A stretch of 64,000 bases of DNA from Gammaproteobacteria bacterium. Lineage in GTDB: Bacteria > Pseudomonadota > Gammaproteobacteria > CAJXQU01. The stretch spans positions 1,147,705 to 1,211,704 of the forward strand of contig CBDDAG010000001.1 of assembly GCA_965224825.1 (NCBI GenBank). Reading direction: 5' to 3'. A model generated the notes under the pieces. The model saw nothing but the letters and a program-made list of their open reading frames with translations. It was not told where the DNA came from and made no database searches. Of this stretch, positions 1 through 64,000 are shown piece by piece (the stretch's first letter is position 1; each line of letters begins with the position of its first letter). A program made the position numbers and the translations under genes.

Positions 1-240
1 AAAGAAGCGGCTCCGGCAAAAGAACCTACCGATGCAGAAATCATCTCTACAGAAGATCACGAACTGAATTACGTTCTGAAGAAATACGGCAAACGATCAA
101 CGGCAGCTAACCGCAAGAAGTTCGTTACTTTGCTGGATGAATTCAAAGCAGATGCAGACTACGCACCACATCTTCGTGTGGAATTTTATAAATATCTCGA
201 AGATAAGAACGCATTCGATATTATGGAAGAACTGGGTTAA
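1..240 (+). CDS. 3' end of a gene upstream of rpsR, probably 30S ribosomal protein S6 with a C-terminal extension (partial)
   Basis: Frame 1 is open from base 1 to TAA at 238-240 ([34 protein letters not shown]...MEELG). Identity as rpsF is from synteny only; the S6 core is outside the window. Confidence 0.55.
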
Positions 241-257
241 ACCGGAGGAGAATTATT

Positions 258-485
258 ATGGCACGTTATTTTAGACGCAAACGTTTTTGCAAATTCACCG
301 CTGAAGGTTATACCGAGATCGACTATAAAGATCTGAATACACTTAAAGCTTATGTTTCCGAATCAGGGAAAATAATGCCAAGTCGTGTATCGGGTACGAA
401 AGCCGGTTATCAGCGACAATTAAAAACAGCGATCAAGCGAGCACGTTTTCTTGCTTTGATCCCATACTGCGACTCTCACGAGTAG
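258..485 (+). CDS. rpsR: 30S ribosomal protein S18
   Basis: [14 protein letters not shown]...IDYKD...[11 protein letters not shown]...[16 protein letters not shown]; GGAGGAG RBS. Confidence 0.99.
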
Positions 486-499
486 AGTAGAAAAGAAAC

Positions 500-1399
500 A
501 TGCAAGCGCTGGCCGCGTATATATTGCGGGGTCGCATTCAGGCAGCCGGAGTTATCGGTCTGTTTGGAGCAGTAGGCTGGATATTTCCACTTTCCTTCCT
601 GCTGAGCTCTGCGGCCGCAGCGCTTGTCGTACTTAAAAAGGGTGCGAGAGAAGGGCTTTTAGCTCTGATCGGAGCAACCGTTTTTTGTACACTGGTGGCT
701 TCCATCCGATTTGGGACACCCGTTCTGGCAATCATGAATGCTTTGGCAATCTGGTTGCCAGTCTGGATAGCTGCACAGGTTTTAAGAACAAGTAGTTCAC
801 AGGCAAGCGTATTGATCGTTGTCATGATCATGTCGCTGATACTGGCGATTGGAATACGGTATTTTGTCGGGGATATAGAAACCTTTTGGCATGATAGTCT
901 GACAAAATATGCCAGCAAAATAGCCATTGTTGATAAGGCCGAAAGACAGGCCGACGTGATCAAGGTTCTGGCTGTGATAATGAACGGTTTTGTTGCTGTT
1001 TCATTTGGGCTAATGACTATGCTAAGTGTGTTGTTGGCGAGATGGTGGCAGTCATTACTTTTCAATCCCAATGGGTTTGGAGAGGAATTTCGCAAGATAC
1101 AGGTACCAGCACTGATCGCTGCACCAGTATTGATTTGTGCGATTCTGGTGGCCGTTGTGAAATTGCCGATACCGCCTTATGGCATGCTGCTGGATTTGTT
1201 AATGATTGGCCTGGCAACATTAATGTTTCACGGATTGGCCATTGTGCATTTCTTCGTAAAAGAAAAGCAATTGGGCAACGGTTGGATAGCCGGGTTATAT
1301 TTTTTCCTGATCGCAGCATCGGTTTATGTGATCAGTGTTTTGGCAATGCTGGCTATATCGGATAGTTTTTCGGATTTTAGAAAGTTAAAAAAAGGTTAG
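500..1399 (+). CDS. DUF2232/YybS-like integral membrane protein
   Basis: Multi-TM, LARWWQSLLFNPNGFGEEF motif; usual position between rpsR and rplI. Confidence 0.8.
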   Translation: MQALAAYILRGRIQAAGVIGLFGAVGWIFPLSFLLSSAAAALVVLKKGAREGLLALIGATVFCTLVASIRFGTPVLAIMNALAIWLPVWIAAQVLRTSSSQASVLIVVMIMSLILAIGIRYFVGDIETFWHDSLTKYASKIAIVDKAERQADVIKVLAVIMNGFVAVSFGLMTMLSVLLARWWQSLLFNPNGFGEEFRKIQVPALIAAPVLICAILVAVVKLPIPPYGMLLDLLMIGLATLMFHGLAIVHFFVKEKQLGNGWIAGLYFFLIAASVYVISVLAMLAISDSFSDFRKLKKG

Positions 1400-1450
1400 A
1401 AAATTAGGCAGCAAAGCTGCATGAATATAGAATTTTAGTGAGGAAATACG

Positions 1451-1903
1451 ATGGAAGTTATATTACTTGAAAAGGTCAACAAGCTGGGCGAACTGGGCGA
1501 CAAGGTCAACGTGAAATCAGGCTATGGCCGTAATTTCCTGATCCCGCAGAACAAAGCAGTTCCTGCAACTAAACAACATCTGGCTGAATTCGAAGCAAAA
1601 CGTGCTGAATTCGAAAAAGCAGAAAAAGAATCATTAGCAATAGCAGAAACAAGAGCTAAATCAATCTCTGCTCTGGCAGTCACGATTGCGCGTAATGCTG
1701 GTGAAGAAGGCAAACTATTCGGTTCCGTGACAAATGCTGATATTGCAGCAGCGGTGACAGAAGCAGGCGTTGAACTGGAAAAACGTGAAGTTCGTTTACC
1801 AGAAGGCCCAATTCACGAAATCGGTGAATACGACGTTGATTTGCATCTTCATGTTGATGTGAATACCACAGTGAAAGTTAACGTTGTAGCTGAAGAAGCA
1901 TAA
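1451..1903 (+). CDS. rplI: 50S ribosomal protein L9
   Basis: [13 protein letters not shown]...[20 protein letters not shown]. Confidence 0.99.
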
Positions 1904-1963
1904 CTAGAAAATAAAAAACTATAGCCTTATTTTTCTATATTAATTTAAGGGTATACTCTTCAG

Positions 1964-3361
1964 ATGAACGAACCATATCCAATGGAAATGGAATCTGGAG
2001 AACCCACACAGGCACTTAAGATCCCACCGCATTCCATCGACGCCGAGCAGTCACTGCTCGGCGGTTTGATGTTGGATGAAGATATCTGGAGCGAAATTTC
2101 TGCTCTGGTTCTTGAAAACGATTTCTATCGATCCGAACACCGCCTTATTTTTCAGGCAATGATCTCACTCGCTGCCAACGACACACCTGCCGATGTAGTG
2201 ACTGTTGCCGAGTGGCTGGATAATAATAACGAACTCGACAAGGCTGGCGGTCTTGCTTACGTTGCTTCACTCGCAGAAAATACACCGACAGCGGCCAACG
2301 CTGTTGCTTACGCTAATATCGTCAGAGAACGTTCAGTTCTTCGGCAGTTGATCCAGATAGGAACCACTATTGCTGGTAGCGGTTTTAATACTGAAGGCCG
2401 ATCAACAAAACAACTTCTGGATGAAGCAGAAAAACACGTTTTTGCAATTGCCGATCAACAGTCCCGTGGGCAGGGTTTTCGTAAAATTGGTGACTTGCTT
2501 GCTGGCGCACTTGATCGCATCCAACTTCTTTATGAGTCGGATAATCCGATCACGGGTGTTTCAACTGGCTTCAATGACTTTGATGAAATGACATCAGGTC
2601 TACAGAAATCTGATCTGGTTATTGTGGCGGGTCGTCCTGCTATGGGTAAAACCTCTTTTGCCATGAACATTGCCGAATCAGCTGCCATAAAAGATAATCT
2701 TCCTGTTGCTGTTTTCAGTATGGAAATGCCGGGCGAACAATTGGCCATGCGTCTTTTATCATCTCTTGGTCGCATTGATGCACACAGAATGCGGACAGGA
2801 AAACTCACGGATGAAGATTGGCCGAGACTGACTTCTGCCGTACAGATCATGCAGGATGCCCGATTTTATATCGACGATACACCGGCACTCTCACCCAATG
2901 AAATCCGTGCGCGTTGCCGTCGGATCAAGAAGAATGAAGGTGAGCTAGGATTGATCGTGATCGATTATTTGCAGTTAATGCAGGTGCATGGTTCAACAGA
3001 GAATCGAACCACAGAGATTTCAGAAATATCACGATCATTAAAAGCATTAGCCAAAGAATTAAGTGTTCCCGTCATGGCATTGTCTCAGCTCAACCGAAGC
3101 CTTGAACAACGCCCAAATAAACGTCCGATTATGTCAGACTTACGTGAATCGGGTGCGATCGAGCAGGACGCGGACGTGATCGTGTTTATATATCGTGACG
3201 AAGTTTACAATGAAGACAGTCCCGACAAAGGCACTGCCGAGATCATTATCGGTAAACAAAGAAATGGTCCCATCGGAACCAGTCGTCTGGCTTTCCTTGG
3301 CGAATATACCCGTTTTGAGAATTACACTCCTGATCCTTATGGCGGCGGTGACTTTGGATGA
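1964..3361 (+). CDS. dnaB: Replicative DNA helicase
   Basis: PPHSIDAEQ, Walker A GRPAMGKT, IDYLQLM, SDLRESGAIEQDAD. Confidence 0.99.
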   Translation: MNEPYPMEMESGEPTQALKIPPHSIDAEQSLLGGLMLDEDIWSEISALVLENDFYRSEHRLIFQAMISLAANDTPADVVTVAEWLDNNNELDKAGGLAYVASLAENTPTAANAVAYANIVRERSVLRQLIQIGTTIAGSGFNTEGRSTKQLLDEAEKHVFAIADQQSRGQGFRKIGDLLAGALDRIQLLYESDNPITGVSTGFNDFDEMTSGLQKSDLVIVAGRPAMGKTSFAMNIAESAAIKDNLPVAVFSMEMPGEQLAMRLLSSLGRIDAHRMRTGKLTDEDWPRLTSAVQIMQDARFYIDDTPALSPNEIRARCRRIKKNEGELGLIVIDYLQLMQVHGSTENRTTEISEISRSLKALAKELSVPVMALSQLNRSLEQRPNKRPIMSDLRESGAIEQDADVIVFIYRDEVYNEDSPDKGTAEIIIGKQRNGPIGTSRLAFLGEYTRFENYTPDPYGGGDFG

Positions 3362-4434
3362 CACGTCCCGCCCGTGTTGTCATTGATCTGAAAGCTGTCC
3401 GATCAAACCTGCAAACTGTTAAACGTTACGCACCTGATCAGAAAATCATGGCGATCATCAAAGCCGATGCCTATGGTCACGGCCTGGAACGGATCGCTAA
3501 TCAACTTGATGCAGCAGATGCTTTTGGTGTTGCTTGTATCGAAGAAGCGATCCGACTTCGTGATGCTGGATTCACCAAGTCGATCATCCTGCTCGAAGGA
3601 TTTTTTTCTAAACAAGAACTCAATCAATTATCTGATCTAAACATTCAAACCGTCATTCACCAGATGAATCAGCTGGAAATGATCGAAGAACTTCCTGCTG
3701 AAAAAGCCGTCAATGTCTGGCTGAAGATCGACACAGGAATGCACCGACTCGGTTTTGATCTTGATCAGGTTCAATCGGTTTATACAAGACTGCAAAAATC
3801 CATTGGCGCAAAAGATAAAGTGCGCTTAATGACACATTTTGCCTCCGCTCAGGAACGCGATCCTGTCTCCGTTGAAACACAACTGAAAAATTTCTTAGAT
3901 GTGAGTGCCGGTTTAAATGGCGAACACTGCTTGGCAAATTCCAGTGCTATTATGGAATGGCCGAAATCTCATGGCGACTGGGTTCGTCCCGGTTTAATGC
4001 TTTATGGTGTTTCACCTTTTGTCGAACAATCTGCACAAGATCTGGGCTTACAAACCGTTATGTCATTACAGTCTGAATTGATCTCGGTCAAACAGGCGAA
4101 GAAAGGCGAAAAGGTTGGTTATGGCGGCACCTGGGAATGCCCCGAAGATATGCTTATCGGTGTAGTAGCGATGGGTTATGGTGATGGCTATCCTCGTCAT
4201 GCTCAACCTGGCACACCAATGTTAATCAATGGAAAAGTGGCTCATTTGATCGGACGACCATCAATGGATATGTTGACAGTTGATCTACGCAAATATCCCA
4301 AAGCAAAAGTCGGCGACAATGTGATCTTGTGGGGAAAAGAACTACCCATCGAAGAAATTGCCCGTTGTGCCGAAACTATTCCTTACGAATTACTCTGCGG
4401 CATGCGAATGCGTGCACAGTTTGTTGAGAAATAG
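3358..4434 (+). CDS. alr: Alanine racemase
   Basis: AIIKADAYGHG PLP lysine, KIDTGMHRLG, GYGDGYPR; overlaps the dnaB stop. Confidence 0.98.
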   Translation: MTRPARVVIDLKAVRSNLQTVKRYAPDQKIMAIIKADAYGHGLERIANQLDAADAFGVACIEEAIRLRDAGFTKSIILLEGFFSKQELNQLSDLNIQTVIHQMNQLEMIEELPAEKAVNVWLKIDTGMHRLGFDLDQVQSVYTRLQKSIGAKDKVRLMTHFASAQERDPVSVETQLKNFLDVSAGLNGEHCLANSSAIMEWPKSHGDWVRPGLMLYGVSPFVEQSAQDLGLQTVMSLQSELISVKQAKKGEKVGYGGTWECPEDMLIGVVAMGYGDGYPRHAQPGTPMLINGKVAHLIGRPSMDMLTVDLRKYPKAKVGDNVILWGKELPIEEIARCAETIPYELLCGMRMRAQFVEK

Positions 4435-4448
4435 TCTGACTTAAATTT

Positions 4449-5819
4449 ATGGCTAAAGAAAAGAAACAATATAATTGCCAATCTTGCGGTGCGATCACAC
4501 ACAAGTGGGCAGGGCAGTGCGGTGATTGTGGCGAATGGAATACGCTCACCGAATCCATCGTAGCTCCAGCTGCGGCAACCAACGATCGCATTGGAAATTA
4601 TAGCGGCAGCACATCGAGCATTTGTAATCTTGATGAAGCGGATCTGACTGACGAAGTTCGTTATACCACTCACATGAGTGAACTTGATCGGGCGATGGGT
4701 GGCGGGCTTGTGACAGGTTCAGTTGTTTTGATCGGCGGTGATCCTGGCATTGGCAAATCAACTTTATTGTTACAACTGCTTGCTTCACTAACCAAAGACA
4801 ACATGAAAACCCTTTATGTCAGCGGTGAAGAATCTCCAAGACAGATCGCATTAAGAGGCAAACGCTTAGGACTTGATCTCACTGATCTTCGGCTACTCAC
4901 AGAAACCAATGTAGAACGTATTCTAAAAATCGCACAAAAAGAATCACCGAAAGTAATGGTGGTGGACTCCATTCAAACCATTCACACGGATCAACTAACA
5001 TCCGCACCTGGAAATGTTGCCCAGGTTAGAGAAAGTGCCGCCAAGATTGTTCGTTTCGCCAAACAAACTGGAATAACAATTTTGCTGGTGGGGCATGTTA
5101 CCAAAGACGGAACACTCGCAGGCCCTCGCGTGTTAGAACACATGGTCGATACTGTTCTCTATTTCGAAGGTGACAGTGGTAGTCGCTATCGTTTGATCAG
5201 AGCGATCAAAAATCGTTTCGGCGCCGTCAATGAACTGGGCGTTTTTGCGATGACCGACACAGGTTTGAAAGGCATCAACAATCCTTCCGCGATCTTTCTT
5301 TCACGCAATGAAGAAGATGCATCTGGATCGGTCGTGATGGTGACACGCGAAGGTACACGTCCTTTGATGGTTGAAGTTCAAGCGCTGGTTGATGAATCAA
5401 AATCATCCAACCCAAAACGAGTCGCTGTTGGTATGGATCAAAATCGTCTAGGAATGTTGCTTGCTGTTTTACATCGTCATGCAGGTATCGCAACTTACGA
5501 TCAAGATGTTTTTATTAATATTGTAGGTGGTGTTCGGATTACAGAAACTGGAGCTGATCTAGCTGTCCTTTTAGCTATTTTATCCAGCCTCAGAAGCCAG
5601 CCACTACCAACGGATTTGATCGTGTTTGGTGAAGTAGGTTTGACTGGAGAATTACGTCCGGTTCAGAATGGGCAAGAGCGATTAAAAGAAGCACAAAAAC
5701 ATGGATTCAAAAGAGCAATCATCCCTAAAGCCAATTTGCCTAAGCAAAAAATAAAAGGACTTGAGGTTCATGGTGCATCAACTTTAGATGTCGCGCTGAG
5801 ACTTTTGAGAGACATCTAA
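4449..5819 (+). CDS. radA: DNA repair protein RadA/Sms
   Basis: CxxC..CxxC zinc finger, GDPGIGKST, KNRFG motif. Confidence 0.98.
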   Translation: MAKEKKQYNCQSCGAITHKWAGQCGDCGEWNTLTESIVAPAAATNDRIGNYSGSTSSICNLDEADLTDEVRYTTHMSELDRAMGGGLVTGSVVLIGGDPGIGKSTLLLQLLASLTKDNMKTLYVSGEESPRQIALRGKRLGLDLTDLRLLTETNVERILKIAQKESPKVMVVDSIQTIHTDQLTSAPGNVAQVRESAAKIVRFAKQTGITILLVGHVTKDGTLAGPRVLEHMVDTVLYFEGDSGSRYRLIRAIKNRFGAVNELGVFAMTDTGLKGINNPSAIFLSRNEEDASGSVVMVTREGTRPLMVEVQALVDESKSSNPKRVAVGMDQNRLGMLLAVLHRHAGIATYDQDVFINIVGGVRITETGADLAVLLAILSSLRSQPLPTDLIVFGEVGLTGELRPVQNGQERLKEAQKHGFKRAIIPKANLPKQKIKGLEVHGASTLDVALRLLRDI

Positions 5820-5834
5820 ACTGAATTTGTTGAT

Positions 5835-6575
5835 CTAGCTCTTAAGAACTTCGATCAAAAGCTCTCGAACTTGTTGCATACCTTTGTTGAGATGTTCCTC
5901 AATTTCAGACATGGTGATCTCATTTTTCCCACCGCGACCAGCTGCATGGTTTGCAACAACGGCACAACAGGCATAGGCAATATCCAACTCTCGGGCGAGA
6001 GCCGCCTCAGGCATTCCAGTCATGCCAACAATGTCACAACCATCTTTTTCCAGCCGATCAATTTCAGCAGCGGTTTCTAAACGAGGGCCTTGAGTTGCGG
6101 CGTAAGTTCCACCTTCAAAAATATCGACACCAACATTTTTTGCAGCATTGATAATTCTTAATCGTAATGTCTGATCATAGGGATGGGTGAAATCGATATG
6201 AATAACTTTCCCTGATCCGCCTTCGTAAAAAGTATTTTCGCGTCCCCAGGTGTAGTCGATAATCTGATCAGGAATGGCTATTCGTGCAGGCGTTAATTCT
6301 TTTGCGATCCCGCCGACGGCTGCAATGCTGATCACTTCTTTAACGCCAATTTCTTTTAATGCCCAGATGTTTGCACAATAATTTATCTTGTGTGGTGGAA
6401 TGGTGTGACCTGATCCATGTCTGGGAAGGAAAACGATTTCTTTTCCATCATGTTCACCAAAAGTTAGAGGTCCGGAAGGTTCACCATATGGGGTACGCAT
6501 GACACGTTTTTTTGTGATGTTGATGCCTTCAAGTTTATTGAGGCCGGTGCCGCCGATGATTGCTAGTTCTACCAT
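5835..6575 (-). CDS. mtnP: S-methyl-5'-thioinosine/thioadenosine phosphorylase
   Basis: AIIGGTG, FLPRHG..HTIPPH, GPRLETAAE, VGMTGMPEA. Confidence 0.9.
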   Translation of the reverse strand: MVELAIIGGTGLNKLEGINITKKRVMRTPYGEPSGPLTFGEHDGKEIVFLPRHGSGHTIPPHKINYCANIWALKEIGVKEVISIAAVGGIAKELTPARIAIPDQIIDYTWGRENTFYEGGSGKVIHIDFTHPYDQTLRLRIINAAKNVGVDIFEGGTYAATQGPRLETAAEIDRLEKDGCDIVGMTGMPEAALARELDIAYACCAVVANHAAGRGGKNEITMSEIEEHLNKGMQQVRELLIEVLKS

Positions 6576-6717
6576 TGAATACCTCTGATAATGGTCTTCT
6601 TCCGCGATTGCGGCGTTAGCTCCGTACTCGAATCCTCATGTACATTTGTACATTCCGGTTCTCCGTGCGGTGCTGCCTTGCACTCACGAAACAATCCTCA
6701 TTTTCAGAGGCATTCAA
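6575..6717. repeat. MITE-like palindromic element (family A)
   Basis: 19-bp terminal inverted repeats TTGAATACCTCTGATAATG / CATTTTCAGAGGCATTCAA (17/19) and an internal ATGTACA-TT-TGTACAT hairpin. Confidence 0.8.
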
Positions 6718-6733
6718 ATACTTAAAATGTGTT

Positions 6734-7276
6734 TTAAGTTTTAATAGCAGATATTGTATCAAGATTTCGTAGATAACCTTTATAGTCCATGCCATAACCA
6801 ACAAGATATTCATTGTCTGCGATCAGACCCGTGAAGTCGGCTTTTTGTAAGCCAGGCCGTTCAGGCAGGTTTTTCTCGATCAGAACTGCTGTGAGTATCT
6901 GTTTTGCACCTTCTGCTTCACAGTAATCAATGATCGCTTCCAGTGTATGACCCTGGTCGAGAATGTCATCAACAATCAGAACAGTTCGATCAGCTAATTC
7001 CATTTCTGGTTGTTTTATCCAGTGAAGGTGGCCACCTTTTGTTTCGCCTCTGTAACGGGTTGCGTGAATGTAATCTAGCTGTAGAGGAAAGTTGAGGCGG
7101 GGTAATAGCAATCCTGTTGGAATGATGCCGCCGATAACTGTGCAGAGAATAATCGGGTTGGTGTCAGAAAGTTGTTCATTGATCTGATCAGCCATTTCAT
7201 CAAGCGCTTTTTCAACATCTGTTTTTGAAAAAAGTTGTCTGGAATTATTTTCGACATTTTTAATGTTTTCGGTCAT
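6734..7276 (-). CDS. hpt: Hypoxanthine-guanine phosphoribosyltransferase
   Basis: PRPP motif VLIVDDILDQGHTL, YLVGYGMDY. Confidence 0.93.
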   Translation of the reverse strand: MTENIKNVENNSRQLFSKTDVEKALDEMADQINEQLSDTNPIILCTVIGGIIPTGLLLPRLNFPLQLDYIHATRYRGETKGGHLHWIKQPEMELADRTVLIVDDILDQGHTLEAIIDYCEAEGAKQILTAVLIEKNLPERPGLQKADFTGLIADNEYLVGYGMDYKGYLRNLDTISAIKT

Positions 7277-8145
7277 TTTTCGATTTTGCCGAGTTGTTGT
7301 TTGCCAGAATAATCACGTGCAAAATGCCATGCTGATCGGCCACTTCTTGATCCATGTAACAACGCCCACTTTAATGCTTCTTTTTGCATTCTTTTCTGAT
7401 CAGCCAGATCAACATTCAATTCTTTTAACCAATGATCAACAATGCTCAAATACGCATCTTGATTGAAAGGATGAAAAGCCAGCCATAAACCGAATCGTTC
7501 CGAGAGCGAGATTTTTTCTTCTACGGCTTCACCATAATGGATCTCGGTATCGATCAGCTGTGCGTCGGCATTATCTTTTTCATATTCCGGTAAAAGATGT
7601 CGGCGATTAGAGCTGGCGTAAACAAGGATGTTTTCCGGTGTGCTGTTGATCGATCCATCGAGGACCACTTTGAGTGATTTGTAACTTGCGTCGTCCGCTT
7701 CAAAAGAAAGATCATCACAGAAAATAATAAACTTTTCCGGACGATCATAAAGTTGTTCGGCAATGTCTGGCAGTTCTTCGAGATGACGTTTTTCAACTTC
7801 GATCAGTCGTAATCCCTGATCAGAATATTCATTCAGGATTGCTTTGATCAGCGAAGATTTTCCGGTGCCGCGTGGTCCCCAGAGCAGGGCATTATTTGCA
7901 GGCAGTCCATATACAAATTGGCGAGTATTTTGATCCAGTTGTTGTTTCTGATTTTCAATACATTGAAGATCGGAAAGATTAACTGTCGAGATCCGCGGAA
8001 CGGTCTGAAGATAACCCTGTCTTCCATTATGTCGCCAACGAAAAGCTACAGGTCCTTCCCAATCAGTTTCGGCCGGAATCGGCGGGATCAGTTGCTCCAG
8101 CCGATCCAGAAATTGATGTGCTCGATCAAGCAGTGCCTTATCCAT
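7273..8145 (-). CDS. DUF815 family AAA+ ATPase
   Basis: ANNALLWGPRGTGKSS, FCDDLSF, YASSNRRHLLPE, EKISLSERFGLW. Confidence 0.9.
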   Translation of the reverse strand: MDKALLDRAHQFLDRLEQLIPPIPAETDWEGPVAFRWRHNGRQGYLQTVPRISTVNLSDLQCIENQKQQLDQNTRQFVYGLPANNALLWGPRGTGKSSLIKAILNEYSDQGLRLIEVEKRHLEELPDIAEQLYDRPEKFIIFCDDLSFEADDASYKSLKVVLDGSINSTPENILVYASSNRRHLLPEYEKDNADAQLIDTEIHYGEAVEEKISLSERFGLWLAFHPFNQDAYLSIVDHWLKELNVDLADQKRMQKEALKWALLHGSRSGRSAWHFARDYSGKQQLGKIEK

Positions 8146-8155
8146 CTTCCGAAAC

Positions 8156-9493
8156 TTAGTGGAACTTCAATCTTCTACGAGGTTTACGTGTCAGACGGTT
8201 CGCAAGGGCATGTAGAAATGTACCGAAATATCCATGCAGTGCAACCAGATGCATTTTGTAGAGTGACTTATAAATGAATCTTGCCATCAGACCCTCGATC
8301 ATGACGCTGCCACTCCACTTGCCCAGCAAATTACCCATCATGTTACCGACGGTTGTGTAAGAACTCAGGTTCACCAGTGAGCCGTAATCCACATATGTGT
8401 ATTCTGGTAGATCAAGATCGCCTTTCAAACGTCGCTTCATAGTCTTAACTAACATGGAAGCTTGTTGGTGAGCAGACTGGGCTCTTGGTGGTACCATTTC
8501 TTCTGAACCCGGTTCAACTGGGCATTGGGCGCAATCAGCAAAGGCAAAGATATTATCATCGCGTGTGGTTTGTAGTGTTGATTTGACGACTAGCTGGTTG
8601 ATGTTATTGGTTTCCAGACCATCAATTTCTTTTAGAAAATCCGGTGCTTTGATACCCGCAGCCCAGACTTTGATTTCGGAAGCGATAAAATGACCTGCTT
8701 CAGTATGGAAACCATCAGCAGTTGCTTCGGTAATTCGTTCACCGGTTCTCACATCAATATCGATCTTGTGTAAGGCATCGACAGTCGCTTGTGATAAGCG
8801 TTCAGGGAGAGCCGGAAGTATAGTATCAGCAGCCTCGATTAAAGAGATTTTAAGATCACGATCAGCATTAATATTTTCCAGACCATAAGCAACCAGTTCA
8901 CGGGTAGATTCATGCAGTTCTGCCGAAAGCTCTACACCTGTGGCACCAGCACCTGCGATGGCTACATGTAGCTGGCCTTCACGTAATTCTGTGGTAGAAG
9001 TCTGTGCGCTGTAACATTTTTTCAGCAGCAGTGAGTGAAATTTTTCAGCCTGCTCACGGTTGTCCAAAGAGTAGCAATGTTCGGCTATACCTTTGATGCC
9101 GAAATCATTTGTTGTACTTCCCACAGCAATGATCAGTGTGTCATATTCAAAGCTTCGTCGCGGAATAAACTCCATGCCGTCGTCATCAACGGTTGGTGCG
9201 AGATTAACTTCGCGTTTTTCACGATCAAGGCCATCCATGCGACCAAGACGAAAACGGAAATTGTGCCAGTTAGCCTGTGCCAGGTATTCCAGATCATCAG
9301 CATGTGAATCCAGTGTGCCCGATGCGATTTCGTGTAGCAGCGGTTTCCAGATATGTGTCAGGGTGCTATCGATCAGTGTGATCTCGGCTTTCTTCTTTTT
9401 GCCGAACTTATTACCCAGACTGGTAGCCAGTTCAATACCTCCGGCGCCGCCGCCAACGATGACAATTTTATGAGGTGATGAGGTTTCGGACAT
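8156..9493 (-). CDS. ndh: Type II NADH dehydrogenase
   Basis: GGGAGG FAD site, GAGATGVEL NAD site, PPRAQSAHQQA; ATG 9493 chosen because GGAGAG precedes it. Confidence 0.93.
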   Translation of the reverse strand: MSETSSPHKIVIVGGGAGGIELATSLGNKFGKKKKAEITLIDSTLTHIWKPLLHEIASGTLDSHADDLEYLAQANWHNFRFRLGRMDGLDREKREVNLAPTVDDDGMEFIPRRSFEYDTLIIAVGSTTNDFGIKGIAEHCYSLDNREQAEKFHSLLLKKCYSAQTSTTELREGQLHVAIAGAGATGVELSAELHESTRELVAYGLENINADRDLKISLIEAADTILPALPERLSQATVDALHKIDIDVRTGERITEATADGFHTEAGHFIASEIKVWAAGIKAPDFLKEIDGLETNNINQLVVKSTLQTTRDDNIFAFADCAQCPVEPGSEEMVPPRAQSAHQQASMLVKTMKRRLKGDLDLPEYTYVDYGSLVNLSSYTTVGNMMGNLLGKWSGSVMIEGLMARFIYKSLYKMHLVALHGYFGTFLHALANRLTRKPRRRLKFH

Positions 9494-9572
9494 TTTTAGG
9501 CTCTCCAAGGGAATTGCGCGTTATAATAACAGCATTATTAACCTGATAAAGTATAAGGTAAAGAACAAGATT

Positions 9573-9878
9573 ATGAATAAACAAGAAACAATAGAACTTG
9601 AAGCGGCTGCATTTCGTCGATTGGTCGAACATTTCAATACGAGAACCGATGTGCAGAATATTGATCTGATGAATCTGGCAGGTTTTTGCCGGAATTGTTT
9701 GTCCAAATGGTATCTTGCTGCAGCGGAAGAGCGTGATCTGGAAATGGATTATGACAAGGCTCGGGAGATCGTTTACGGCATGCCATATAGTGAGTGGAAA
9801 GATAAATATCAAAAAGAAGCTTCTGCTGATCAAATGAAAGCGTTTGATGAGTCGATCAAGCAACACGATTCAAAATAG
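9573..9878 (+). CDS. DUF1244 family protein
   Basis: ELEAAAFRRLV, DVQNIDLMNLAGFCRNCL. Confidence 0.9.
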   Translation: MNKQETIELEAAAFRRLVEHFNTRTDVQNIDLMNLAGFCRNCLSKWYLAAAEERDLEMDYDKAREIVYGMPYSEWKDKYQKEASADQMKAFDESIKQHDSK

Positions 9879-9899
9879 ACTGTAAGGAATAAAATAATA

Positions 9900-10421
9900 A
9901 TGCGAGTGAGTTTATGGTTGTCAGTTTTGCTGACAGGGAGTGCTTTTGCCGCTGGCGTGGATATTGAGCGCTATGCCTATAAAAGTGAATTTCATCTGGC
10001 CTGTGAAAAGTCTGCATTAAATGTTCATGCCGGAAAGGTGCTAAAGGTTGAATTCAAGATTGATGACGATCAGCCTGTTTATGAGTTTGATATCCGGGCG
10101 GCAGATGGCGTTGACTGGGATGTGACGTGTGATGCCGATAAGAATGAGATTATCGAGATCGAACAAGAAGTTCCCAGCGTCAATCATCCACTTTTCCTAT
10201 CGAAAAAACATATTGATGAAAAACAGGCGAGAGCGATCGTGATGGATGCCTGGCCTGGCGATATTCTGGAAATCGAATATGAAATAGAACCCGATGGCGC
10301 AGCTTCCTACGAATTTGATATTCACACTTATAAAGGTGTGGATATGAAGGTCGAAGTGGATGCCAGCAGTGGTGACATCGTGGAGCAAAATGAAGAGCTG
10401 TGGCAAGAGGGCTATGAATAA
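9900..10421 (+). CDS. Periplasmic two-PepSY-domain protein, lanpepsy (LanP)-like
   Basis: Signal peptide (SAFA) and two PepSY repeats (VYEFDI..WDVTCDA / SYEFDI..KVEVDASSG); strongly acidic. Confidence 0.85.
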   Translation: MRVSLWLSVLLTGSAFAAGVDIERYAYKSEFHLACEKSALNVHAGKVLKVEFKIDDDQPVYEFDIRAADGVDWDVTCDADKNEIIEIEQEVPSVNHPLFLSKKHIDEKQARAIVMDAWPGDILEIEYEIEPDGAASYEFDIHTYKGVDMKVEVDASSGDIVEQNEELWQEGYE

Positions 10422-11790
10422 GCTTTTTACACTGTTGTCAGTTTTACTACTTTTATCGTCTTGTGCGGAATATCAAACTTATGAAGAGTCGCCGATTGAC
10501 GTCGAGCAAACCACTCGTGACTACCGATCTCAGGATCTTCATTCGCCGGAAGTAAAAAGCTGGCTGGATGAGTCTGATCAGGATGTGAGTGTCTGGCCAA
10601 AATCTCAGTGGGATCTTGAGAGCCTTGTGTTGGTTGGGCAATTATTCAGTAAGGATCTGGATGTTGCGAAGGCTAAAGTTAACGTTGCCAAAGCCGGAGA
10701 AATCACTGCAGGTCAAAAACTAAATCCGGAATTAGATCTTTCTACCGAACATCATAGCGATCAGTTTGATGGTATTTCTCCGTGGACATTTGGATCGATT
10801 TTTAGCTGGGTGTATCAACGCCCTGAAAAACGTCAGACAAGGATTGATCATGCCAAAGCGGTGACAGAAGTTGCGCGTTTGAAAGAGTTTGAGATCAGAT
10901 GGCAGATCCGTGATCGGATCATGGATAATTATCTGGATACGATGGCGGCGATCAGGAAAAAAGAAATGTTGCTTGTCGAAAAGGAAACTGTGCAGGAAGC
11001 GCTGGATCTGCTGGAACGAAGTCTTGAACTGGGGCAGGTGAGTGATTTCGAGATCAATTCAACGCGGCTGGAAATGCAGCGATTGATGTTGTCCTTGAGT
11101 GAAGTTGAAGCTGATCAGATCAGAGCAAGAACACGACTGGCGCTGGCGACAGGTTTAGCGGCGGATGGTTTGGATAATATTGATCTGGATCATCAATATT
11201 TCATGCAATTGCCTGATCTGGATTCTATTGATCTGGAGCTTGATTTATTACAGGTGCGAGCTTTGGTCGAGCGGCCAGATGTGTTGGGTGTTTTATCCGA
11301 ATATGTTGTTGCCGAGGCTGATCTTCATCATGAAATAGAAAACCAGTATCCTGACTTTAAGTTATCTCCGGGATTTATTTTTGATCAGGATGATAATATC
11401 TGGGCGCTGGCCGGCGCATGGGCTTTACCGATCAATGCAATAAATGAAGGACCGATCGCAGAAGCGGAAGCCAGACGTGAATTAAAGGCTCAGGAGTTTC
11501 TCGCCTTTCAGAAGGAAGTGCTTGGGCAGGTTCATGAAACGCGGATCAGATATCGATCAGCTCTGGATACACTTCAGGAGGCCGATGCTTTGATCAGTGA
11601 TCTTGAAGATCGTGATCAGAAAATTCAGAAGCAATATGATCATGGTTATACTGACCGACTAAGCATTATTAGAAGTCAGCTTGAGATTTTGACGGCTCGA
11701 CGATCACGTTTCCTGCTGGAATTAAATGCATGGAGAGAGTTCGCCGGAATGGAAGATGCTGCGATGAGAACGCTCTCAGAAGAAAAATAA
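10414..11790 (+). CDS. TolC-family outer-membrane efflux lipoprotein
   Basis: ATG 10414 overlaps the PepSY stop; lipobox LLSSC; OEP repeats (RPDV...AEADL...YPDF). Confidence 0.88.
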   Translation: MNKLFTLLSVLLLLSSCAEYQTYEESPIDVEQTTRDYRSQDLHSPEVKSWLDESDQDVSVWPKSQWDLESLVLVGQLFSKDLDVAKAKVNVAKAGEITAGQKLNPELDLSTEHHSDQFDGISPWTFGSIFSWVYQRPEKRQTRIDHAKAVTEVARLKEFEIRWQIRDRIMDNYLDTMAAIRKKEMLLVEKETVQEALDLLERSLELGQVSDFEINSTRLEMQRLMLSLSEVEADQIRARTRLALATGLAADGLDNIDLDHQYFMQLPDLDSIDLELDLLQVRALVERPDVLGVLSEYVVAEADLHHEIENQYPDFKLSPGFIFDQDDNIWALAGAWALPINAINEGPIAEAEARRELKAQEFLAFQKEVLGQVHETRIRYRSALDTLQEADALISDLEDRDQKIQKQYDHGYTDRLSIIRSQLEILTARRSRFLLELNAWREFAGMEDAAMRTLSEEK

Positions 11791-11794
11791 TAAT

Positions 11795-12937
11795 ATGAAA
11801 ACACTAATAAAAATCATTCTGCTCCTGATTCTCGTGGTGGCTGTTTTTGTTGGCGTGCGAACTTTTTCCGGTGATCAGGGATTTGTCGTTGCGCTTGATC
11901 AATGGCTGGATCAGTTTCAGGAACAGGAAGGTGAAGCCGAGCATGAAGATGATGATTCGGATGAAGACGAAGAAGATGACGATGATGTTCCATCACGGGT
12001 AGAAATCCACGAAGGTTTGCCCGCAGTAAGGTTGACTGACGAGATCATGTCCCGCAGTGGAATTCAGACCAGCTCACTGCAAGTTGTTTCACATTTACAT
12101 GAGGCGCGTGCGACAGGACTGGTGGTTGATTTTCAGCCCTTGCTCGGGAGGCGAACCGACTATCATAAAGCCGGATCTGATCTGATTCTTGCCGAAGAAA
12201 GTTTGCAGGCTTCGGCAAGAGTTTATGAACGTTTACGTGTATTGCACAAAGAGCGCGCCAATGTTTCTTTGCGACAGGTTGAAGAGGCTCGTTTTCGTAT
12301 GACAGAAAACAAGGCACGGAAAGTTTCAGCGGCACAGCTTATGCAAAATATTCGCACGGAAACCATGCAGAAATGGGGCAAAGAATTAAGCAACTGGGCA
12401 CTTGGATCAAAAGAAGCTGGTAAAGAACAAAGTAGTTATTTTGATCGCCTGTTACAAAAACAGGATGTTCTGATCATGGTGACGTTGCCACCGGATCTTA
12501 CCTTGCCTGAAGAGACAAGTTTTGTTTTCATCAACACACATCCCGAACGATCCACCTCAAGAAAAGCCTATCTGATCTCACCAGCTTCACATACAAATTT
12601 ATTGTCGCAAGGTGTGACTTACTACTTCAGAACGCCTGCAGAAAATATGCGTATTGGTATGCATTTGTCAGCCTGGGTGATCGTCTCCGATGAAGTCGAA
12701 ACCGGTGTCGATGTGCCGCCGGCTTCGGTGATCTGGTACGGTGGTCAGCCGTGGGTTTACGTTCAGGTGGAAGATGATCTTTATTCACGCCGCCCCGTTG
12801 CAGATTATCGTGAAACGGATTTCGGCTGGTTTATCACGGACACATTTGAACAGGATGAAAAGATCGTGATCCGTGGTGGTCAGCTACTACTTTCGGAAGA
12901 ATTAAGATGGCAGATCCCTGACGAGGACGACGACTAA
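11795..12937 (+). CDS. RND periplasmic adaptor (membrane fusion protein) with poly-acidic linker
   Basis: N-terminal TM, EQEGEAEHEDDDSDEDEEDDDD linker, VPPASVIWYGGQPWVYV, IVIRGGQLLLSEE, C-terminal IPDEDDD. Confidence 0.88.
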   Translation: MKTLIKIILLLILVVAVFVGVRTFSGDQGFVVALDQWLDQFQEQEGEAEHEDDDSDEDEEDDDDVPSRVEIHEGLPAVRLTDEIMSRSGIQTSSLQVVSHLHEARATGLVVDFQPLLGRRTDYHKAGSDLILAEESLQASARVYERLRVLHKERANVSLRQVEEARFRMTENKARKVSAAQLMQNIRTETMQKWGKELSNWALGSKEAGKEQSSYFDRLLQKQDVLIMVTLPPDLTLPEETSFVFINTHPERSTSRKAYLISPASHTNLLSQGVTYYFRTPAENMRIGMHLSAWVIVSDEVETGVDVPPASVIWYGGQPWVYVQVEDDLYSRRPVADYRETDFGWFITDTFEQDEKIVIRGGQLLLSEELRWQIPDEDDD

Positions 12938-12942
12938 AATTC

Positions 12943-15900
12943 ATGTTGTCCATCATCGTAAGATTTTCAGTTCGTTACTATGGCATTGTCATTGCTCTGT
13001 CAATCTTGCTACTGGCATACGGCGTATTTCGTTTGTCCAATGCCGGTCTGGATATTTTTCCGGAGTTTTCTCCTAAACAGGTCATTATTCAAACTGAGTC
13101 TCAGGGTTTCTCCGCCGAGCAGGTCGAGGTGCTTGTCACCCAGCCGATCGAAAGCGCGATCAGCGGATTGATCGGGCTGGATTATTTGCGATCAGAATCG
13201 ATTCAGGGCTTGTCGATCGTCACCGCCACTTTTGCTGAAGATACCGATATTTATCTAAACAGGCAGATGGTTAGCGAACGATTATCCAGTGTCGGAACGC
13301 TGTTGCCAGAAGGTGTTGGTACGCCCGTTCCTGTGCCACTGGCATCGTCTTCGGCCACCGTTCTGACCATTGGTGTGCGATCAGATTCCATGGACATGAT
13401 GGAGTTGCGAAGCATTGTTGACTGGACGATTGTGCCGCAGGTTTTGAGCGTCAGTGGTGTTGCTGATGTGAATGTGTTTGGTGGTGAGATCAAACAATTA
13501 CAGATCCAGATCAAGCCGGAAAAATTACGTCGTTATGGACTTGGAATTGCGGAAGTGATCGAAGCAGCGAGCCAATCCACTGCGATCAAAGGTGCTGGTT
13601 TTATCGAGAACGATAATCAACGTTTTACCATTCAAACTAGTGGTGATGCAGCGACTCCAGAAGATATTGGCAAGGTTGTGATCAAACGTGAAAATGGTCA
13701 CTCAATCCAGATCTCGGATGTGGCTGATGTGCTCATGGCGCCAGAGCCACGTATTGGAGCAGCGGCGATTATGGGTAAACCGGCAATCGTCATGATGGTG
13801 ATTGGTCAGTACGGCGCGAACACGCTGAATGTTTCAACCTCAGTCGAAGAGGTGCTGGCAGATCTGGAAGCGGTATTCGACAAGCAGGATATTGAATTCT
13901 ATTCGCACCTATTTCGTCCCGCAGACTACATCGAACGATCACTGAAAAACATCACCGAACATCTGTTCATTGGTGGTGCTTTTGTTTTGATCATTTTGTA
14001 TGTTTTTCTATTCAATATTCGCACGGCTTTTATCTCCGCACTGGCAATTCCTCTTTCGCTGGTTAGTGCTGCACTGGTATTACTGGAAAGCGGAGTAAAT
14101 TTAAACATCATGGTACTCGGCGGACTCGGGATCGCGTTGGGTGAGGTGGTCGATGATGCGATCATCGATACGGAAAATATCTATCGACGGCTGAGAGAAA
14201 ATCGATTACTGCCTGTGCCGAAATCTATTTCAGATGTGGTTTATGAAGCGTCGATGGAAGTACGTGGATCAGTTGTTTATGCCAGCTTTATTGTTGCTCT
14301 TGTTTTTGTTCCATTGCTCACGCTTGGCGGAGTTGCCGGACGTTTGTTTTCGCCATTGGGCGTGTCCTACATTCTGGCGATCCTGACTTCATTGCTGGTC
14401 GCTTTAACGGTCACTCCGGCTCTTTGTTATTTGTTATTAGGCAATAGAAAATTACCTGAAAATGATCCGCCGTTGATCAGATTGATCCATCCGATCTATG
14501 CAGGTTTTTTAAGAATAACCGCAAGGTTACCAACCTTGACGATCGGAGCAACCTTACTTTTTTGCGTAGCCGGAATCGCGATTATTCCGAGTCTTGGATC
14601 ACGTTTCCTGCCAGAGTTACGCGAAGGACATTACATCGTTCATACAACAGCAATGCCGGGAACTTCTCTGGAACAATCGATTCAGGCCGGCAATAAACTG
14701 ACCAAGGAATTCCTAAAAATACCGGGTGTCCGATCAGTCTCACAATGGGCGGGTAGGGCAGAGCGATCTGCCGACACTTATGGAAGTCATTACAGCGAAT
14801 TTGAAGTTGATCTGGATACACTCTCCGGTAGCGAACAACAGGAAGTGATCGATGGTTTAAGAGAAGTGCTGAAAGCATTTCCCGGATTATTATTCGAAGC
14901 GAATACCTTTCTGATCGAACGTGTCGATGAAACCATCTCCGGCTACACATCGCCGGTAGTGGTCAATCTTTATGGTAACGAACTTGGCTTTCTTGATCGA
15001 AAAGCACAGGCACTAGCGGAGATCATGCGATCAATCGATGGAGCTACCGATGTACAAATGCGATCATCACATGGCACGCCAGTTTTGCAAGTACGATTAA
15101 AACATGATCGCTTGAACAGTTTGGGCTTACGACCGGTAGAAGTCATGGACGCGATCCAGATCGCCTACGAAGGAAAAGTCGTTGGCAAAAGTTATCAGGG
15201 TAATCGTCTTTATGATGTCAGCGTGATCATCGAGCCCGAGTTGCGTAACAACCCGGAAGATCTGGCAAAACTACCATTAAAAACACCCGATGGCTTAACC
15301 GTTCCTTTGACAGAAGTTGCTACGATTCTACAAGTAGACGGACGCTACAATATTCTCCATCAAGGTGCTCAACGAATTCAAACCGTTACCTGTAATGTGC
15401 GTGATCGCGACATGGGAGGTTTCGTTAAAGAACTGAAATCCCGCGTCCTGAATGAAATTGAATTTGAAGCGGGGGCATATCCCGAATTCACCGGCGCAGC
15501 GATAGAGCAGGCCAAAGCCAGAGAAGATCTGATCTTACATTCACTGGTCGCTGCAATTGGTGTACTGATTTTGATCTACATGGCCGTAGGCAGAGTGCGG
15601 TATGTCGTGATCATGTTACTCAACCTGCCATTCTCACTGGTCGGCGGCGTAATTGCGGTGCTACTAACCGGAGCAACCTTATCCGTCGGATCAATGGTCG
15701 GCTTCGTCACCCTGTTCGGAATCACTGTCAGAAACTCAATCATGCTGATCTCGCATTATCGTTATCTGGTGGAAGAAGAAAACTTGCCCTGGAATATTGA
15801 AACCTTGATCAGGGGAGCCAAAGAACGCCTACCATCCATCCTGATGACAGCATTGGTGACGGCTCTTGCTATGTTACCGATAGCAATCGATAGCGATAAT

Positions 15901-16053
15901 CCCGGACGGGAAATTATGGGGCCAATGGCAGCGATCATTATTGGTGGTATGGCTTCTTCAACTATTCTTAATTTATTGATCTTACCGAGTATTATGTTTC
16001 ATTTTGGTGGGTTTGATTCTGAAAAGAAATCTAAAATTACCCAGACTGAATAA
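12943..16053 (+). CDS. CusA/CzcA-type heavy-metal RND transporter
   Basis: 1036 aa; LDIFPEF, GEVVDDAIIDTEN (TM4), ERLPSILMTAL, GREIMGPMA. Confidence 0.95.
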   Translation: MLSIIVRFSVRYYGIVIALSILLLAYGVFRLSNAGLDIFPEFSPKQVIIQTESQGFSAEQVEVLVTQPIESAISGLIGLDYLRSESIQGLSIVTATFAEDTDIYLNRQMVSERLSSVGTLLPEGVGTPVPVPLASSSATVLTIGVRSDSMDMMELRSIVDWTIVPQVLSVSGVADVNVFGGEIKQLQIQIKPEKLRRYGLGIAEVIEAASQSTAIKGAGFIENDNQRFTIQTSGDAATPEDIGKVVIKRENGHSIQISDVADVLMAPEPRIGAAAIMGKPAIVMMVIGQYGANTLNVSTSVEEVLADLEAVFDKQDIEFYSHLFRPADYIERSLKNITEHLFIGGAFVLIILYVFLFNIRTAFISALAIPLSLVSAALVLLESGVNLNIMVLGGLGIALGEVVDDAIIDTENIYRRLRENRLLPVPKSISDVVYEASMEVRGSVVYASFIVALVFVPLLTLGGVAGRLFSPLGVSYILAILTSLLVALTVTPALCYLLLGNRKLPENDPPLIRLIHPIYAGFLRITARLPTLTIGATLLFCVAGIAIIPSLGSRFLPELREGHYIVHTTAMPGTSLEQSIQAGNKLTKEFLKIPGVRSVSQWAGRAERSADTYGSHYSEFEVDLDTLSGSEQQEVIDGLREVLKAFPGLLFEANTFLIERVDETISGYTSPVVVNLYGNELGFLDRKAQALAEIMRSIDGATDVQMRSSHGTPVLQVRLKHDRLNSLGLRPVEVMDAIQIAYEGKVVGKSYQGNRLYDVSVIIEPELRNNPEDLAKLPLKTPDGLTVPLTEVATILQVDGRYNILHQGAQRIQTVTCNVRDRDMGGFVKELKSRVLNEIEFEAGAYPEFTGAAIEQAKAREDLILHSLVAAIGVLILIYMAVGRVRYVVIMLLNLPFSLVGGVIAVLLTGATLSVGSMVGFVTLFGITVRNSIMLISHYRYLVEEENLPWNIETLIRGAKERLPSILMTALVTALAMLPIAIDSDNPGREIMGPMAAIIIGGMASSTILNLLILPSIMFHFGGFDSEKKSKITQTE

Positions 16054-16091
16054 TCGGTCGAACCTGACCTAATTGGTTTCAGCAGCGATAA

Positions 16092-16171
16092 ACATAACAC
16101 CAAAAGCAGCTGAAAAATGGTTGCGTAGAAATCGCAGCGACCACTTTTTCAGCTGGCTTTTTTTGTTATGT
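16092..16171 (-). mobile_element. Integron attC-like recombination site (may also serve as a bidirectional terminator)
   Basis: Minus strand: R'' ACATAAC, 5 bp, L'' AAGCCAGC ... L' GCTGCTT, 5 bp, R' GTTATGT; one extra base in L''; 9 bp after the csp stop. Confidence 0.75.
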
Positions 16172-16180
16172 GTTTGTCAT

Positions 16181-16387
16181 TTACACTGGTTTAACTTTGT
16201 TTGCACAGGGACCTTTCTGACCTTGACCCACTTCAAACTCAACGGCCTGACCCTCATTCAATGTTGCGAAACCACCACCAGCCTGAATTTCTGAATGATG
16301 AACAAACAGGTCTTTACTATCATCTTCTGGTGTAATAAAGCCGAAACCTTTTTCAGGGTTGAACCACTTAACTGTACCTTTATCCAT
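16181..16387 (-). CDS. Cold-shock protein (CspA family)
   Basis: [15 protein letters not shown] (RNP1), DLFVHHSEI (RNP2). Confidence 0.97.
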
Positions 16388-16500
16388 GCTACATTCTCTA
16401 CTTTAGGGTGAAAAATATAATTCTGCTTTTGCTATCACCATTACAAAAACAGATGTTTTATCTACTTACGTAACCTCAGTAATGTAGGGCGCCCTACGTG

Positions 16501-16764
16501 CTAGGTATTTAGAGACTCTTCAAGTAAAAGAATAATAACCCAACATATCGCTAGACCAATAATAACAGGAATAAATTTAACACGATGTTCATTACCTACT
16601 TTATTAAATTGGCTTGGCATTAAAAAAATAAATGGTACTAAAAAATTTGCATACTTGCCTGTGATGTTAGTTATAATGTGGTAAAAGTGATAAATAGCCT
16701 TTCCGGTCAGAACGAAGCCACCAATAAAAGCTAATAACCAAATTATAAATTTAGCAATTTCCAT
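16501..16764 (-). CDS. Small AT-rich hypothetical membrane protein
   Basis: 87-aa ORF with 2-3 hydrophobic segments; much more AT-rich than its neighbours. Confidence 0.6.
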   Translation of the reverse strand: MEIAKFIIWLLAFIGGFVLTGKAIYHFYHIITNITGKYANFLVPFIFLMPSQFNKVGNEHRVKFIPVIIGLAICWVIILLLEESLNT

Positions 16765-16769
16765 ACATC

Positions 16770-17465
16770 TTAAAAAGTAGTCAACAAACCATCTTCAAGC
16801 TTCAAAACACGGTCCATGCGATTCGCCAGTTCAATATCATGAGTAACGATTAACAAGGTCGAATTCATTGATCGGTTTAATTCCATGATCAAATCAAAAA
16901 CCTGATCAGCAGTTTTCCGATCAAGGTTTCCAGTAGGTTCGTCTGCGAGTAAACATTTTGGATTGGTGATCAGTGCACGGGCAATTGCAGCTCTTTGTCT
17001 TTCACCACCAGAAAGTTCACCTGGTTTGTGTTCCAGTCGTTCTCCAAGACCTACTTTTTCAAGGATCGATCTTGCTTCAGCTTTTGCTTTGCTGACGCTT
17101 TGTCCTGCGATCAAAAGTGGCATGGCTACATTTTCTTCGGCAGTGAACTCAGGTAGCAAATGATGGAATTGATAAACAAATCCTAGACTGCGATTACGGA
17201 GTTTTCCTCTTGCAGACTCACTCAGATCGTTCATCTTTTCACCATCAACAAAGACTTCGCCTGAGGTTGGTAGATCAAGCCCACCAAGCAGATGCATGAG
17301 TGTGCTTTTACCTGAGCCGGATGTGCCGATAATGGCAACACTTTCGCCTGCTTTTAGATCAAGGTTGACTCCCTTCAGGACATCAACATGCAGTTTGCCT
17401 TCTTGAAAAGACATGGTCAGATCATGACAGGCGAGTAAGGTCTCCGGATTCGAATTATCATTCAT
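16770..17465 (-). CDS. lolD: Lipoprotein-releasing ABC ATPase
   Basis: [40 protein letters not shown]. Confidence 0.96.
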
Positions 17466-18708
17466 AGCGAAGTGCCTCGGCAGGTTGTGTGCGAGCAGCT
17501 CGCCATGCTGGATAGAGGGTTGCTAACAGACAGAGCACAAAAGCAACCACACCAATGTTGATCACTTCACTCCATTGCAGATCAGATGGTACGCCGCTGA
17601 TTACATAGGTATCCGCAGGCATAAAGACCGTATCAAACTTTTCTTCAATCCAGGGCACGATGTGTTTTATGTTGAGCGCCAGCAGAACACCTCCGGTGAT
17701 CCCGAGCAGGGTTCCAACCAAACCAATGATCACCCCCTGAATGATAAACACCCACATAATACTTCCGGGTGTCATGCCCAGTGTTCGGAGAATGGCGACA
17801 TCAGCCTGTTTGTCGGTGACAACCATGACCAGTGTGGAAACGATGTTGAACGCTGCGACGGCTACGATCAGGGTCAGGATCACAAACATGACCGTTTGTT
17901 CTGTTTTCAGGGCTTTGAAGAAGTTGGTGTGATATTGCGTCCAGTCGATCACACCGTAATAGCCCGGTAGTTGTTTGACGATGTCACGGCTGATCGTCGG
18001 CGCATTAAACATGTCATCGAGTTTGAGCCTTATTCCGGTGACACCTTCTTTGATTTTGAATAGTTTTTTCGCATCGTCAATATGAATAATCGCCATTGAA
18101 GAATCATATTCATTCATGCCGACTTCGAAGATCCCGACAACAGTAAATCGTTTCAGTCTTGGTACGATTCCGGCAGGTGTTGTGTTGGGTTGCGGTGCGA
18201 CGATGGTGACTTTATCGCCGACATTAGCACGCAAAGTAAGCGCAAGCGCGTAGCCCAAAACGATATTATATTTGCCAGATTCCAGATCGGTCAGTTTTCC
18301 CTGAACCATTTTTTCTGCGACGACGGAAACTTCGGGTTCTCTATCAGGAACAACGCCTCTGATCAGCGCACCTTGAACACCGCCACCGTTTGTCAGCATT
18401 GCCTGTTCTTGTACAAAAGGTGCAAGGCCGAGTACGTGCGGTTGTTGTCTCAGCGTATCTTCAAGTGATTCCCAGTTTTTAAGCGGCTGTTTTCCAGGCA
18501 CCTGTACGCTGGCATGAGCTGTCATACCAAGAATACGATCACGCAGCTCGTTCTCGAATCCATTCATGACAGAAAGGACGACGATCAAAGCCATCACACC
18601 AAGCGCGACACCGAGCATGGAGGAAAGTGAGATGAATGAAATAAAGTGATTTCGGCGTTTGGCGCGTGTGTATCTCAGGCCGATACTGAGTTCTATAGGT
18701 CGAAACAT
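17458..18708 (-). CDS. Lipoprotein-releasing ABC permease LolC/E (single copy, LolF-like)
   Basis: [43 protein letters not shown]. Confidence 0.95.
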
Positions 18709-18749
18709 GGGTGAGGATTATAACCTACTCTTATTTATAATGGTGTCCT

Positions 18750-18913
18750 TAAGGAGGCTCTGATCAAGTGCTGATTGTTTTAGGCTGGCTGAAATAGCCC
18801 CAAACTTCTTCGAAAATCGCCGCAATAGAACAACTATTACCGCTCATTTCAAAGAAGTTTGGAACAATTTCCTCTCAACCTAAATTCAACCAGACTTAAT
18901 CAGAGTCTCCTTA
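18750..18913. repeat. MITE-like palindromic element (family B, copy 1)
   Basis: TIRs TAAGGAGGCTCTGATCAAGT / ACTTAATCAGAGTCTCCTTA (18/20); internal CAAACTTCTT / AAGAAGTTTG inverted pair; homologous to 27286-27499. Confidence 0.85.
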
Positions 18914-18983
18914 GTGCCCAAATTTAAGAAAAAGTTCAAGACATTCTTGTGTTTCACCAACTGATCAATATAGTCTTCGCATT

Positions 18984-19652
18984 ATGAAAATATTAGCCAT
19001 CGATACATCCACAGAAGCTTGTTCTGCCGCACTTTCTGTTGGAGATCAAGTTATCTCTCGATATGAACTTGCGCCGCGAAAGCACACTCAGCTGATCCTG
19101 CCGATGATTGATGATCTGATGAAAGAAGCTGATCTGTCGGCTACGCAGCTTGATGGACTGGCTTTTGGTCGTGGCCCTGGCGCGTTTACCGGGGTGAGAA
19201 TTGCCACGGGAGTGATCCAGGGAATTGCTTTTGGAGCAGATCTGCCGGTTGCTCCGGTTTCTTCTTTGGCTGCACTGGCACAAGGTTGTTGGCGAGATCA
19301 TAAAGCTGAAAAAGTGATCAGTGCGATTGATGCGCGGATGAAAGAGGTTTATTGGGGGCACTTCCAGCTGGAAAACGGCTTGATGATTTCAAGTATAGAA
19401 GAGGGTATTTGTGCCGCTGGTCAGCTTCCTTTACCAGAAGGTGAGGGTTGGTATGGTGCTGGAACTGGTTGGGAAAGTTATGCTGATCAGCTTGCCAGCC
19501 GTCTTGGAAGTAAAGTCTCGGCCAGCAGTCCGCAAGCTTGCCCACATGCGATTGATATTATTGATCTGGCCAGGCCAATCTTTGATCAGGGAAAAGCAGT
19601 CAGTGCGGAAGAGGTTAGTCCGGTTTATCTTCGTGATAATGTTGTGGGCTGA
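18984..19652 (+). CDS. tsaB: tRNA threonylcarbamoyladenosine biosynthesis protein TsaB
   Basis: ILAIDTSTEACS, GRGPGAFTGVRI, IDARMKEVY. Confidence 0.97.
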   Translation: MKILAIDTSTEACSAALSVGDQVISRYELAPRKHTQLILPMIDDLMKEADLSATQLDGLAFGRGPGAFTGVRIATGVIQGIAFGADLPVAPVSSLAALAQGCWRDHKAEKVISAIDARMKEVYWGHFQLENGLMISSIEEGICAAGQLPLPEGEGWYGAGTGWESYADQLASRLGSKVSASSPQACPHAIDIIDLARPIFDQGKAVSAEEVSPVYLRDNVVG

Positions 19653-20421
19653 TTCTTTTAATACCTGTTTCGATATCGCCATTGGATATTAATTTTAGCC
19701 AACGATAACCCGGTTGTTTGTCATCTGTTCCATATTCTTTCGCTTTGGGTAAAAACTGCGCACAGGTTGAAGGTGTGCCAAGCAACAAAACATCGTTCCT
19801 GATCTGCGAAAACTCCTGATGAATATGTCCCCAGATGATTCCTTTCACGTGATCATATTGATCCACAATCTCAAATAAATCATCCGGATTTTCCAGCATC
19901 ATGCCGTCCATCCATTCACTCTTGATCGAAACAGGGTGGTGGTGAAGGCAGATCAATACATTTGAGTCCTTTGATTTTTCTAGCCCTTCTTTCAGAGCAT
20001 CTAATTCCTTTTTATTGAGATAGCCACTATGAGTGTCTGCTTTATAAGAGTTTAAAAAGAGAATAGACCAGTTATCTATCTGAACTTTCTGATCAAAATG
20101 GATATTGTTGTTTTTCTTAAACATTTTTCTCATTAATTCAGGATCATCATGATTTCCTGGCAGAGAGTAAATTGGCTGATCAACTTGATCCAGAATTTCC
20201 AGAAGATTTTTGTAAGCCGTTTTCTCCGTATCCTGTACCAGATCACCTGTTGCCAGCATAAGATCGTAATTGGGAAAATCATCTTTGATCAGGTTCAAAA
20301 CTGCCTGAAGTGAGCTGTAAGAATTGATCCCGGAAAAATCATCCTCTTCATTTGTAAATATGTGTAAATCCGTAATTTGAATAAGCACAAGATCTGCTGA
20401 TTTTTCATTGTTAATGTTCAT
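19615..20421 (-). CDS. cpdA: 3',5'-cyclic-AMP phosphodiesterase
   Basis: Metallophosphoesterase motifs TDLH, TGDLVQD, PGNHDD, LHHHP, WGHIHQ, TPSTC. Confidence 0.92.
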   Translation of the reverse strand: MNINNEKSADLVLIQITDLHIFTNEEDDFSGINSYSSLQAVLNLIKDDFPNYDLMLATGDLVQDTEKTAYKNLLEILDQVDQPIYSLPGNHDDPELMRKMFKKNNNIHFDQKVQIDNWSILFLNSYKADTHSGYLNKKELDALKEGLEKSKDSNVLICLHHHPVSIKSEWMDGMMLENPDDLFEIVDQYDHVKGIIWGHIHQEFSQIRNDVLLLGTPSTCAQFLPKAKEYGTDDKQPGYRWLKLISNGDIETGIKRISPQHYHEDKPD

Positions 20422-20479
20422 TGTTACTTACTCGAAATAAGATTATGAAATTGCGATAGATAATAGTTTTAATGACAGC

Positions 20480-20575
20480 TTATCCACAGGATATACAGTT
20501 TCAATTCACAGCACAACACACATCATCTTGTGGTTTGCCGCTACCTTGACCACTGGTAATTGTATATAGTATCTT
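20480..20575 (+). promoter_or_regulatory. DnaA box plus NrdR-like box(es) and a sigma70-like promoter
   Basis: Perfect TTATCCACA at 20480-20488; ACACATCATCTTGTGG at 20518-20533 resembles the NrdR box; TTGACC at 20546; TATATAGT half-site near 20563. Confidence 0.5.
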
Positions 20576-20627
20576 TAGTACACCGTTTATTAATACTAAC
20601 AATAAGAGCGAAAGGGGAAATGAATTA

Positions 20628-20903
20628 ATGAGTATTTCTTATAAAGAAGCGACTGATTTATTGTCAGCACTTCAGGAAATCGAAATACCTGACTCTCATA
20701 CAATCATGGAAGATACTCAACCCACTCAAACATCACCTTTCTTCACCGAAAACGGACTAAATATTTCGGCTCTGTCACTTGAAAGTTGTGATGCACAAGA
20801 GTTGATGCACTGCTATCAACTGGCATTGGATTTTGGTGTTCCAACAGCAAGACGCGCATTGGCGCTTTATCAATCAAGATCAACCTTTCAGAAAGATAGT
20901 TAG
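20628..20903 (+). CDS. Hypothetical protein
   Basis: 91-aa ORF with an AAGGGG RBS-like sequence, divergent from cpdA. Confidence 0.55.
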   Translation: MSISYKEATDLLSALQEIEIPDSHTIMEDTQPTQTSPFFTENGLNISALSLESCDAQELMHCYQLALDFGVPTARRALALYQSRSTFQKDS

Positions 20904-20948
20904 TGCTTTACCCCGGTTTTGGCTGATCATAGATATTCATGATCAACC

Positions 20949-21425
20949 TTATTCTTTGCGCACCCAGTCTCCAGATTTTCCACCAGACTTTTCAAGCAGA
21001 CAAACACCTTCGATCATCATCCCTCGATCAACGGCTTTGCACATATCATAAATTGTCAGAAGTGCTATTTGCGTCGCGGTTAGCGCTTCCATTTCGACAC
21101 CTGTTTTACCATCGGTTTCTACGATGACCGTACATTTAATTGCATTATTATCAATAGATTCAAGATCAAGCTGGATGTGAGTTATAGGAAGAGGATGGCA
21201 GAGTGGAATCAGATCAGCGGTCTTTTTCGCCGCCATTATTCCAGCAACTCTCGCGATCCCTAGCACATCACCTTTTTTGTGATTACCTTCTGTGATCAGC
21301 TTAAGTGTTGCAGGTTGCATAGTAATCCGACCAGATGTTTTTGCGATCCGATGGGTAATCTCTTTTTGACCGACATCCACCATGTGGGCATCGCCGGATT
21401 GATTGAAATGCGTGAGTTTGCTCAT
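20949..21425 (-). CDS. moaC: Cyclic pyranopterin monophosphate synthase
   Basis: [35 protein letters not shown]. Confidence 0.98.
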
Positions 21426-21474
21426 GATGACTAAAGACGCCCGAAAGTTTCAAAGTTAGATTATAATTCAAACT

Positions 21475-21708
21475 ATGACGATCACTGTAAAGTTTTTTGC
21501 GAGTTTACGAGAACTAATAGGTAAGGAAGATGTTTTCCTCGAGCCTTCCGATAATCTAACACTTGAGCAGGTATGGCAACAGGCGACGAATAATGCCGAG
21601 ATGCCTGCGAAATTATTGATGGCGATCAATCTGGAATATGCAAAACTGGATGATCCGGTGAATGACAATGATGAAGTTGCATTTTTTCCTCCGGTAACAG
21701 GAGGTTAG
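21475..21708 (+). CDS. moaD: Molybdopterin synthase sulfur carrier
   Basis: VKFFASLRE, EVAFFPPVTGG C-terminal GG. Confidence 0.97.
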   Translation: MTITVKFFASLRELIGKEDVFLEPSDNLTLEQVWQQATNNAEMPAKLLMAINLEYAKLDDPVNDNDEVAFFPPVTGG

Positions 21709-21710
21709 GG

Positions 21711-22142
21711 ATGAAAGTTTCTATTGTTTCAAGTAATTTTGATCCCTGGAATGAGATTTCTCTTCATCAAAAACAGCTTCCGTCCGGACAATTTGGTGGA
21801 ACGAATGTCTTTGTCGGAACGATGCGTGATTTTAATGATGATAAAACCGTTCAGGGCATGACGCTTGAACACTATGCAGGAATGACTGAAAAACATCTTG
21901 AAAAGATCTGTCAGGAAGCGATTGATCGTTGGGAGCTTGTTGATGCGATGATCATCCACCGTGTTGGTGAAATTTTACCGGATGATCCAATTGTACTGAT
22001 CGCCGCATGGTCGGCTCATCGGAAAGAAGCTTTCGAGGCCAGTCGCTTTATGATCGAAGATCTAAAACACTCGGCTCCATTCTGGAAAAAAGAAAAAACC
22101 ACAAATGGTGCACGTTGGGTGGAAACCAACACGCCTTCCTGA
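21711..22142 (+). CDS. moaE: Molybdopterin synthase catalytic subunit
   Basis: FVGTMRD, LEHYAGMT, HRVG, SAHRKEAF, APFWKKE. Confidence 0.97.
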   Translation: MKVSIVSSNFDPWNEISLHQKQLPSGQFGGTNVFVGTMRDFNDDKTVQGMTLEHYAGMTEKHLEKICQEAIDRWELVDAMIIHRVGEILPDDPIVLIAAWSAHRKEAFEASRFMIEDLKHSAPFWKKEKTTNGARWVETNTPS

Positions 22143-22179
22143 GTAAAATGGTCAGTTTCCTTCGGACTGATCTAATTTA

Positions 22180-22914
22180 ATGAAAAATCCAATCTTACTT
22201 GGCGTCAATATTGATCACATCGCAACCGTCAGGCAGGCTCGCGGCACACGTTATCCTGATCCGGTTCAGGCCGCTATTGAAGCTGAGCAGGCGGGTGCAG
22301 ATGGAATTACCGTTCATCTGCGTGAAGATCGTCGGCATATTCAGGATCGTGATGTGGAAATTTTGAAAGATGTTCTACAAACGCGGATGAATCTGGAAAT
22401 GGCTGTAACCGATGAAATGATCGGCATTGCCGAGCGGATCAAACCTGCACATTGTTGTCTGGTTCCAGAAAAGCGTGAGGAATTAACGACGGAAGGTGGT
22501 CTTGATGTTGTGGGACAACGGGACAAAATTAAAAATGCTTGTGACCGGTTGGCAGATGCCGGGATCGAAGTTTCATTATTTATTGATGCGGATCAAAAAC
22601 AGATCGAAATGTCAGCCGAAGTTGGGGCGCCTGCGATTGAAATCCACACAGGACATTTTGCAGATTGCGAAAATGACATAGATGCGAACAAAGAACTCAA
22701 ACGAATTGTTCTTGGAGTGGAGCAGGGCATCGATGCTGGATTGATCGTTAATGCAGGTCATGGTCTTCATTATCATAATGCTGAAGTGATTGCTGCTATC
22801 CCACAAATTAACGAATTAAATATCGGCCATGCATTGATCGCCCGTGCCATGTTTACCGGTTTACCAGAAGCTGTCAGAGAAATGAAACGCATTATGCGCG
22901 AGGCTCGTTTATGA
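22180..22914 (+). CDS. pdxJ: Pyridoxine 5'-phosphate synthase
   Basis: [36 protein letters not shown]. Confidence 0.99.
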
Positions 22915-23306
22915 TCTTTGGGATTGGTGTAGATATTGTCCAAATCTCGCGCATTCAGGATGCGATAGATCGGCACGGGGATAAGTTTGCAAAAAAAATT
23001 CTTGGCAATAACGAATTTCAGGAATATCTGACCAACAATAAAAAAGTAAACTTTCTGGCAAAAAGGTTTGCTGCAAAAGAAGCTTTTTCCAAAGCACTGG
23101 GAACGGGTTTTACGAATGGGTTAACACTGAAACAAATCGAAGTTTCGCATAATGAAATTGGCCGACCGATCTTGATCTTAACGGGTCACGCAAAACAGGA
23201 AACTGATCAATTAAATATCAGACACTACCATGTCAGCTTGTCTGACGAACGGGAACATGTCGTCGCATTTGTGACTCTGGAAGGCCGCGTTCGCCATAAT
23301 CATTAA
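22911..23306 (+). CDS. acpS: Holo-ACP synthase
   Basis: [30 protein letters not shown]. Confidence 0.97.
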
Positions 23307-23591
23307 GACCAGGAAAATAAGAAAAATAATTTATTCAATGTCTGATCTGGAAAAATATGCAAACGACACATGTTCGCGAACATCTCTCATTAAATTAACA
23401 CCAGCAAAATCAAACTCTTACATCCAAAGCCAACTTCTCTAAAAACCTATTAAATTGCAAGTTTGTTTGAAATAGAGTTGACAGTTTTATACAACAGAGA
23501 ACTACTATATTTACTATTCATAAAAACTAATAAATTAATCTTTAGCTGTAATAACCACTGCAAAACCATTGTAATAATATCGGAGTTCTTT

Positions 23592-24722
23592 ATGATAGGA
23601 AGTAGCAGAGAACAAATGGTTTGGCAGCAAAATATTAGATTAAAGGAAAGATCACTTAGGGATGAAACTTTGAAAGATTTAGAGCAACAGTTTGAAAATC
23701 AATTTGTTGTATTTGATGACCTGACTGACAAACAAAAAATATCGATTACTCAATTAAGTAATAAAGCATATTTATATCAGTTTCCATATTGGTCGATTAA
23801 AGACAATTGTCGACTAATGGTCTACACAGATGGTGAAGAAGTTATTGCTTATTCTGTGATTACTATAAAGAAGATACCTTTCACAGGTAAGGAGGTCTTC
23901 CGTATTACTTACGGTCCTGTTTTTTCAGAGCCAGCCTGTCTCTTGGCACACCTGAAATTGATGACGGAATCGCTACCGGCTAAATGTTTAGCTTTAGAGA
24001 TCAATCCTTATTGTACCGACACACAAACAAATACTGACATTATTGAAATTATTCAACGATTAGGATTTACGCCTGGTTCTACAAATACAAGTACTTATAA
24101 AACAACCTTACAACTTGACCTAGATAGACCTATGGAAGAAATTCGAGGGTCATTCAGGCGTTCGTTGAAAACACAATTGAACCGTGCAATAAAGTCAGGG
24201 GTTGATGTTGAACGAACGGATCAGGACGAACAGTGGGAAGAGGCAATCGCCCACTATAACGATTTCGCTGAAACCAATCCCATACACTTCATTAGTAAAG
24301 AGGAAGCATCCATAATCAGGCAATTTAAAAACGAACGATTCCACCTTTTTAAAGCAAGTATGAATGGTGATTTTTTAGGCTGCTTAATTCTTTATTCTTT
24401 AGATGATCATGTGTTGGCTGACTGGTTGGTAGTAACCGAGCAAGCAAAAGAGCAGAAGCTGCCCGTTACTCACTGTTTACATTGGGAAGCTATCAATTGG
24501 GCAAAATCAGCAGGATTTGCAAATTATGATTTTGCAGGATTCTGGCAAGATTTAGGATCAGACAATTCAATTAACCGATTTAAGTTAGGTTTTACAAAGC
24601 AGGAAGTGCCACTTTGTGACAACTATACTTTTACAAAAAAACCGAAACTATTGGAACGTGTAAAGAAAATTCACGAACTTAAGATGTCACTTGCACAAGG
24701 TGTCTTTCGCAGTAAATCATAG
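23592..24722 (+). CDS. FemAB/FemX-like aminoacyl- or acyl-transferase (double GNAT fold)
   Basis: ITYGPVF, TLQLDLDRPMEEIRGSFRRSLKTQLNRAIKSGV, LHWEAINWAK..YDFAG, INRFKLGF; start codon uncertain (23463-23670). Confidence 0.8.
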   Translation: MIGSSREQMVWQQNIRLKERSLRDETLKDLEQQFENQFVVFDDLTDKQKISITQLSNKAYLYQFPYWSIKDNCRLMVYTDGEEVIAYSVITIKKIPFTGKEVFRITYGPVFSEPACLLAHLKLMTESLPAKCLALEINPYCTDTQTNTDIIEIIQRLGFTPGSTNTSTYKTTLQLDLDRPMEEIRGSFRRSLKTQLNRAIKSGVDVERTDQDEQWEEAIAHYNDFAETNPIHFISKEEASIIRQFKNERFHLFKASMNGDFLGCLILYSLDDHVLADWLVVTEQAKEQKLPVTHCLHWEAINWAKSAGFANYDFAGFWQDLGSDNSINRFKLGFTKQEVPLCDNYTFTKKPKLLERVKKIHELKMSLAQGVFRSKS

Positions 24723-24971
24723 GCAAGTCAATTGCTTACAAGAACAATATGGACATAGAAACTTGGACGGATAATTTTAATTGAAATTGCGTACTCTTTA
24801 CATGTATGTCTTATAACAATAAAAAGCTAAGGATATTATTTATAAAGTTGATGGCTATTACCCCGCTGAGGATTGTGCCGAAATGCAGGCACCTGAGTAT
24901 CTCTATAAATAGGGACATCACATTGAAATCTGGTCGCCACGACTAGACCCCGGGAGGATTAAATCTAAAAA

Positions 24972-26087
24972 ATGGAACACCGTGTTTTAACAAGTATAGC
25001 TCAAGCCAATGAACTAGCTGATGAGTGGAAGGCACTTGTAGAATCCTGCCCCTCTTCAGTTTATGACATGCCAGAATTTTTGCTTACGTCATATGAACAT
25101 TTTTGTACTCCAGAAGATGAATTGCGAATCGTGACGTTCTACAACAGTGGAAGTCTCGTGGGTCTAATGCCTTTATATTTGACATCTCGAAACTTGTGGG
25201 GACGTCGGACACGGTGTCTGATGCAGCTTGGAGACTTTGAAGGTGATTGTTGTGGGATTATTGGGCACGACCACGATCAACTGTGGAACAAACTTTATGA
25301 AGTGCTCGAAGAGGATGGCTCATGGGAGATGCTGATTTTTTCGGAATTAGATCTGGAAGATAACAATCTTACGAGGGGTTTTGAAAATAACTCTGAGTAT
25401 CACTTGTTCTCTAATATCTACTCACACCGATATCTGAGTGACACATCGACCGATTATGATGAGTACTTCGCCAAGCTGTCTAAATCTTCAAAAAAAGAGA
25501 TTAATCGGAAAATCAACAAAAATAAAAAACAGACGAATCCTTTTCAACTTGAATCTCACTATGGCGTTACGGATATTGAATTAGCCATCGAGAACTTAAA
25601 CCGGTTTATCAATATAGAAAGTTTGTCATGGAAGGCAAACGATGGTGTCGGCATCGGTAACAAGCCACATGCATCTGAGTTTTATCATGAATTATTTTCG
25701 CACCTGGCCCGAGAAGGAAAACCTTCATTCTGGTTTTTGACGAGCGAAGGAAAAGATATTTCCAGTCTCATTGCGTACCATCATCAACACACCTTGTACA
25801 TGGCTCATACAACCTATGATCCAGCATATGCAAAATCTTCTCCCAGCTTAATTGCAACGAAAGGTCTGCTCGAATACGCCTGTGACCATCCGGACATCAC
25901 AATATATGATCCCCTCGCAACGTTAGTGACTCAAGGTCGTCCTCGACATAAAACGGCATGGTCTACACACAAGGATCCCATCGAGATGAGGGAAGTAACA
26001 ATACTACATAAGCGTGGTGTCATAGGCATGTTTGCCCGTGCAAAGCGTATTCGTGACTGGATAAATGACTTTAGAGAAACGAGTTGA
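24972..26087 (+). CDS. CelD/BcsL-like GNAT acyltransferase
   Basis: LVGLMPL, YDEYFAKLSKSSKK, IESLSWK, TTYDPAYAKSSPS. Confidence 0.8.
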   Translation: MEHRVLTSIAQANELADEWKALVESCPSSVYDMPEFLLTSYEHFCTPEDELRIVTFYNSGSLVGLMPLYLTSRNLWGRRTRCLMQLGDFEGDCCGIIGHDHDQLWNKLYEVLEEDGSWEMLIFSELDLEDNNLTRGFENNSEYHLFSNIYSHRYLSDTSTDYDEYFAKLSKSSKKEINRKINKNKKQTNPFQLESHYGVTDIELAIENLNRFINIESLSWKANDGVGIGNKPHASEFYHELFSHLAREGKPSFWFLTSEGKDISSLIAYHHQHTLYMAHTTYDPAYAKSSPSLIATKGLLEYACDHPDITIYDPLATLVTQGRPRHKTAWSTHKDPIEMREVTILHKRGVIGMFARAKRIRDWINDFRETS

Positions 26088-26122
26088 ATCAATTTTTTTA
26101 ACTTTGATACTAAACAAAATCT

Positions 26123-27241
26123 ATGAATAATTCACAAATAAAAGTTTCTGTTGTATCTCCACAGGACATCAGTAGCAAAACGATTTCTGCATGGATAGAA
26201 CTTGAGGAACGTGCGGTCGAGGCAAATGCTTTTCTTTCACCACTATTTATTTTGCCTGCTATCAAATATCTGGATGCAGATAAAAATATTTTGATTTTTC
26301 TCATTGAGAAAACCAATGCAGGAACTAGTGAGCTGCTTGGTGTCGGTGTTTTTCAGGAGAGCGATTATTACAGGTTTTTTCCATTGCGTCATCTTGTTGC
26401 TTATAAATCAATCCATTCATATTTGACCGGTTTATTGGTTGACAAAGATCATATAGAAGAAGTTCTAAACTGTTTATATGAGTTTGTTTTATCACCAAAA
26501 AACAATTGGCATTTTTTGAACTATGAATCGAAAATAGCTGATGATAAGCTGGATGAAGCAGAACAACTTGTTGCAGCAAAATTTGGTATCAATTGGATAG
26601 AAACCAGTCGACACGAACGTGCAATGCTCATTCCCTCTCAATGTGATGAGTCCACTCTATTAAATACACCGAAGAAATTCAGGAAAAATTTTGAAAGGTG
26701 TATGCGACGGCTGGATGAACTTGGCGAGAGTAAATGGCAGCTGTTGGACCGTAATACTTTAAATGAGCAAGCTATAGACAATTTTATCAGACTTGAAGAT
26801 ATGGGTTGGAAGAAAGAGGAAGGAACGTCATTGGCATCGAATTCTAATGATGTTTTATTTTTTCGAGAGATGACAAAAGGGTTTCATGAAAATGGCAGAG
26901 CATTTTTTACGGAACTTAGCTTAAATGATGAAGTTATAGCTTCAACTTCGAACCTTATTTCTGGCAACACAGGATTTGCATTCAAAATAGGGTGGAATGC
27001 GGAATATGCAAAACTATCTCCTGGAATATTGAATGAAATCAAATTTATTCAATATTGCAAATCGTCGTTTAATCAATTGGATTTGATGGATAGTGGTGCA
27101 GGAGATGGCTCATTTATAGATAAGATATGGCCATTGAAACGTGATCTTGTTTCAGGTATTTACACAACTACAAAAACTGGAAGAAGGGTGGCCCAAAATA
27201 TGATACGCATTAAAAATATCATGCAGCGTAACAACGATTGA
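26123..27241 (+). CDS. CelD/BcsL-like GNAT acyltransferase
   Basis: EANAFLSPLF, RRLDELG, FIRLEDMGWK..GTSL, FAFKIGWNAEYAKLSPG. Confidence 0.82.
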   Translation: MNNSQIKVSVVSPQDISSKTISAWIELEERAVEANAFLSPLFILPAIKYLDADKNILIFLIEKTNAGTSELLGVGVFQESDYYRFFPLRHLVAYKSIHSYLTGLLVDKDHIEEVLNCLYEFVLSPKNNWHFLNYESKIADDKLDEAEQLVAAKFGINWIETSRHERAMLIPSQCDESTLLNTPKKFRKNFERCMRRLDELGESKWQLLDRNTLNEQAIDNFIRLEDMGWKKEEGTSLASNSNDVLFFREMTKGFHENGRAFFTELSLNDEVIASTSNLISGNTGFAFKIGWNAEYAKLSPGILNEIKFIQYCKSSFNQLDLMDSGAGDGSFIDKIWPLKRDLVSGIYTTTKTGRRVAQNMIRIKNIMQRNND

Positions 27242-27285
27242 AGAGTTAAGATATTTCCAGATAAAAATTATAACTAAAGGTTCCT

Positions 27286-27499
27286 TAAGGAGTCCCTGAT
27301 CAAGTACAGATTGTTTTAGACTGGCCGAAAGTGCCCCAAACTTCTTCGAAGTTTTCAGCAATAGACAAGAAATTGCTCCTGCATTTCTTGCATTCTCTCC
27401 ATCCATGGAGATCAACCACTATTGCGTCTCATTTCTAAAGAAGTTTGAAACCCTTTCATCTCAGCGTAAACTCAACCAGATTTAATCAGAAGCTCTATA
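27286..27499. repeat. MITE-like palindromic element (family B, copy 2) with a ~47-bp internal insertion
   Basis: Colinear with 18750-18913 (TAAGGAG..CTGATCAAGT..GATTGTTTTAG..CCCCAAACTTCTTCGAA..AAAGAAGTTTG..TCAACCAGA.TTAATCAGA); extra hairpins at ~27366-27412. Confidence 0.82.
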
Positions 27500-27536
27500 A
27501 AATAATTTTTTGAGAACTTAAATTTTGATAGGTAAA

Positions 27537-28739
27537 ATGAATTCAGATCAGCATAACCATTCGTCGACAGTTCAGCCTGTAAATGAACAAGTTGCAATAA
27601 AGAGCAGCCAATTAATCGTTAGAACATTCGGTCGAGACGAAATTGACCCTGAGTTTATAGATCAATGGTTGGAGCTCGAGAAAAATGCACTTGAAGCGAA
27701 TGCGTTCCACTCTCCCCATTTCATAATTCCTCTGTTGCAACATGTCATGCCTGATGAAAACCCCATTTTTGTTGCGGTATACCTCAGAAATAGTGAAAAG
27801 GATAAACTTGTCGGGCTTGGTATTTTTTTAGTTCATGGAAACAAAGATTGTCCAAGTTATCCACGCAAACATAAGGCATCTTTTTATTGTTTAGATCACT
27901 GCTACCTTGGTGGTTTGATGATTGATTCAAGTTGTCCTGGTGTAACTATTGAAGCCATCTTTAACTATTTCCGGGAACATTCTAAACAATGGGGATCTGT
28001 CCTGTTTCAAGATATACCCGGTGATGGTGAGATTTTTGCTCTTATGAGTCAGTCGAAGGCACTGGTAGGTAGTTGGACGGGATTGCGTGAGGTAAAACGA
28101 GCTTACCTCCCAATAGCTGAGTCTGGTGAGGATTATATTAACAGGCAACTTTCCTCAAAAAAACGTGCTGACCTTCGAAGACTCAGGCGTCGACTCGGAG
28201 AGCAGGGCGAATTGGAGTGGCGTTGTCTGGTTGGAAAACAGGTTGACTCATGTCATATAGATGACTTTTTGAAGTTGGAACACGCGGGATGGAAATCTGA
28301 TAAAGGCTCATCATTACTATCACATGAAGCGGATACTCGGTTTTTTACTGATACTGTTCAGAGATTTGCAGCATCTGATCGAGCTTTGTTCACCGAACTC
28401 AGGTTGAGTGGAAAAACAATTGCATCAACCTGTAACTTTATCTCAGGTAACGCCGCTTTCGCATATAAACTTGGTTGGGATCCAGCATACTCCAAATTTA
28501 GTCCCAGCATCTTAAATTTGATTTCACTAACTGAAAATATCCAAAATCACTGCTCACAGTTAGAGTATTTTGATAGCGGCTCTGTAGAAGGCTCGTTTAT
28601 TGATAAGCTCTGGGAGGATCGACGGATACTTGTTAATGGTTTTTTTTCTTTTAGTCGATCAGCAAACTTCTTATTAACTGGTACACAATTAACTAAGAGA
28701 TTACTAGGAAAAACGGCCGTAGATTCAACAGGAGATTAA
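27537..28739 (+). CDS. CelD/BcsL-like GNAT acyltransferase (paralog of 26123-27241)
   Basis: EANAFHSPHF, RRLRRRLGEQG, FLKLEHAGWK..GSSL, FAYKLGWDPAYSKFSPS, GSFIDKLW. Confidence 0.82.
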   Translation: MNSDQHNHSSTVQPVNEQVAIKSSQLIVRTFGRDEIDPEFIDQWLELEKNALEANAFHSPHFIIPLLQHVMPDENPIFVAVYLRNSEKDKLVGLGIFLVHGNKDCPSYPRKHKASFYCLDHCYLGGLMIDSSCPGVTIEAIFNYFREHSKQWGSVLFQDIPGDGEIFALMSQSKALVGSWTGLREVKRAYLPIAESGEDYINRQLSSKKRADLRRLRRRLGEQGELEWRCLVGKQVDSCHIDDFLKLEHAGWKSDKGSSLLSHEADTRFFTDTVQRFAASDRALFTELRLSGKTIASTCNFISGNAAFAYKLGWDPAYSKFSPSILNLISLTENIQNHCSQLEYFDSGSVEGSFIDKLWEDRRILVNGFFSFSRSANFLLTGTQLTKRLLGKTAVDSTGD

Positions 28740-29081
28740 TGTCGGGCCAAAGGTAATTGATCTTAAGGATTTGTTTCTGGAATTTGCACAGTTTTAGTTC
28801 TTGATGAGCGCCAGGTCCTGTTTAACTCACTTGTCTCAGAATTGAATGGATAAAAGGAGTGTTCTTTTGAGCCTTCCTACCTTCCTTTTGTTCGAGGGAA
28901 AGTAGTGCAATAAAATCGCGTCACAGATGTTATCTGTGGCGAGTAAATTCTTCTCCAAGAATTTTCTATAGATTAAGTATGTTTAGGGTATGATGTGCGG
29001 CTTGATTTTCTTGCCGCTCAGTACGGCAATATTAAGTTTAAATATGTGTACATATTTGTGTACACAATACGGAAAGAATAG

Positions 29082-30656
29082 ATGTCAGATTCAAGACTAA
29101 CCAATGAAATAAAGAAGAGAAGAACGTTCGCTATCATCTCCCATCCCGATGCAGGTAAAACCACCGTTACCGAAAAGCTGTTATTACTCGGCGGAGCGAT
29201 TCAGATTGCCGGTACTGTAAAGGCCAGGAAAAGTTCGCGACATGCGACCTCTGACTGGATGGAAATTGAGAAACAACGTGGTATTTCGGTGACCTCATCA
29301 GTCATGCAGTTTCCGTATAAAGGCTGCACAATAAACCTTCTCGACACACCCGGGCACGCGGATTTCTCGGAAGATACTTATCGAGTTTTGACGGCTGTTG
29401 ATGCCGCATTGATGGTGATCGACTCTGCAAAAGGTGTGGAGCAAAGAACGATCAAATTGATGGAGGTTTGTCGTTTGCGAAACACGCCGATCATAACTTT
29501 TATTAATAAACTTGATCGTGACAGTAAAGATCCGCTGGATCTTTTAGACGAAGTTGAGAGTGTTTTAAAGATCCAGTGTGCGCCTGTCACCTGGCCAATA
29601 GGATCAGGTAAACAGTTCAAAGGAATTTATAATCTGAATGATGATCGAACACGTCTTTATCAACCAGCAGAAGGTCAGAATGAATATATTGATGGGCTGC
29701 AAAATGATGAATTAATTACAGCCACTGATGGTTTACATGATGATCTTTGTGAAGGTGTTGAACTGGTTGCCGGAGCCGGAACAGGTTTTGATAAAGAAGA
29801 TTTTTTATCAGGAAAACAAACGCCAGTATATTTTGGAACTGCTTTAAATAGTTTTGGGTTAGAAGAGATGCTTGATTGTTTTATTGATCATGCACCGTCG
29901 CCTGTAAAGCGCGATGCGGTTAGCCGTACCGTTGAGCCCGATGAAGAAAAATTTACCGGTTTTATTTTTAAGATTCAGGCAAATATGGATCCGGCTCATC
30001 GTGATCGAATTGCCTTCATGAGAATCTGCTCGGGTGCTTATGAAAAAGGTATGAAAACACGACAGGTTAGAACCGGAAAAGATATTCAACTTCCCAATGT
30101 TTTGACCTTTCTCGCTGGAGCAAGGGAACATGCCGATGAAGCTTATTCAGGCGATATTATCGGTATTCATAATCACGGTACGATCCAGATCGGTGATACG
30201 TTTACTCAGGGAGAGGATCTTAAATTTACTGGTATTCCACACTTTGCACCGGAATTATTTCGTCGCGTGATCCTGAAAGATCCATTGAAATCGAAAGCAT
30301 TACTTAAAGGTTTGATCCAGTTGAGTGAAGAAGGTGCGACGCAATTATTTAGACCGATGAATAATAATGATCTGGTTCTGGGTGCTGTGGGAATTTTGCA
30401 GTTTGACGTGGTCGCGTGGCGTTTGAAAAATGAGTACAACGTTGAATGTAAATTCGATAATGTGAATGTTGCGACGGCGCGCTGGGTCGATAGTGAAAAC
30501 GAGGCTGAGCTACAGAAATTTAAAAATAAAGCATTTGATAATCTTGCGATTGATGGCGGTGAGAATTTAACTTACCTTGCGCCAACCAGAGTTAACCTAG
30601 ACCTGGCTGTTGAGCGTTGGTCAGATATCGAATTCCACGCTACAAGAGAACATTAA
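29082..30656 (+). CDS. prfC: Peptide chain release factor 3
   Basis: [44 protein letters not shown]. Confidence 0.99.
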
Positions 30657-30667
30657 TTCTGGAATAA

Positions 30668-30690
30668 CGGATCGCAATGAATGCGATCCG
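30668..30690. terminator. Hairpin between convergent prfC and rne
   Basis: CGGATCGCA-ATGAA-TGCGATCCG perfect 9-bp stem; no U-tract. Confidence 0.55.
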
Positions 30691-30698
30691 CCTACTAA

Positions 30699-33038
30699 CT
30701 AATCTTCTTTATTAAGATCATCCAGACCTTGTGAATATGGGCTGCTGGATGAAGTTTCTTTCGGAGTTGAAGTTTCTTTCGAAGATGAAGCTCTGCCAGC
30801 ATTATCAGCAGATTCCTTTTTAGCCACATTCCCATCAACATCAGCAGCAGCAACAGGTGCGGTTGCAACCGCTACTGACGCAACGGCTTTTTCTACTGTA
30901 TTCGTGGTCGTCGAACTGGATTCAGCCTTGGTTTCTGTTTTAGCTTCTACGGGCTTTGTCTTAGTCGTTTCTACTTTTTCAGAATTAGCTTCTGACTGAT
31001 CTGTCTGATTAGTTTGATCTTCACGTTTTCGACCACGATTACTGCGGCGTGTTCTTGGCCCACGTCTTGGTCTGTTATCTGATCGTGTTTGTTGATCAGC
31101 CGAGTCTTGTGATTGATCATCATTGTTGTTTTGATTTGATCTACTTTGCGTCTTTTTCTTCGAAGCAGCTTTTTTCGACACGGCTTTCTTTTTAGAAGCC
31201 GATCTTTGTTGATTAGGACTCCGATCATTTCGGCTGTTTGTTTTCTTACGAGCCGGACGACGTTGGGATGTCTTTTTCTTCGCAGCAGGCTTTTTAACTT
31301 CTTCTTCGACCACATCAGCCGCTACACCCGAAGCAAAAAGACCACCGAACATACGTTTGATCAAACCACCCTCCTGTTTTAGAGCGAGTTCGTTTGTTGC
31401 GCTTCCAGTAGATTTTCCGGCGGGTTTAGGTGTTGTCCGGCTGATTTCCTGAACAGCAGCTCTTTCTGTTGTTACCTGTTCGGTAATTGCAGAAGATACG
31501 TGATCATCTTCGTCAGGTGTTACCTGATCGTAGCTGGCTTCTTCTTTCCAGTCTGCTGCCTCAAGAACCTGTTTACGGAATCTTTCGATTTCATAATGCG
31601 GTGTTTCAAGTTTTGGATTCGGGATCAGAAGAATATCTACGCCGACTCTTGTTTCCAGTGCAATAATTTCAGCTCGTTTTTCGTTCAACAGGAAAGTCGC
31701 GGTATCGACCGGAAGCTGAACGACAACACGTCCAACACCATCTTTCATGGCTTCTTCCTGAATGATTCTCAGCAGATAAAGCCCCAGTGAAGCTGTTCCG
31801 CGAATGGTTCCCAGTCCACTACAACGTGGGCAGGTTTCATGCGTTCCTTCGATCAGGGAAGCGCTCAGTCGTTGACGGGACATTTCCAGTAAGCCAAAGC
31901 GTGAGATCCGGCCAATCTGAACTCGTGCCCGATCAACTTTCAAAGATTCTTTCAGTTTGTTCTCAACTGCACGCTGGTTTTTAGCTGCGAACATGTCAAT
32001 GAAATCGATCACCACAAGTCCACCGAGATCACGCAACCGTAATTGTCGCGCAACTTCCTCAGCCGCTTCAAGGTTCGTATTGGTTGCTGTTTCTTCGATA
32101 TCGCTGCCTTTGGTTGCTCTGGCAGAGTTAATATCAATTGTGGTCAGTGCTTCTGTCGGCTCAATTACGATGGAACCGCCGGAAGGTAATCTGACTTCGC
32201 GGCCAAATGCTGTCTCGATCTGACTTTCGATCTGATAGCGGGTGAACAGCGGAGTAGTATCTGTGTAATGTTTCAGTTTACGCAGATTGTGTGGCATCAC
32301 CTGTTGCATAAACTCTACAGCTTTGTCATATAACTCTTTGTTATCGACAAGAATTTCAGCGATATCATTACGCAGATAATCCCTGATCGCACGAATAATG
32401 ACATCGTGTTCCTGATAGATCAGGAAGGGCGCATCTCTGTTTTCTGCGGCATCTTCGATCGAAGTCCACAACTGTTTAAGGTAATCCAGATCCCACTGCA
32501 ATTCTTCGGTTGCTTTACCAATTCCGGCGGTTCGCAAAATGAGTCCCATACTTTCCGGGATCTCCAGTTCGTTCATTGCTTTTTTCGATTCTTCGCGATC
32601 AGAACCTTCGATTTGTCGGGAGACTCCACCAGCACGAGGATTGTTTGGCATCGCAACCAGGTATCGACCGGCCAGACTAACGAAAGTAGTCAGCGCCGCA
32701 CCTTTGTTGCCGCGCTCCTCTTTTTCGACCTGAACGATGATTTCCTGACCTTCTTTAATCACTTCTTTAATCTTGACGCGACCACCACCTGACGGCGATT
32801 TTATAAAGACGGATCGAGAGATTTCTTTGAGTGGGAGGAAGCCGTGACGTTCTGCGCCATAATCGACAAATGCTGCTTCAAGGCTGGGTTCAACCCGCAT
32901 TATCTTTGCCTTGTAAACATTTGATTTCTTTTGTTCTTTTCCGACAGTTTCGATGTCGAGGTCGTAGAGTTTTTGGCCATCCACAAGGGCCACACGCAAC
33001 TCTTCTTGCTGAGTCGCGTTGATTATCATGCGTTTCAT
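30699..33038 (-). CDS. rne: Ribonuclease E
   Basis: [36 protein letters not shown] Zn-link, amphipathic [14 protein letters not shown], disordered C-terminal domain. Confidence 0.98.
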
Positions 33039-33419
33039 TGTATGTTCCTTTAAAGGCGCTCAACCACTTTTCTGGATCTTGTCGGTGTCTTCGAAATGAC
33101 AGATTTAAGAGAAGATCTCTTTCTTTTGGGAGCGCTATTGCGATCACTCTTTACGTTATTAATTAACTTGCTAACAGATTAAGAATGATCGATAAAATTT
33201 TGTTCAGACATTTATTGTCTATGTTTGTACGGTGTCACCAATACCCTCAGTATTGTTTTGCAGCCTGTTCTATTCTTTTTGACTACGTTTTCTTGATGGA
33301 CGACCGTATGTAACCGTGTGATAATAACAAGCTTAGATCCCTTCGGCAACAAATCCTCTATCAGTATTCGGGAAATCATTATAAACAATCGCAAAATCGA
33401 GCAGAAATCAGATCAGGAA

Positions 33420-34385
33420 ATGAGTCGAAATATGGACAATAATTCTCCTGACGTTAGCTTTCAGCAGGTTCAATACATTTCCATCGATACCGATCATGAG
33501 GGTCGTCGTATTGATAATTTTTTGTTCAACTTTCTTAAAAGTGTGCCCAAAGGCCGTGTTTATAAGATGATCCGAAAAGGTGAGGTTCGGGTTAATAAAA
33601 AAAGGATTAAGACCAACTATAAGCTGGTCTTGGGCGATAACCTTCGCATACCGCCAGTTTTTATTGACGATAAAGCCGAATTGCTAATCCCGCATCGTGT
33701 TATCGAACAACTCAAAGCCAGCACGCTTTATGAAGATGATGCTTTTTTGATCATTAACAAGCCTTCCGGAATTCCTGTTCATGCCGGATCAGGTTGTGTA
33801 TTTGGTGTGATTGAATCTTTCCGTGCGATGGACGAGTACAAAGATGGATATATTGAACTGGCGCACCGGCTTGATCGAGAAACTTCTGGTTGCTTGATTC
33901 TGGTAAAAAAACCGCAAGTTTTACGGGAAATGAATAAGTTGATCAAGGATAATGAGATGTCCAAACGTTATCTCGCTCTGGTTAAAGGTGTATGGAAAGA
34001 TGGTCGTCGGATCGTTGACGCTCCTTTGCTAAAAAATACCATGCGCGGTGGTGAAAGACTTGTTCAGATCAGCGACGAAGGGAAAGTAGCCAAGACCGAA
34101 TTTGACCTGCAGAAAGGCTTTTCAGAAGCATCTTTATTGGAAGTAACTTTACACACCGGTCGGACACATCAAATTCGTGTGCATTCTACGCATATAGGCA
34201 CACCAATTGCAGGTGACAATAAATATGGTGATGATGGTTTTAATAAAACAATGAAAACTTTTGGCTTAAAGCGTTTATTTTTACACGCAAGTCATTTAAG
34301 TTTCATGCTCGGCAATATGGAGAGGATCAGTGTCGATGCTCCATTGTCAGATGAACTGAAGTCCGTCATCAGCAAACTCTCGTAA
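33420..34385 (+). CDS. rluC: 23S rRNA pseudouridine synthase C
   Basis: S4 domain GRRIDNFL, HRLDRETSG, TGRTHQIRVH; divergent from rne. Confidence 0.95.
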   Translation: MSRNMDNNSPDVSFQQVQYISIDTDHEGRRIDNFLFNFLKSVPKGRVYKMIRKGEVRVNKKRIKTNYKLVLGDNLRIPPVFIDDKAELLIPHRVIEQLKASTLYEDDAFLIINKPSGIPVHAGSGCVFGVIESFRAMDEYKDGYIELAHRLDRETSGCLILVKKPQVLREMNKLIKDNEMSKRYLALVKGVWKDGRRIVDAPLLKNTMRGGERLVQISDEGKVAKTEFDLQKGFSEASLLEVTLHTGRTHQIRVHSTHIGTPIAGDNKYGDDGFNKTMKTFGLKRLFLHASHLSFMLGNMERISVDAPLSDELKSVISKLS

Positions 34386-34418
34386 CATACTTAATTTCCT
34401 GAGATATAATTTTTAAAC

Positions 34419-35882
34419 ATGCTTAAAAACCTTCTTGTTCATGTGTCCCGATATTCTCTCGCGGGTTTGATGGGTTCGTTCGCCGGACTGGTTTCTTTTC
34501 CGATCCTGACGCGAATGTTATCTGTCAGTGATTATGGTTTGTTGAGCTTGATCATCACGACCATCACCTTTGTAACGGCTTTTGGTAAGTCTGGTCTGCA
34601 GTTTTCCATTGTCAGATATTATTCGGATGCAGAATCTGGAAAAGGCCAGTGGAGCCTTTCAAACTACTATTCGACCATCGTTTTTGGCATGCTGGGAATT
34701 GGCTCGGTTGTGATGCTTTTATGGACATTGTTAGTCTACATTTTGCCAGAAACTATCTGGGCGGAACCCAAGCTTAAATTTCTTTTCCTGTTAACGTCTA
34801 TTCTTGTCCTGGCAGAAGTCTCCATGAGTATGCTTTCCGGTTTTTTACAGGCCATGCAGAAAAGTGGCTGGCTGAGTATCTTCTCCGTTGTTGAACGTTA
34901 TGGTGTTTTACTGATTACGGTAATAACACTTTTCTGGATCTCGCGATCATTAGAAGCCGTTGTCGTAGCCAGGATGATTGCTCAAATTATGGCAATCAGT
35001 TTTCTTGCTTACTATGTTTTAAGCAAGGTTCGGTTGCGTCGAAAAAATGTTTCACCTGAAATGCTAAAGGCAATGTTGATCTATGGTGTGCCACTGCTTG
35101 GAAGTGAACTGGCTTTTATCATTTTAAGTCTCGGCGATCGCTATATTATTCAATGGAAGATCGGTTCGGAACCTCTGGGTATTTACGCAGCGGCATATAA
35201 CCTCTGTGAATATGTCCAGATCATGCTAGTTGTTGCAATGTTTCAGGCAATTAGACCCATGTATTTCAAACTCTGGACAGAAGAAGGTGAAAAAGCCACA
35301 ACAGATTTTATTGAGAAATCATTGTATTTTTACCTGATGATTTGTTTTCCTGTCATCGCAGGTGTTGCGGTTGTAGGACCTGCATTACTCTCGCTGCTGA
35401 CAGCAGGAAAATATTCTGAAGGTGCTGCGGTAATTCCTTATGTTATTGGTGGGTTGATGATCCATGGCGCACATCCGATGTTAGGAGCCGGGATTTTTAT
35501 AAAGAAATCGACAGCATTGATCTGGGTAACCGTTGCTGGAGCAATTGCTAATGTCGTTTTGAATCTTCTGTTAATTCCTCATTTCGGGATTGAAGGTGCT
35601 GCAATGGCAACGCTTTTATCGTACATTTTAATGTTATTTGTTGAAACACTTTATGGCAGAAAATTATTGCCGATCAAATTTCCATTTCTTGCCAGCCTGA
35701 AATTTATGGTTTTGTCCCTGATCATGTATTTTGTTCTTGATCAGATTTCTCTGGGAGGTGAATTAGCAACAATGATTGTTCAGGTGCTAACGGGAGGAAT
35801 TCTTTATCCGGCAATGCTCCTCGCCGCAGATAAGAAATCAAGAGATCTTGTGTTGAAACGAATACCTTTTCTCAAAACATAA
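34419..35882 (+). CDS. Wzx-like polysaccharide flippase (MOP superfamily)
   Basis: About 14 TM; FPILTRMLSVSDYG, GDRYII..LGIYAAAY, NVVLNLLLIPHFGIEGAAMATL. Confidence 0.88.
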   Translation: MLKNLLVHVSRYSLAGLMGSFAGLVSFPILTRMLSVSDYGLLSLIITTITFVTAFGKSGLQFSIVRYYSDAESGKGQWSLSNYYSTIVFGMLGIGSVVMLLWTLLVYILPETIWAEPKLKFLFLLTSILVLAEVSMSMLSGFLQAMQKSGWLSIFSVVERYGVLLITVITLFWISRSLEAVVVARMIAQIMAISFLAYYVLSKVRLRRKNVSPEMLKAMLIYGVPLLGSELAFIILSLGDRYIIQWKIGSEPLGIYAAAYNLCEYVQIMLVVAMFQAIRPMYFKLWTEEGEKATTDFIEKSLYFYLMICFPVIAGVAVVGPALLSLLTAGKYSEGAAVIPYVIGGLMIHGAHPMLGAGIFIKKSTALIWVTVAGAIANVVLNLLLIPHFGIEGAAMATLLSYILMLFVETLYGRKLLPIKFPFLASLKFMVLSLIMYFVLDQISLGGELATMIVQVLTGGILYPAMLLAADKKSRDLVLKRIPFLKT

Positions 35883-35925
35883 CCACAGTAATTTAAGAAC
35901 CAATCCAATAGGATAAATAAAGCAT

Positions 35926-36909
35926 ATGTTAGAAAAACCTAAATTAAATAATCTTAATGATCACTGGGAACGTGAGGCAATCGTAAAACTTGCCAACTCT
36001 GCGCTCGATGAACAAAAGAAGACGCGCCGCTGGGGAATATTCTTTAAATTTTTAATGTTTATGTATTTGCTGACCATCTTATGGCTCTACACCCCAAAGG
36101 ACATGCTTTCTGGCGGTGCAAGTGAGACGCATACAGCACTGGTCGAATTGAGTGGTGTGATCGCTCCGAATACCGAGGCAAGTGCTGATCGTGTGATTAC
36201 GGCTTTGCGCAGGGCTTTTGAGGATGAAGGTACCAAAGGTGTGATCCTGCGGATCAATAGTCCAGGTGGTAGCCCAGTTCAATCAGGTTATATCAATGAT
36301 GAGATCAAACGACTGCGTACCGCGCATCCAAAAATTCCACTGTATGCTGTGATCACTGACATCTGCGCATCGGGTGGTTATTACGTCGCTGCGGCTGCTG
36401 ATAAAATTTATGCTGATAAAGCGAGTCTCGTTGGTTCCATTGGCGTTCTTATGAATGGCTTTGGTTTTACTGACCTTATGGAAAAAGTCGGTGTGGAAAG
36501 ACGTCTAATCACTGCAGGTGATCACAAAGGTTTCCTTGATCCATTCACGCCGATTAACGATGATGAAATGGAACATGTAAGAAGCATGCTTAGCGATATT
36601 CACAACCAGTTTATCGATACGGTAAAAGCTGGCCGTGGTGATCGGCTTAAGTCTGAAAAAGATACTTTCAGTGGCTTGATCTGGACTGGTGAGAAGAGTG
36701 TTGAAATGGGGCTTGTGGATGGTTTAGGCAGTAGCAGTTATGTTGCCAGAGAGATCATTGGTGCAGAAGAGATCGTTGATTTCACAGCACATGAACCTTA
36801 CTTCGAAAAACTGGCAAAACGTTTTGGTGCTTCAGCCAGTGCTCAATTAATGAATCAGTTTATGGGGCAGCAGTCATTGAACCAATCAGGATCGATCCAG
36901 TTACGATAG
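35926..36909 (+). CDS. sppA: Signal peptide peptidase, S49 family
   Basis: LRINSPGGSPV, CASGGYY, VGSIGV. Confidence 0.92.
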   Translation: MLEKPKLNNLNDHWEREAIVKLANSALDEQKKTRRWGIFFKFLMFMYLLTILWLYTPKDMLSGGASETHTALVELSGVIAPNTEASADRVITALRRAFEDEGTKGVILRINSPGGSPVQSGYINDEIKRLRTAHPKIPLYAVITDICASGGYYVAAAADKIYADKASLVGSIGVLMNGFGFTDLMEKVGVERRLITAGDHKGFLDPFTPINDDEMEHVRSMLSDIHNQFIDTVKAGRGDRLKSEKDTFSGLIWTGEKSVEMGLVDGLGSSSYVAREIIGAEEIVDFTAHEPYFEKLAKRFGASASAQLMNQFMGQQSLNQSGSIQLR

Positions 36910-37524
36910 GATCTCGATTCCTTCTTCTTGCAGCATACTGACAAGACGAATCAGGGGAAGGCCGATCAAGGCGGTCGGATCTTCCCCTTCCATTTTTTGG
37001 AACAACGCGACTCCCAGACCTTCCGATTTGAAACTTCCAGCACAATTTAACGGCTGATCTTTTTCGACATATGCTTTGATCTGATCTGCCGTAAGATCTC
37101 GGAATTGAACAGAATAGCGGATGATGTCGACCTGATGTTCACCTGATCGCGAATTTAATAGGCAAAGTCCGGTTAGAAACGAAACAGTCTTGCCACTGGC
37201 TTTTCGTAATTGTTCCTCCGCTTTTTCGATGGTTCCGGGCTTACCAAGTATTTCATCATCAATGATCGACACTTGATCTGATCCAATAATCAGCGCGTTT
37301 TCATGTCTTTCGGATAATGTGGTCGCAATGGTTTTGGCTTTTTCTATCGACAGTCTTTTAACTAAATGATCAGCGGTTTCATTTGGCTGACGAGACTCAT
37401 CAATTTCAGGTGATTCTGTAGTAAAATCAACGCCAAGACGCGCTAATAATTCCTTACGAAAAGGTGAAGAAGATCCAAGGATCAGACGTAGGCTCGGTTG
37501 ACCCGATAAATTGTTTTTAATCAT
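36901..37524 (-). CDS. Maf-family nucleotide pyrophosphatase (YceF-like)
   Basis: LILGSSSPFRKELL, IGSDQV, CAGSFKSEGLG, LIGLPL. Confidence 0.93.
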   Translation of the reverse strand: MIKNNLSGQPSLRLILGSSSPFRKELLARLGVDFTTESPEIDESRQPNETADHLVKRLSIEKAKTIATTLSERHENALIIGSDQVSIIDDEILGKPGTIEKAEEQLRKASGKTVSFLTGLCLLNSRSGEHQVDIIRYSVQFRDLTADQIKAYVEKDQPLNCAGSFKSEGLGVALFQKMEGEDPTALIGLPLIRLVSMLQEEGIEILS

Positions 37525-37577
37525 AGTGTTATTTTAATACCATTTAGGGGAATGATGCTCTATAATCTGCGCCGCTT

Positions 37578-38111
37578 ATGGTGAACAATTTTCCAGAGCG
37601 TATTGACCCTTACAAATTTGCCCGATTAGGCGAAAGTCTATCCGGTGAAGTTGCGGTGGAGCGGATGAAACGTCTGTCCGCCAGTCTGGACAATGACAGT
37701 GGTAATGTCGAGTTTGATCTGACCTTCGGTCGAAAAGAACGGGCGAGAGTAGCGACTGGCAGTTTTAAGGCAGAAGTTAAAATGGTCTGCCAGCGATGTC
37801 TGAGTCAGGTTAATGTGCCGATTGGGGGAGAAATTCAGCTTGAGTTTGTTGTTGTGGGAAAGGATGGAGAAGAACCGTTAGTTCGTCTTGAAGATCAAGG
37901 ATACGATACAGTGTTGGTGGAAAATGATTCATTGTCGCTGGTAGAACTGATCGAAGATGAGGTGATTCTTGTTTTACCTTTTTCACCGATACATAAGAAA
38001 GGCGAATGTTCCGACAACGCTATAGCTGAGAAATTACAGGTAACTAATGAAGATCCAGACAGACCGAATCCGTTCGCTGTGCTGGCACAATTGAAAAAAG
38101 ATCAGGAGTAA
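37578..38111 (+). CDS. yceD: YceD/DUF177 protein
   Basis: [24 protein letters not shown]; precedes rpmF. Confidence 0.93.
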
Positions 38112-38115
38112 GACC

Positions 38116-38292
38116 ATGGCAGTACAGAAAAGTAAAAAAAGTACATCACGCAGAGGCATGCGCCGTTCACACGATGCGTTGACAGCAAAAGCGTTAACAA
38201 CGGATCCAACCACAGGCGAAGTACATTTGCGTCACCATATTAGTCCTGATGGCTATTACAAAGGTCGTAAAGTTTTAAACACTGAAGAATAA
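38116..38292 (+). CDS. rpmF: 50S ribosomal protein L32 (absent from the ORF track)
   Basis: Manual translation [58 protein letters not shown]; AGGAG RBS. Confidence 0.98.
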
Positions 38293-38354
38293 TTTTCAGT
38301 TGACTCAAGTTGACTAAATACAAGACTGGCCAGGCATTTGTTGGTTGATCAACA

Positions 38355-39392
38355 TTGTCTGAAGCCAGCGGAAATCAAATGAAAATTTCTATTGATGCCA
38401 TGGGTGGAGACTTCGGACCTTCGGTCACCGTTTCTGCCTGTCTGCATGTTCTCAAGGAAAACCCCGATCTGGAATTGATTCTGGTCGGGAAAGAGGGCGA
38501 CATCAATATAGCGCTGCAAGCTGCGGGTGAATCACATCATTCGCGAATCAGCGTTCGGCACGCCACAGAAGTTGTCGCCAGCGATGAATCACCATCATTA
38601 GCCCTCAAAAGAAAGAAAGATTCCTCCATGCGCGTTGCTATCAACCTTGTTAAAGAAGGTGAGGCAGACGCATGTGTAAGTGCAGGTAACACCGGCGCAT
38701 TAATGGCAACTGCCCGTTTTGTTTTGCGTATGTTACCCGGCATTGATCGTCCTGCGATCTGTAGTGGAATGCCCGGCACGAATGGCAGCTCTCATGTTTT
38801 GGATCTGGGCGCAAATGTTGACTCCAGTTCAGAACAGCTAGTTCAATTTGCCGTCATGGGTTCAATTCTTGTCAGTGCTGTTCGAAATATTGAATCGCCA
38901 ACGATTGGTTTGCTGAACATTGGTGAAGAGGAAGTTAAAGGCAATGAGCGGATCAAAAAAGCTGCACAATTATTATCTGAAACAAAATTAAATTACATTG
39001 GCTTTGTCGAAGGCACTGACATCTATACAGGTGAGATCGATGTTATTGTCTGTGACGGTTTTATGGGCAATATCGCTCTAAAATCCAGCGAAGGTGCAGC
39101 AAACATGCTGACATCATTTGCCAAAGAAGAATTCTCCCGAACGATTTTCACAAAACTTGCAGCATTACTAAGCCGCTCTGTATTAACTGCGATCAAAAAA
39201 CGGACTGATCCACGACGTTATAACGGCGCAAGTATGCTAGGTTTAAAAGGTATTGTGATCAAAAGCCACGGCGGTGCAGACAAACTTTCTTTTGCAACGG
39301 CGATCGAAGCGGCAATCAAAGAAGTTGATAAAAACGTGCCTGAGCAAATTAAAAGCCAACTTGAAACATATCTGGTAAAATCATCAACGTGA
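38355..39392 (+). CDS. plsX: Phosphate acyltransferase
   Basis: [31 protein letters not shown]. Confidence 0.97.
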
Positions 39393-40324
39393 TCAATTCT
39401 AGAATTACAGGCACCGGAAGCTACCTCCCCGAAAAAGTGCTGACTAATGAAGAGCTGGCGAAAACCATAGATACAACACATGACTGGATCGTCGAACGAA
39501 CGGGGATCCATAAGCGTCATATTGTTGCTGATGGGCAAACAACGGTGGATATGGCCGAGGTTGCTGCGCGCAATGCTCTGGAAGCTGCCAATCTCGAACC
39601 CAATGATATTGATCTGATCATTTTTGCAACAACCACGCCTGATCGTATTTTTCCAAGCTCCGCCTGCCTTCTGCAAAAGAAACTCGGCATACATGAATGT
39701 CCGGCTTTTGATGTTCAGGCAGTTTGTACCGGATTCATCTATGCCCTTGATATTGCTAATCGTTTTATCAAAACCAGTGGTGCAAAACGTGCATTGGTGA
39801 TCGGTGCTGAAACCATGTCGAAAATTGTTGACTGGAATGATCGTGGTACCTGTATTTTATTTGGTGATGGCGCAGGGGCAGTTATTCTTGAAGCCAGCGA
39901 AGAAGCCGGAATTCTGAGCACACATATTCACGCTGATGGTGATCATGATGCTTTGTTACAGGTTCCTGTCGGTAAAAAATACCTGACGATGGAAGGCAAT
40001 GACGTTTTTAGAATGGCGGTTAAAACGCTGGGCAGAATTGTTGACGAAACACTGGCAGCCAATAACCTCGAAAAAAGTGACATCGACTGGTTAATTCCAC
40101 ATCAGGCCAATATCCGAATTATTAAAGCGACAGCAAAGAAGCTTGGAATGAACATGGATCACGTTGTCGTGACCGTTAATGAGCACGGCAATACCTCGGC
40201 AGCATCGGTGCCTCTTGCACTGGATCATGCGGTCAGAAATGGCCAGATCAAATCGGGCGAATTATTATTACTCGAAGCTTTCGGTGGCGGTTTCACCTGG
40301 GGTTCAGCCCTGGTGAAATTTTAA
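39389..40324 (+). CDS. fabH: Beta-ketoacyl-ACP synthase III
   Basis: [26 protein letters not shown]. Confidence 0.97.
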
Positions 40325-40353
40325 AATTTGATTTTAAAAGGGAGATTGTAAGT

Positions 40354-41265
40354 ATGAACACAGGATTGATCTTTCCGGGACAGGGTTCCCAATCGGTAGG
40401 AATGCTTGCTGATCTGGCTGAAGCGAATGATCTTGTTGAAAAAACTTTCGCCGAAGCGTCTGAAGTACTTGGTTACGATCTCTGGACATTGACTAAAGAT
40501 GGACCAGCAGAAGATCTTAATAAAACAGAACGCACACAACCCGCATTATTAGCCGCTGGCGTCTCTGTCTGGCGAGTTTTAGAAGATAAAATTCCAACAC
40601 CTTCAGTAATGGCAGGGCATAGCCTTGGTGAATATACTGCATTAGTTTGTGCCGGATCACTGAGTTTTACCGATGCAATTTCACTGGTCGCTGATCGCGG
40701 ACGATATATGCAGGAAGCCGTTCCAGCCGGTGAAGGTGCTATGGCGGCAATTCTTGGACTAGATGACGATATTGTCGCGAAGGTTTGCGAGTCAATCGAA
40801 GGTATTGTTTCCTGCGCCAACTACAATTCTCCCGGACAAATTGTGATCGCGGGTCAGCAAGCTTCGGTAGAAAGTGCGAACGAATCACTAAAAGAAGCAG
40901 GTGCAAAACGTGCGATCTTATTGCCTGTCAGCGTGCCATCACATTGTGCTTTGATGAAACCTGCGGCAGAAGCGCTGGAAAAAAGACTCGAATCTATTAC
41001 GGTCAATGCGCCGACAATACCTGTTATTCATAATGTCGATGCAAAAACACATTCCGATCCTGCTGAAATAAAACAGGCTTTGATCGATCAGCTTTATCAG
41101 CCAGTTCGTTGGGTTGATGTAATGAAAGCAATGGCCGAAAAATCTGATCAGGTGATCGAAAGTGGGCCGGGAAAAGTGCTTGCGGGTCTGAGCAAAAGAA
41201 TTGATCGAGGATTCACCTGTCATCCGGTCTTTGATCCGGCTTCACTTGAGAAGGCATTGTCATGA
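40354..41265 (+). CDS. fabD: Malonyl-CoA:ACP transacylase
   Basis: FPGQGSQ, GHSLGEY, VSVPSHC. Confidence 0.97.
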   Translation: MNTGLIFPGQGSQSVGMLADLAEANDLVEKTFAEASEVLGYDLWTLTKDGPAEDLNKTERTQPALLAAGVSVWRVLEDKIPTPSVMAGHSLGEYTALVCAGSLSFTDAISLVADRGRYMQEAVPAGEGAMAAILGLDDDIVAKVCESIEGIVSCANYNSPGQIVIAGQQASVESANESLKEAGAKRAILLPVSVPSHCALMKPAAEALEKRLESITVNAPTIPVIHNVDAKTHSDPAEIKQALIDQLYQPVRWVDVMKAMAEKSDQVIESGPGKVLAGLSKRIDRGFTCHPVFDPASLEKALS

Positions 41266-42005
41266 AATTAAAAGATCAGGTTGCAGTAGTCACTGGCGCA
41301 ACACGTGGTATTGGTCAGGCGATCATGCTGGAACTGGCTAAAGACGGGGCTTACGTTATTGGTACAGCAACTTCAGATAGTGGTGTAGAAACCATCAGTA
41401 ACTCATTGAAGAGTAATGGTTATGATGGAGAAGCATTTGTGCTGAACGTAGCCGATCCAGAGTCTGTTTCAGGCTTTGTGAAAACGCTGGTTGAAAAAGA
41501 CAAATCGCCCTCCATATTAGTAAACAACGCTGGCGTCACGCGTGACAACTTATTAATGCGCATGAAAGAAGACGAATGGGACACTGTGATCGAAACCAAC
41601 CTCACTTCCATCTTTCGTATGAGCAAAGCATTTTTGCGCGGCATGATGAAAGCTCGATATGGTCGGGTTATTAACATCGGATCAGTGGTTGGTTTGACCG
41701 GAAACCCCGGGCAGGCGAATTACTGTGCGGCGAAAGCAGGCATGATGGGTTTTACGAAATCCATGGCGCAGGAGATTGGATCACGTGGAATCACGGTGAA
41801 TCTTGTGGCTCCCGGTTTTATTGCCACTGACATGACCGATGAACTGGATGAAAATCAGAAAGAAGCCATGCTCGCAAATATACCTGTTGCCCGTCTGGGA
41901 GAGGTAGGTGATATTGCTGCAGCGGTGAGTTTTCTGGCCTCAAAAGAAGCCGGATTTATCACTGGAGAAACGTTAAATGTTAACGGTGGCATGTATATGC
42001 CGTAA
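41262..42005 (+). CDS. fabG: 3-oxoacyl-ACP reductase
   Basis: TGATRGIG, NNAGVTRD, YCAAKAG. Confidence 0.97.
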   Translation: MKLKDQVAVVTGATRGIGQAIMLELAKDGAYVIGTATSDSGVETISNSLKSNGYDGEAFVLNVADPESVSGFVKTLVEKDKSPSILVNNAGVTRDNLLMRMKEDEWDTVIETNLTSIFRMSKAFLRGMMKARYGRVINIGSVVGLTGNPGQANYCAAKAGMMGFTKSMAQEIGSRGITVNLVAPGFIATDMTDELDENQKEAMLANIPVARLGEVGDIAAAVSFLASKEAGFITGETLNVNGGMYMP

Positions 42006-42140
42006 GATCTAACCTGTTGATTACAAAGGTTATTGATTTAAAATGTTTATTGATCGCTTGCAACCTTGTGCAAAATCAATAAACTATACAAGCACGTAAT
42101 TTTAGATTGCGTAATGTTTTAAATTGGAGGAGTTTCCAAA

Positions 42141-42377
42141 ATGAGTAGTATAGAAGAAAGAGTCAAAAAGATCGTAGTTGAGCAACTTGGCGTTAAGGAA
42201 GAAGAGGTGACAACAGAAGCCTCTTTTGTAGATGATTTAGGCGCGGACTCACTCGACACCGTCGAACTGGTTATGGCTCTTGAAGAAGAATTCAAAACCG
42301 AAATTCCTGATGAGGAAGCAGAAAATATCACGACCGTTAAACTGGCGGTTGATTATATAAACGCTCACGCCAGCTAA
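42141..42377 (+). CDS. acpP: Acyl carrier protein
   Basis: [14 protein letters not shown]. Confidence 0.99.
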
Positions 42378-42401
42378 GGCAGAAGCGCTGCAAGACATAC
42401 G

Positions 42402-42435
42402 AAGGCCGTGTCATATTTATGTCACGGCCTTTTTT
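42402..42435 (+). terminator. Rho-independent terminator after acpP
   Basis: AAGGCCGTG..CACGGCCTT stem followed by a T-tract. Confidence 0.85.
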
Positions 42436-42566
42436 GTTTTCTGGTAAAATTCGGAACAGGAATCGTCAGGGAAAGGCGATCTAAAATTATTACTTACCTC
42501 TGATCAGGTTTGTGCTGGCTGGAATGGAATTCAGATCTGAACAAACGCGATCAATGAAAAAATATC

Positions 42567-43805
42567 ATGAGTAAAAAACGTGTTGTAGTTACCGGACTTG
42601 GTCTTATTACTCCTGTTGGGAACACTGTGGATTCTTCCTGGGAATCGATTCAGGCAGGCAAGAGTGGCATCGCTCCAATCACCACATTTGATGTTTCTGA
42701 TTTTGTGACACGCTTCGGTGGCGGCATAAAAGATTTCGATATCACCGAATACATATCGAAGAAAGAAGCCCGAAAAATGGACACCTTCATTCATTACGGA
42801 ATGGCGGCAGGTATTCAGGCATTTAATGATTCAGGTCTTGAGGTTAACGAAGAAAATGCGACGCGTATGGGTGTCTGTATTGGTTCAGGGATCGGTGGGC
42901 TGGACGGGATTGAGAAATGTCGTGATACGGTACTAAATCGTGGTCCAAAGAAAATTTCTCCGTTTTATATCCCCAGCAGCATTATCAATATGATCTCGGG
43001 AAACTTGTCGGTACATTTTGGTCTCAAAGGTCCCAATTACGCTATCGTAACGGCCTGTGCTACGGGTACACACAGTATCGGTGATGCTGCTCGTTTGATC
43101 GAATATGGTGATGCTGACGTGATGGTTGCCGGTGGTGCTGAAATGGCGACTACGCCGACAGGACTTGGTGGCTTTGCTGCGGCTCGTGCACTTTCTTCAC
43201 GTAATGATGATCCGGAAGCTGCCAGTCGCCCATGGGATAAAGAACGCGATGGTTTTGTGCTCGGTGATGGCGCTGGTGTGATGGTGCTTGAAGAATATGA
43301 ACATGCTAAAGCTCGTGGTGCAAAAATTTATGCTGAACTGGCCGGATCAGGTATGAGCGGCGATGCTTATCACATGACCGCACCGTCGATTGGTGGTGAA
43401 GGTGCTGCACGTTGCATGGTTAGCGCGCTACGGAATGCCGGTGTAAATGCTGATCAGGTTGACTATATCAATGCTCACGGAACATCGACGCCAGCGGGTG
43501 ATGTCGCTGAAACTCAGGCTGTAAAATCAGTTTGTAGTGATCATGCATATAAACTAGCCATGAGTTCAACGAAATCTATGGTCGGTCATGCGCTCGGTGC
43601 GGCGGGTGGAATGGAGGCTGTTTTTGTTGCTCTGGCCATTCATGATCAAGTTGCTCCACCTACAATCAACTACACAACACCTGATCCGGATTGTGATCTT
43701 GATTATGTACCGAATGAAGCCAGAAAAATGAACATTGATGTTGCGCTTTCAAATTCTTTTGGTTTCGGTGGAACCAATGGCTCACTCGTATTCAAAAAAG
43801 TATAG
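42567..43805 (+). CDS. fabF: Beta-ketoacyl-ACP synthase II
   Basis: [36 protein letters not shown]. Confidence 0.98.
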
Positions 43806-43853
43806 CGGTCTTTTTCTATAGAAAGAGATTCTGGCTCAGGGATAATAACTTTT

Positions 43854-44699
43854 ATGCAAGCTGCTGAATTTAAAAAGACTATTCTGGTGAATGGTGAGGA
43901 ATCAGCAGTTTTTTCGGTACAGGATCGTGGTCTACAATATGGTCACGGCCTGTTTGAAACGATTGCGATCAAGCAAGGACGATTGCAGGACTGGGATCGG
44001 CATATGGTTCGTTTGATCAAAGGTTGTGAGCAATTATCGATCAAATCGCCTGATCTATTAGTTCTTAAAAAAGAAGCTCAACAACTCTCTGATTTGGTAG
44101 AACAGGGCGTTCTTAAGATTCTATATACCTGCGGTGAAGGCGGTCGTGGATACAGGACACCCGAAGAATCACAACCAAACCGTATTTTAAGCCTTTCCGA
44201 ATGGCCTGATTATCCAGAAGAAAATACTCAGACTGGCGTTACCATACGCTTATGTGAAACCCGCCTCGGGTCGAATCCAGCTTTGGCCGGGATCAAACAT
44301 TTGAATAGGCTCGAACAGGTTTTGGCACGATCAGAATGGTCTGATACGGGAGTGTTAGAAGGCTTAATGCTTGATATCCGTGGCCAGGTGATCGAAGGAA
44401 CAATGAGTAATGTCTTCTTCGTAAGAAATGATACGCTGTGTACACCGACTCTGACTCAGGCTGGCGTGGCAGGAATTATGCGCGAGATTGTGCTGGAGTT
44501 GGCAGAAAAACTGGGCGTGAGCACGTATATTGATGACTTCACACCAACGGATATTTTTCAGGCTGATGAAGTGTTTCTGACCAATAGTTTGATCGGGATC
44601 TGGCCGGTTAATAAAATTTTGTCTGATCAGAACGTGACTTATAATCTACCAGGAAGAGTCACTTCAAAACTCATTAATCTTATCTCCAAACAACAATAA
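43854..44699 (+). CDS. pabC: Aminodeoxychorismate lyase
   Basis: DRGLQYGHGLFET, AGIKHLNRLEQV, EGTMSN. Confidence 0.95.
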   Translation: MQAAEFKKTILVNGEESAVFSVQDRGLQYGHGLFETIAIKQGRLQDWDRHMVRLIKGCEQLSIKSPDLLVLKKEAQQLSDLVEQGVLKILYTCGEGGRGYRTPEESQPNRILSLSEWPDYPEENTQTGVTIRLCETRLGSNPALAGIKHLNRLEQVLARSEWSDTGVLEGLMLDIRGQVIEGTMSNVFFVRNDTLCTPTLTQAGVAGIMREIVLELAEKLGVSTYIDDFTPTDIFQADEVFLTNSLIGIWPVNKILSDQNVTYNLPGRVTSKLINLISKQQ

Positions 44700-44716
44700 C
44701 TAAAAGAAGAATAATT

Positions 44717-45721
44717 ATGTTTAAATTTTTATTTTCAAGTCTATTAAGTGTTGTCTTTGCAGGATTACTTTATGCGGGCTGGTTGTACATCGATATGCAA
44801 AAAACGCTGGATGAGCCTTTAATAGTTAAGAACAGCCCGATGCTGTTTACAGTCAATGCTGGTGATAGCATGAAAGTAATTTCCAAACGTCTCAGCAAGG
44901 CCGGCGCATACGATCATCCTGAGTTCCTGCGTATGACAGCAAGAGTTAGTAAACTGGATAGTCAGATCAAGGTTGGCGAATACGAAATTACTGAAGGCAT
45001 GACGGTGAATGATTTTTTGACGCTTGTGACCGAAGGGAAGGTTGTGCAACACAGCGTTATTTTGGTGGAAGGTTTAACCTTCAGACAGTATTTGAAATCG
45101 TTAGCGAGCAAAGATGATCTAAAAAAAGAATTAACCGGAATGACTGATGCTGAGATCATGAGCAAGCTTGGCAAACCGGACGAACATCCTGAAGGACTTT
45201 TTTTCCCTGACAATTATTTCTATACAAGCGGCTCCAGTGATCTGGATATTCTCAAACGCGCTTACGATGCGATGGAAAAAATGACGAAAAAACTTTGGGA
45301 AGAACGTGAGAAAGATCTGCCTTATAAAAATGCCTACGAAGCCCTGACAATGGCTTCGATCATTGAAAAAGAAACGGGCAGGGCAGACGAACGTTCGACG
45401 ATTGCTGGCGTGTTTGTTCGACGATTACAAAAGGACATGAAACTACAAACTGATCCAACCGTTATTTATGGTGTTGGGCCGGAGTTTGATGGCAATATCA
45501 CCCGAAAACATCTAAGAACAGATACGCCGTACAACACTTATACGCGCAAAGGTTTGCCACCAAGCCCGATCGCCATGTTTGGTGAGGCATCACTCAAAGC
45601 AGCATTACATCCAGCCAAAGGAGATGCGTTGTTTTTTGTTGCCAAAGGAGACGGCAGCCATTATTTCTCGGCAACGTATAAAGAACATAACAAAGCTGTG
45701 ACGAAATATCAGTTGAAATAA
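44717..45721 (+). CDS. mltG: Endolytic transglycosylase
   Basis: MASIIEKETG, LQTDPTVIYG, YNTY..GLPPSPI. Confidence 0.96.
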   Translation: MFKFLFSSLLSVVFAGLLYAGWLYIDMQKTLDEPLIVKNSPMLFTVNAGDSMKVISKRLSKAGAYDHPEFLRMTARVSKLDSQIKVGEYEITEGMTVNDFLTLVTEGKVVQHSVILVEGLTFRQYLKSLASKDDLKKELTGMTDAEIMSKLGKPDEHPEGLFFPDNYFYTSGSSDLDILKRAYDAMEKMTKKLWEEREKDLPYKNAYEALTMASIIEKETGRADERSTIAGVFVRRLQKDMKLQTDPTVIYGVGPEFDGNITRKHLRTDTPYNTYTRKGLPPSPIAMFGEASLKAALHPAKGDALFFVAKGDGSHYFSATYKEHNKAVTKYQLK

Positions 45722-45722
45722 T

Positions 45723-46346
45723 ATGGCCGGATTGTTCATTACATTAGAAGGTATCGAAGGTGTTGGTAAAACGAGCCAGCTTGAGTTTGTTGCTGATTAT
45801 CTACAAAAGCAGGGCAGGGAGATTGTGATCACCCGCGAACCTGGTGGAACGCCTGTTGGTGAAGGAATTCGATCACTGGTGCTGGATAACAAACATACAG
45901 GCATGGCGGCAGATACCGAGCTGTTACTGATGTTCGCAGCCAGAGCCGAGCATATTGATAAAGTGATCAGACCTGCGCTGGAAGCTGAAAAAGTGGTGCT
46001 TTGTGATCGGTTCACCGATGCGAGTTATGCCTATCAGGGACTGGGACGCAATATCTCTACTGAAAGAATCTCCATGCTGGAAGACTGGGTGCAAAAAGGT
46101 CTGAAACCTGATCTGACTTTGCTACTTGATGCACCAGTAGAAATTGGACTTGATCGCGCTGCAAAACGTAGCGAGAAAGATCGCTTTGAATCTGAGGCTC
46201 TGGACTTTTTTGAAGCGGTTCGAAATTGCTATCTGCAAATTGCGAAAAATGAGCCGCAACGAATGAAGGTTATCGATGCATCGCTTGATCTCGAAAGCGT
46301 AAAAAAACAGGTCTTGTCAGTTCTACAAAAAGAACTCCCAGGGTGA
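45723..46346 (+). CDS. tmk: Thymidylate kinase
   Basis: EGIEGVGKTS, TREPGGT, CDRFTDASYAYQG. Confidence 0.97.
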   Translation: MAGLFITLEGIEGVGKTSQLEFVADYLQKQGREIVITREPGGTPVGEGIRSLVLDNKHTGMAADTELLLMFAARAEHIDKVIRPALEAEKVVLCDRFTDASYAYQGLGRNISTERISMLEDWVQKGLKPDLTLLLDAPVEIGLDRAAKRSEKDRFESEALDFFEAVRNCYLQIAKNEPQRMKVIDASLDLESVKKQVLSVLQKELPG

Positions 46347-47356
46347 TGAATAATCCCAATACAGTATTTCCCTGGCAGGAAACACAATGGTCATTGATCC
46401 AGTCCATGCTCTCGAATGATCGACTGCCACATGCTTTACTGATCACCGGTGCAAAAGGAACAGGGATTCTCGATTTTGCGACAAAGTTCGCCTCATCAAT
46501 TCTTTGCGAAAAACCCACTGGATCGGGTTATAGCTGTCAAACCTGTTCTGCCTGTAAGCTGATCAAAGCCGAAACCCATCCGGATCAATTACTGGTTTTT
46601 CCGGAAGAAGAGGGCAAAGCCATTAAGGTGGATCAAATTCGTAAACTGGTAGGTTTTACCCAGTTACAAAGCCATTACAGTCAGCGAAAAGTTATCCTGA
46701 TCAGCCCGGCTGAAGCGATGAACATCAACGCTTCCAATAGTCTGTTAAAGACACTGGAAGAACCTCCTGGCGACACTCTGATCATTTTAGTCAGTCATCA
46801 ACCATCCTTTCTACCGATCACCGTGCGCAGTCGATGTCAGAAAATAAAGATTTCGGCATCATCTATGCATGTCAGAGATTGGTTAGATGGAAAAGTTAAA
46901 CCGGATCTGATCGAAACAGTATTGGCTTCTGGATGTGGTCCTTTATTTCTGGACGATAAGTTTATAGATGAAGAAGACCAGAGCGATCAATCTCCGGACA
47001 GATTAGCCTTGTTGGATGATCTTGAGAAGATGATCTTCGCACGACAGGATCCGGTTGATACAGCCGAGCGTTGGTCAAAAAATGAAATTGACGACATCGT
47101 ATTCTGGTTAATAAAGATCTGTCAGGATATGGTTAAACTGAAATCGACGGACAATAATACGAGTTTGAAACTGGTCAATCAGAATATGAACCAGAGGTTA
47201 AGCAAACTTGTTGAAAAACACGATCTTAAAGGAATATTCAAAATCTACGATAAACTGTTTGAGTACCACCGATTAATATCGTGGAATACAAACCTGAAAG
47301 CTTCGGCAATGCTGGAGGATTTCACTATTGAATGGGTCTCTTTAAGTAAGAGATAA
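46343..47356 (+). CDS. holB: DNA polymerase III delta' subunit
   Basis: PHALLITG, C4 zinc module, HPD, NSLLKTLEEP, TVRSRC. Confidence 0.95.
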   Translation: MMNNPNTVFPWQETQWSLIQSMLSNDRLPHALLITGAKGTGILDFATKFASSILCEKPTGSGYSCQTCSACKLIKAETHPDQLLVFPEEEGKAIKVDQIRKLVGFTQLQSHYSQRKVILISPAEAMNINASNSLLKTLEEPPGDTLIILVSHQPSFLPITVRSRCQKIKISASSMHVRDWLDGKVKPDLIETVLASGCGPLFLDDKFIDEEDQSDQSPDRLALLDDLEKMIFARQDPVDTAERWSKNEIDDIVFWLIKICQDMVKLKSTDNNTSLKLVNQNMNQRLSKLVEKHDLKGIFKIYDKLFEYHRLISWNTNLKASAMLEDFTIEWVSLSKR

Positions 47357-47371
47357 CTGAGTAAAAAATAA

Positions 47372-47728
47372 ATGGCTATGCAACCAAACAAAGCTCGACA
47401 AGGCATATTATCACTATCAATTCGTGATAAAAGCTCGCTATATGCTTCCTATATGCCTTATATAAAGAATGGCGGTTTGTTTATACCCACGTCTAAAGCT
47501 TACAAACTGGGCGATGAAGTCTTTATGCTGCTGACGATTATGGAAAATAAGGAACGCGTTCCAGTCGCCGGAACGGTTGTCTGGATCACGCCAAAAGGTG
47601 CTCAAGGCAGCAAAACTCCTGGTATCGGCGTACAGTTCAGCAATCTGGACAAAGGCATAACATCAAAGAAAATTGAAACAGAGCTATCAGGTGCGGTAGG
47701 ATCTGATCGACAAACACATACAATGTAG
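47372..47728 (+). CDS. pilZ: Type IV pilus assembly protein PilZ
   Basis: LYASYMPYIKNGGLFIPT, VVWITP, GIGVQF, THTM. Confidence 0.95.
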   Translation: MAMQPNKARQGILSLSIRDKSSLYASYMPYIKNGGLFIPTSKAYKLGDEVFMLLTIMENKERVPVAGTVVWITPKGAQGSKTPGIGVQFSNLDKGITSKKIETELSGAVGSDRQTHTM

Positions 47729-47733
47729 GTTCT

Positions 47734-47756
47734 TAAGGAACCTCTGAGGTTCCTTA
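47734..47756. repeat. Perfect 23-bp palindrome resembling the fused termini of a family B MITE
   Basis: TAAGGAACCTC-T-GAGGTTCCTTA. Confidence 0.7.
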
Positions 47757-47757
47757 C

Positions 47758-48546
47758 ATGACATCAGCAGTACAACTCGTAGATTCCCATTGCCATCTGC
47801 CTTTGATTGAACACGAAGGCGGACTGGAAAAAATCCTTTCAAATGCAGAAGAAGCCGGAATAGGGCACATGCTCTGCGTGTCTATTGACCTGGAATCTTA
47901 TCCTGTAATCAAAGACATAGCAGCACAACATCCACATATTTATGCTTCTGTTGGTGTGCACCCAAACTCTGACATCAAAACTGAGCCTTCTGTGAAAATG
48001 TTGGTTGATCTGGCCAATGATGATCCTAATGTTGTCGCCATCGGTGAAACCGGTCTTGATTATTTCAGAAGTACGGGTGATCTGGGCTGGCAGCACGAAC
48101 GATTCATTACGCATATCAAAGCCGCAATTGAAGTAGATAAACCTCTGATCATCCATACCAGAGAAGCTGGCGACGATACTATCAGGATCATGCGGGATAA
48201 TAATGCAGATCAATGTTCTGGTGTAATGCATTGTTTTGTCGATGATTATGACATTGCAAAAAAAGCCTTAGATCTTGGTTTTTATATTTCATTCTCAGGC
48301 ATTGTGACATTCAAAAATGCCAAACAGGTGCAGGATGTCGCTAAACGCATTCCACTTGATCGTCTACTTGTTGAGACAGATTCACCATACCTGGCTCCAG
48401 TTCCTTTCCGTGGAAAAACCAATCAGCCTGCATACGTGAAGAATGTAGCTGATTTTGTTGCTGATCTGCGTGGAATTACTGTAGAAGAGCTAATTACAGC
48501 ATCGACAACGAACTTCTTTGAACTTTTTAAGACTGCTAGAGCTTAA
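47758..48546 (+). CDS. TatD-family hydrolase (YcfH-like)
   Basis: DSHCH, GVHP, GETGLDY, IIHTRE, MHCF, ETDSPYLAP. Confidence 0.95.
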   Translation: MTSAVQLVDSHCHLPLIEHEGGLEKILSNAEEAGIGHMLCVSIDLESYPVIKDIAAQHPHIYASVGVHPNSDIKTEPSVKMLVDLANDDPNVVAIGETGLDYFRSTGDLGWQHERFITHIKAAIEVDKPLIIHTREAGDDTIRIMRDNNADQCSGVMHCFVDDYDIAKKALDLGFYISFSGIVTFKNAKQVQDVAKRIPLDRLLVETDSPYLAPVPFRGKTNQPAYVKNVADFVADLRGITVEELITASTTNFFELFKTARA

Positions 48547-48584
48547 GAAGTGGCAGAAAATACTCTTCAACACACCAATATTAT

Positions 48585-48612
48585 TATGCGCATAATGTAT
48601 ATTATGTTAAAT
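48585..48612 (+). other. dif site (XerCD chromosome dimer resolution)
   Basis: TATGCGCATAA-TGTATA-TTATGTTAAAT, 26/28 to E. coli dif GGTGCGCATAATGTATATTATGTTAAAT; KOPS motifs seen flip across it. Confidence 0.95.
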
Positions 48613-48621
48613 TAAGGATCG

Positions 48622-49758
48622 ATGGAAATACTCTTGAAGGCGCCACAAGGCGATTTTGAACTTATTAGATGGCCAAAACGTTCGGATGAACAATTACGTG
48701 CATGGGATGCTGCAGATGAGTTTCTTCTTGAACATCTGGCTGATGAACTTACCAAAAACAAAGTCAATATACTGATTTTAAATGATAGTTTTGGAGCCTT
48801 GACCGTCGCTCTGAGCAAATTTGAACCACAAAACCAATCAGACTCGTCTATTTCACAACAGGCTACACGTAAAAACCTTACGGCAAATAATCTAAGTGTT
48901 GATGGTATTAACTTCTTGAATAGTTTAGAGAAACCAGATGGTGTTCTTGATTATGTTTTGATCAAAATCCCCAAAACTTTGGCATTGTTAGAGGATCAAT
49001 TAGCACGCATACAGGAAAATCTTGATAAGAATACTAAAGTCATTGCCGCTGGAATGGTGAAAAACCTGCCAAAAAATGTCTGGAAAATCCTGGAAAGTTA
49101 CGTTGGGACAACAACGACATCATTGGCAAAGAAGAAAGCACGTTTAATATTTTCTACGCCCGATCCGGAAAGAGTTGTGCCACCCTGCCCTTATCCTGTT
49201 TATTACAAGTTGGAAGAAACCGATTATCAGATCTGCAACCATGCAAACGTCTTCTCACGCGACAGCCTCGATATTGGTACACGTTTTTTATTAAAGAATC
49301 TGCCTCAAATCTCAACTGCTAAAGAGATCGTTGATCTGGGATGTGGCAATGGCGTTGTTGGCCTGATGCTTTCTGAAAGTCATCCGGATGCCACTATTCA
49401 TTTTGTTGATGAATCATTTATGGCGATAGCCTCTGCAAAAGAGACTTTTACCAGTGCTTTTGATGAAACGACACACCGGGCCGAATTTCATGTAAATGAT
49501 GGGATGACTGATTTTAAAACTGACTCTATCGATCTGATCGTTTGTAATCCACCCTTTCACCAGCATCACTCGATGGGTGATCAGATCGCTGTGCGCATGT
49601 TCACGCAATCACGCAAAGCTCTGAAGGCAGGAGGAGAGCTTTGGGTAATTGGAAACCGCCATTTAAACTACAACAATAACCTGAAAAAAATATTCGGTAA
49701 TTCAAACATTGTTGCTTCAAACTCAAAATTCGTCATCTGTAACGCTAAAGCGTTATAA
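48622..49758 (+). CDS. rlmG: 23S rRNA m2G1835 methyltransferase
   Basis: LRAWDAADE, NDSFGAL, SLAKKKARL, VFSRDSLDIGTR, DLGCGNG, CNPPFH. Confidence 0.92.
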   Translation: MEILLKAPQGDFELIRWPKRSDEQLRAWDAADEFLLEHLADELTKNKVNILILNDSFGALTVALSKFEPQNQSDSSISQQATRKNLTANNLSVDGINFLNSLEKPDGVLDYVLIKIPKTLALLEDQLARIQENLDKNTKVIAAGMVKNLPKNVWKILESYVGTTTTSLAKKKARLIFSTPDPERVVPPCPYPVYYKLEETDYQICNHANVFSRDSLDIGTRFLLKNLPQISTAKEIVDLGCGNGVVGLMLSESHPDATIHFVDESFMAIASAKETFTSAFDETTHRAEFHVNDGMTDFKTDSIDLIVCNPPFHQHHSMGDQIAVRMFTQSRKALKAGGELWVIGNRHLNYNNNLKKIFGNSNIVASNSKFVICNAKAL

Positions 49759-49812
49759 GAGCATAGATCTGAACCCTATCTTAAGACGTAAGAGTTTTAT
49801 ATAACTATGCCT

Positions 49813-50667
49813 TTAGTTACTAACCTGAATAGTAACTTCCACACGACGCGCTTCTTCCGGCGCTCCAGATCCTGTTGTTTCAACGGGTTTTTCCAGAATT
49901 ATTCGCTCAGAAGAAATTTCTGCCTCACGCAGTAATTTAGCAACGGAATCCGCACGTCTTTTAGATAATTCCTGATTGGACTCATAATTACCACTCGGGT
50001 CATGGAAGCCCGATAGAGAGACTGTTGAATTATTATTATCACGTAAATAGGAAATCACGGCCTCTAATGACTGGTAATTTGCATTAGCAGACAACTTATC
50101 ACTACTGACATCAAAGTAGACCCTTGCAGCTGGAACTTCTACAGATTCTGGAGCCGACATTAATAGCGAAAAATTACCAGTGCTATCGATACTTTGTCCT
50201 GATGAGCCCAGTGTTGTTATGGCAGGATTGTTACCAATATTTTCAGACTGATCAGTCTTACAGATCACCGTTCCATTCGCTTCGTCGCCACAAGTCATAC
50301 CTACAATGCTGACATGGCCTCCTGTCTCAACACCGGTACAGGTTGCTATCACTTTAGTGTTTGTATTTGCTCTGTCCGGCTTAAAGATACAGCTTGCGGC
50401 AGTCATTTTCATTACCGGATCTGCAGCTGCGGCCATCGGAGCAACAGCCGCAGGTATTTCTACGATTTTCTCTACCTCGACTATCTTTTCAACTTCAACA
50501 ATTTTCTCCACAGTTTCTACTGGAACCTGACAGTTATCACCGCCACAGCCATAGCCCAGTAACCACATCATCAGAATTAACAGTAGCAAAATAATGGCGA
50601 CGATCCACCATAGACTTCGGAAACCAGCCCAATGAGGTGAAACATATTCTTCGTTATTATAAGTCAT
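49813..50667 (-). CDS. Inner-membrane-anchored OmpA-C domain protein with VEKIVE repeats
   Basis: N-terminal TM, (VEKIVE)x2-3, Cys-rich segment, OmpA motifs GFHDPSG..NQELSKRRA and ARRVEV. Confidence 0.85.
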   Translation of the reverse strand: MTYNNEEYVSPHWAGFRSLWWIVAIILLLLILMMWLLGYGCGGDNCQVPVETVEKIVEVEKIVEVEKIVEIPAAVAPMAAAADPVMKMTAASCIFKPDRANTNTKVIATCTGVETGGHVSIVGMTCGDEANGTVICKTDQSENIGNNPAITTLGSSGQSIDSTGNFSLLMSAPESVEVPAARVYFDVSSDKLSANANYQSLEAVISYLRDNNNSTVSLSGFHDPSGNYESNQELSKRRADSVAKLLREAEISSERIILEKPVETTGSGAPEEARRVEVTIQVSN

Positions 50668-50669
50668 GA

Positions 50670-52046
50670 TTATTCCTCTCCCCCGTCAAGCACATCTTGC
50701 CATTTTCGTAATATTCCCCAGCGATTTTCTGCTGCAAGTTCGGACTGATCGGGCCATGTGTCTGGCCTTGCCAGTGCGAAATTAGAACCTGCTTGATCGA
50801 GTATGTTTTGTAACTTCTCGACATCAGTTCCCGCCAGTTCTTTATAGGTATGAACACCCGCGGTATGGATCAGTTCATTGATCTTGGGGCCAATGCCCTC
50901 AACGACTGTGAAGTCATCCTGGTTGCCCTGACGATTGACATTAAAACCAGCAGCCTTAGCCAGATCAAGATCTAACTCAGGTTCTTTTCGGAGCGCTTCC
51001 AATTCACTTTCCAGTGCACTGATCCTTGCTACATGCTCTGGATTATCGACAGTTTTTGTAGCTTCAGTTTTGTCTGCAGAAGTATTCAAGTCGGGATAAA
51101 CACCACCATCAAGAATATCCTGAAGGGCTTTTAATGCAGGCCAACGATTACCGGCAGCAAGGTTTGCCTGATCAGGCCAGGTTCCCGGATTGGCCATCTG
51201 AAAGTTTGCACCGGCTTTATCCAGAATCTTCTGGATGGTTGCAGGATCAGTTTCAGACAGTTGACGAAAACTATGGATCCCATCAGCATGAATAAGTTCG
51301 CTGATTTTCGGCCCAACTCCTTCTATTGCAGTGAAGTCATCTTCTCGTTGAATTTGAATTCCTGCAGATCTGGCAGCAGGAAGATTAATAGCTGGCCCAC
51401 GTTTCCAACCCTCTATTTCATTTTCCAGTTCACCGATCTTTAAGAGGTGTTGTGGATTATCTACTTCGATATTTTTTTCCACAATTTTCTCAACAGTCTT
51501 TTCAATTGTCTCGGGCTCTCTGTTTTCAAGTTCCGTTATTCTTGAACGTAGACCAGCAATTTGATTATTCTCTTCTTCAAGATCAGTAATCCGTTTCAGT
51601 TGTTCAGGATTGTCAACCTCAACAATTTTTTCAACTTCTTTTTCGATCACATTTGGTTCAGCATTTTCGAAAGACGTAATTCGAGCTTGTAGATCAACTA
51701 TCTGACTGTTCTCTGATTTTAATTGATTGATCAACGAAAGGTGTTCCGGGTTATCGACAATTTTTTCAACTTCGACGACCTTTTCAATCACCTCAGACTC
51801 AATTTTTTCCATGGTTTTGAGTCGAGCCTGCAGAACACCGATCTGATGATTTTCTTCTTTGAGCGTAGAGAGAAGAGCAAGGTGCTCCGGATTGTCGACG
51901 ATCTTTTCTACTTCGATTTTTTTCTCAACGATTTTTTGTTCAGGTGGTTCTCCGTGTTTCAAGCGACGCGCTAACCAGCCACTAAAAAGCCAACCGATTA
52001 AGCCACCGACCAGATACGGCCATAACTTACATAAGAATAAAGTCAT
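50670..52046 (-). CDS. Membrane-anchored coiled-coil protein with two helix-hairpin-helix (DUF4332-like) domains
   Basis: N-terminal TM; five VDNPEH/Q repeats; two DDFTxxEGxGPKI...TWPDQxxLAAxNRW..QDxLDGG domains. Confidence 0.85.
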   Translation of the reverse strand: MTLFLCKLWPYLVGGLIGWLFSGWLARRLKHGEPPEQKIVEKKIEVEKIVDNPEHLALLSTLKEENHQIGVLQARLKTMEKIESEVIEKVVEVEKIVDNPEHLSLINQLKSENSQIVDLQARITSFENAEPNVIEKEVEKIVEVDNPEQLKRITDLEEENNQIAGLRSRITELENREPETIEKTVEKIVEKNIEVDNPQHLLKIGELENEIEGWKRGPAINLPAARSAGIQIQREDDFTAIEGVGPKISELIHADGIHSFRQLSETDPATIQKILDKAGANFQMANPGTWPDQANLAAGNRWPALKALQDILDGGVYPDLNTSADKTEATKTVDNPEHVARISALESELEALRKEPELDLDLAKAAGFNVNRQGNQDDFTVVEGIGPKINELIHTAGVHTYKELAGTDVEKLQNILDQAGSNFALARPDTWPDQSELAAENRWGILRKWQDVLDGGEE

Positions 52047-52157
52047 TGGTTTCTCCCTCCAAAATTATTATTTTTTTCTTACCGTACAGAACTATATTAA
52101 GATTAATCATCAAATACAAATATATATGCATAATCCCCTGGTTATAATGTATAGATA

Positions 52158-53072
52158 ATGTCTGCTTATAAGAAACTTCAAAATCTGGAACGACAACTTT
52201 CTGCAGCCGTCGTCGAACCCGTTCACCACCCTCTTCTGGAAGAAAAAGATATTCAACTGTTTATAAAACGAGAAGATCTTCTACACCCGATCATCTCTGG
52301 GAATAAGTGGCGAAAACTAAAATATACTTTGCAGCATGCGTTTGAAACAAAACATGATCATTTGATCAGCATGGGCGGTCCCTGGTCAAATCATTTACAT
52401 GCACTGGCCTGGGTGGGGAAAGAACTTGGTTTGCGCACAACCGGTATTATCCGTGGCGAATCACCTGATAAAAAATCTTCAACTCTGATCGACATTGAGA
52501 GTTGGGGCATGCAACTTGAGTTTATTAGCCGTATTGAGTTCCGAAAACTTCGAGAGTTTCATGAGTACAATTCAGAACCGGCTGATCACTACAACGGTTA
52601 CTGGATTCCTGAAGGTGGAGCTAACAAACTCGCCTTGCGAGGCATTGCAGAAATGGTCAATGAAATAGAGTTACCTTTTGATACGATTGTGCTTGCTTGC
52701 GGAACAGGAACAACGTTGGCCGGTGTCGTCTCAGCATTACCAGCAGATAAAAAAGTGATTGGTTTTGCAGCATTAAAGGGAGCCAGCTTTTTACAAGATG
52801 ATGTGAGTCAATTACTGAATGATAACGATCAAAAAAACTGGTCAATTAATCTGGATTATCATTTCGGTGGTTTTGCTAAAACTAGTCAGGAACTTTTTTC
52901 ATTCATCGAAGATTTTGAAACACACACAGGAATCCCATTGGAGCCTGTCTATACAGGAAAAATGATGTACGGTTTATTTGATCTGATCAGGCAGGGCATG
53001 TTTGAATCAGGACAAAAAATTATTGCGATCCATACTGGAGGGCTACAAGGCAAATCAGGATTCCAGATTTAA
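52158..53072 (+). CDS. ACC deaminase/D-cysteine desulfhydrase family PLP enzyme
   Basis: KREDL..SGNKWRKL, SNHL, IPEGG, LEPVYTGK, IHTGGLQG. Confidence 0.9.
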   Translation: MSAYKKLQNLERQLSAAVVEPVHHPLLEEKDIQLFIKREDLLHPIISGNKWRKLKYTLQHAFETKHDHLISMGGPWSNHLHALAWVGKELGLRTTGIIRGESPDKKSSTLIDIESWGMQLEFISRIEFRKLREFHEYNSEPADHYNGYWIPEGGANKLALRGIAEMVNEIELPFDTIVLACGTGTTLAGVVSALPADKKVIGFAALKGASFLQDDVSQLLNDNDQKNWSINLDYHFGGFAKTSQELFSFIEDFETHTGIPLEPVYTGKMMYGLFDLIRQGMFESGQKIIAIHTGGLQGKSGFQI

Positions 53073-53139
53073 AGAATCACAATAGAGTAAACTCGGAACA
53101 AAAATTGCCTCTAAATAATAAGGTTTCACTTACAAAGGA

Positions 53140-54330
53140 ATGATTATGCTTGTACAAACACCTGAAAATATAGCATCACTTGATAGCCTGCTTCCTGATG
53201 AACCATTACTGATGATGGGCGCCGGCCCGGTTCCGATTCCTGACAGGGTTGCTGCGGCGAACTCTATTGTTATCAATCACCTGGGCGAAACCATGTCGCA
53301 GGTGATTGAACAAGTTAAAGCCATGTCCCGTTATGTTTTCCAGACAGAATCAAAACACATTCTTGGGGTAGCAGGTCCCGGATCGGCTGCAATGGAAATG
53401 GCTGTTGTCAATATTGTAGTTCCTAAGATGAAGGTTCTTAGTATTGTTAATGGTTTCTTCAGTGAACGACTGGCTGAAATGGCCGAACGGGCTGAAGGCG
53501 ATGTCATGCGTATGAAAGTACCTGATGGACAAGCTGCCAGTGTGGAAATGGTAGAAGAGCTTCTGCAAAAGCATAAACCTTCAGTATTAACGATTGTTCA
53601 GGGAGAAACTTCAAATACCGTTTTTAATCGTTATCTACCAGAAATTTCAGCAATGGCACAAAAATATGAATGCATGATGATCGTCGATGCTGTTTGTACA
53701 CTCAGCACAATGACATGTGAAATGGATAAATGGGGAATTGATTCAGTCATCACAGGTGGGCAAAAAGGCTTGTCTTCTATTCCAGGTGTTTCATTGGTTG
53801 CTTTCTCCGACAGGGCCTGGGATCACATTACTTCCAGAACGGATCGTTTACGCCACTGGTGTCTGGATGCGATCCTTGCCGATCAATTCTGGTATAAAAA
53901 ATCTTATCATTACACAGCACCCGTTTCAGGAATTCTTGCGATGCATGAGGCGCTAAGGTTGATCTGTATTGAAACATTAGAAAACCGTATTGAACGTCAT
54001 TTAAGATGCTCTACGGCTTTGCAAGCTGGAATAGAGGCAATGGGGCTCTCTTTACTGGTGGAACCAGAATCCAGACTAAACTCAGTAGTTGGTGTTTCAT
54101 TGCCAGACAATATTGTATCGAAAGACCTGCTCGACCATATGTCTGACGAGCACCGCGTTGAGATCTCAGGTTTCTATGGATCAAATATTGTTCGTATCGG
54201 GCAAATGGGAGAGCAAAGTCGAGAACACAATCTTTTTCGGACTATCCATGCATTTGGTTCCAGCCTTAAATCTTTAGGCTTGTCCGTTGATCTGCCAGCA
54301 GGTATGGCAGCGCTTGAAGGTAAATTATAA
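53140..54330 (+). CDS. Alanine/serine-glyoxylate aminotransferase (class V)
   Basis: LMMGAGPVP, VQGETS, VDAV, TGGQKGL, YHYTAP, RIGQMG. Confidence 0.9.
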   Translation: MIMLVQTPENIASLDSLLPDEPLLMMGAGPVPIPDRVAAANSIVINHLGETMSQVIEQVKAMSRYVFQTESKHILGVAGPGSAAMEMAVVNIVVPKMKVLSIVNGFFSERLAEMAERAEGDVMRMKVPDGQAASVEMVEELLQKHKPSVLTIVQGETSNTVFNRYLPEISAMAQKYECMMIVDAVCTLSTMTCEMDKWGIDSVITGGQKGLSSIPGVSLVAFSDRAWDHITSRTDRLRHWCLDAILADQFWYKKSYHYTAPVSGILAMHEALRLICIETLENRIERHLRCSTALQAGIEAMGLSLLVEPESRLNSVVGVSLPDNIVSKDLLDHMSDEHRVEISGFYGSNIVRIGQMGEQSREHNLFRTIHAFGSSLKSLGLSVDLPAGMAALEGKL

Positions 54331-54647
54331 TTGAGAGCTTTCTCATCGAAGCGAAAGTATCTTAAACAACTTGTCCGAAGCACTTGAAAAGGAATATCGG
54401 TAGTTAAATTATTACTCTCGTAATGTCTTCGATGACGATCTCATGATGGTTAGTCTGCATTAATACCCATAAATACCTACCTTTACAATTTTTCCCGAAA
54501 AATAAGCAATTTAGCTTTTCTCTTTTGCCCGATAATTGGGTACAATGCACGGTTTTTTGAAGCCAGTTGGTTCTCATGGACAAATGTCCGGAAAAATCGA
54601 CTGATTATTATTAATTATTAACTATTACATAACTAACGAGCACGACT

Positions 54648-56732
54648 ATGACTGATTTAGCGCTTTATCGAAACATTGGTATCTTCGCCCACGTGGATGC
54701 AGGTAAAACAACCATTTCTGAACGAATTCTGAGCCTCACGGGTAAAATTCATAAAATTGGCGAAGTACATGACGGTGAAGCAACAACTGACTTCATGGAT
54801 CAGGAACGTGAGCGTGGTATCACTATCCAGTCTGCGGCAACCAGTTGCTTCTGGAAAGATCATCGCCTGAATGTCATTGACACCCCGGGACACGTTGACT
54901 TCACTATCGAAGTTTATCGTTCACTGAAAGTTCTTGATGGTGGTATTGGCGTTTTTTGTGGTTCTGGTGGTGTTGAGCCTCAATCAGAAACTAACTGGCG
55001 TTATGCAAATGAATCAGAAGTAGCCCGTATTATCATGGTCAACAAACTTGATCGCATGGGAGCAGATTTCTACCGTGTTGTTAGTCAGGTTAAAGATGTA
55101 CTGGGTGCCAATCCTCTGGTTATGGTGCTGCCTATTGGTATTGAAGACGATTTCGTTGGCGTTGTTGATCTGCTGACTCGTAAAGCATGGGTCTGGGATG
55201 ATTCAAGTGATCCGGAAAAATTTGAACTTCGGGATGTTCCTGCTGACATGATTGATAAAGTCGAGGAATATCGTAATGAACTGATCGAGATGGTTATCGA
55301 GCAGGATGATGACGTGATGGAAAAATATCTTGACGGCGAAGAACCTGATATTGATACCCTCAAACGTCTGATCAAAAAAGGTACCGTCGCGCTGGACTTC
55401 TTCCCGACTTATTGTGGTTCTGCATTTAAGAACAAAGGTATTCAGCTGATCCTTGATGCTGTTGTTGATTACCTGCCAAATCCGACTGAAGTTAAACCTC
55501 AGCCAGAAGTTGATCTGGAAGGTGTTGAAACGGGTGAGTTTGCTATCGTTGATCCGGACAAGCCTGTTCGTGCTTTGGCATTTAAGATCATGGATGACCG
55601 TTTTGGAGCACTAACCTTCGTACGTGTTTATTCCGGCAAAATTGAAAAAGGTATGACCCTTCTCAATACAGCAACTGGCAAGACCGAGCGAATTGGTCGA
55701 ATGGTAGAAATGCATGCAGACGAGCGTATTGAGCTTGATAGCGCACAGGCGGGTGACATTATCGCTGTTGTTGGTATGAAGAACGTTCAAACCGGACATA
55801 CACTTTGTGATGTTAAACAACCAGCTACTCTGGAACCAATGGTCTTCCCTGATCCGGTTATCTCGATTGCGATTTCACCAAAAGATAAAGCTGCTTCCGA
55901 AAAAATGGGTGTTGCTCTCGGTAAAATGATTAAAGAAGATCCTTCATTCCACGTAGAAACAGATGAAGACAGTGGTGAAACTATTCTGAAAGGAATGGGT
56001 GAATTACATCTTGATATCAAGATCGATATCTTGCGACGTACTCATGGTGTTGATGTGGAAGTTGGTAAACCACAGGTCGCCTATCGTGAAACGATCACAC
56101 AGCTCACCGAAGACAGTTACACGCACAAAAAACAATCCGGTGGTTCAGGTCAATTTGCCAAGATTGACTATATTATCGAGCCCGGCCAACCAGGTGAAGG
56201 TTTTGAATTCGAGTCGAAAGTTACCGGTGGTAATGTTCCTCGCGAATTCTGGCCTGCCGTTGAGAAAGGCTTCAAGTCCATGCTTGATCAAGGTGTACTG
56301 GCCGGTTTCCCATGTCTTGACTTCAAAGTCACTCTGATAGACGGTGCATTCCACGCGGTGGATTCATCAGCCGTGGCTTATGAAATTGCTGCAAAAGGTG
56401 CTTTCCGTCAATCGATTCCAAAAGCCGGACCTCAGTTACTGGAACCGATCATGAAAGTAGATGTGTTCACACCAGATGATCATGTTGGTGATGTGATCGG
56501 CGATCTGAATCGTCGCCGTGGCATGATCAAGTCACAGGATGCTGGCCCAACGGGTGTTCGTATTAAAGCTGATGTACCACTAAGCGATATGTTTGGTTAC
56601 ATTGGTGATCTACGAACGTTTACTTCTGGTCGTGGGCAGTTCTCAATGGAGTTCTCACACTACATGCCTTGTCCGAAGAATGTTTCGGAAGAAGTTATCA
56701 AAGAAGTGCAGGAACGTAACGAGAAAAAGTAA
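54648..56732 (+). CDS. fusA: Elongation factor G, stand-alone copy
   Basis: [43 protein letters not shown]; no rpsL/rpsG/tuf adjacent. Confidence 0.97.
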
Positions 56733-56771
56733 TCTGTTGATCAGATTGCCGGAGTAATTTTCGGCAAATTG

Positions 56772-56825
56772 AAAAGGATCATTATTATCTGGGGAAGTTG
56801 CTCAGATAATAATGGTCTTTTTTTT
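56772..56825 (+). terminator. Rho-independent terminator after fusA
   Basis: AAAAGGATCATTATTATCTGGG..CTCAGATAATAATGGTCTTTTTTTT long stem with a T8 tract. Confidence 0.88.
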
Positions 56826-56905
56826 GGCTTGCGTGTTTCCATGCATGAAATCAATAACAAGTAATTTGTTATACTCCGATCCACCTCATTAAGTGAAGAT
56901 CCAGA

Positions 56906-59386
56906 ATGAAAAATAATTTTTTGTATGTTGTATGCCTGTTGTTGATCGCGACAACAGTTCAAGCAGAACCCACCGTTTCACTAGAAAAAATTCTCTACAA
57001 AAACTGCTACACCAGTTATAAAGATCAATACGTGAATTTTAAAAACCATAAAGTTTTTACTTATGCGATGGATGTTACTGGCGTTAATAGTTGTGGTTGG
57101 GCTTATGGACATGATGATCTTGAACAAGCAAAAAAAGATGCCATTACATCGTGTGAAAGAAACAAGGTTGATTCACCCTGTAAATTTATCGATATTGATG
57201 GAGAGATTGTCGTTAAAGAAGGTGAGTTCTCAATTCTGATCCCAGCCGACGAACACAAGCTGACAGAAGAAGAACTGGATCAAATGATGAAAGATGCCAA
57301 GCCAGTTATAAATGGAAACTGCCTGCCCTTTTACAAGCAATATCTAACGACCATGTACGGTCATCGTGCTTTTGCATATGTCAGAGAAACCAATGGTGAT
57401 TATGCCTGTGGTATGAGCGGAAGCGGACACAGTATTCTTGAACCTGCAAAACAAGCTGCTTTAAAACAGTGTGAGATCAATAAAGAAAAAAGAGGTGATA
57501 AAAAACCTGAGTCCATCTGTAAACTCTATGCGACCAATTATGATGTTGTCGCTAAAAAGGAAGACTTTTCAGTTAATTCCGATCCGACATCTTTCATGGC
57601 GGCTGTACTCACAGGCAATGTTGTCCTCGTTAAAGAATATCTTGCTAACGGAACAGATATAAATTTTAAGTCTAAAAAAGGTATCACTCCGATCTTTGTT
57701 GCTGCGATGAAAGGAGATCTGGAATTGTATGAGTTTCTACTGGAAAAAGGTGCTGATCTTGATGTGGTGCATAATGACGGAAGCAACCTTCTTATGGCTG
57801 CTATTGGTGGGAAAAACATCAACATACTTCGATCCTTATTAGAAAAAGGTCTGGATGTTAACAAACAGGATAATGATGGGAACACTTCATTACATCTAGC
57901 TGTAATGACAATGGAAGTTCCGATCATTAAAGCACTGATAGATCATGGTGCTGACACTTCTAAGGAAAATAATAAAGGTATATCTCCACTAGCATTAGCC
58001 GCACCGATAAAATTAGATCTGAATAATCTTGAGAGTAATATAAACACAGAAATTGTCGATGTGAATGCCAGAGACGAAGATGGTTGGACTCCCCTGTTCT
58101 GGGCAGCCAAAGAGAATGATCTACAAAAAATAAATAACCTGCTTGATCAAGGTGCAGATATAAATGCCCGTGATGATTTTGGAAGTACGTCCCTGACCTA
58201 CGCAATAAATCATGAACACTTTTTGGCAGTTAGACTTTTACTAAAAAAAGGTGCGGATGTTCATAATAAAGATGAAGGTGGTGAGACTCCTCTAATGGAT
58301 GCGGCCAATAAGCAAAATTTGAAAATAGTCAATTTTCTCCTTCTTAATGATGCTGATAAATTTGCCAAAGATAATAAAGGGAAAACTGCTTTAGATCATT
58401 TGGGATCGAATGCTGATGAGGAGTTGAAAAAAGTATTAAGCCTGGATGAAGAACAATCTTCAGTAGACAAAAAACCAGAGCCCAAAAGAATATATGTCAG
58501 AACGGAACCAGGTACGCCATTACAGTTGGCTGTCGCTCAGGGTGAAGTAGAGGCAATAAAAAAACTTCTTTCTGAAGATATAGAACAAAAAAACAGTGAT
58601 GGTATTACTGCAATATTTGTTGCTGCGATCATTGGTGATTATAAGTCATTCAAATTGTTAATGGATAAAGGTGCGGATCTTCAAGTAACGCATATGGATG
58701 GGACGAATCTCCTGATGGCGGCAGTTTTGGGCGGGAATATTAATATATTTCGCCTTTTACTGGATAAAGAGTTTGATCTTGATAAGCAAAGAAATGATGG
58801 GAATACAGCATTACATATGGCTTCTTCAGAAAGCGAATTGTCGAGTCCAATTGGTGACTTATTATTCCGTGATGCTAACAGTCTAATTAAAAACAATGAT
58901 GGCTTTACAGCAACTGAGCTCGCAGAAGAAACCGGCTACGATCTAGTGGCTTATAGGAAAAATATAAAGGCCAGTAATGGTGAAGAAATAGAGTTTGAGA
59001 ATGGTTATCTTGATGGGGAGCCACGTTTGTTCTGGGCCGCTAGATATAATGAATTAGCAAAAATAAAAAAATGGATTGAAGAAGGTGACAACATTCATGC
59101 GCGTGATGAAAAAATAGGCAGGACAGCTTTTTATCTGGCCGTTCGTCTTGAGCACCCTGAAGTGGCAGAATTTTTTATCGAAAAAGGTGCAAAGATTAAT
59201 GATCGTGACAACGATGACCGAACACCTCTGATGTCCTCTCTCTTCATAAATGAAAATAATTCGAAGATCGTAAAACTGCTTCTATTACATGGTGCAGATA
59301 AAACCTTGCAGGATAAAAAAGGTAAAACAGCTTTCGATTATTTGAGTCGCAATGCCAGCCTGGAATTAAAAGAGTTAGTACAATAA
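56906..59386 (+). CDS. Secreted ankyrin-repeat protein with two Cys-rich N-terminal domains
   Basis: Signal peptide (VQA); many GxTPL/GxTAL..GAD ankyrin repeats in two duplicated blocks. Confidence 0.9.
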
Positions 59387-59838
59387 TGAAAATATGGGTG
59401 GATGCCGATGCATGTCCCGGGGTGATCAAACAGATCCTGTTCAGAGCGGCAGAGCGAACAGAAACAGATGTAACATTGGTTGCCAACCATGCAATGCCAA
59501 CACCACCATCAAAATTTATAAGTTTCATGCGAGTCGCTTCAGGCTTTGATGTTGCAGACAATGAAATTGTTAAAAGATTAGAACCCGGAGATCTGGTGAT
59601 CACTGCTGATATTCCACTCGCCGCAGAAGTGATCGAAAAAGGGGCACAGGCACTCAATCCTCGTGGCCAGCTTTATACTGTTGACAATATAAAAGAGCGA
59701 CTCGAGACAAGAGACTTTATGGAGTCAATGCGATCAAGCGGCATGGAAGTTGGTGGTGGCCCTCCTCCAATGAACCAGAAAGATCGCCAGGATTTTGCTA
59801 ATAATCTTGACAAGGTTCTGGCAAAAAATCGTTCCTGA
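59386..59838 (+). CDS. YaiI/YqxD (UPF0178) family protein
   Basis: [36 protein letters not shown]. Confidence 0.95.
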
Positions 59839-59938
59839 AAATATTTATGAGCTGAAAAAGGAATTAATTGATCCTGCTATACTTAGTTAGAGAAAGATCG
59901 CTTCACCTGTCTTGAGAAAGTTAATAAGAGTAGAACGG

Positions 59939-61780
59939 ATGGGAATAGAAATCAGCAAGAATGATATAAATATATTCAAACCATCCCGGTTTCTGATCCG
60001 CCTGCTCGATCGGAACAAACTGATTGATTACCTGTTTATACTCATTATTGGGGCACTACCAATTTGCGTGGCTTATTTAATTGGTGCGCATAAGACGATA
60101 GAGAATTATCGCGGCTATCTGGATTTTCCTAACTGGTGGTCACTGGCTTTTCTTTTACCCTTAATTCTGTTTGCATTTCGCTGGGGTCTGGGCAAAATCG
60201 CCCCTGTTGGTAGCCCACAATTAACAGATGATAATCCTCCAATTATCAATATCCTGAAAGATGATACGGCGAAAATAAATATCTATGATCAGCTTCGTCA
60301 AAACATATTGTCAAAAAGCAATTTCCTGATCACTTTTATCATCGTTGCCATCGTACATATTCTGGATATGCCAAAGTTTCTCACACCTTATTTCAGTGGG
60401 GTATCAAATGGTTATTACGACTGGAGCACAATGTTTTTGCTGGAAAGTAGTGGTGTTAGTAAAGCCAGTAACCTGATCTTATTCATCACTGCTGGTGTCG
60501 CGCAATTCTGTGCTGTCTTTATTGGGACATTGGCAATTATTCTGTTCCTGCGTCACAACCTCTTTTTCATGCGGCATATCTATCAGCGACAACATGTGCA
60601 ACAGTCAAAAAGCGATGAAAATGCGGAAAGTTATTTCCAGATTGATGTCAATGATGTGAATCGTTGTTTTGGTTTTAGATCAGCAAACCAGGCTTTTAAC
60701 ACTCAGGTTAAAGCTCTTATGATAGCGGGTGCGGCGATGTTTCTCAGTCGTTTCGCACATGCCAGCCACGATCAAAGTTGTGTCTTCGATATCTCCAACT
60801 GGCAGTCGGTTTTTTCCTGTTTAAGCTTTCCATTAACTAGTCAATGGTTAATGGCACTGTTCTGGTTAATTACCCTGTTCATTGTTTCCATGCCGTCCTT
60901 TGTCAAACTTTTACCACGTATGCCATACAGAGGCAGTGATCGAATCGATCTGTCTGTTGAAAATTACTTACAGGAATTCTTTTCAGATGAAACCTGGCCA
61001 AAAGATAAAGCTGGTAATGATGAATCCATTGCCACTGTCGCCGGCAAATTTGCAAGAAATTCATTCTGGCCTACCGGTGACAATCGTGCCCATACCCTTT
61101 TCCTGTTTTCTTACTGGATCTTTTTTGTGATCTTACTACCACCTGTTTCGTTTGAGATTAAAACTCTGCTAATTACTTTCGCTGTTTATGGAACTGCTGC
61201 ATACCTGTTAAAAAATGCGACTTTCTGGACTTTGAAATGGGCTCTACGATATGTTGACGACATGCTTGTGGTTGAACGAAATGAACTATCTGAAGAAATT
61301 ATAGAAAGCGAAGAAAAAAGTAATGTCAGTGTATTTATCAGCTATCGGCGTAGTGATTCAGCTCCCTATGCGCGATCTATTCACAAGTATCTCTGCGATC
61401 ATTTTCGAAAAGAAAATATCTTCATGGATATCGATAGCATAGAACCCGGCGTAAAATTTGGACAGGAGATCGAAAAAGCATTGGACAAGGTTGATGCCGT
61501 CATTGCATTGATCGGTGAAGAGTGGATGTTAATGGTGGATGAAAATGGCAATCCTCGAATTCATAATCCAGAAGATATGGTTCAATTTGAAATTGCTACT
61601 GCTTTAAAATTGGAGAAACGCATCTTTCCTGTTCTGGTAGAAAAAGCGGAAATGCCCGCAGAAAAAGATCTGCCTGTTACAATAAAAGAACTGGCGCAGA
61701 TCAATGCCGTCGAACTCAGCGATCACCGCTGGGATTATGATATGGATCTTCTGATGAAAGCCTTGAATTCGACGAATTAA
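59939..61780 (+). CDS. Multi-pass membrane protein with a C-terminal TIR domain
   Basis: About 8 hydrophobic helices, then VFISYRRSDS..FMDIDSIEPG..VQFEIATAL..IFPVLV; start may be TTG 59912. Confidence 0.88.
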   Translation: MGIEISKNDINIFKPSRFLIRLLDRNKLIDYLFILIIGALPICVAYLIGAHKTIENYRGYLDFPNWWSLAFLLPLILFAFRWGLGKIAPVGSPQLTDDNPPIINILKDDTAKINIYDQLRQNILSKSNFLITFIIVAIVHILDMPKFLTPYFSGVSNGYYDWSTMFLLESSGVSKASNLILFITAGVAQFCAVFIGTLAIILFLRHNLFFMRHIYQRQHVQQSKSDENAESYFQIDVNDVNRCFGFRSANQAFNTQVKALMIAGAAMFLSRFAHASHDQSCVFDISNWQSVFSCLSFPLTSQWLMALFWLITLFIVSMPSFVKLLPRMPYRGSDRIDLSVENYLQEFFSDETWPKDKAGNDESIATVAGKFARNSFWPTGDNRAHTLFLFSYWIFFVILLPPVSFEIKTLLITFAVYGTAAYLLKNATFWTLKWALRYVDDMLVVERNELSEEIIESEEKSNVSVFISYRRSDSAPYARSIHKYLCDHFRKENIFMDIDSIEPGVKFGQEIEKALDKVDAVIALIGEEWMLMVDENGNPRIHNPEDMVQFEIATALKLEKRIFPVLVEKAEMPAEKDLPVTIKELAQINAVELSDHRWDYDMDLLMKALNSTN

Positions 61781-61814
61781 TTTTGACAAAAGAAATTTTA
61801 TAACAGGCTCTATT

Positions 61815-62288
61815 GTGAAAAGAATCGCTATTTTTGTAGATGTACAAAACATTTATTACACCACTCGCCAGGCTTACAGTCGCCAGTTCAATTATCGAAA
61901 ACTCTGGCAACGGATCAGTTCTGAAGGAGAAATTGTTTCTGCCATAGCTTATGCAATCCATCGTAATGACGATCAGCAAAAAAAGTTCCAGGATGCTCTC
62001 AAACATATTGGCTTCGACATAAAACTAAAACCCTATATCCAACGCAGTGATGGATCCGCCAAAGGTGACTGGGATGTCGGTATCACGATCGACATTATGG
62101 AAACTGCAAAAGATGTTGATACGGTTGTATTACTCTCTGGCGATGGAGATTTTGATCTGTTGCTGGAAAGGATTAGAAAGAATCATAATGTCAGTACTGA
62201 AGTTTATGGTGTACCAGCACTCACCGCCAATTCATTGATCGAGGCTGCCAGTATTTTTCATCGTATTGAAGAAGGTTTGTTACTATAA
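61815..62288 (+). CDS. NYN/LabA-like (DUF88) PIN-fold protein
   Basis: IFVDVQNIY, KGDWDVGITID, LLSGDGDF. Confidence 0.92.
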   Translation: MKRIAIFVDVQNIYYTTRQAYSRQFNYRKLWQRISSEGEIVSAIAYAIHRNDDQQKKFQDALKHIGFDIKLKPYIQRSDGSAKGDWDVGITIDIMETAKDVDTVVLLSGDGDFDLLLERIRKNHNVSTEVYGVPALTANSLIEAASIFHRIEEGLLL

Positions 62289-62291
62289 AGC

Positions 62292-63023
62292 ATGACTTTC
62301 ATATTAGAAGAACTGGATTACCAGAAAACCCCACTGGGTGACATCAGCCTCCGACGACGATCAGAACCTCGTCTTAATGATGAAATCCTGTACGAAGTAA
62401 AACTCGGTGACGAGTTTCTTATGTCCAGCCTGTTTACCGAAGCTGAAATCCAGCTTTCCAGACTCGGACTTGCTGCGCTGAAGAAAACTGGTCATGACCA
62501 TGATCTCGATATTGTTGTTGGAGGACTGGGACTTGGTTATACAGCCGTTGCCGCGCTTGAAGATCCATCTGTCAGGTCACTGATGGTTATCGATGTGATG
62601 GAACCGGTGATCAAGTGGCATCAACAAGGTTTGGTTCCTCTTGGTAACAAGCTATGCTCAGATCAGCGCACAACGCTTGTTCACGCCGACTTCTTTGCTC
62701 TGGCGGCCTCTGACAGCTTTGATCAATCAGATCCGTCAAAAAAAGTACACGCTGTATTACTGGATATTGATCACTCACCGAGTCATTGGTTGAATGCAGA
62801 AAATAGTTCTTTTTATACAGCCGAATCGCTACAGAGTCTCTCCGACAAACTACATCTCGGTGGGCTATTTGGATTATGGTCTAATGATCCACCGGAGGCT
62901 GAGTTTATTGATCTGCTTGAATCAGTATTCGAATCTTCCGAATCACACATCATCACTTTTCCGAATCCGTACAAAGGAACTGATTCAACTAACACTGTTT
63001 ATCTGGCACATAAAAGTAAATGA
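62292..63023 (+). CDS. Spermidine-synthase-like SAM-dependent protein
   Basis: EFLMSS, VVGGLGLGYT, LLDIDHSP, GLWS. Confidence 0.85.
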   Translation: MTFILEELDYQKTPLGDISLRRRSEPRLNDEILYEVKLGDEFLMSSLFTEAEIQLSRLGLAALKKTGHDHDLDIVVGGLGLGYTAVAALEDPSVRSLMVIDVMEPVIKWHQQGLVPLGNKLCSDQRTTLVHADFFALAASDSFDQSDPSKKVHAVLLDIDHSPSHWLNAENSSFYTAESLQSLSDKLHLGGLFGLWSNDPPEAEFIDLLESVFESSESHIITFPNPYKGTDSTNTVYLAHKSK

Positions 63024-63032
63024 AAAATACTA

Positions 63033-63581
63033 ATGGATAAGAATATTCAAGCAGTCGAGCATTGGTTGGATGAAGTTGTGATCGGCTTAAACTTTTGTCC
63101 GTTCGCAGCCAAGCCTCGCCGTAATGAACAGGTCAGGTTTGTAAGCAGCAAAGCAACATCGGAAGAACTACTGCTCGCTGACTTGCAAGATGAACTGACC
63201 TTGCTCGGACAAACACCATCATCAGAAATTGAAACGACATTATTAATCGTTCCCGAAATGTTGACGGATTTTTATGACTATAACCAGTTTCTTGATCTGG
63301 TTGATGAACTATTAGTGCAGTTTGAGTGGGATGGTGTTTTTCAAGTTGCCAGTTTTCATCCGAACTATTGTTTCGCTGATGCAGAACCAGACTCAGTCGA
63401 AAACCTCACTAACCGGTCGCCCTGCCCCATCTTGCACATAATCCGTGAAGACAGCATAGAAAAAGCGCTGGAAAATATTTCAGAGCCTGATGAGGTTTAC
63501 GAACGAAATATTCAAACAATGAAAAACCTGAAATCAGATCAGATCAAAAAAATATTTTCACATTTGAAAATGGATGACTAA
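63033..63581 (+). CDS. DUF1415 family protein
   Basis: VVIGLNFCPFA, QVASFHP, TNRSP..LHIIRE. Confidence 0.92.
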   Translation: MDKNIQAVEHWLDEVVIGLNFCPFAAKPRRNEQVRFVSSKATSEELLLADLQDELTLLGQTPSSEIETTLLIVPEMLTDFYDYNQFLDLVDELLVQFEWDGVFQVASFHPNYCFADAEPDSVENLTNRSPCPILHIIREDSIEKALENISEPDEVYERNIQTMKNLKSDQIKKIFSHLKMDD

Positions 63582-63997
63582 GATGAATCCTGTCTAACCA
63601 TCTGTGAAGCATACCGAACTCTCTCAGCAGGTATGCCAAGCTGAAAGATCAAATACTCCTTAAATTCCGCATCATAATCCTGATCTTTCAACGCCTCTTG
63701 CATACAAAGCAACCAGGCATCGCATTCGGATTCTTTAATATCAAGGTACTGATGAAAACCCGGAATAGAAATCGATCCATATTTTTCAGCATAATTTCTT
63801 GGGCCACCCAGCCAACCCATCAAAAATACCGACAACTTATCTTTGACCACATTAAGATCAGCTTTATGCATGGCACGGATGTGTTGAGCTTCAGGCAAGA
63901 TTTCCATTTGATGATAAAACTCATCAACCAACTTTCGAATTCCAACTTCACCACCAGCCGCCTGAAAGGAACTATCTCCAACACCGTATTCTTTCAT
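63578..63997 (-). CDS. Group II truncated hemoglobin
   Basis: AAGGEVGIRKLVDEFY, FLMGWLGGP..Y, AWLLCM. Confidence 0.9.
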   Translation of the reverse strand: MKEYGVGDSSFQAAGGEVGIRKLVDEFYHQMEILPEAQHIRAMHKADLNVVKDKLSVFLMGWLGGPRNYAEKYGSISIPGFHQYLDIKESECDAWLLCMQEALKDQDYDAEFKEYLIFQLGIPAERVRYASQMVRQDSS

Positions 63998-64000
63998 AAA

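Follow-up and report, generated by a model that had tools for sequence, protein, structure and literature searches.

A lanpepsy gene in operon with an HME-like RND pump: a candidate chaperone-fed lanthanide exporter

Lanpepsy (LanP) is among the few known non-enzymatic lanthanide-binding proteins. LanP of Methylobacillus flagellatus (Mfla_0908; structures 9VY3-9VYA) prefers Ln3+ over Ca2+ and Fe3+ in vitro (PMC9988556) and is under development for rare-earth separation (10.1101/2025.10.21.683075). La3+ induces Mfla_1632 ninefold and Mfla_1631 sixfold in the same organism; His/Tyr/Glu replace the CusA Met triad in Mfla_1632, and for Mfla_1630-1632 the authors suggested export of either Ln3+ or a lanthanophore (PMC9988556). 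With La3+, M. flagellatus strains deleted for Mfla_1632 or lanP grew no differently from wild type. No demonstrated lanthanide exporter was found, the full-text literature on lanthanide or rare-earth efflux and export yielding incidental mention only, and full-text search found no paper treating lanpepsy and CusF together.

The window analysed here is a 64,000-nucleotide stretch of a gammaproteobacterial genome (contig CBDDAG010000001.1, forward strand). The host of the operon described below is a marine methanol-using bacterium. Four + strand genes were read from the ORF listing of the window in the order lanP (9900-10421), outer-membrane factor (OMF), periplasmic adaptor (MFP) and RND pump. 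The OMF ORF spans 10360-11790, but translation probably begins at M19 (10414), since MNKLFTLLSVLLLLSSC looks like a lipoprotein signal. This start places the OMF gene at 10414-11790 and therefore gives an 8-bp overlap with lanP; gaps of 4 nt (OMF/adaptor) and 5 nt (adaptor/RND) follow. The tight coupling of four genes on one strand noted in the first-pass annotation was thereby confirmed, and the lanP/OMF overlap suggests translational coupling. A DUF1244 gene (9573-9878, + strand; PF06844, E 1.3e-38) lies 21 nt upstream of lanP. It is also upstream in loci L002, L003 and L006, approximately 1.1 kb off in L025 and L065, and upstream in the lanP-less loci L100-L102. It was treated as a conserved neighbour, possibly co-transcribed, and was not counted as a functional part. 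Further neighbours comprise an NDH-2 gene and, read from sequence, a cold-shock gene and a LolD-like ABC ATPase; the ORF listing contained no biosynthetic genes near the operon. A weak terminator-like hairpin stands directly past the RND stop codon (16056-16069, + strand; consensus match only, such sites numbering 11 against 6.1 +/- 2.4 in shuffles).

The first gene encodes a 173-residue homologue of the lanthanide-binding protein, with PF03413 (PepSY) matched in two stretches (E 4.8e-16). A signal peptide was placed at about residues 1-17, where the N-terminus MRVSLWLSVLLTGSAFA/AG looks like one by eye and residues 1-20 have low pLDDT; the mature pI is 4.27. The AF2 model (pLDDT 91.9) contains two helix plus four-strand units. 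A phmmer search matched PDB chain 9vy3_A, which is M. flagellatus lanpepsy (10.1101/2025.10.21.683075), with E 1.9e-45 and no gaps across 139 residues (14-152 of the 153 in the chain). The protein also passes the published family filter for similarity to Mfla_0908 (coverage >=85%, E <=1e-20). In the preprint, the bridging ligands D54, E68, E106, E108, E118 and E132 and the stabilising lysines K29, K33 and K130 are named for M. flagellatus LanP (10.1101/2025.10.21.683075). Their equivalents D74, E88, E126, E128, E138, E152, K49, K53 and K150 are conserved in the window LanP (9/9 of the named residues; the full ligand list has 19 entries). All nine positions are invariant in 20/20 homologues, and the Cys pair C35/C77 is invariant in 20/20 and 35/35 aligned homologues. 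The very acidic, probably secreted, two-PepSY protein with a Cys pair described in the first-pass annotation was thus borne out, as was its likeness to LanP.

The window protein shares with M. flagellatus LanP the roughly 19-kDa, two-PepSY architecture and probably secretion, and is 54% identical to the A12 copy over window residues 35-173, including the Cys pair, the six ligands and the three lysines. Of the 32 Asp/Glu residues in the A12 segment, 24 are still acidic. It differs in its separate, pump-linked subclade, in having a longer stretch N-terminal to C35, and in surface positions 66, 92, 100, 125, 142 and 144; no OMF, MFP or RND gene lies within 8 kb of the M. flagellatus lanP (L057). 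The protein, the only LanP of the window, is a true lanpepsy relative.

The RND pump (12943-16053, + strand, 1036 aa) matched PF00873 (ACR_tran) with E 4e-230. It falls below the cut-off of TIGR00914 for the CusA/CzcA family (680.3 against 701.45 bits), which is still by far its top NCBIfam model, the second-placed model reaching 467.5 bits and multidrug RND models at most 468. Among solved structures, ZneA was best (4k0e, 402 bits, E 4e-119) and CusA scored 388 bits, against at most 245 bits for drug and siderophore-type pumps. In the HMMER alignment, Met 580, 630 and 679 of CusA chain 3t51_A (native Met573, Met623 and Met672 by an offset of 7, our own reckoning) stand against His567 (14641-14643), Tyr617 (14791-14793) and Glu663 in RVDETISG (14929-14931). 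The absence of the CusA triad, seen by eye in the first-pass annotation, was therefore upheld, and a CusA-type Cu(I)/Ag(I) Met triad in the window RND was rejected. His/Tyr/Glu occupy these positions in 11/11 RND orthologues.

The TM4 motif GLGIALGEVVDDAIIDTEN (residues 394-412, 14122-14178) contains five carboxylates and is common to the 14 sequences of the methylotroph-type clade, save substitutions at residues 2, 3, 5 and 17; RND paralogues have ..G(L)(M/I)VDG(S/A)V.VVEN at this place. The two periplasmic loops have net charges of -18 and -12, and those of four unrelated HME paralogues range from -6 to -19. The description of the RND itself as acid-rich was accordingly dropped: the acidic features of the system are the adaptor tails, the TM4 motif and the triad Glu, not the RND periplasmic loops.

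The best M. flagellatus A12 match of the window RND has 52% identity and 1150 bits, the next 33% and 520 bits. The best match sits in an OMF-MFP-RND operon with the same His/Tyr/Glu, and the window RND falls within the methylotroph clade of the RND tree (SH-aLRT 99). The window pump is assigned as the orthologue of the Mfla_1630-1632 pump, on a one-way search from the window protein together with operon order, triad and clade. The two share gene order, His/Tyr/Glu, the TM4 motif and an adaptor with an acidic N-terminal tract and acidic C-terminal tail. The M. flagellatus operon differs in that it has no lanP, has a shorter adaptor acidic tract and has a reported sigma-54 promoter (PMC9988556), none being matched upstream of the window lanP. 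The remark in the first-pass annotation that no characterized system is known with this arrangement fails for the pump, which has a La3+-induced precedent, and stands for the lanP-pump operon link, none being described in the lanpepsy-plus-efflux literature found.

The OMF, a TolC/NodT-type lipoprotein of 458 residues from M19, matched PF02321 (OEP) in two stretches (67.6 bits, cut-off 22) and contains the lipobox LLSSC, read from sequence; it scored just 36.5 bits against TIGR01845 (cut-off 210). The adaptor (11795-12937, + strand, 380 aa) had no Pfam match and was below the TIGR01730 cut-off (32.3 against 94.9 bits). Its AF2 model (pLDDT 85.8) has a long helical hairpin at residues 114-194, and Foldseek matched it to AcrA, ZneB, MexA and CusB with probability 1.0 each; TM-scores were only about 0.3, an expected value for hinged multi-domain chains. 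In the model, the adaptor has the RND-adaptor fold, with predicted alpha-hairpin, lipoyl, beta-barrel and membrane-proximal domains. The acidic tract EAEHEDDDSDEDEEDDDD (residues 47-64, 11933-11986) lies between the N-terminal anchor helices and a conserved PSR motif; its residues 47-61 have pLDDT <50 and are predicted to be disordered. An acidic tract is found at the equivalent place in the adaptor orthologues whose ORF is full-length (that of L007 is not), and is long in gammaproteobacterial adaptors and short in those of Methylophilaceae, including M. flagellatus. The acidic C-terminal tail DEDDD (12920-12934) belongs to the motif LLLSEE..QI.(D/E/N)E(D/N)(D/E)D, kept in 11/11 aligned orthologues. 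Both the Asp/Glu tract and the DEDDD end picked out in the first-pass annotation thus recur.

Complex modelling of LanP with the adaptor, proposed at the same stage, gave an ipSAE of 0.79, 0.52 above the best control. That control pairs LanP with an unrelated protein of 358 residues and still reached 0.27, its confident contacts numbering 47. The mark of the LanP-adaptor model was reached by 58/80 solved complexes and 2/110 mismatched pairs. At least 83% of contacts agreed across the LanP-adaptor runs, and the partners had pLDDT of at least 88. The model supports binding of LanP to the adaptor; the predicted interface leaves the acidic tract unused. Of 24 adaptor interface positions, 14-20 are identical in five close lanP-linked orthologues, the same as for the remainder of the protein. 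In three lanP-less pumps of the same genus, only 3-7 of the 24 are identical, against 54-60% of the remainder (Fisher p 5e-5 to 3e-3). L025, which is linked but distant, retains 5/24. Across the whole alignments, interface residues are no more conserved than the remainder, and the LanP side gave no clear contrast. The docking patch appears to decay specifically where lanP is lost.

In the synteny survey proposed by the first-pass annotation, the order lanP-OMF-MFP-RND recurs on one strand in 8/80 LanP loci of other species, contig ends truncating two of these. Nine species, Methylohalomonas among them, thus retain the arrangement. The window LanP and the eight linked proteins form one side of a branch in the LanP tree (SH-aLRT 89), and pump linkage is limited to this one subclade. 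The other 72/80 loci are unlinked, and in 25 of these 72 a TonB-dependent receptor precedes lanP, a neighbourhood read as an import context. Of nine tested genomes with unlinked lanP, eight yielded a pump orthologue carrying His/Tyr/Glu; Zoogloea has LanP, and no pump orthologue was found there. Two PQQ dehydrogenases of the window genome exceed the TIGR03075 cut-off and contain WDYDG, which we take to be a XoxF-type signature, in line with the suggested xoxF co-occurrence.

Within the window's genus, the pump is present in 7/7 genomes, and lanP is missing at that site in three of the seven, two of which have no LanP at all. One and the same DUF1244/OMF junction thus occurs with and without lanP, which implies that the pump can do without the gene. 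A linked pump is basal to the three lanP-less pumps in the RND tree, and the lanP-less state is therefore derived; no more than one or two losses may underlie the three genomes. Members of the wider RND clade (45-51% identity) occur on plasmids of non-methylotrophs such as Rhodanobacter, Acidithiobacillus, Burkholderia and Acetobacter; as a whole, the family is therefore not lanthanide-specific. These plasmid pumps adjoin two-component systems, a P-type ATPase or a cation transporter, and their hosts are acid-tolerant or metal-exposed. Only the Rhodanobacter pump has His/Tyr/Glu, and the plasmid adaptors have no long acidic tract. The RND subclade with the full signature comprises 14 sampled sequences, all from LanP-bearing genomes or the window's genus.

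We lean towards a four-component, CusCFBA-like system with carboxylate chemistry, in which LanP would be a CusF-like Ln3+ chaperone feeding a lanthanide exporter. LanP would be secreted to the periplasm and bind several Ln3+ in its acidic beta-barrel. Loaded LanP would dock on the membrane-anchored adaptor, at its beta-barrel and its membrane-proximal part, and the ions would pass to the RND, whose entry site has His/Tyr/Glu where CusA has its Met triad. A TM4 proton relay with extra carboxylates would operate in the RND, the adaptor's disordered Asp/Glu tails may aid ion transfer, and the ions would exit the cell via the OMF. The pump would form the conserved core, with LanP as a dispensable accessory. 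Observed are the gene arrangement, the homology to LanP and to the La-induced pump, the conservation of the named ligand residues and the comparative pattern; we infer which ion is carried, which way it is handed over and what the acidic tails do. A LanP-fed rare-earth exporter had been the proposal of the first-pass annotation, and it is partly supported. LanP similarity, ligand conservation, recurrent linkage, the docking model and the two dehydrogenases taken as XoxF-type favour it, and those of its refuting conditions that could be examined came out on its side. Against the exporter reading stand the confinement of linkage to one subclade, the TonB-dependent receptors ahead of unlinked lanP genes, the lanP-less pumps of the window's genus, the plasmid-borne relatives in non-methylotrophs, Zoogloea, the low interface identity at L025, the ordinary conservation of the interface over full alignments, an interface that bypasses the acidic tract and the M. 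flagellatus knockouts. Held more tentatively is a wider view of LanP as a periplasmic lanthanide shuttle on either side of the traffic: one clade would stand behind a TonB-dependent receptor (import), and its sister clade, with the window LanP, before a dedicated RND exporter, docking on the adaptor.

The main substrate might instead be another hard cation (Ca2+, Al3+, Fe3+ or an actinyl ion), LanP being a general acidic metal buffer. The plasmid-borne RNDs of the same clade in acid-tolerant or metal-exposed non-methylotrophs fit this idea, as do the persistence of the pump in genomes without LanP and the binding of uranyl and Fe3+ by the PepSY protein UipA (cited in PMC9988556). It is nevertheless unlikely in our estimate, since those plasmid pumps, that of Rhodanobacter excepted, lack His/Tyr/Glu and their adaptors lack the long tract, the full-signature subclade keeps to LanP-bearing genomes or the window's genus, LanP is selective for Ln3+ over Ca2+ and Fe3+, and La3+ induces the orthologous pump of M. 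flagellatus (PMC9988556). Slightly less probable again is adjacency without hand-over, where LanP would buffer or sense periplasmic Ln3+ independently and lie beside the pump through co-regulation or chance insertion at a permissive site. The 8-bp overlap, the conservation of the arrangement across nine species, the complex score and the decay of the docking patch after lanP loss all count against this; the coming and going of lanP at one junction within a genus, the unexceptional conservation of the interface over full alignments and the 0.27 of one control count for it.

The least probable of these rivals holds that the pump exports a lanthanophore, another organic chelator or a Ln-chelate, not the bare ion, and that LanP adjoins it as both serve lanthanide acquisition. 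Export of a lanthanophore is one of the two options given by the authors for Mfla_1630-1632 (PMC9988556), in Methylophaga-type genomes most lanP genes lie behind a TonB-dependent receptor, a position that points to a part in acquisition, and the M. flagellatus knockouts showed no La3+ sensitivity. Against this, the RND is by sequence nearest to HME pumps, in scores against both solved chains and family models, the conserved adaptor carboxylate tails and acidic TM4 motif suit a cation, the operon has no biosynthetic genes nearby, and LanP docks on the adaptor in the model.

What is new here is the joining of lanP and a pump in one operon within one LanP subclade, which suggests that LanP hands rare-earth ions to an exporter. 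Two proteomic hits that had stood apart are brought together by the operon as a single system open to experiment: LanP, and the orthologue of the one efflux pump known to be La-induced. A candidate partner surface is identified, sister species that lost lanP provide natural controls, and a cultured strain with the linked operon is available in Methylohalomonas lacus HMT 1 (L025). If the shuttle view is true, no earlier efflux system for trivalent f-element ions would have had a metallochaperone of its own, and LanP, whose knockout so far shows no phenotype, would gain a physiological role. The exporter, if confirmed, would explain how bacteria that use lanthanides keep the periplasmic level in check, and might show how unusable heavy lanthanides are discarded.

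Among other known systems, CusCFBA/SilCFBA likewise combines an HME-type RND, adaptor and OMF with an operon-encoded small periplasmic metal-binding protein (CusF/SilF). The contact of CusF with its adaptor has a counterpart here that is predicted from the model. CusB has a flexible N-terminal metal-ligand-rich segment, and so does the window adaptor. The differences are that the window RND is approximately 30% identical to CusA by our estimate, with His/Tyr/Glu for the Met triad, that the ligands are carboxylates and not Met/His, and that the window adaptor is membrane-anchored. The PepSY fold is unrelated to the CusF fold, and the Cus gene order is C-F-B-A, against chaperone-C-B-A in the window. 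ZneCAB/CzcCBA provides the best solved RND match in ZneA and, in ZneB (3lnn), one of the best adaptor fold matches. The window RND differs from the CzcA/CusA family in scoring under the TIGR00914 cut-off and in a TM4 unlike that of the CzcA-type paralogue; we know of no periplasmic binding protein in ZneCAB/CzcCBA operons. UipA of Microbacterium (7ATH), a weak Foldseek match of the LanP model (rank 5, probability 0.85, 14% identity) with no pump linkage to our knowledge, is a membrane-anchored, domain-swapped dimer, unlike LanP, and shares with it an acidic PepSY fold for hard-cation binding.

The four genes lie head to tail on the + strand and, from the reading of their open reading frames, are as tightly packed as the first-pass annotation had described. 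lanP, encoding the probably secreted lanpepsy-like protein LanP (9900-10421, +; 173 aa; PepSY in two stretches in Pfam/NCBIfam searches), is followed by genes for an outer-membrane factor (OMF; 10414-11790, +; OEP in two stretches in the same searches), a periplasmic adaptor (MFP; 11795-12937, +; 380 aa; adaptor fold assigned from an AF2 model and Foldseek) and an RND pump (12943-16053, +; 1036 aa; ACR_tran). The OMF start at 10414 was placed by the lipoprotein-like MNKLFTLLSVLLLLSSC just before it and gives an 8-bp overlap with lanP. The OMF/adaptor and adaptor/RND gaps are 4 and 5 nt. A DUF1244 gene with the conserved GFCRNCLSKW motif (9573-9878) ends 21 nt before lanP, and occupies the same place directly 5' of the operon in relatives with and without lanP. 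An NDH-2 gene adjoins the operon region on the opposite strand, and a cold-shock gene and a LolD-like ABC ATPase gene, named by reading their translations, lie downstream. These look like housekeeping-type genes, and no regulator gene was found among the immediate neighbours. A sigma-54 consensus matched 30 times in the whole window against 34.6 expected, with no match upstream of lanP. A sigma-70 scan returned a chance-level 13 sites (12 ± 4 expected), the sole one near lanP abutting its start codon.

LanP belongs to the lanpepsy family, in line with the resemblance noted in the first-pass annotation. A phmmer search of PDB sequences returned one strong match, 9vy3_A (E 1.9e-45; 139 ungapped residues). 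Entries 9VY3-9VYA are the apo and Ln-bound structures of Methylobacillus flagellatus lanpepsy; the preprint names D54, E68, E106, E108, E118 and E132, of 19 ligands, as bridging, and K29, K33 and K130 as stabilising lysines (10.1101/2025.10.21.683075). The chain index of 9vy3_A equals the preprint numbering and the phmmer alignment offsets window residues by +20, so the nine named residues correspond to D74, E88, E126, E128, E138, E152, K49, K53 and K150. All nine are present in window LanP and invariant in 20/20 homologues, and the cysteine pair C35/C77 is likewise invariant in the aligned homologues. Acidic residues were retained at 24 of the 32 Asp/Glu positions of M. flagellatus A12 LanP, and the mature window protein has a pI of 4.27. 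The family comprises 1622 clusters at E ≤1e-10, with a single copy in the window genome. Foldseek of the window LanP model against the PDB (library to 2026-04-08) returned 4EXR, YpmB and UipA and no 9VY entries.

The pump leads to the same organism. La3+ induced two new proteins in M. flagellatus, LanP and the CusA-family RND Mfla_1632, which shares an operon with the TolC-type Mfla_1630 and the adaptor Mfla_1631; export of excess Ln3+ or of a lanthanophore was proposed for this pump (PMC9988556). The best match of the window RND in the M. flagellatus A12 genome (52% identity, 1150 bits; next best 33%, 520 bits) sits in an OMF-MFP-RND operon; by sequence, the window and La-induced pumps are orthologues. 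Among NCBIfam models, the window RND scored best against the CusA/CzcA family, at 680.3 bits, just short of the 701.45 cut-off. The absence of the CusA methionine triad, first noticed by eye, was borne out by HMMER alignment to 3t51_A, in which window H567, Y617 and E663 stand opposite the methionines of chain residues 580, 630 and 679. This His/Tyr/Glu set was found in 11/11 aligned RND orthologues, that of M. flagellatus among them, which also have in common the TM4 motif GL(G/A)IALGEVVDDAIID(T/S)EN, bar substitutions at three positions. Four HME paralogues differ from the pump clade in both triad residues and TM4 motif. The description of the RND itself as acid-rich was not upheld, the net charge of its two periplasmic loops not being distinctive relative to paralogues.

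The window adaptor had no Pfam match and only a weak match to TIGR01730; its AF2 model (pLDDT 85.8) gave Foldseek probabilities of 1.0 to AcrA, ZneB, MexA and CusB. In the pump clade the adaptors are membrane-anchored, carry an acidic tract ahead of a conserved PSR motif and end in an acidic tail. The tract is long in gammaproteobacterial copies and short in Methylophilaceae. In the window adaptor it spans residues 47-64, of which 47-61 are predicted by the AF2 model to be disordered, and the tail reads DEDDD. In a Piscirickettsiaceae MAG (L007:9876-10216), the adaptor open reading frame starts late (315 aa, lacking anchor and acidic tract) and about 340 bp after the OMF gene carry no assigned gene; this may reflect a frameshift, an assembly error or another start. 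In Methylophaga sp. OBS4 (L091; G003:C9) no OMF gene precedes the orthologous MFP-RND pair, and a porin-like gene is present on the opposite strand instead, so the outer-membrane channel of this pump must come from elsewhere.

A single-protein scan of genome contigs found no relative. With an alignment as query, and each species represented by one genome, 296 LanP loci were confirmed, of which 80 were kept for the neighbourhood survey. The lanP-OMF-MFP-RND synteny that the first-pass annotation had put forward for a survey was recovered on one strand in 8 of these 80, a count that describes a sample of the 296, and was absent from the other 72. Six linked loci are complete (L002, L004-L007, L025) and two are cut by contig ends (L003, L065). 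The 72 unlinked loci had no pump relative within 8 kb; one of them (L054) has only an unrelated RND nearby (24% identity). In a quick tree search, the linked LanPs and that of the window formed one side of a branch with SH-aLRT 89. Its members come from the window's genus, from MAGs of Methylophaga and Piscirickettsiaceae, and from one cultured strain, Methylohalomonas lacus HMT 1 (L025).

Pump and lanP were also found apart. Among the 7 genomes of the window's GTDB order, all of one genus, the pump was present in all (80-89% identity) and LanP in five. G007, G008 and G010 have the same chromosomal site (NDH-2, DUF1244, OMF, MFP, RND) with merely 76-115 bp in the place of lanP. The linked pump L006 is basal in the RND tree to both lanP-less and other linked pumps, which makes the lanP-less state derived, through one or two losses. 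Conversely, of 9 genomes tested whose lanP is unlinked, 8 have a His/Tyr/Glu pump orthologue (two Methylobacillus, Methylophaga OBS4, Methylophilus, Methylomicrobium, Methylotenera, Methylobacter and a Gemmatimonadetes MAG); none was found in the ninth, Zoogloea. A further, divergent LanP-like gene, 40-42% identical to window LanP, is present in two genomes of this genus (L103, G007:C34; L104, G009:C1:1598769-1599278). These extra copies group with a Rhodospirillaceae MAG copy, a join flagged as long-branch, outside the pump-linked and receptor-linked clades.

The commonest neighbour of the 72 unlinked loci was a TonB-dependent receptor (Plug plus barrel). In 25 of them (within L010-L074) it immediately precedes lanP and is read in the same direction, with gaps of 30-227 bp; in L046, for example, the receptor gene spans 5553-7862 and lanP 8001-8420. 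All 25 belong to Methylophaga-type genomes, which are sister to the pump-linked clade. This arrangement suggests that the receptor-linked LanPs work on the import side. Elsewhere in the window genome, in the regions G000:C1:248422-255568 and G000:C1:898315-899979, lie genes for two PQQ methanol/ethanol dehydrogenases that score above the TIGR03075 cut-off. Both contain WDYDG, which we take to be the XoxF-type Asp signature, and no MxaF-type dehydrogenase was seen in this genome. One of the two dehydrogenase genes is flanked by two tandem TonB-dependent receptors, which share 43-49% identity with the receptor linked to LanP in Methylophaga.

The complex of the PepSY protein with the adaptor, proposed for modelling in the first-pass annotation, was predicted from adaptor residues 24-380 and LanP residues 18-173 with a separate alignment for each. 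Three runs gave ipSAE values of 0.80, 0.76 and 0.79 against 0.27 for the best control; in a calibration made on other alignments, the score mark was reached by 58/80 solved complexes and 2/110 mismatched pairs. At least 83% of contacts agreed between runs and partner pLDDT was at least 88. The modelling supports binding of LanP to the adaptor, short of proof. On the adaptor, the predicted interface falls on the beta-barrel and the membrane-proximal region (residues 211-215, 238-259, 283-306 and others, among them the segments 240-245 and 253-259, which include RKAY), and the acidic tract lies outside it. On LanP, it takes in loop 92-97 between the domains and the edges of strands. Each orthologue was compared with the window sequence at 24 adaptor interface positions. 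Five lanP-linked adaptors were identical at 14-20 of these, like the rest of the protein (63-78%), and three same-genus lanP-less adaptors at only 3-7 (rest of the protein 54-60%, RND 83-85%; Fisher p 5e-5 to 3e-3), values to be read in light of the three genomes being kin, with one or two loss events, and of the generally faster evolution of surface residues. In L025, a distant linked locus, only 5/24 adaptor positions were identical. On the LanP side, the contrast between linked and unlinked copies was weak, and in full alignments conservation at the interface did not exceed that elsewhere (LanP 0.61 vs 0.66; adaptor 0.33 vs 0.49).

Of the readings considered, the evidence best supports a periplasmic machine resembling CusCFBA for Ln3+ detoxification or homeostasis. 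LanP would capture Ln3+ ions in the periplasm and dock on the adaptor; the ions would pass to the His/Tyr/Glu entry site of the RND and leave via the OMF. In this scheme LanP would be an accessory to a core pump, and dispensable. Three rival explanations are less probable. The pump might export a lanthanophore, the other substrate proposed for its M. flagellatus orthologue. lanP and the pump might be adjacent with no hand-over between them.

The pump might, finally, carry another hard cation. Against a strict lanthanide role count the occurrence of the pump without LanP in some genomes and the M. flagellatus knockouts, which had no phenotype (PMC9988556). RNDs 45-51% identical to that of the window, on plasmids of non-methylotrophs (Rhodanobacter, Acidithiobacillus caldus, Burkholderia, Bradyrhizobium, Caulobacter, Acetobacter and others), count against it too. 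Their neighbours are two-component systems, a 1257-aa HAD-IC P-type ATPase or a small cation transporter. These RNDs share the His/x/Glu site in part, the Tyr being kept only in the Rhodanobacter pump, and the adaptors of the plasmid cassettes have no long acidic tract. OMF-MFP-RND cassettes of this kind were seen in Rhodanobacter (L110), Acetobacter (L111) and Burkholderia contaminans (L112), acid-tolerant or soil hosts. The Ln3+ machine is nevertheless the reading we prefer.

Published work already covers the La-induced pump and LanP with its structure. Searches of the main texts of open-access papers found nothing on an operonic lanP-pump fusion, a pump-linked LanP subclade, a receptor-linked sister clade or a LanP-adaptor contact; they returned only an unrelated match for lanthanide efflux or export, and none for lanpepsy together with CusF. 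A methanotroph lanthanome survey makes no mention of RND, TolC or synteny (PMC12482762). The operon offers a concrete, falsifiable role for LanP, a protein of current biotechnological interest, and makes the lanP-linked pump a candidate first lanthanide exporter. CusF-type chaperones serve HME pumps, and it is to that arrangement that LanP and its putative partner pump would correspond.
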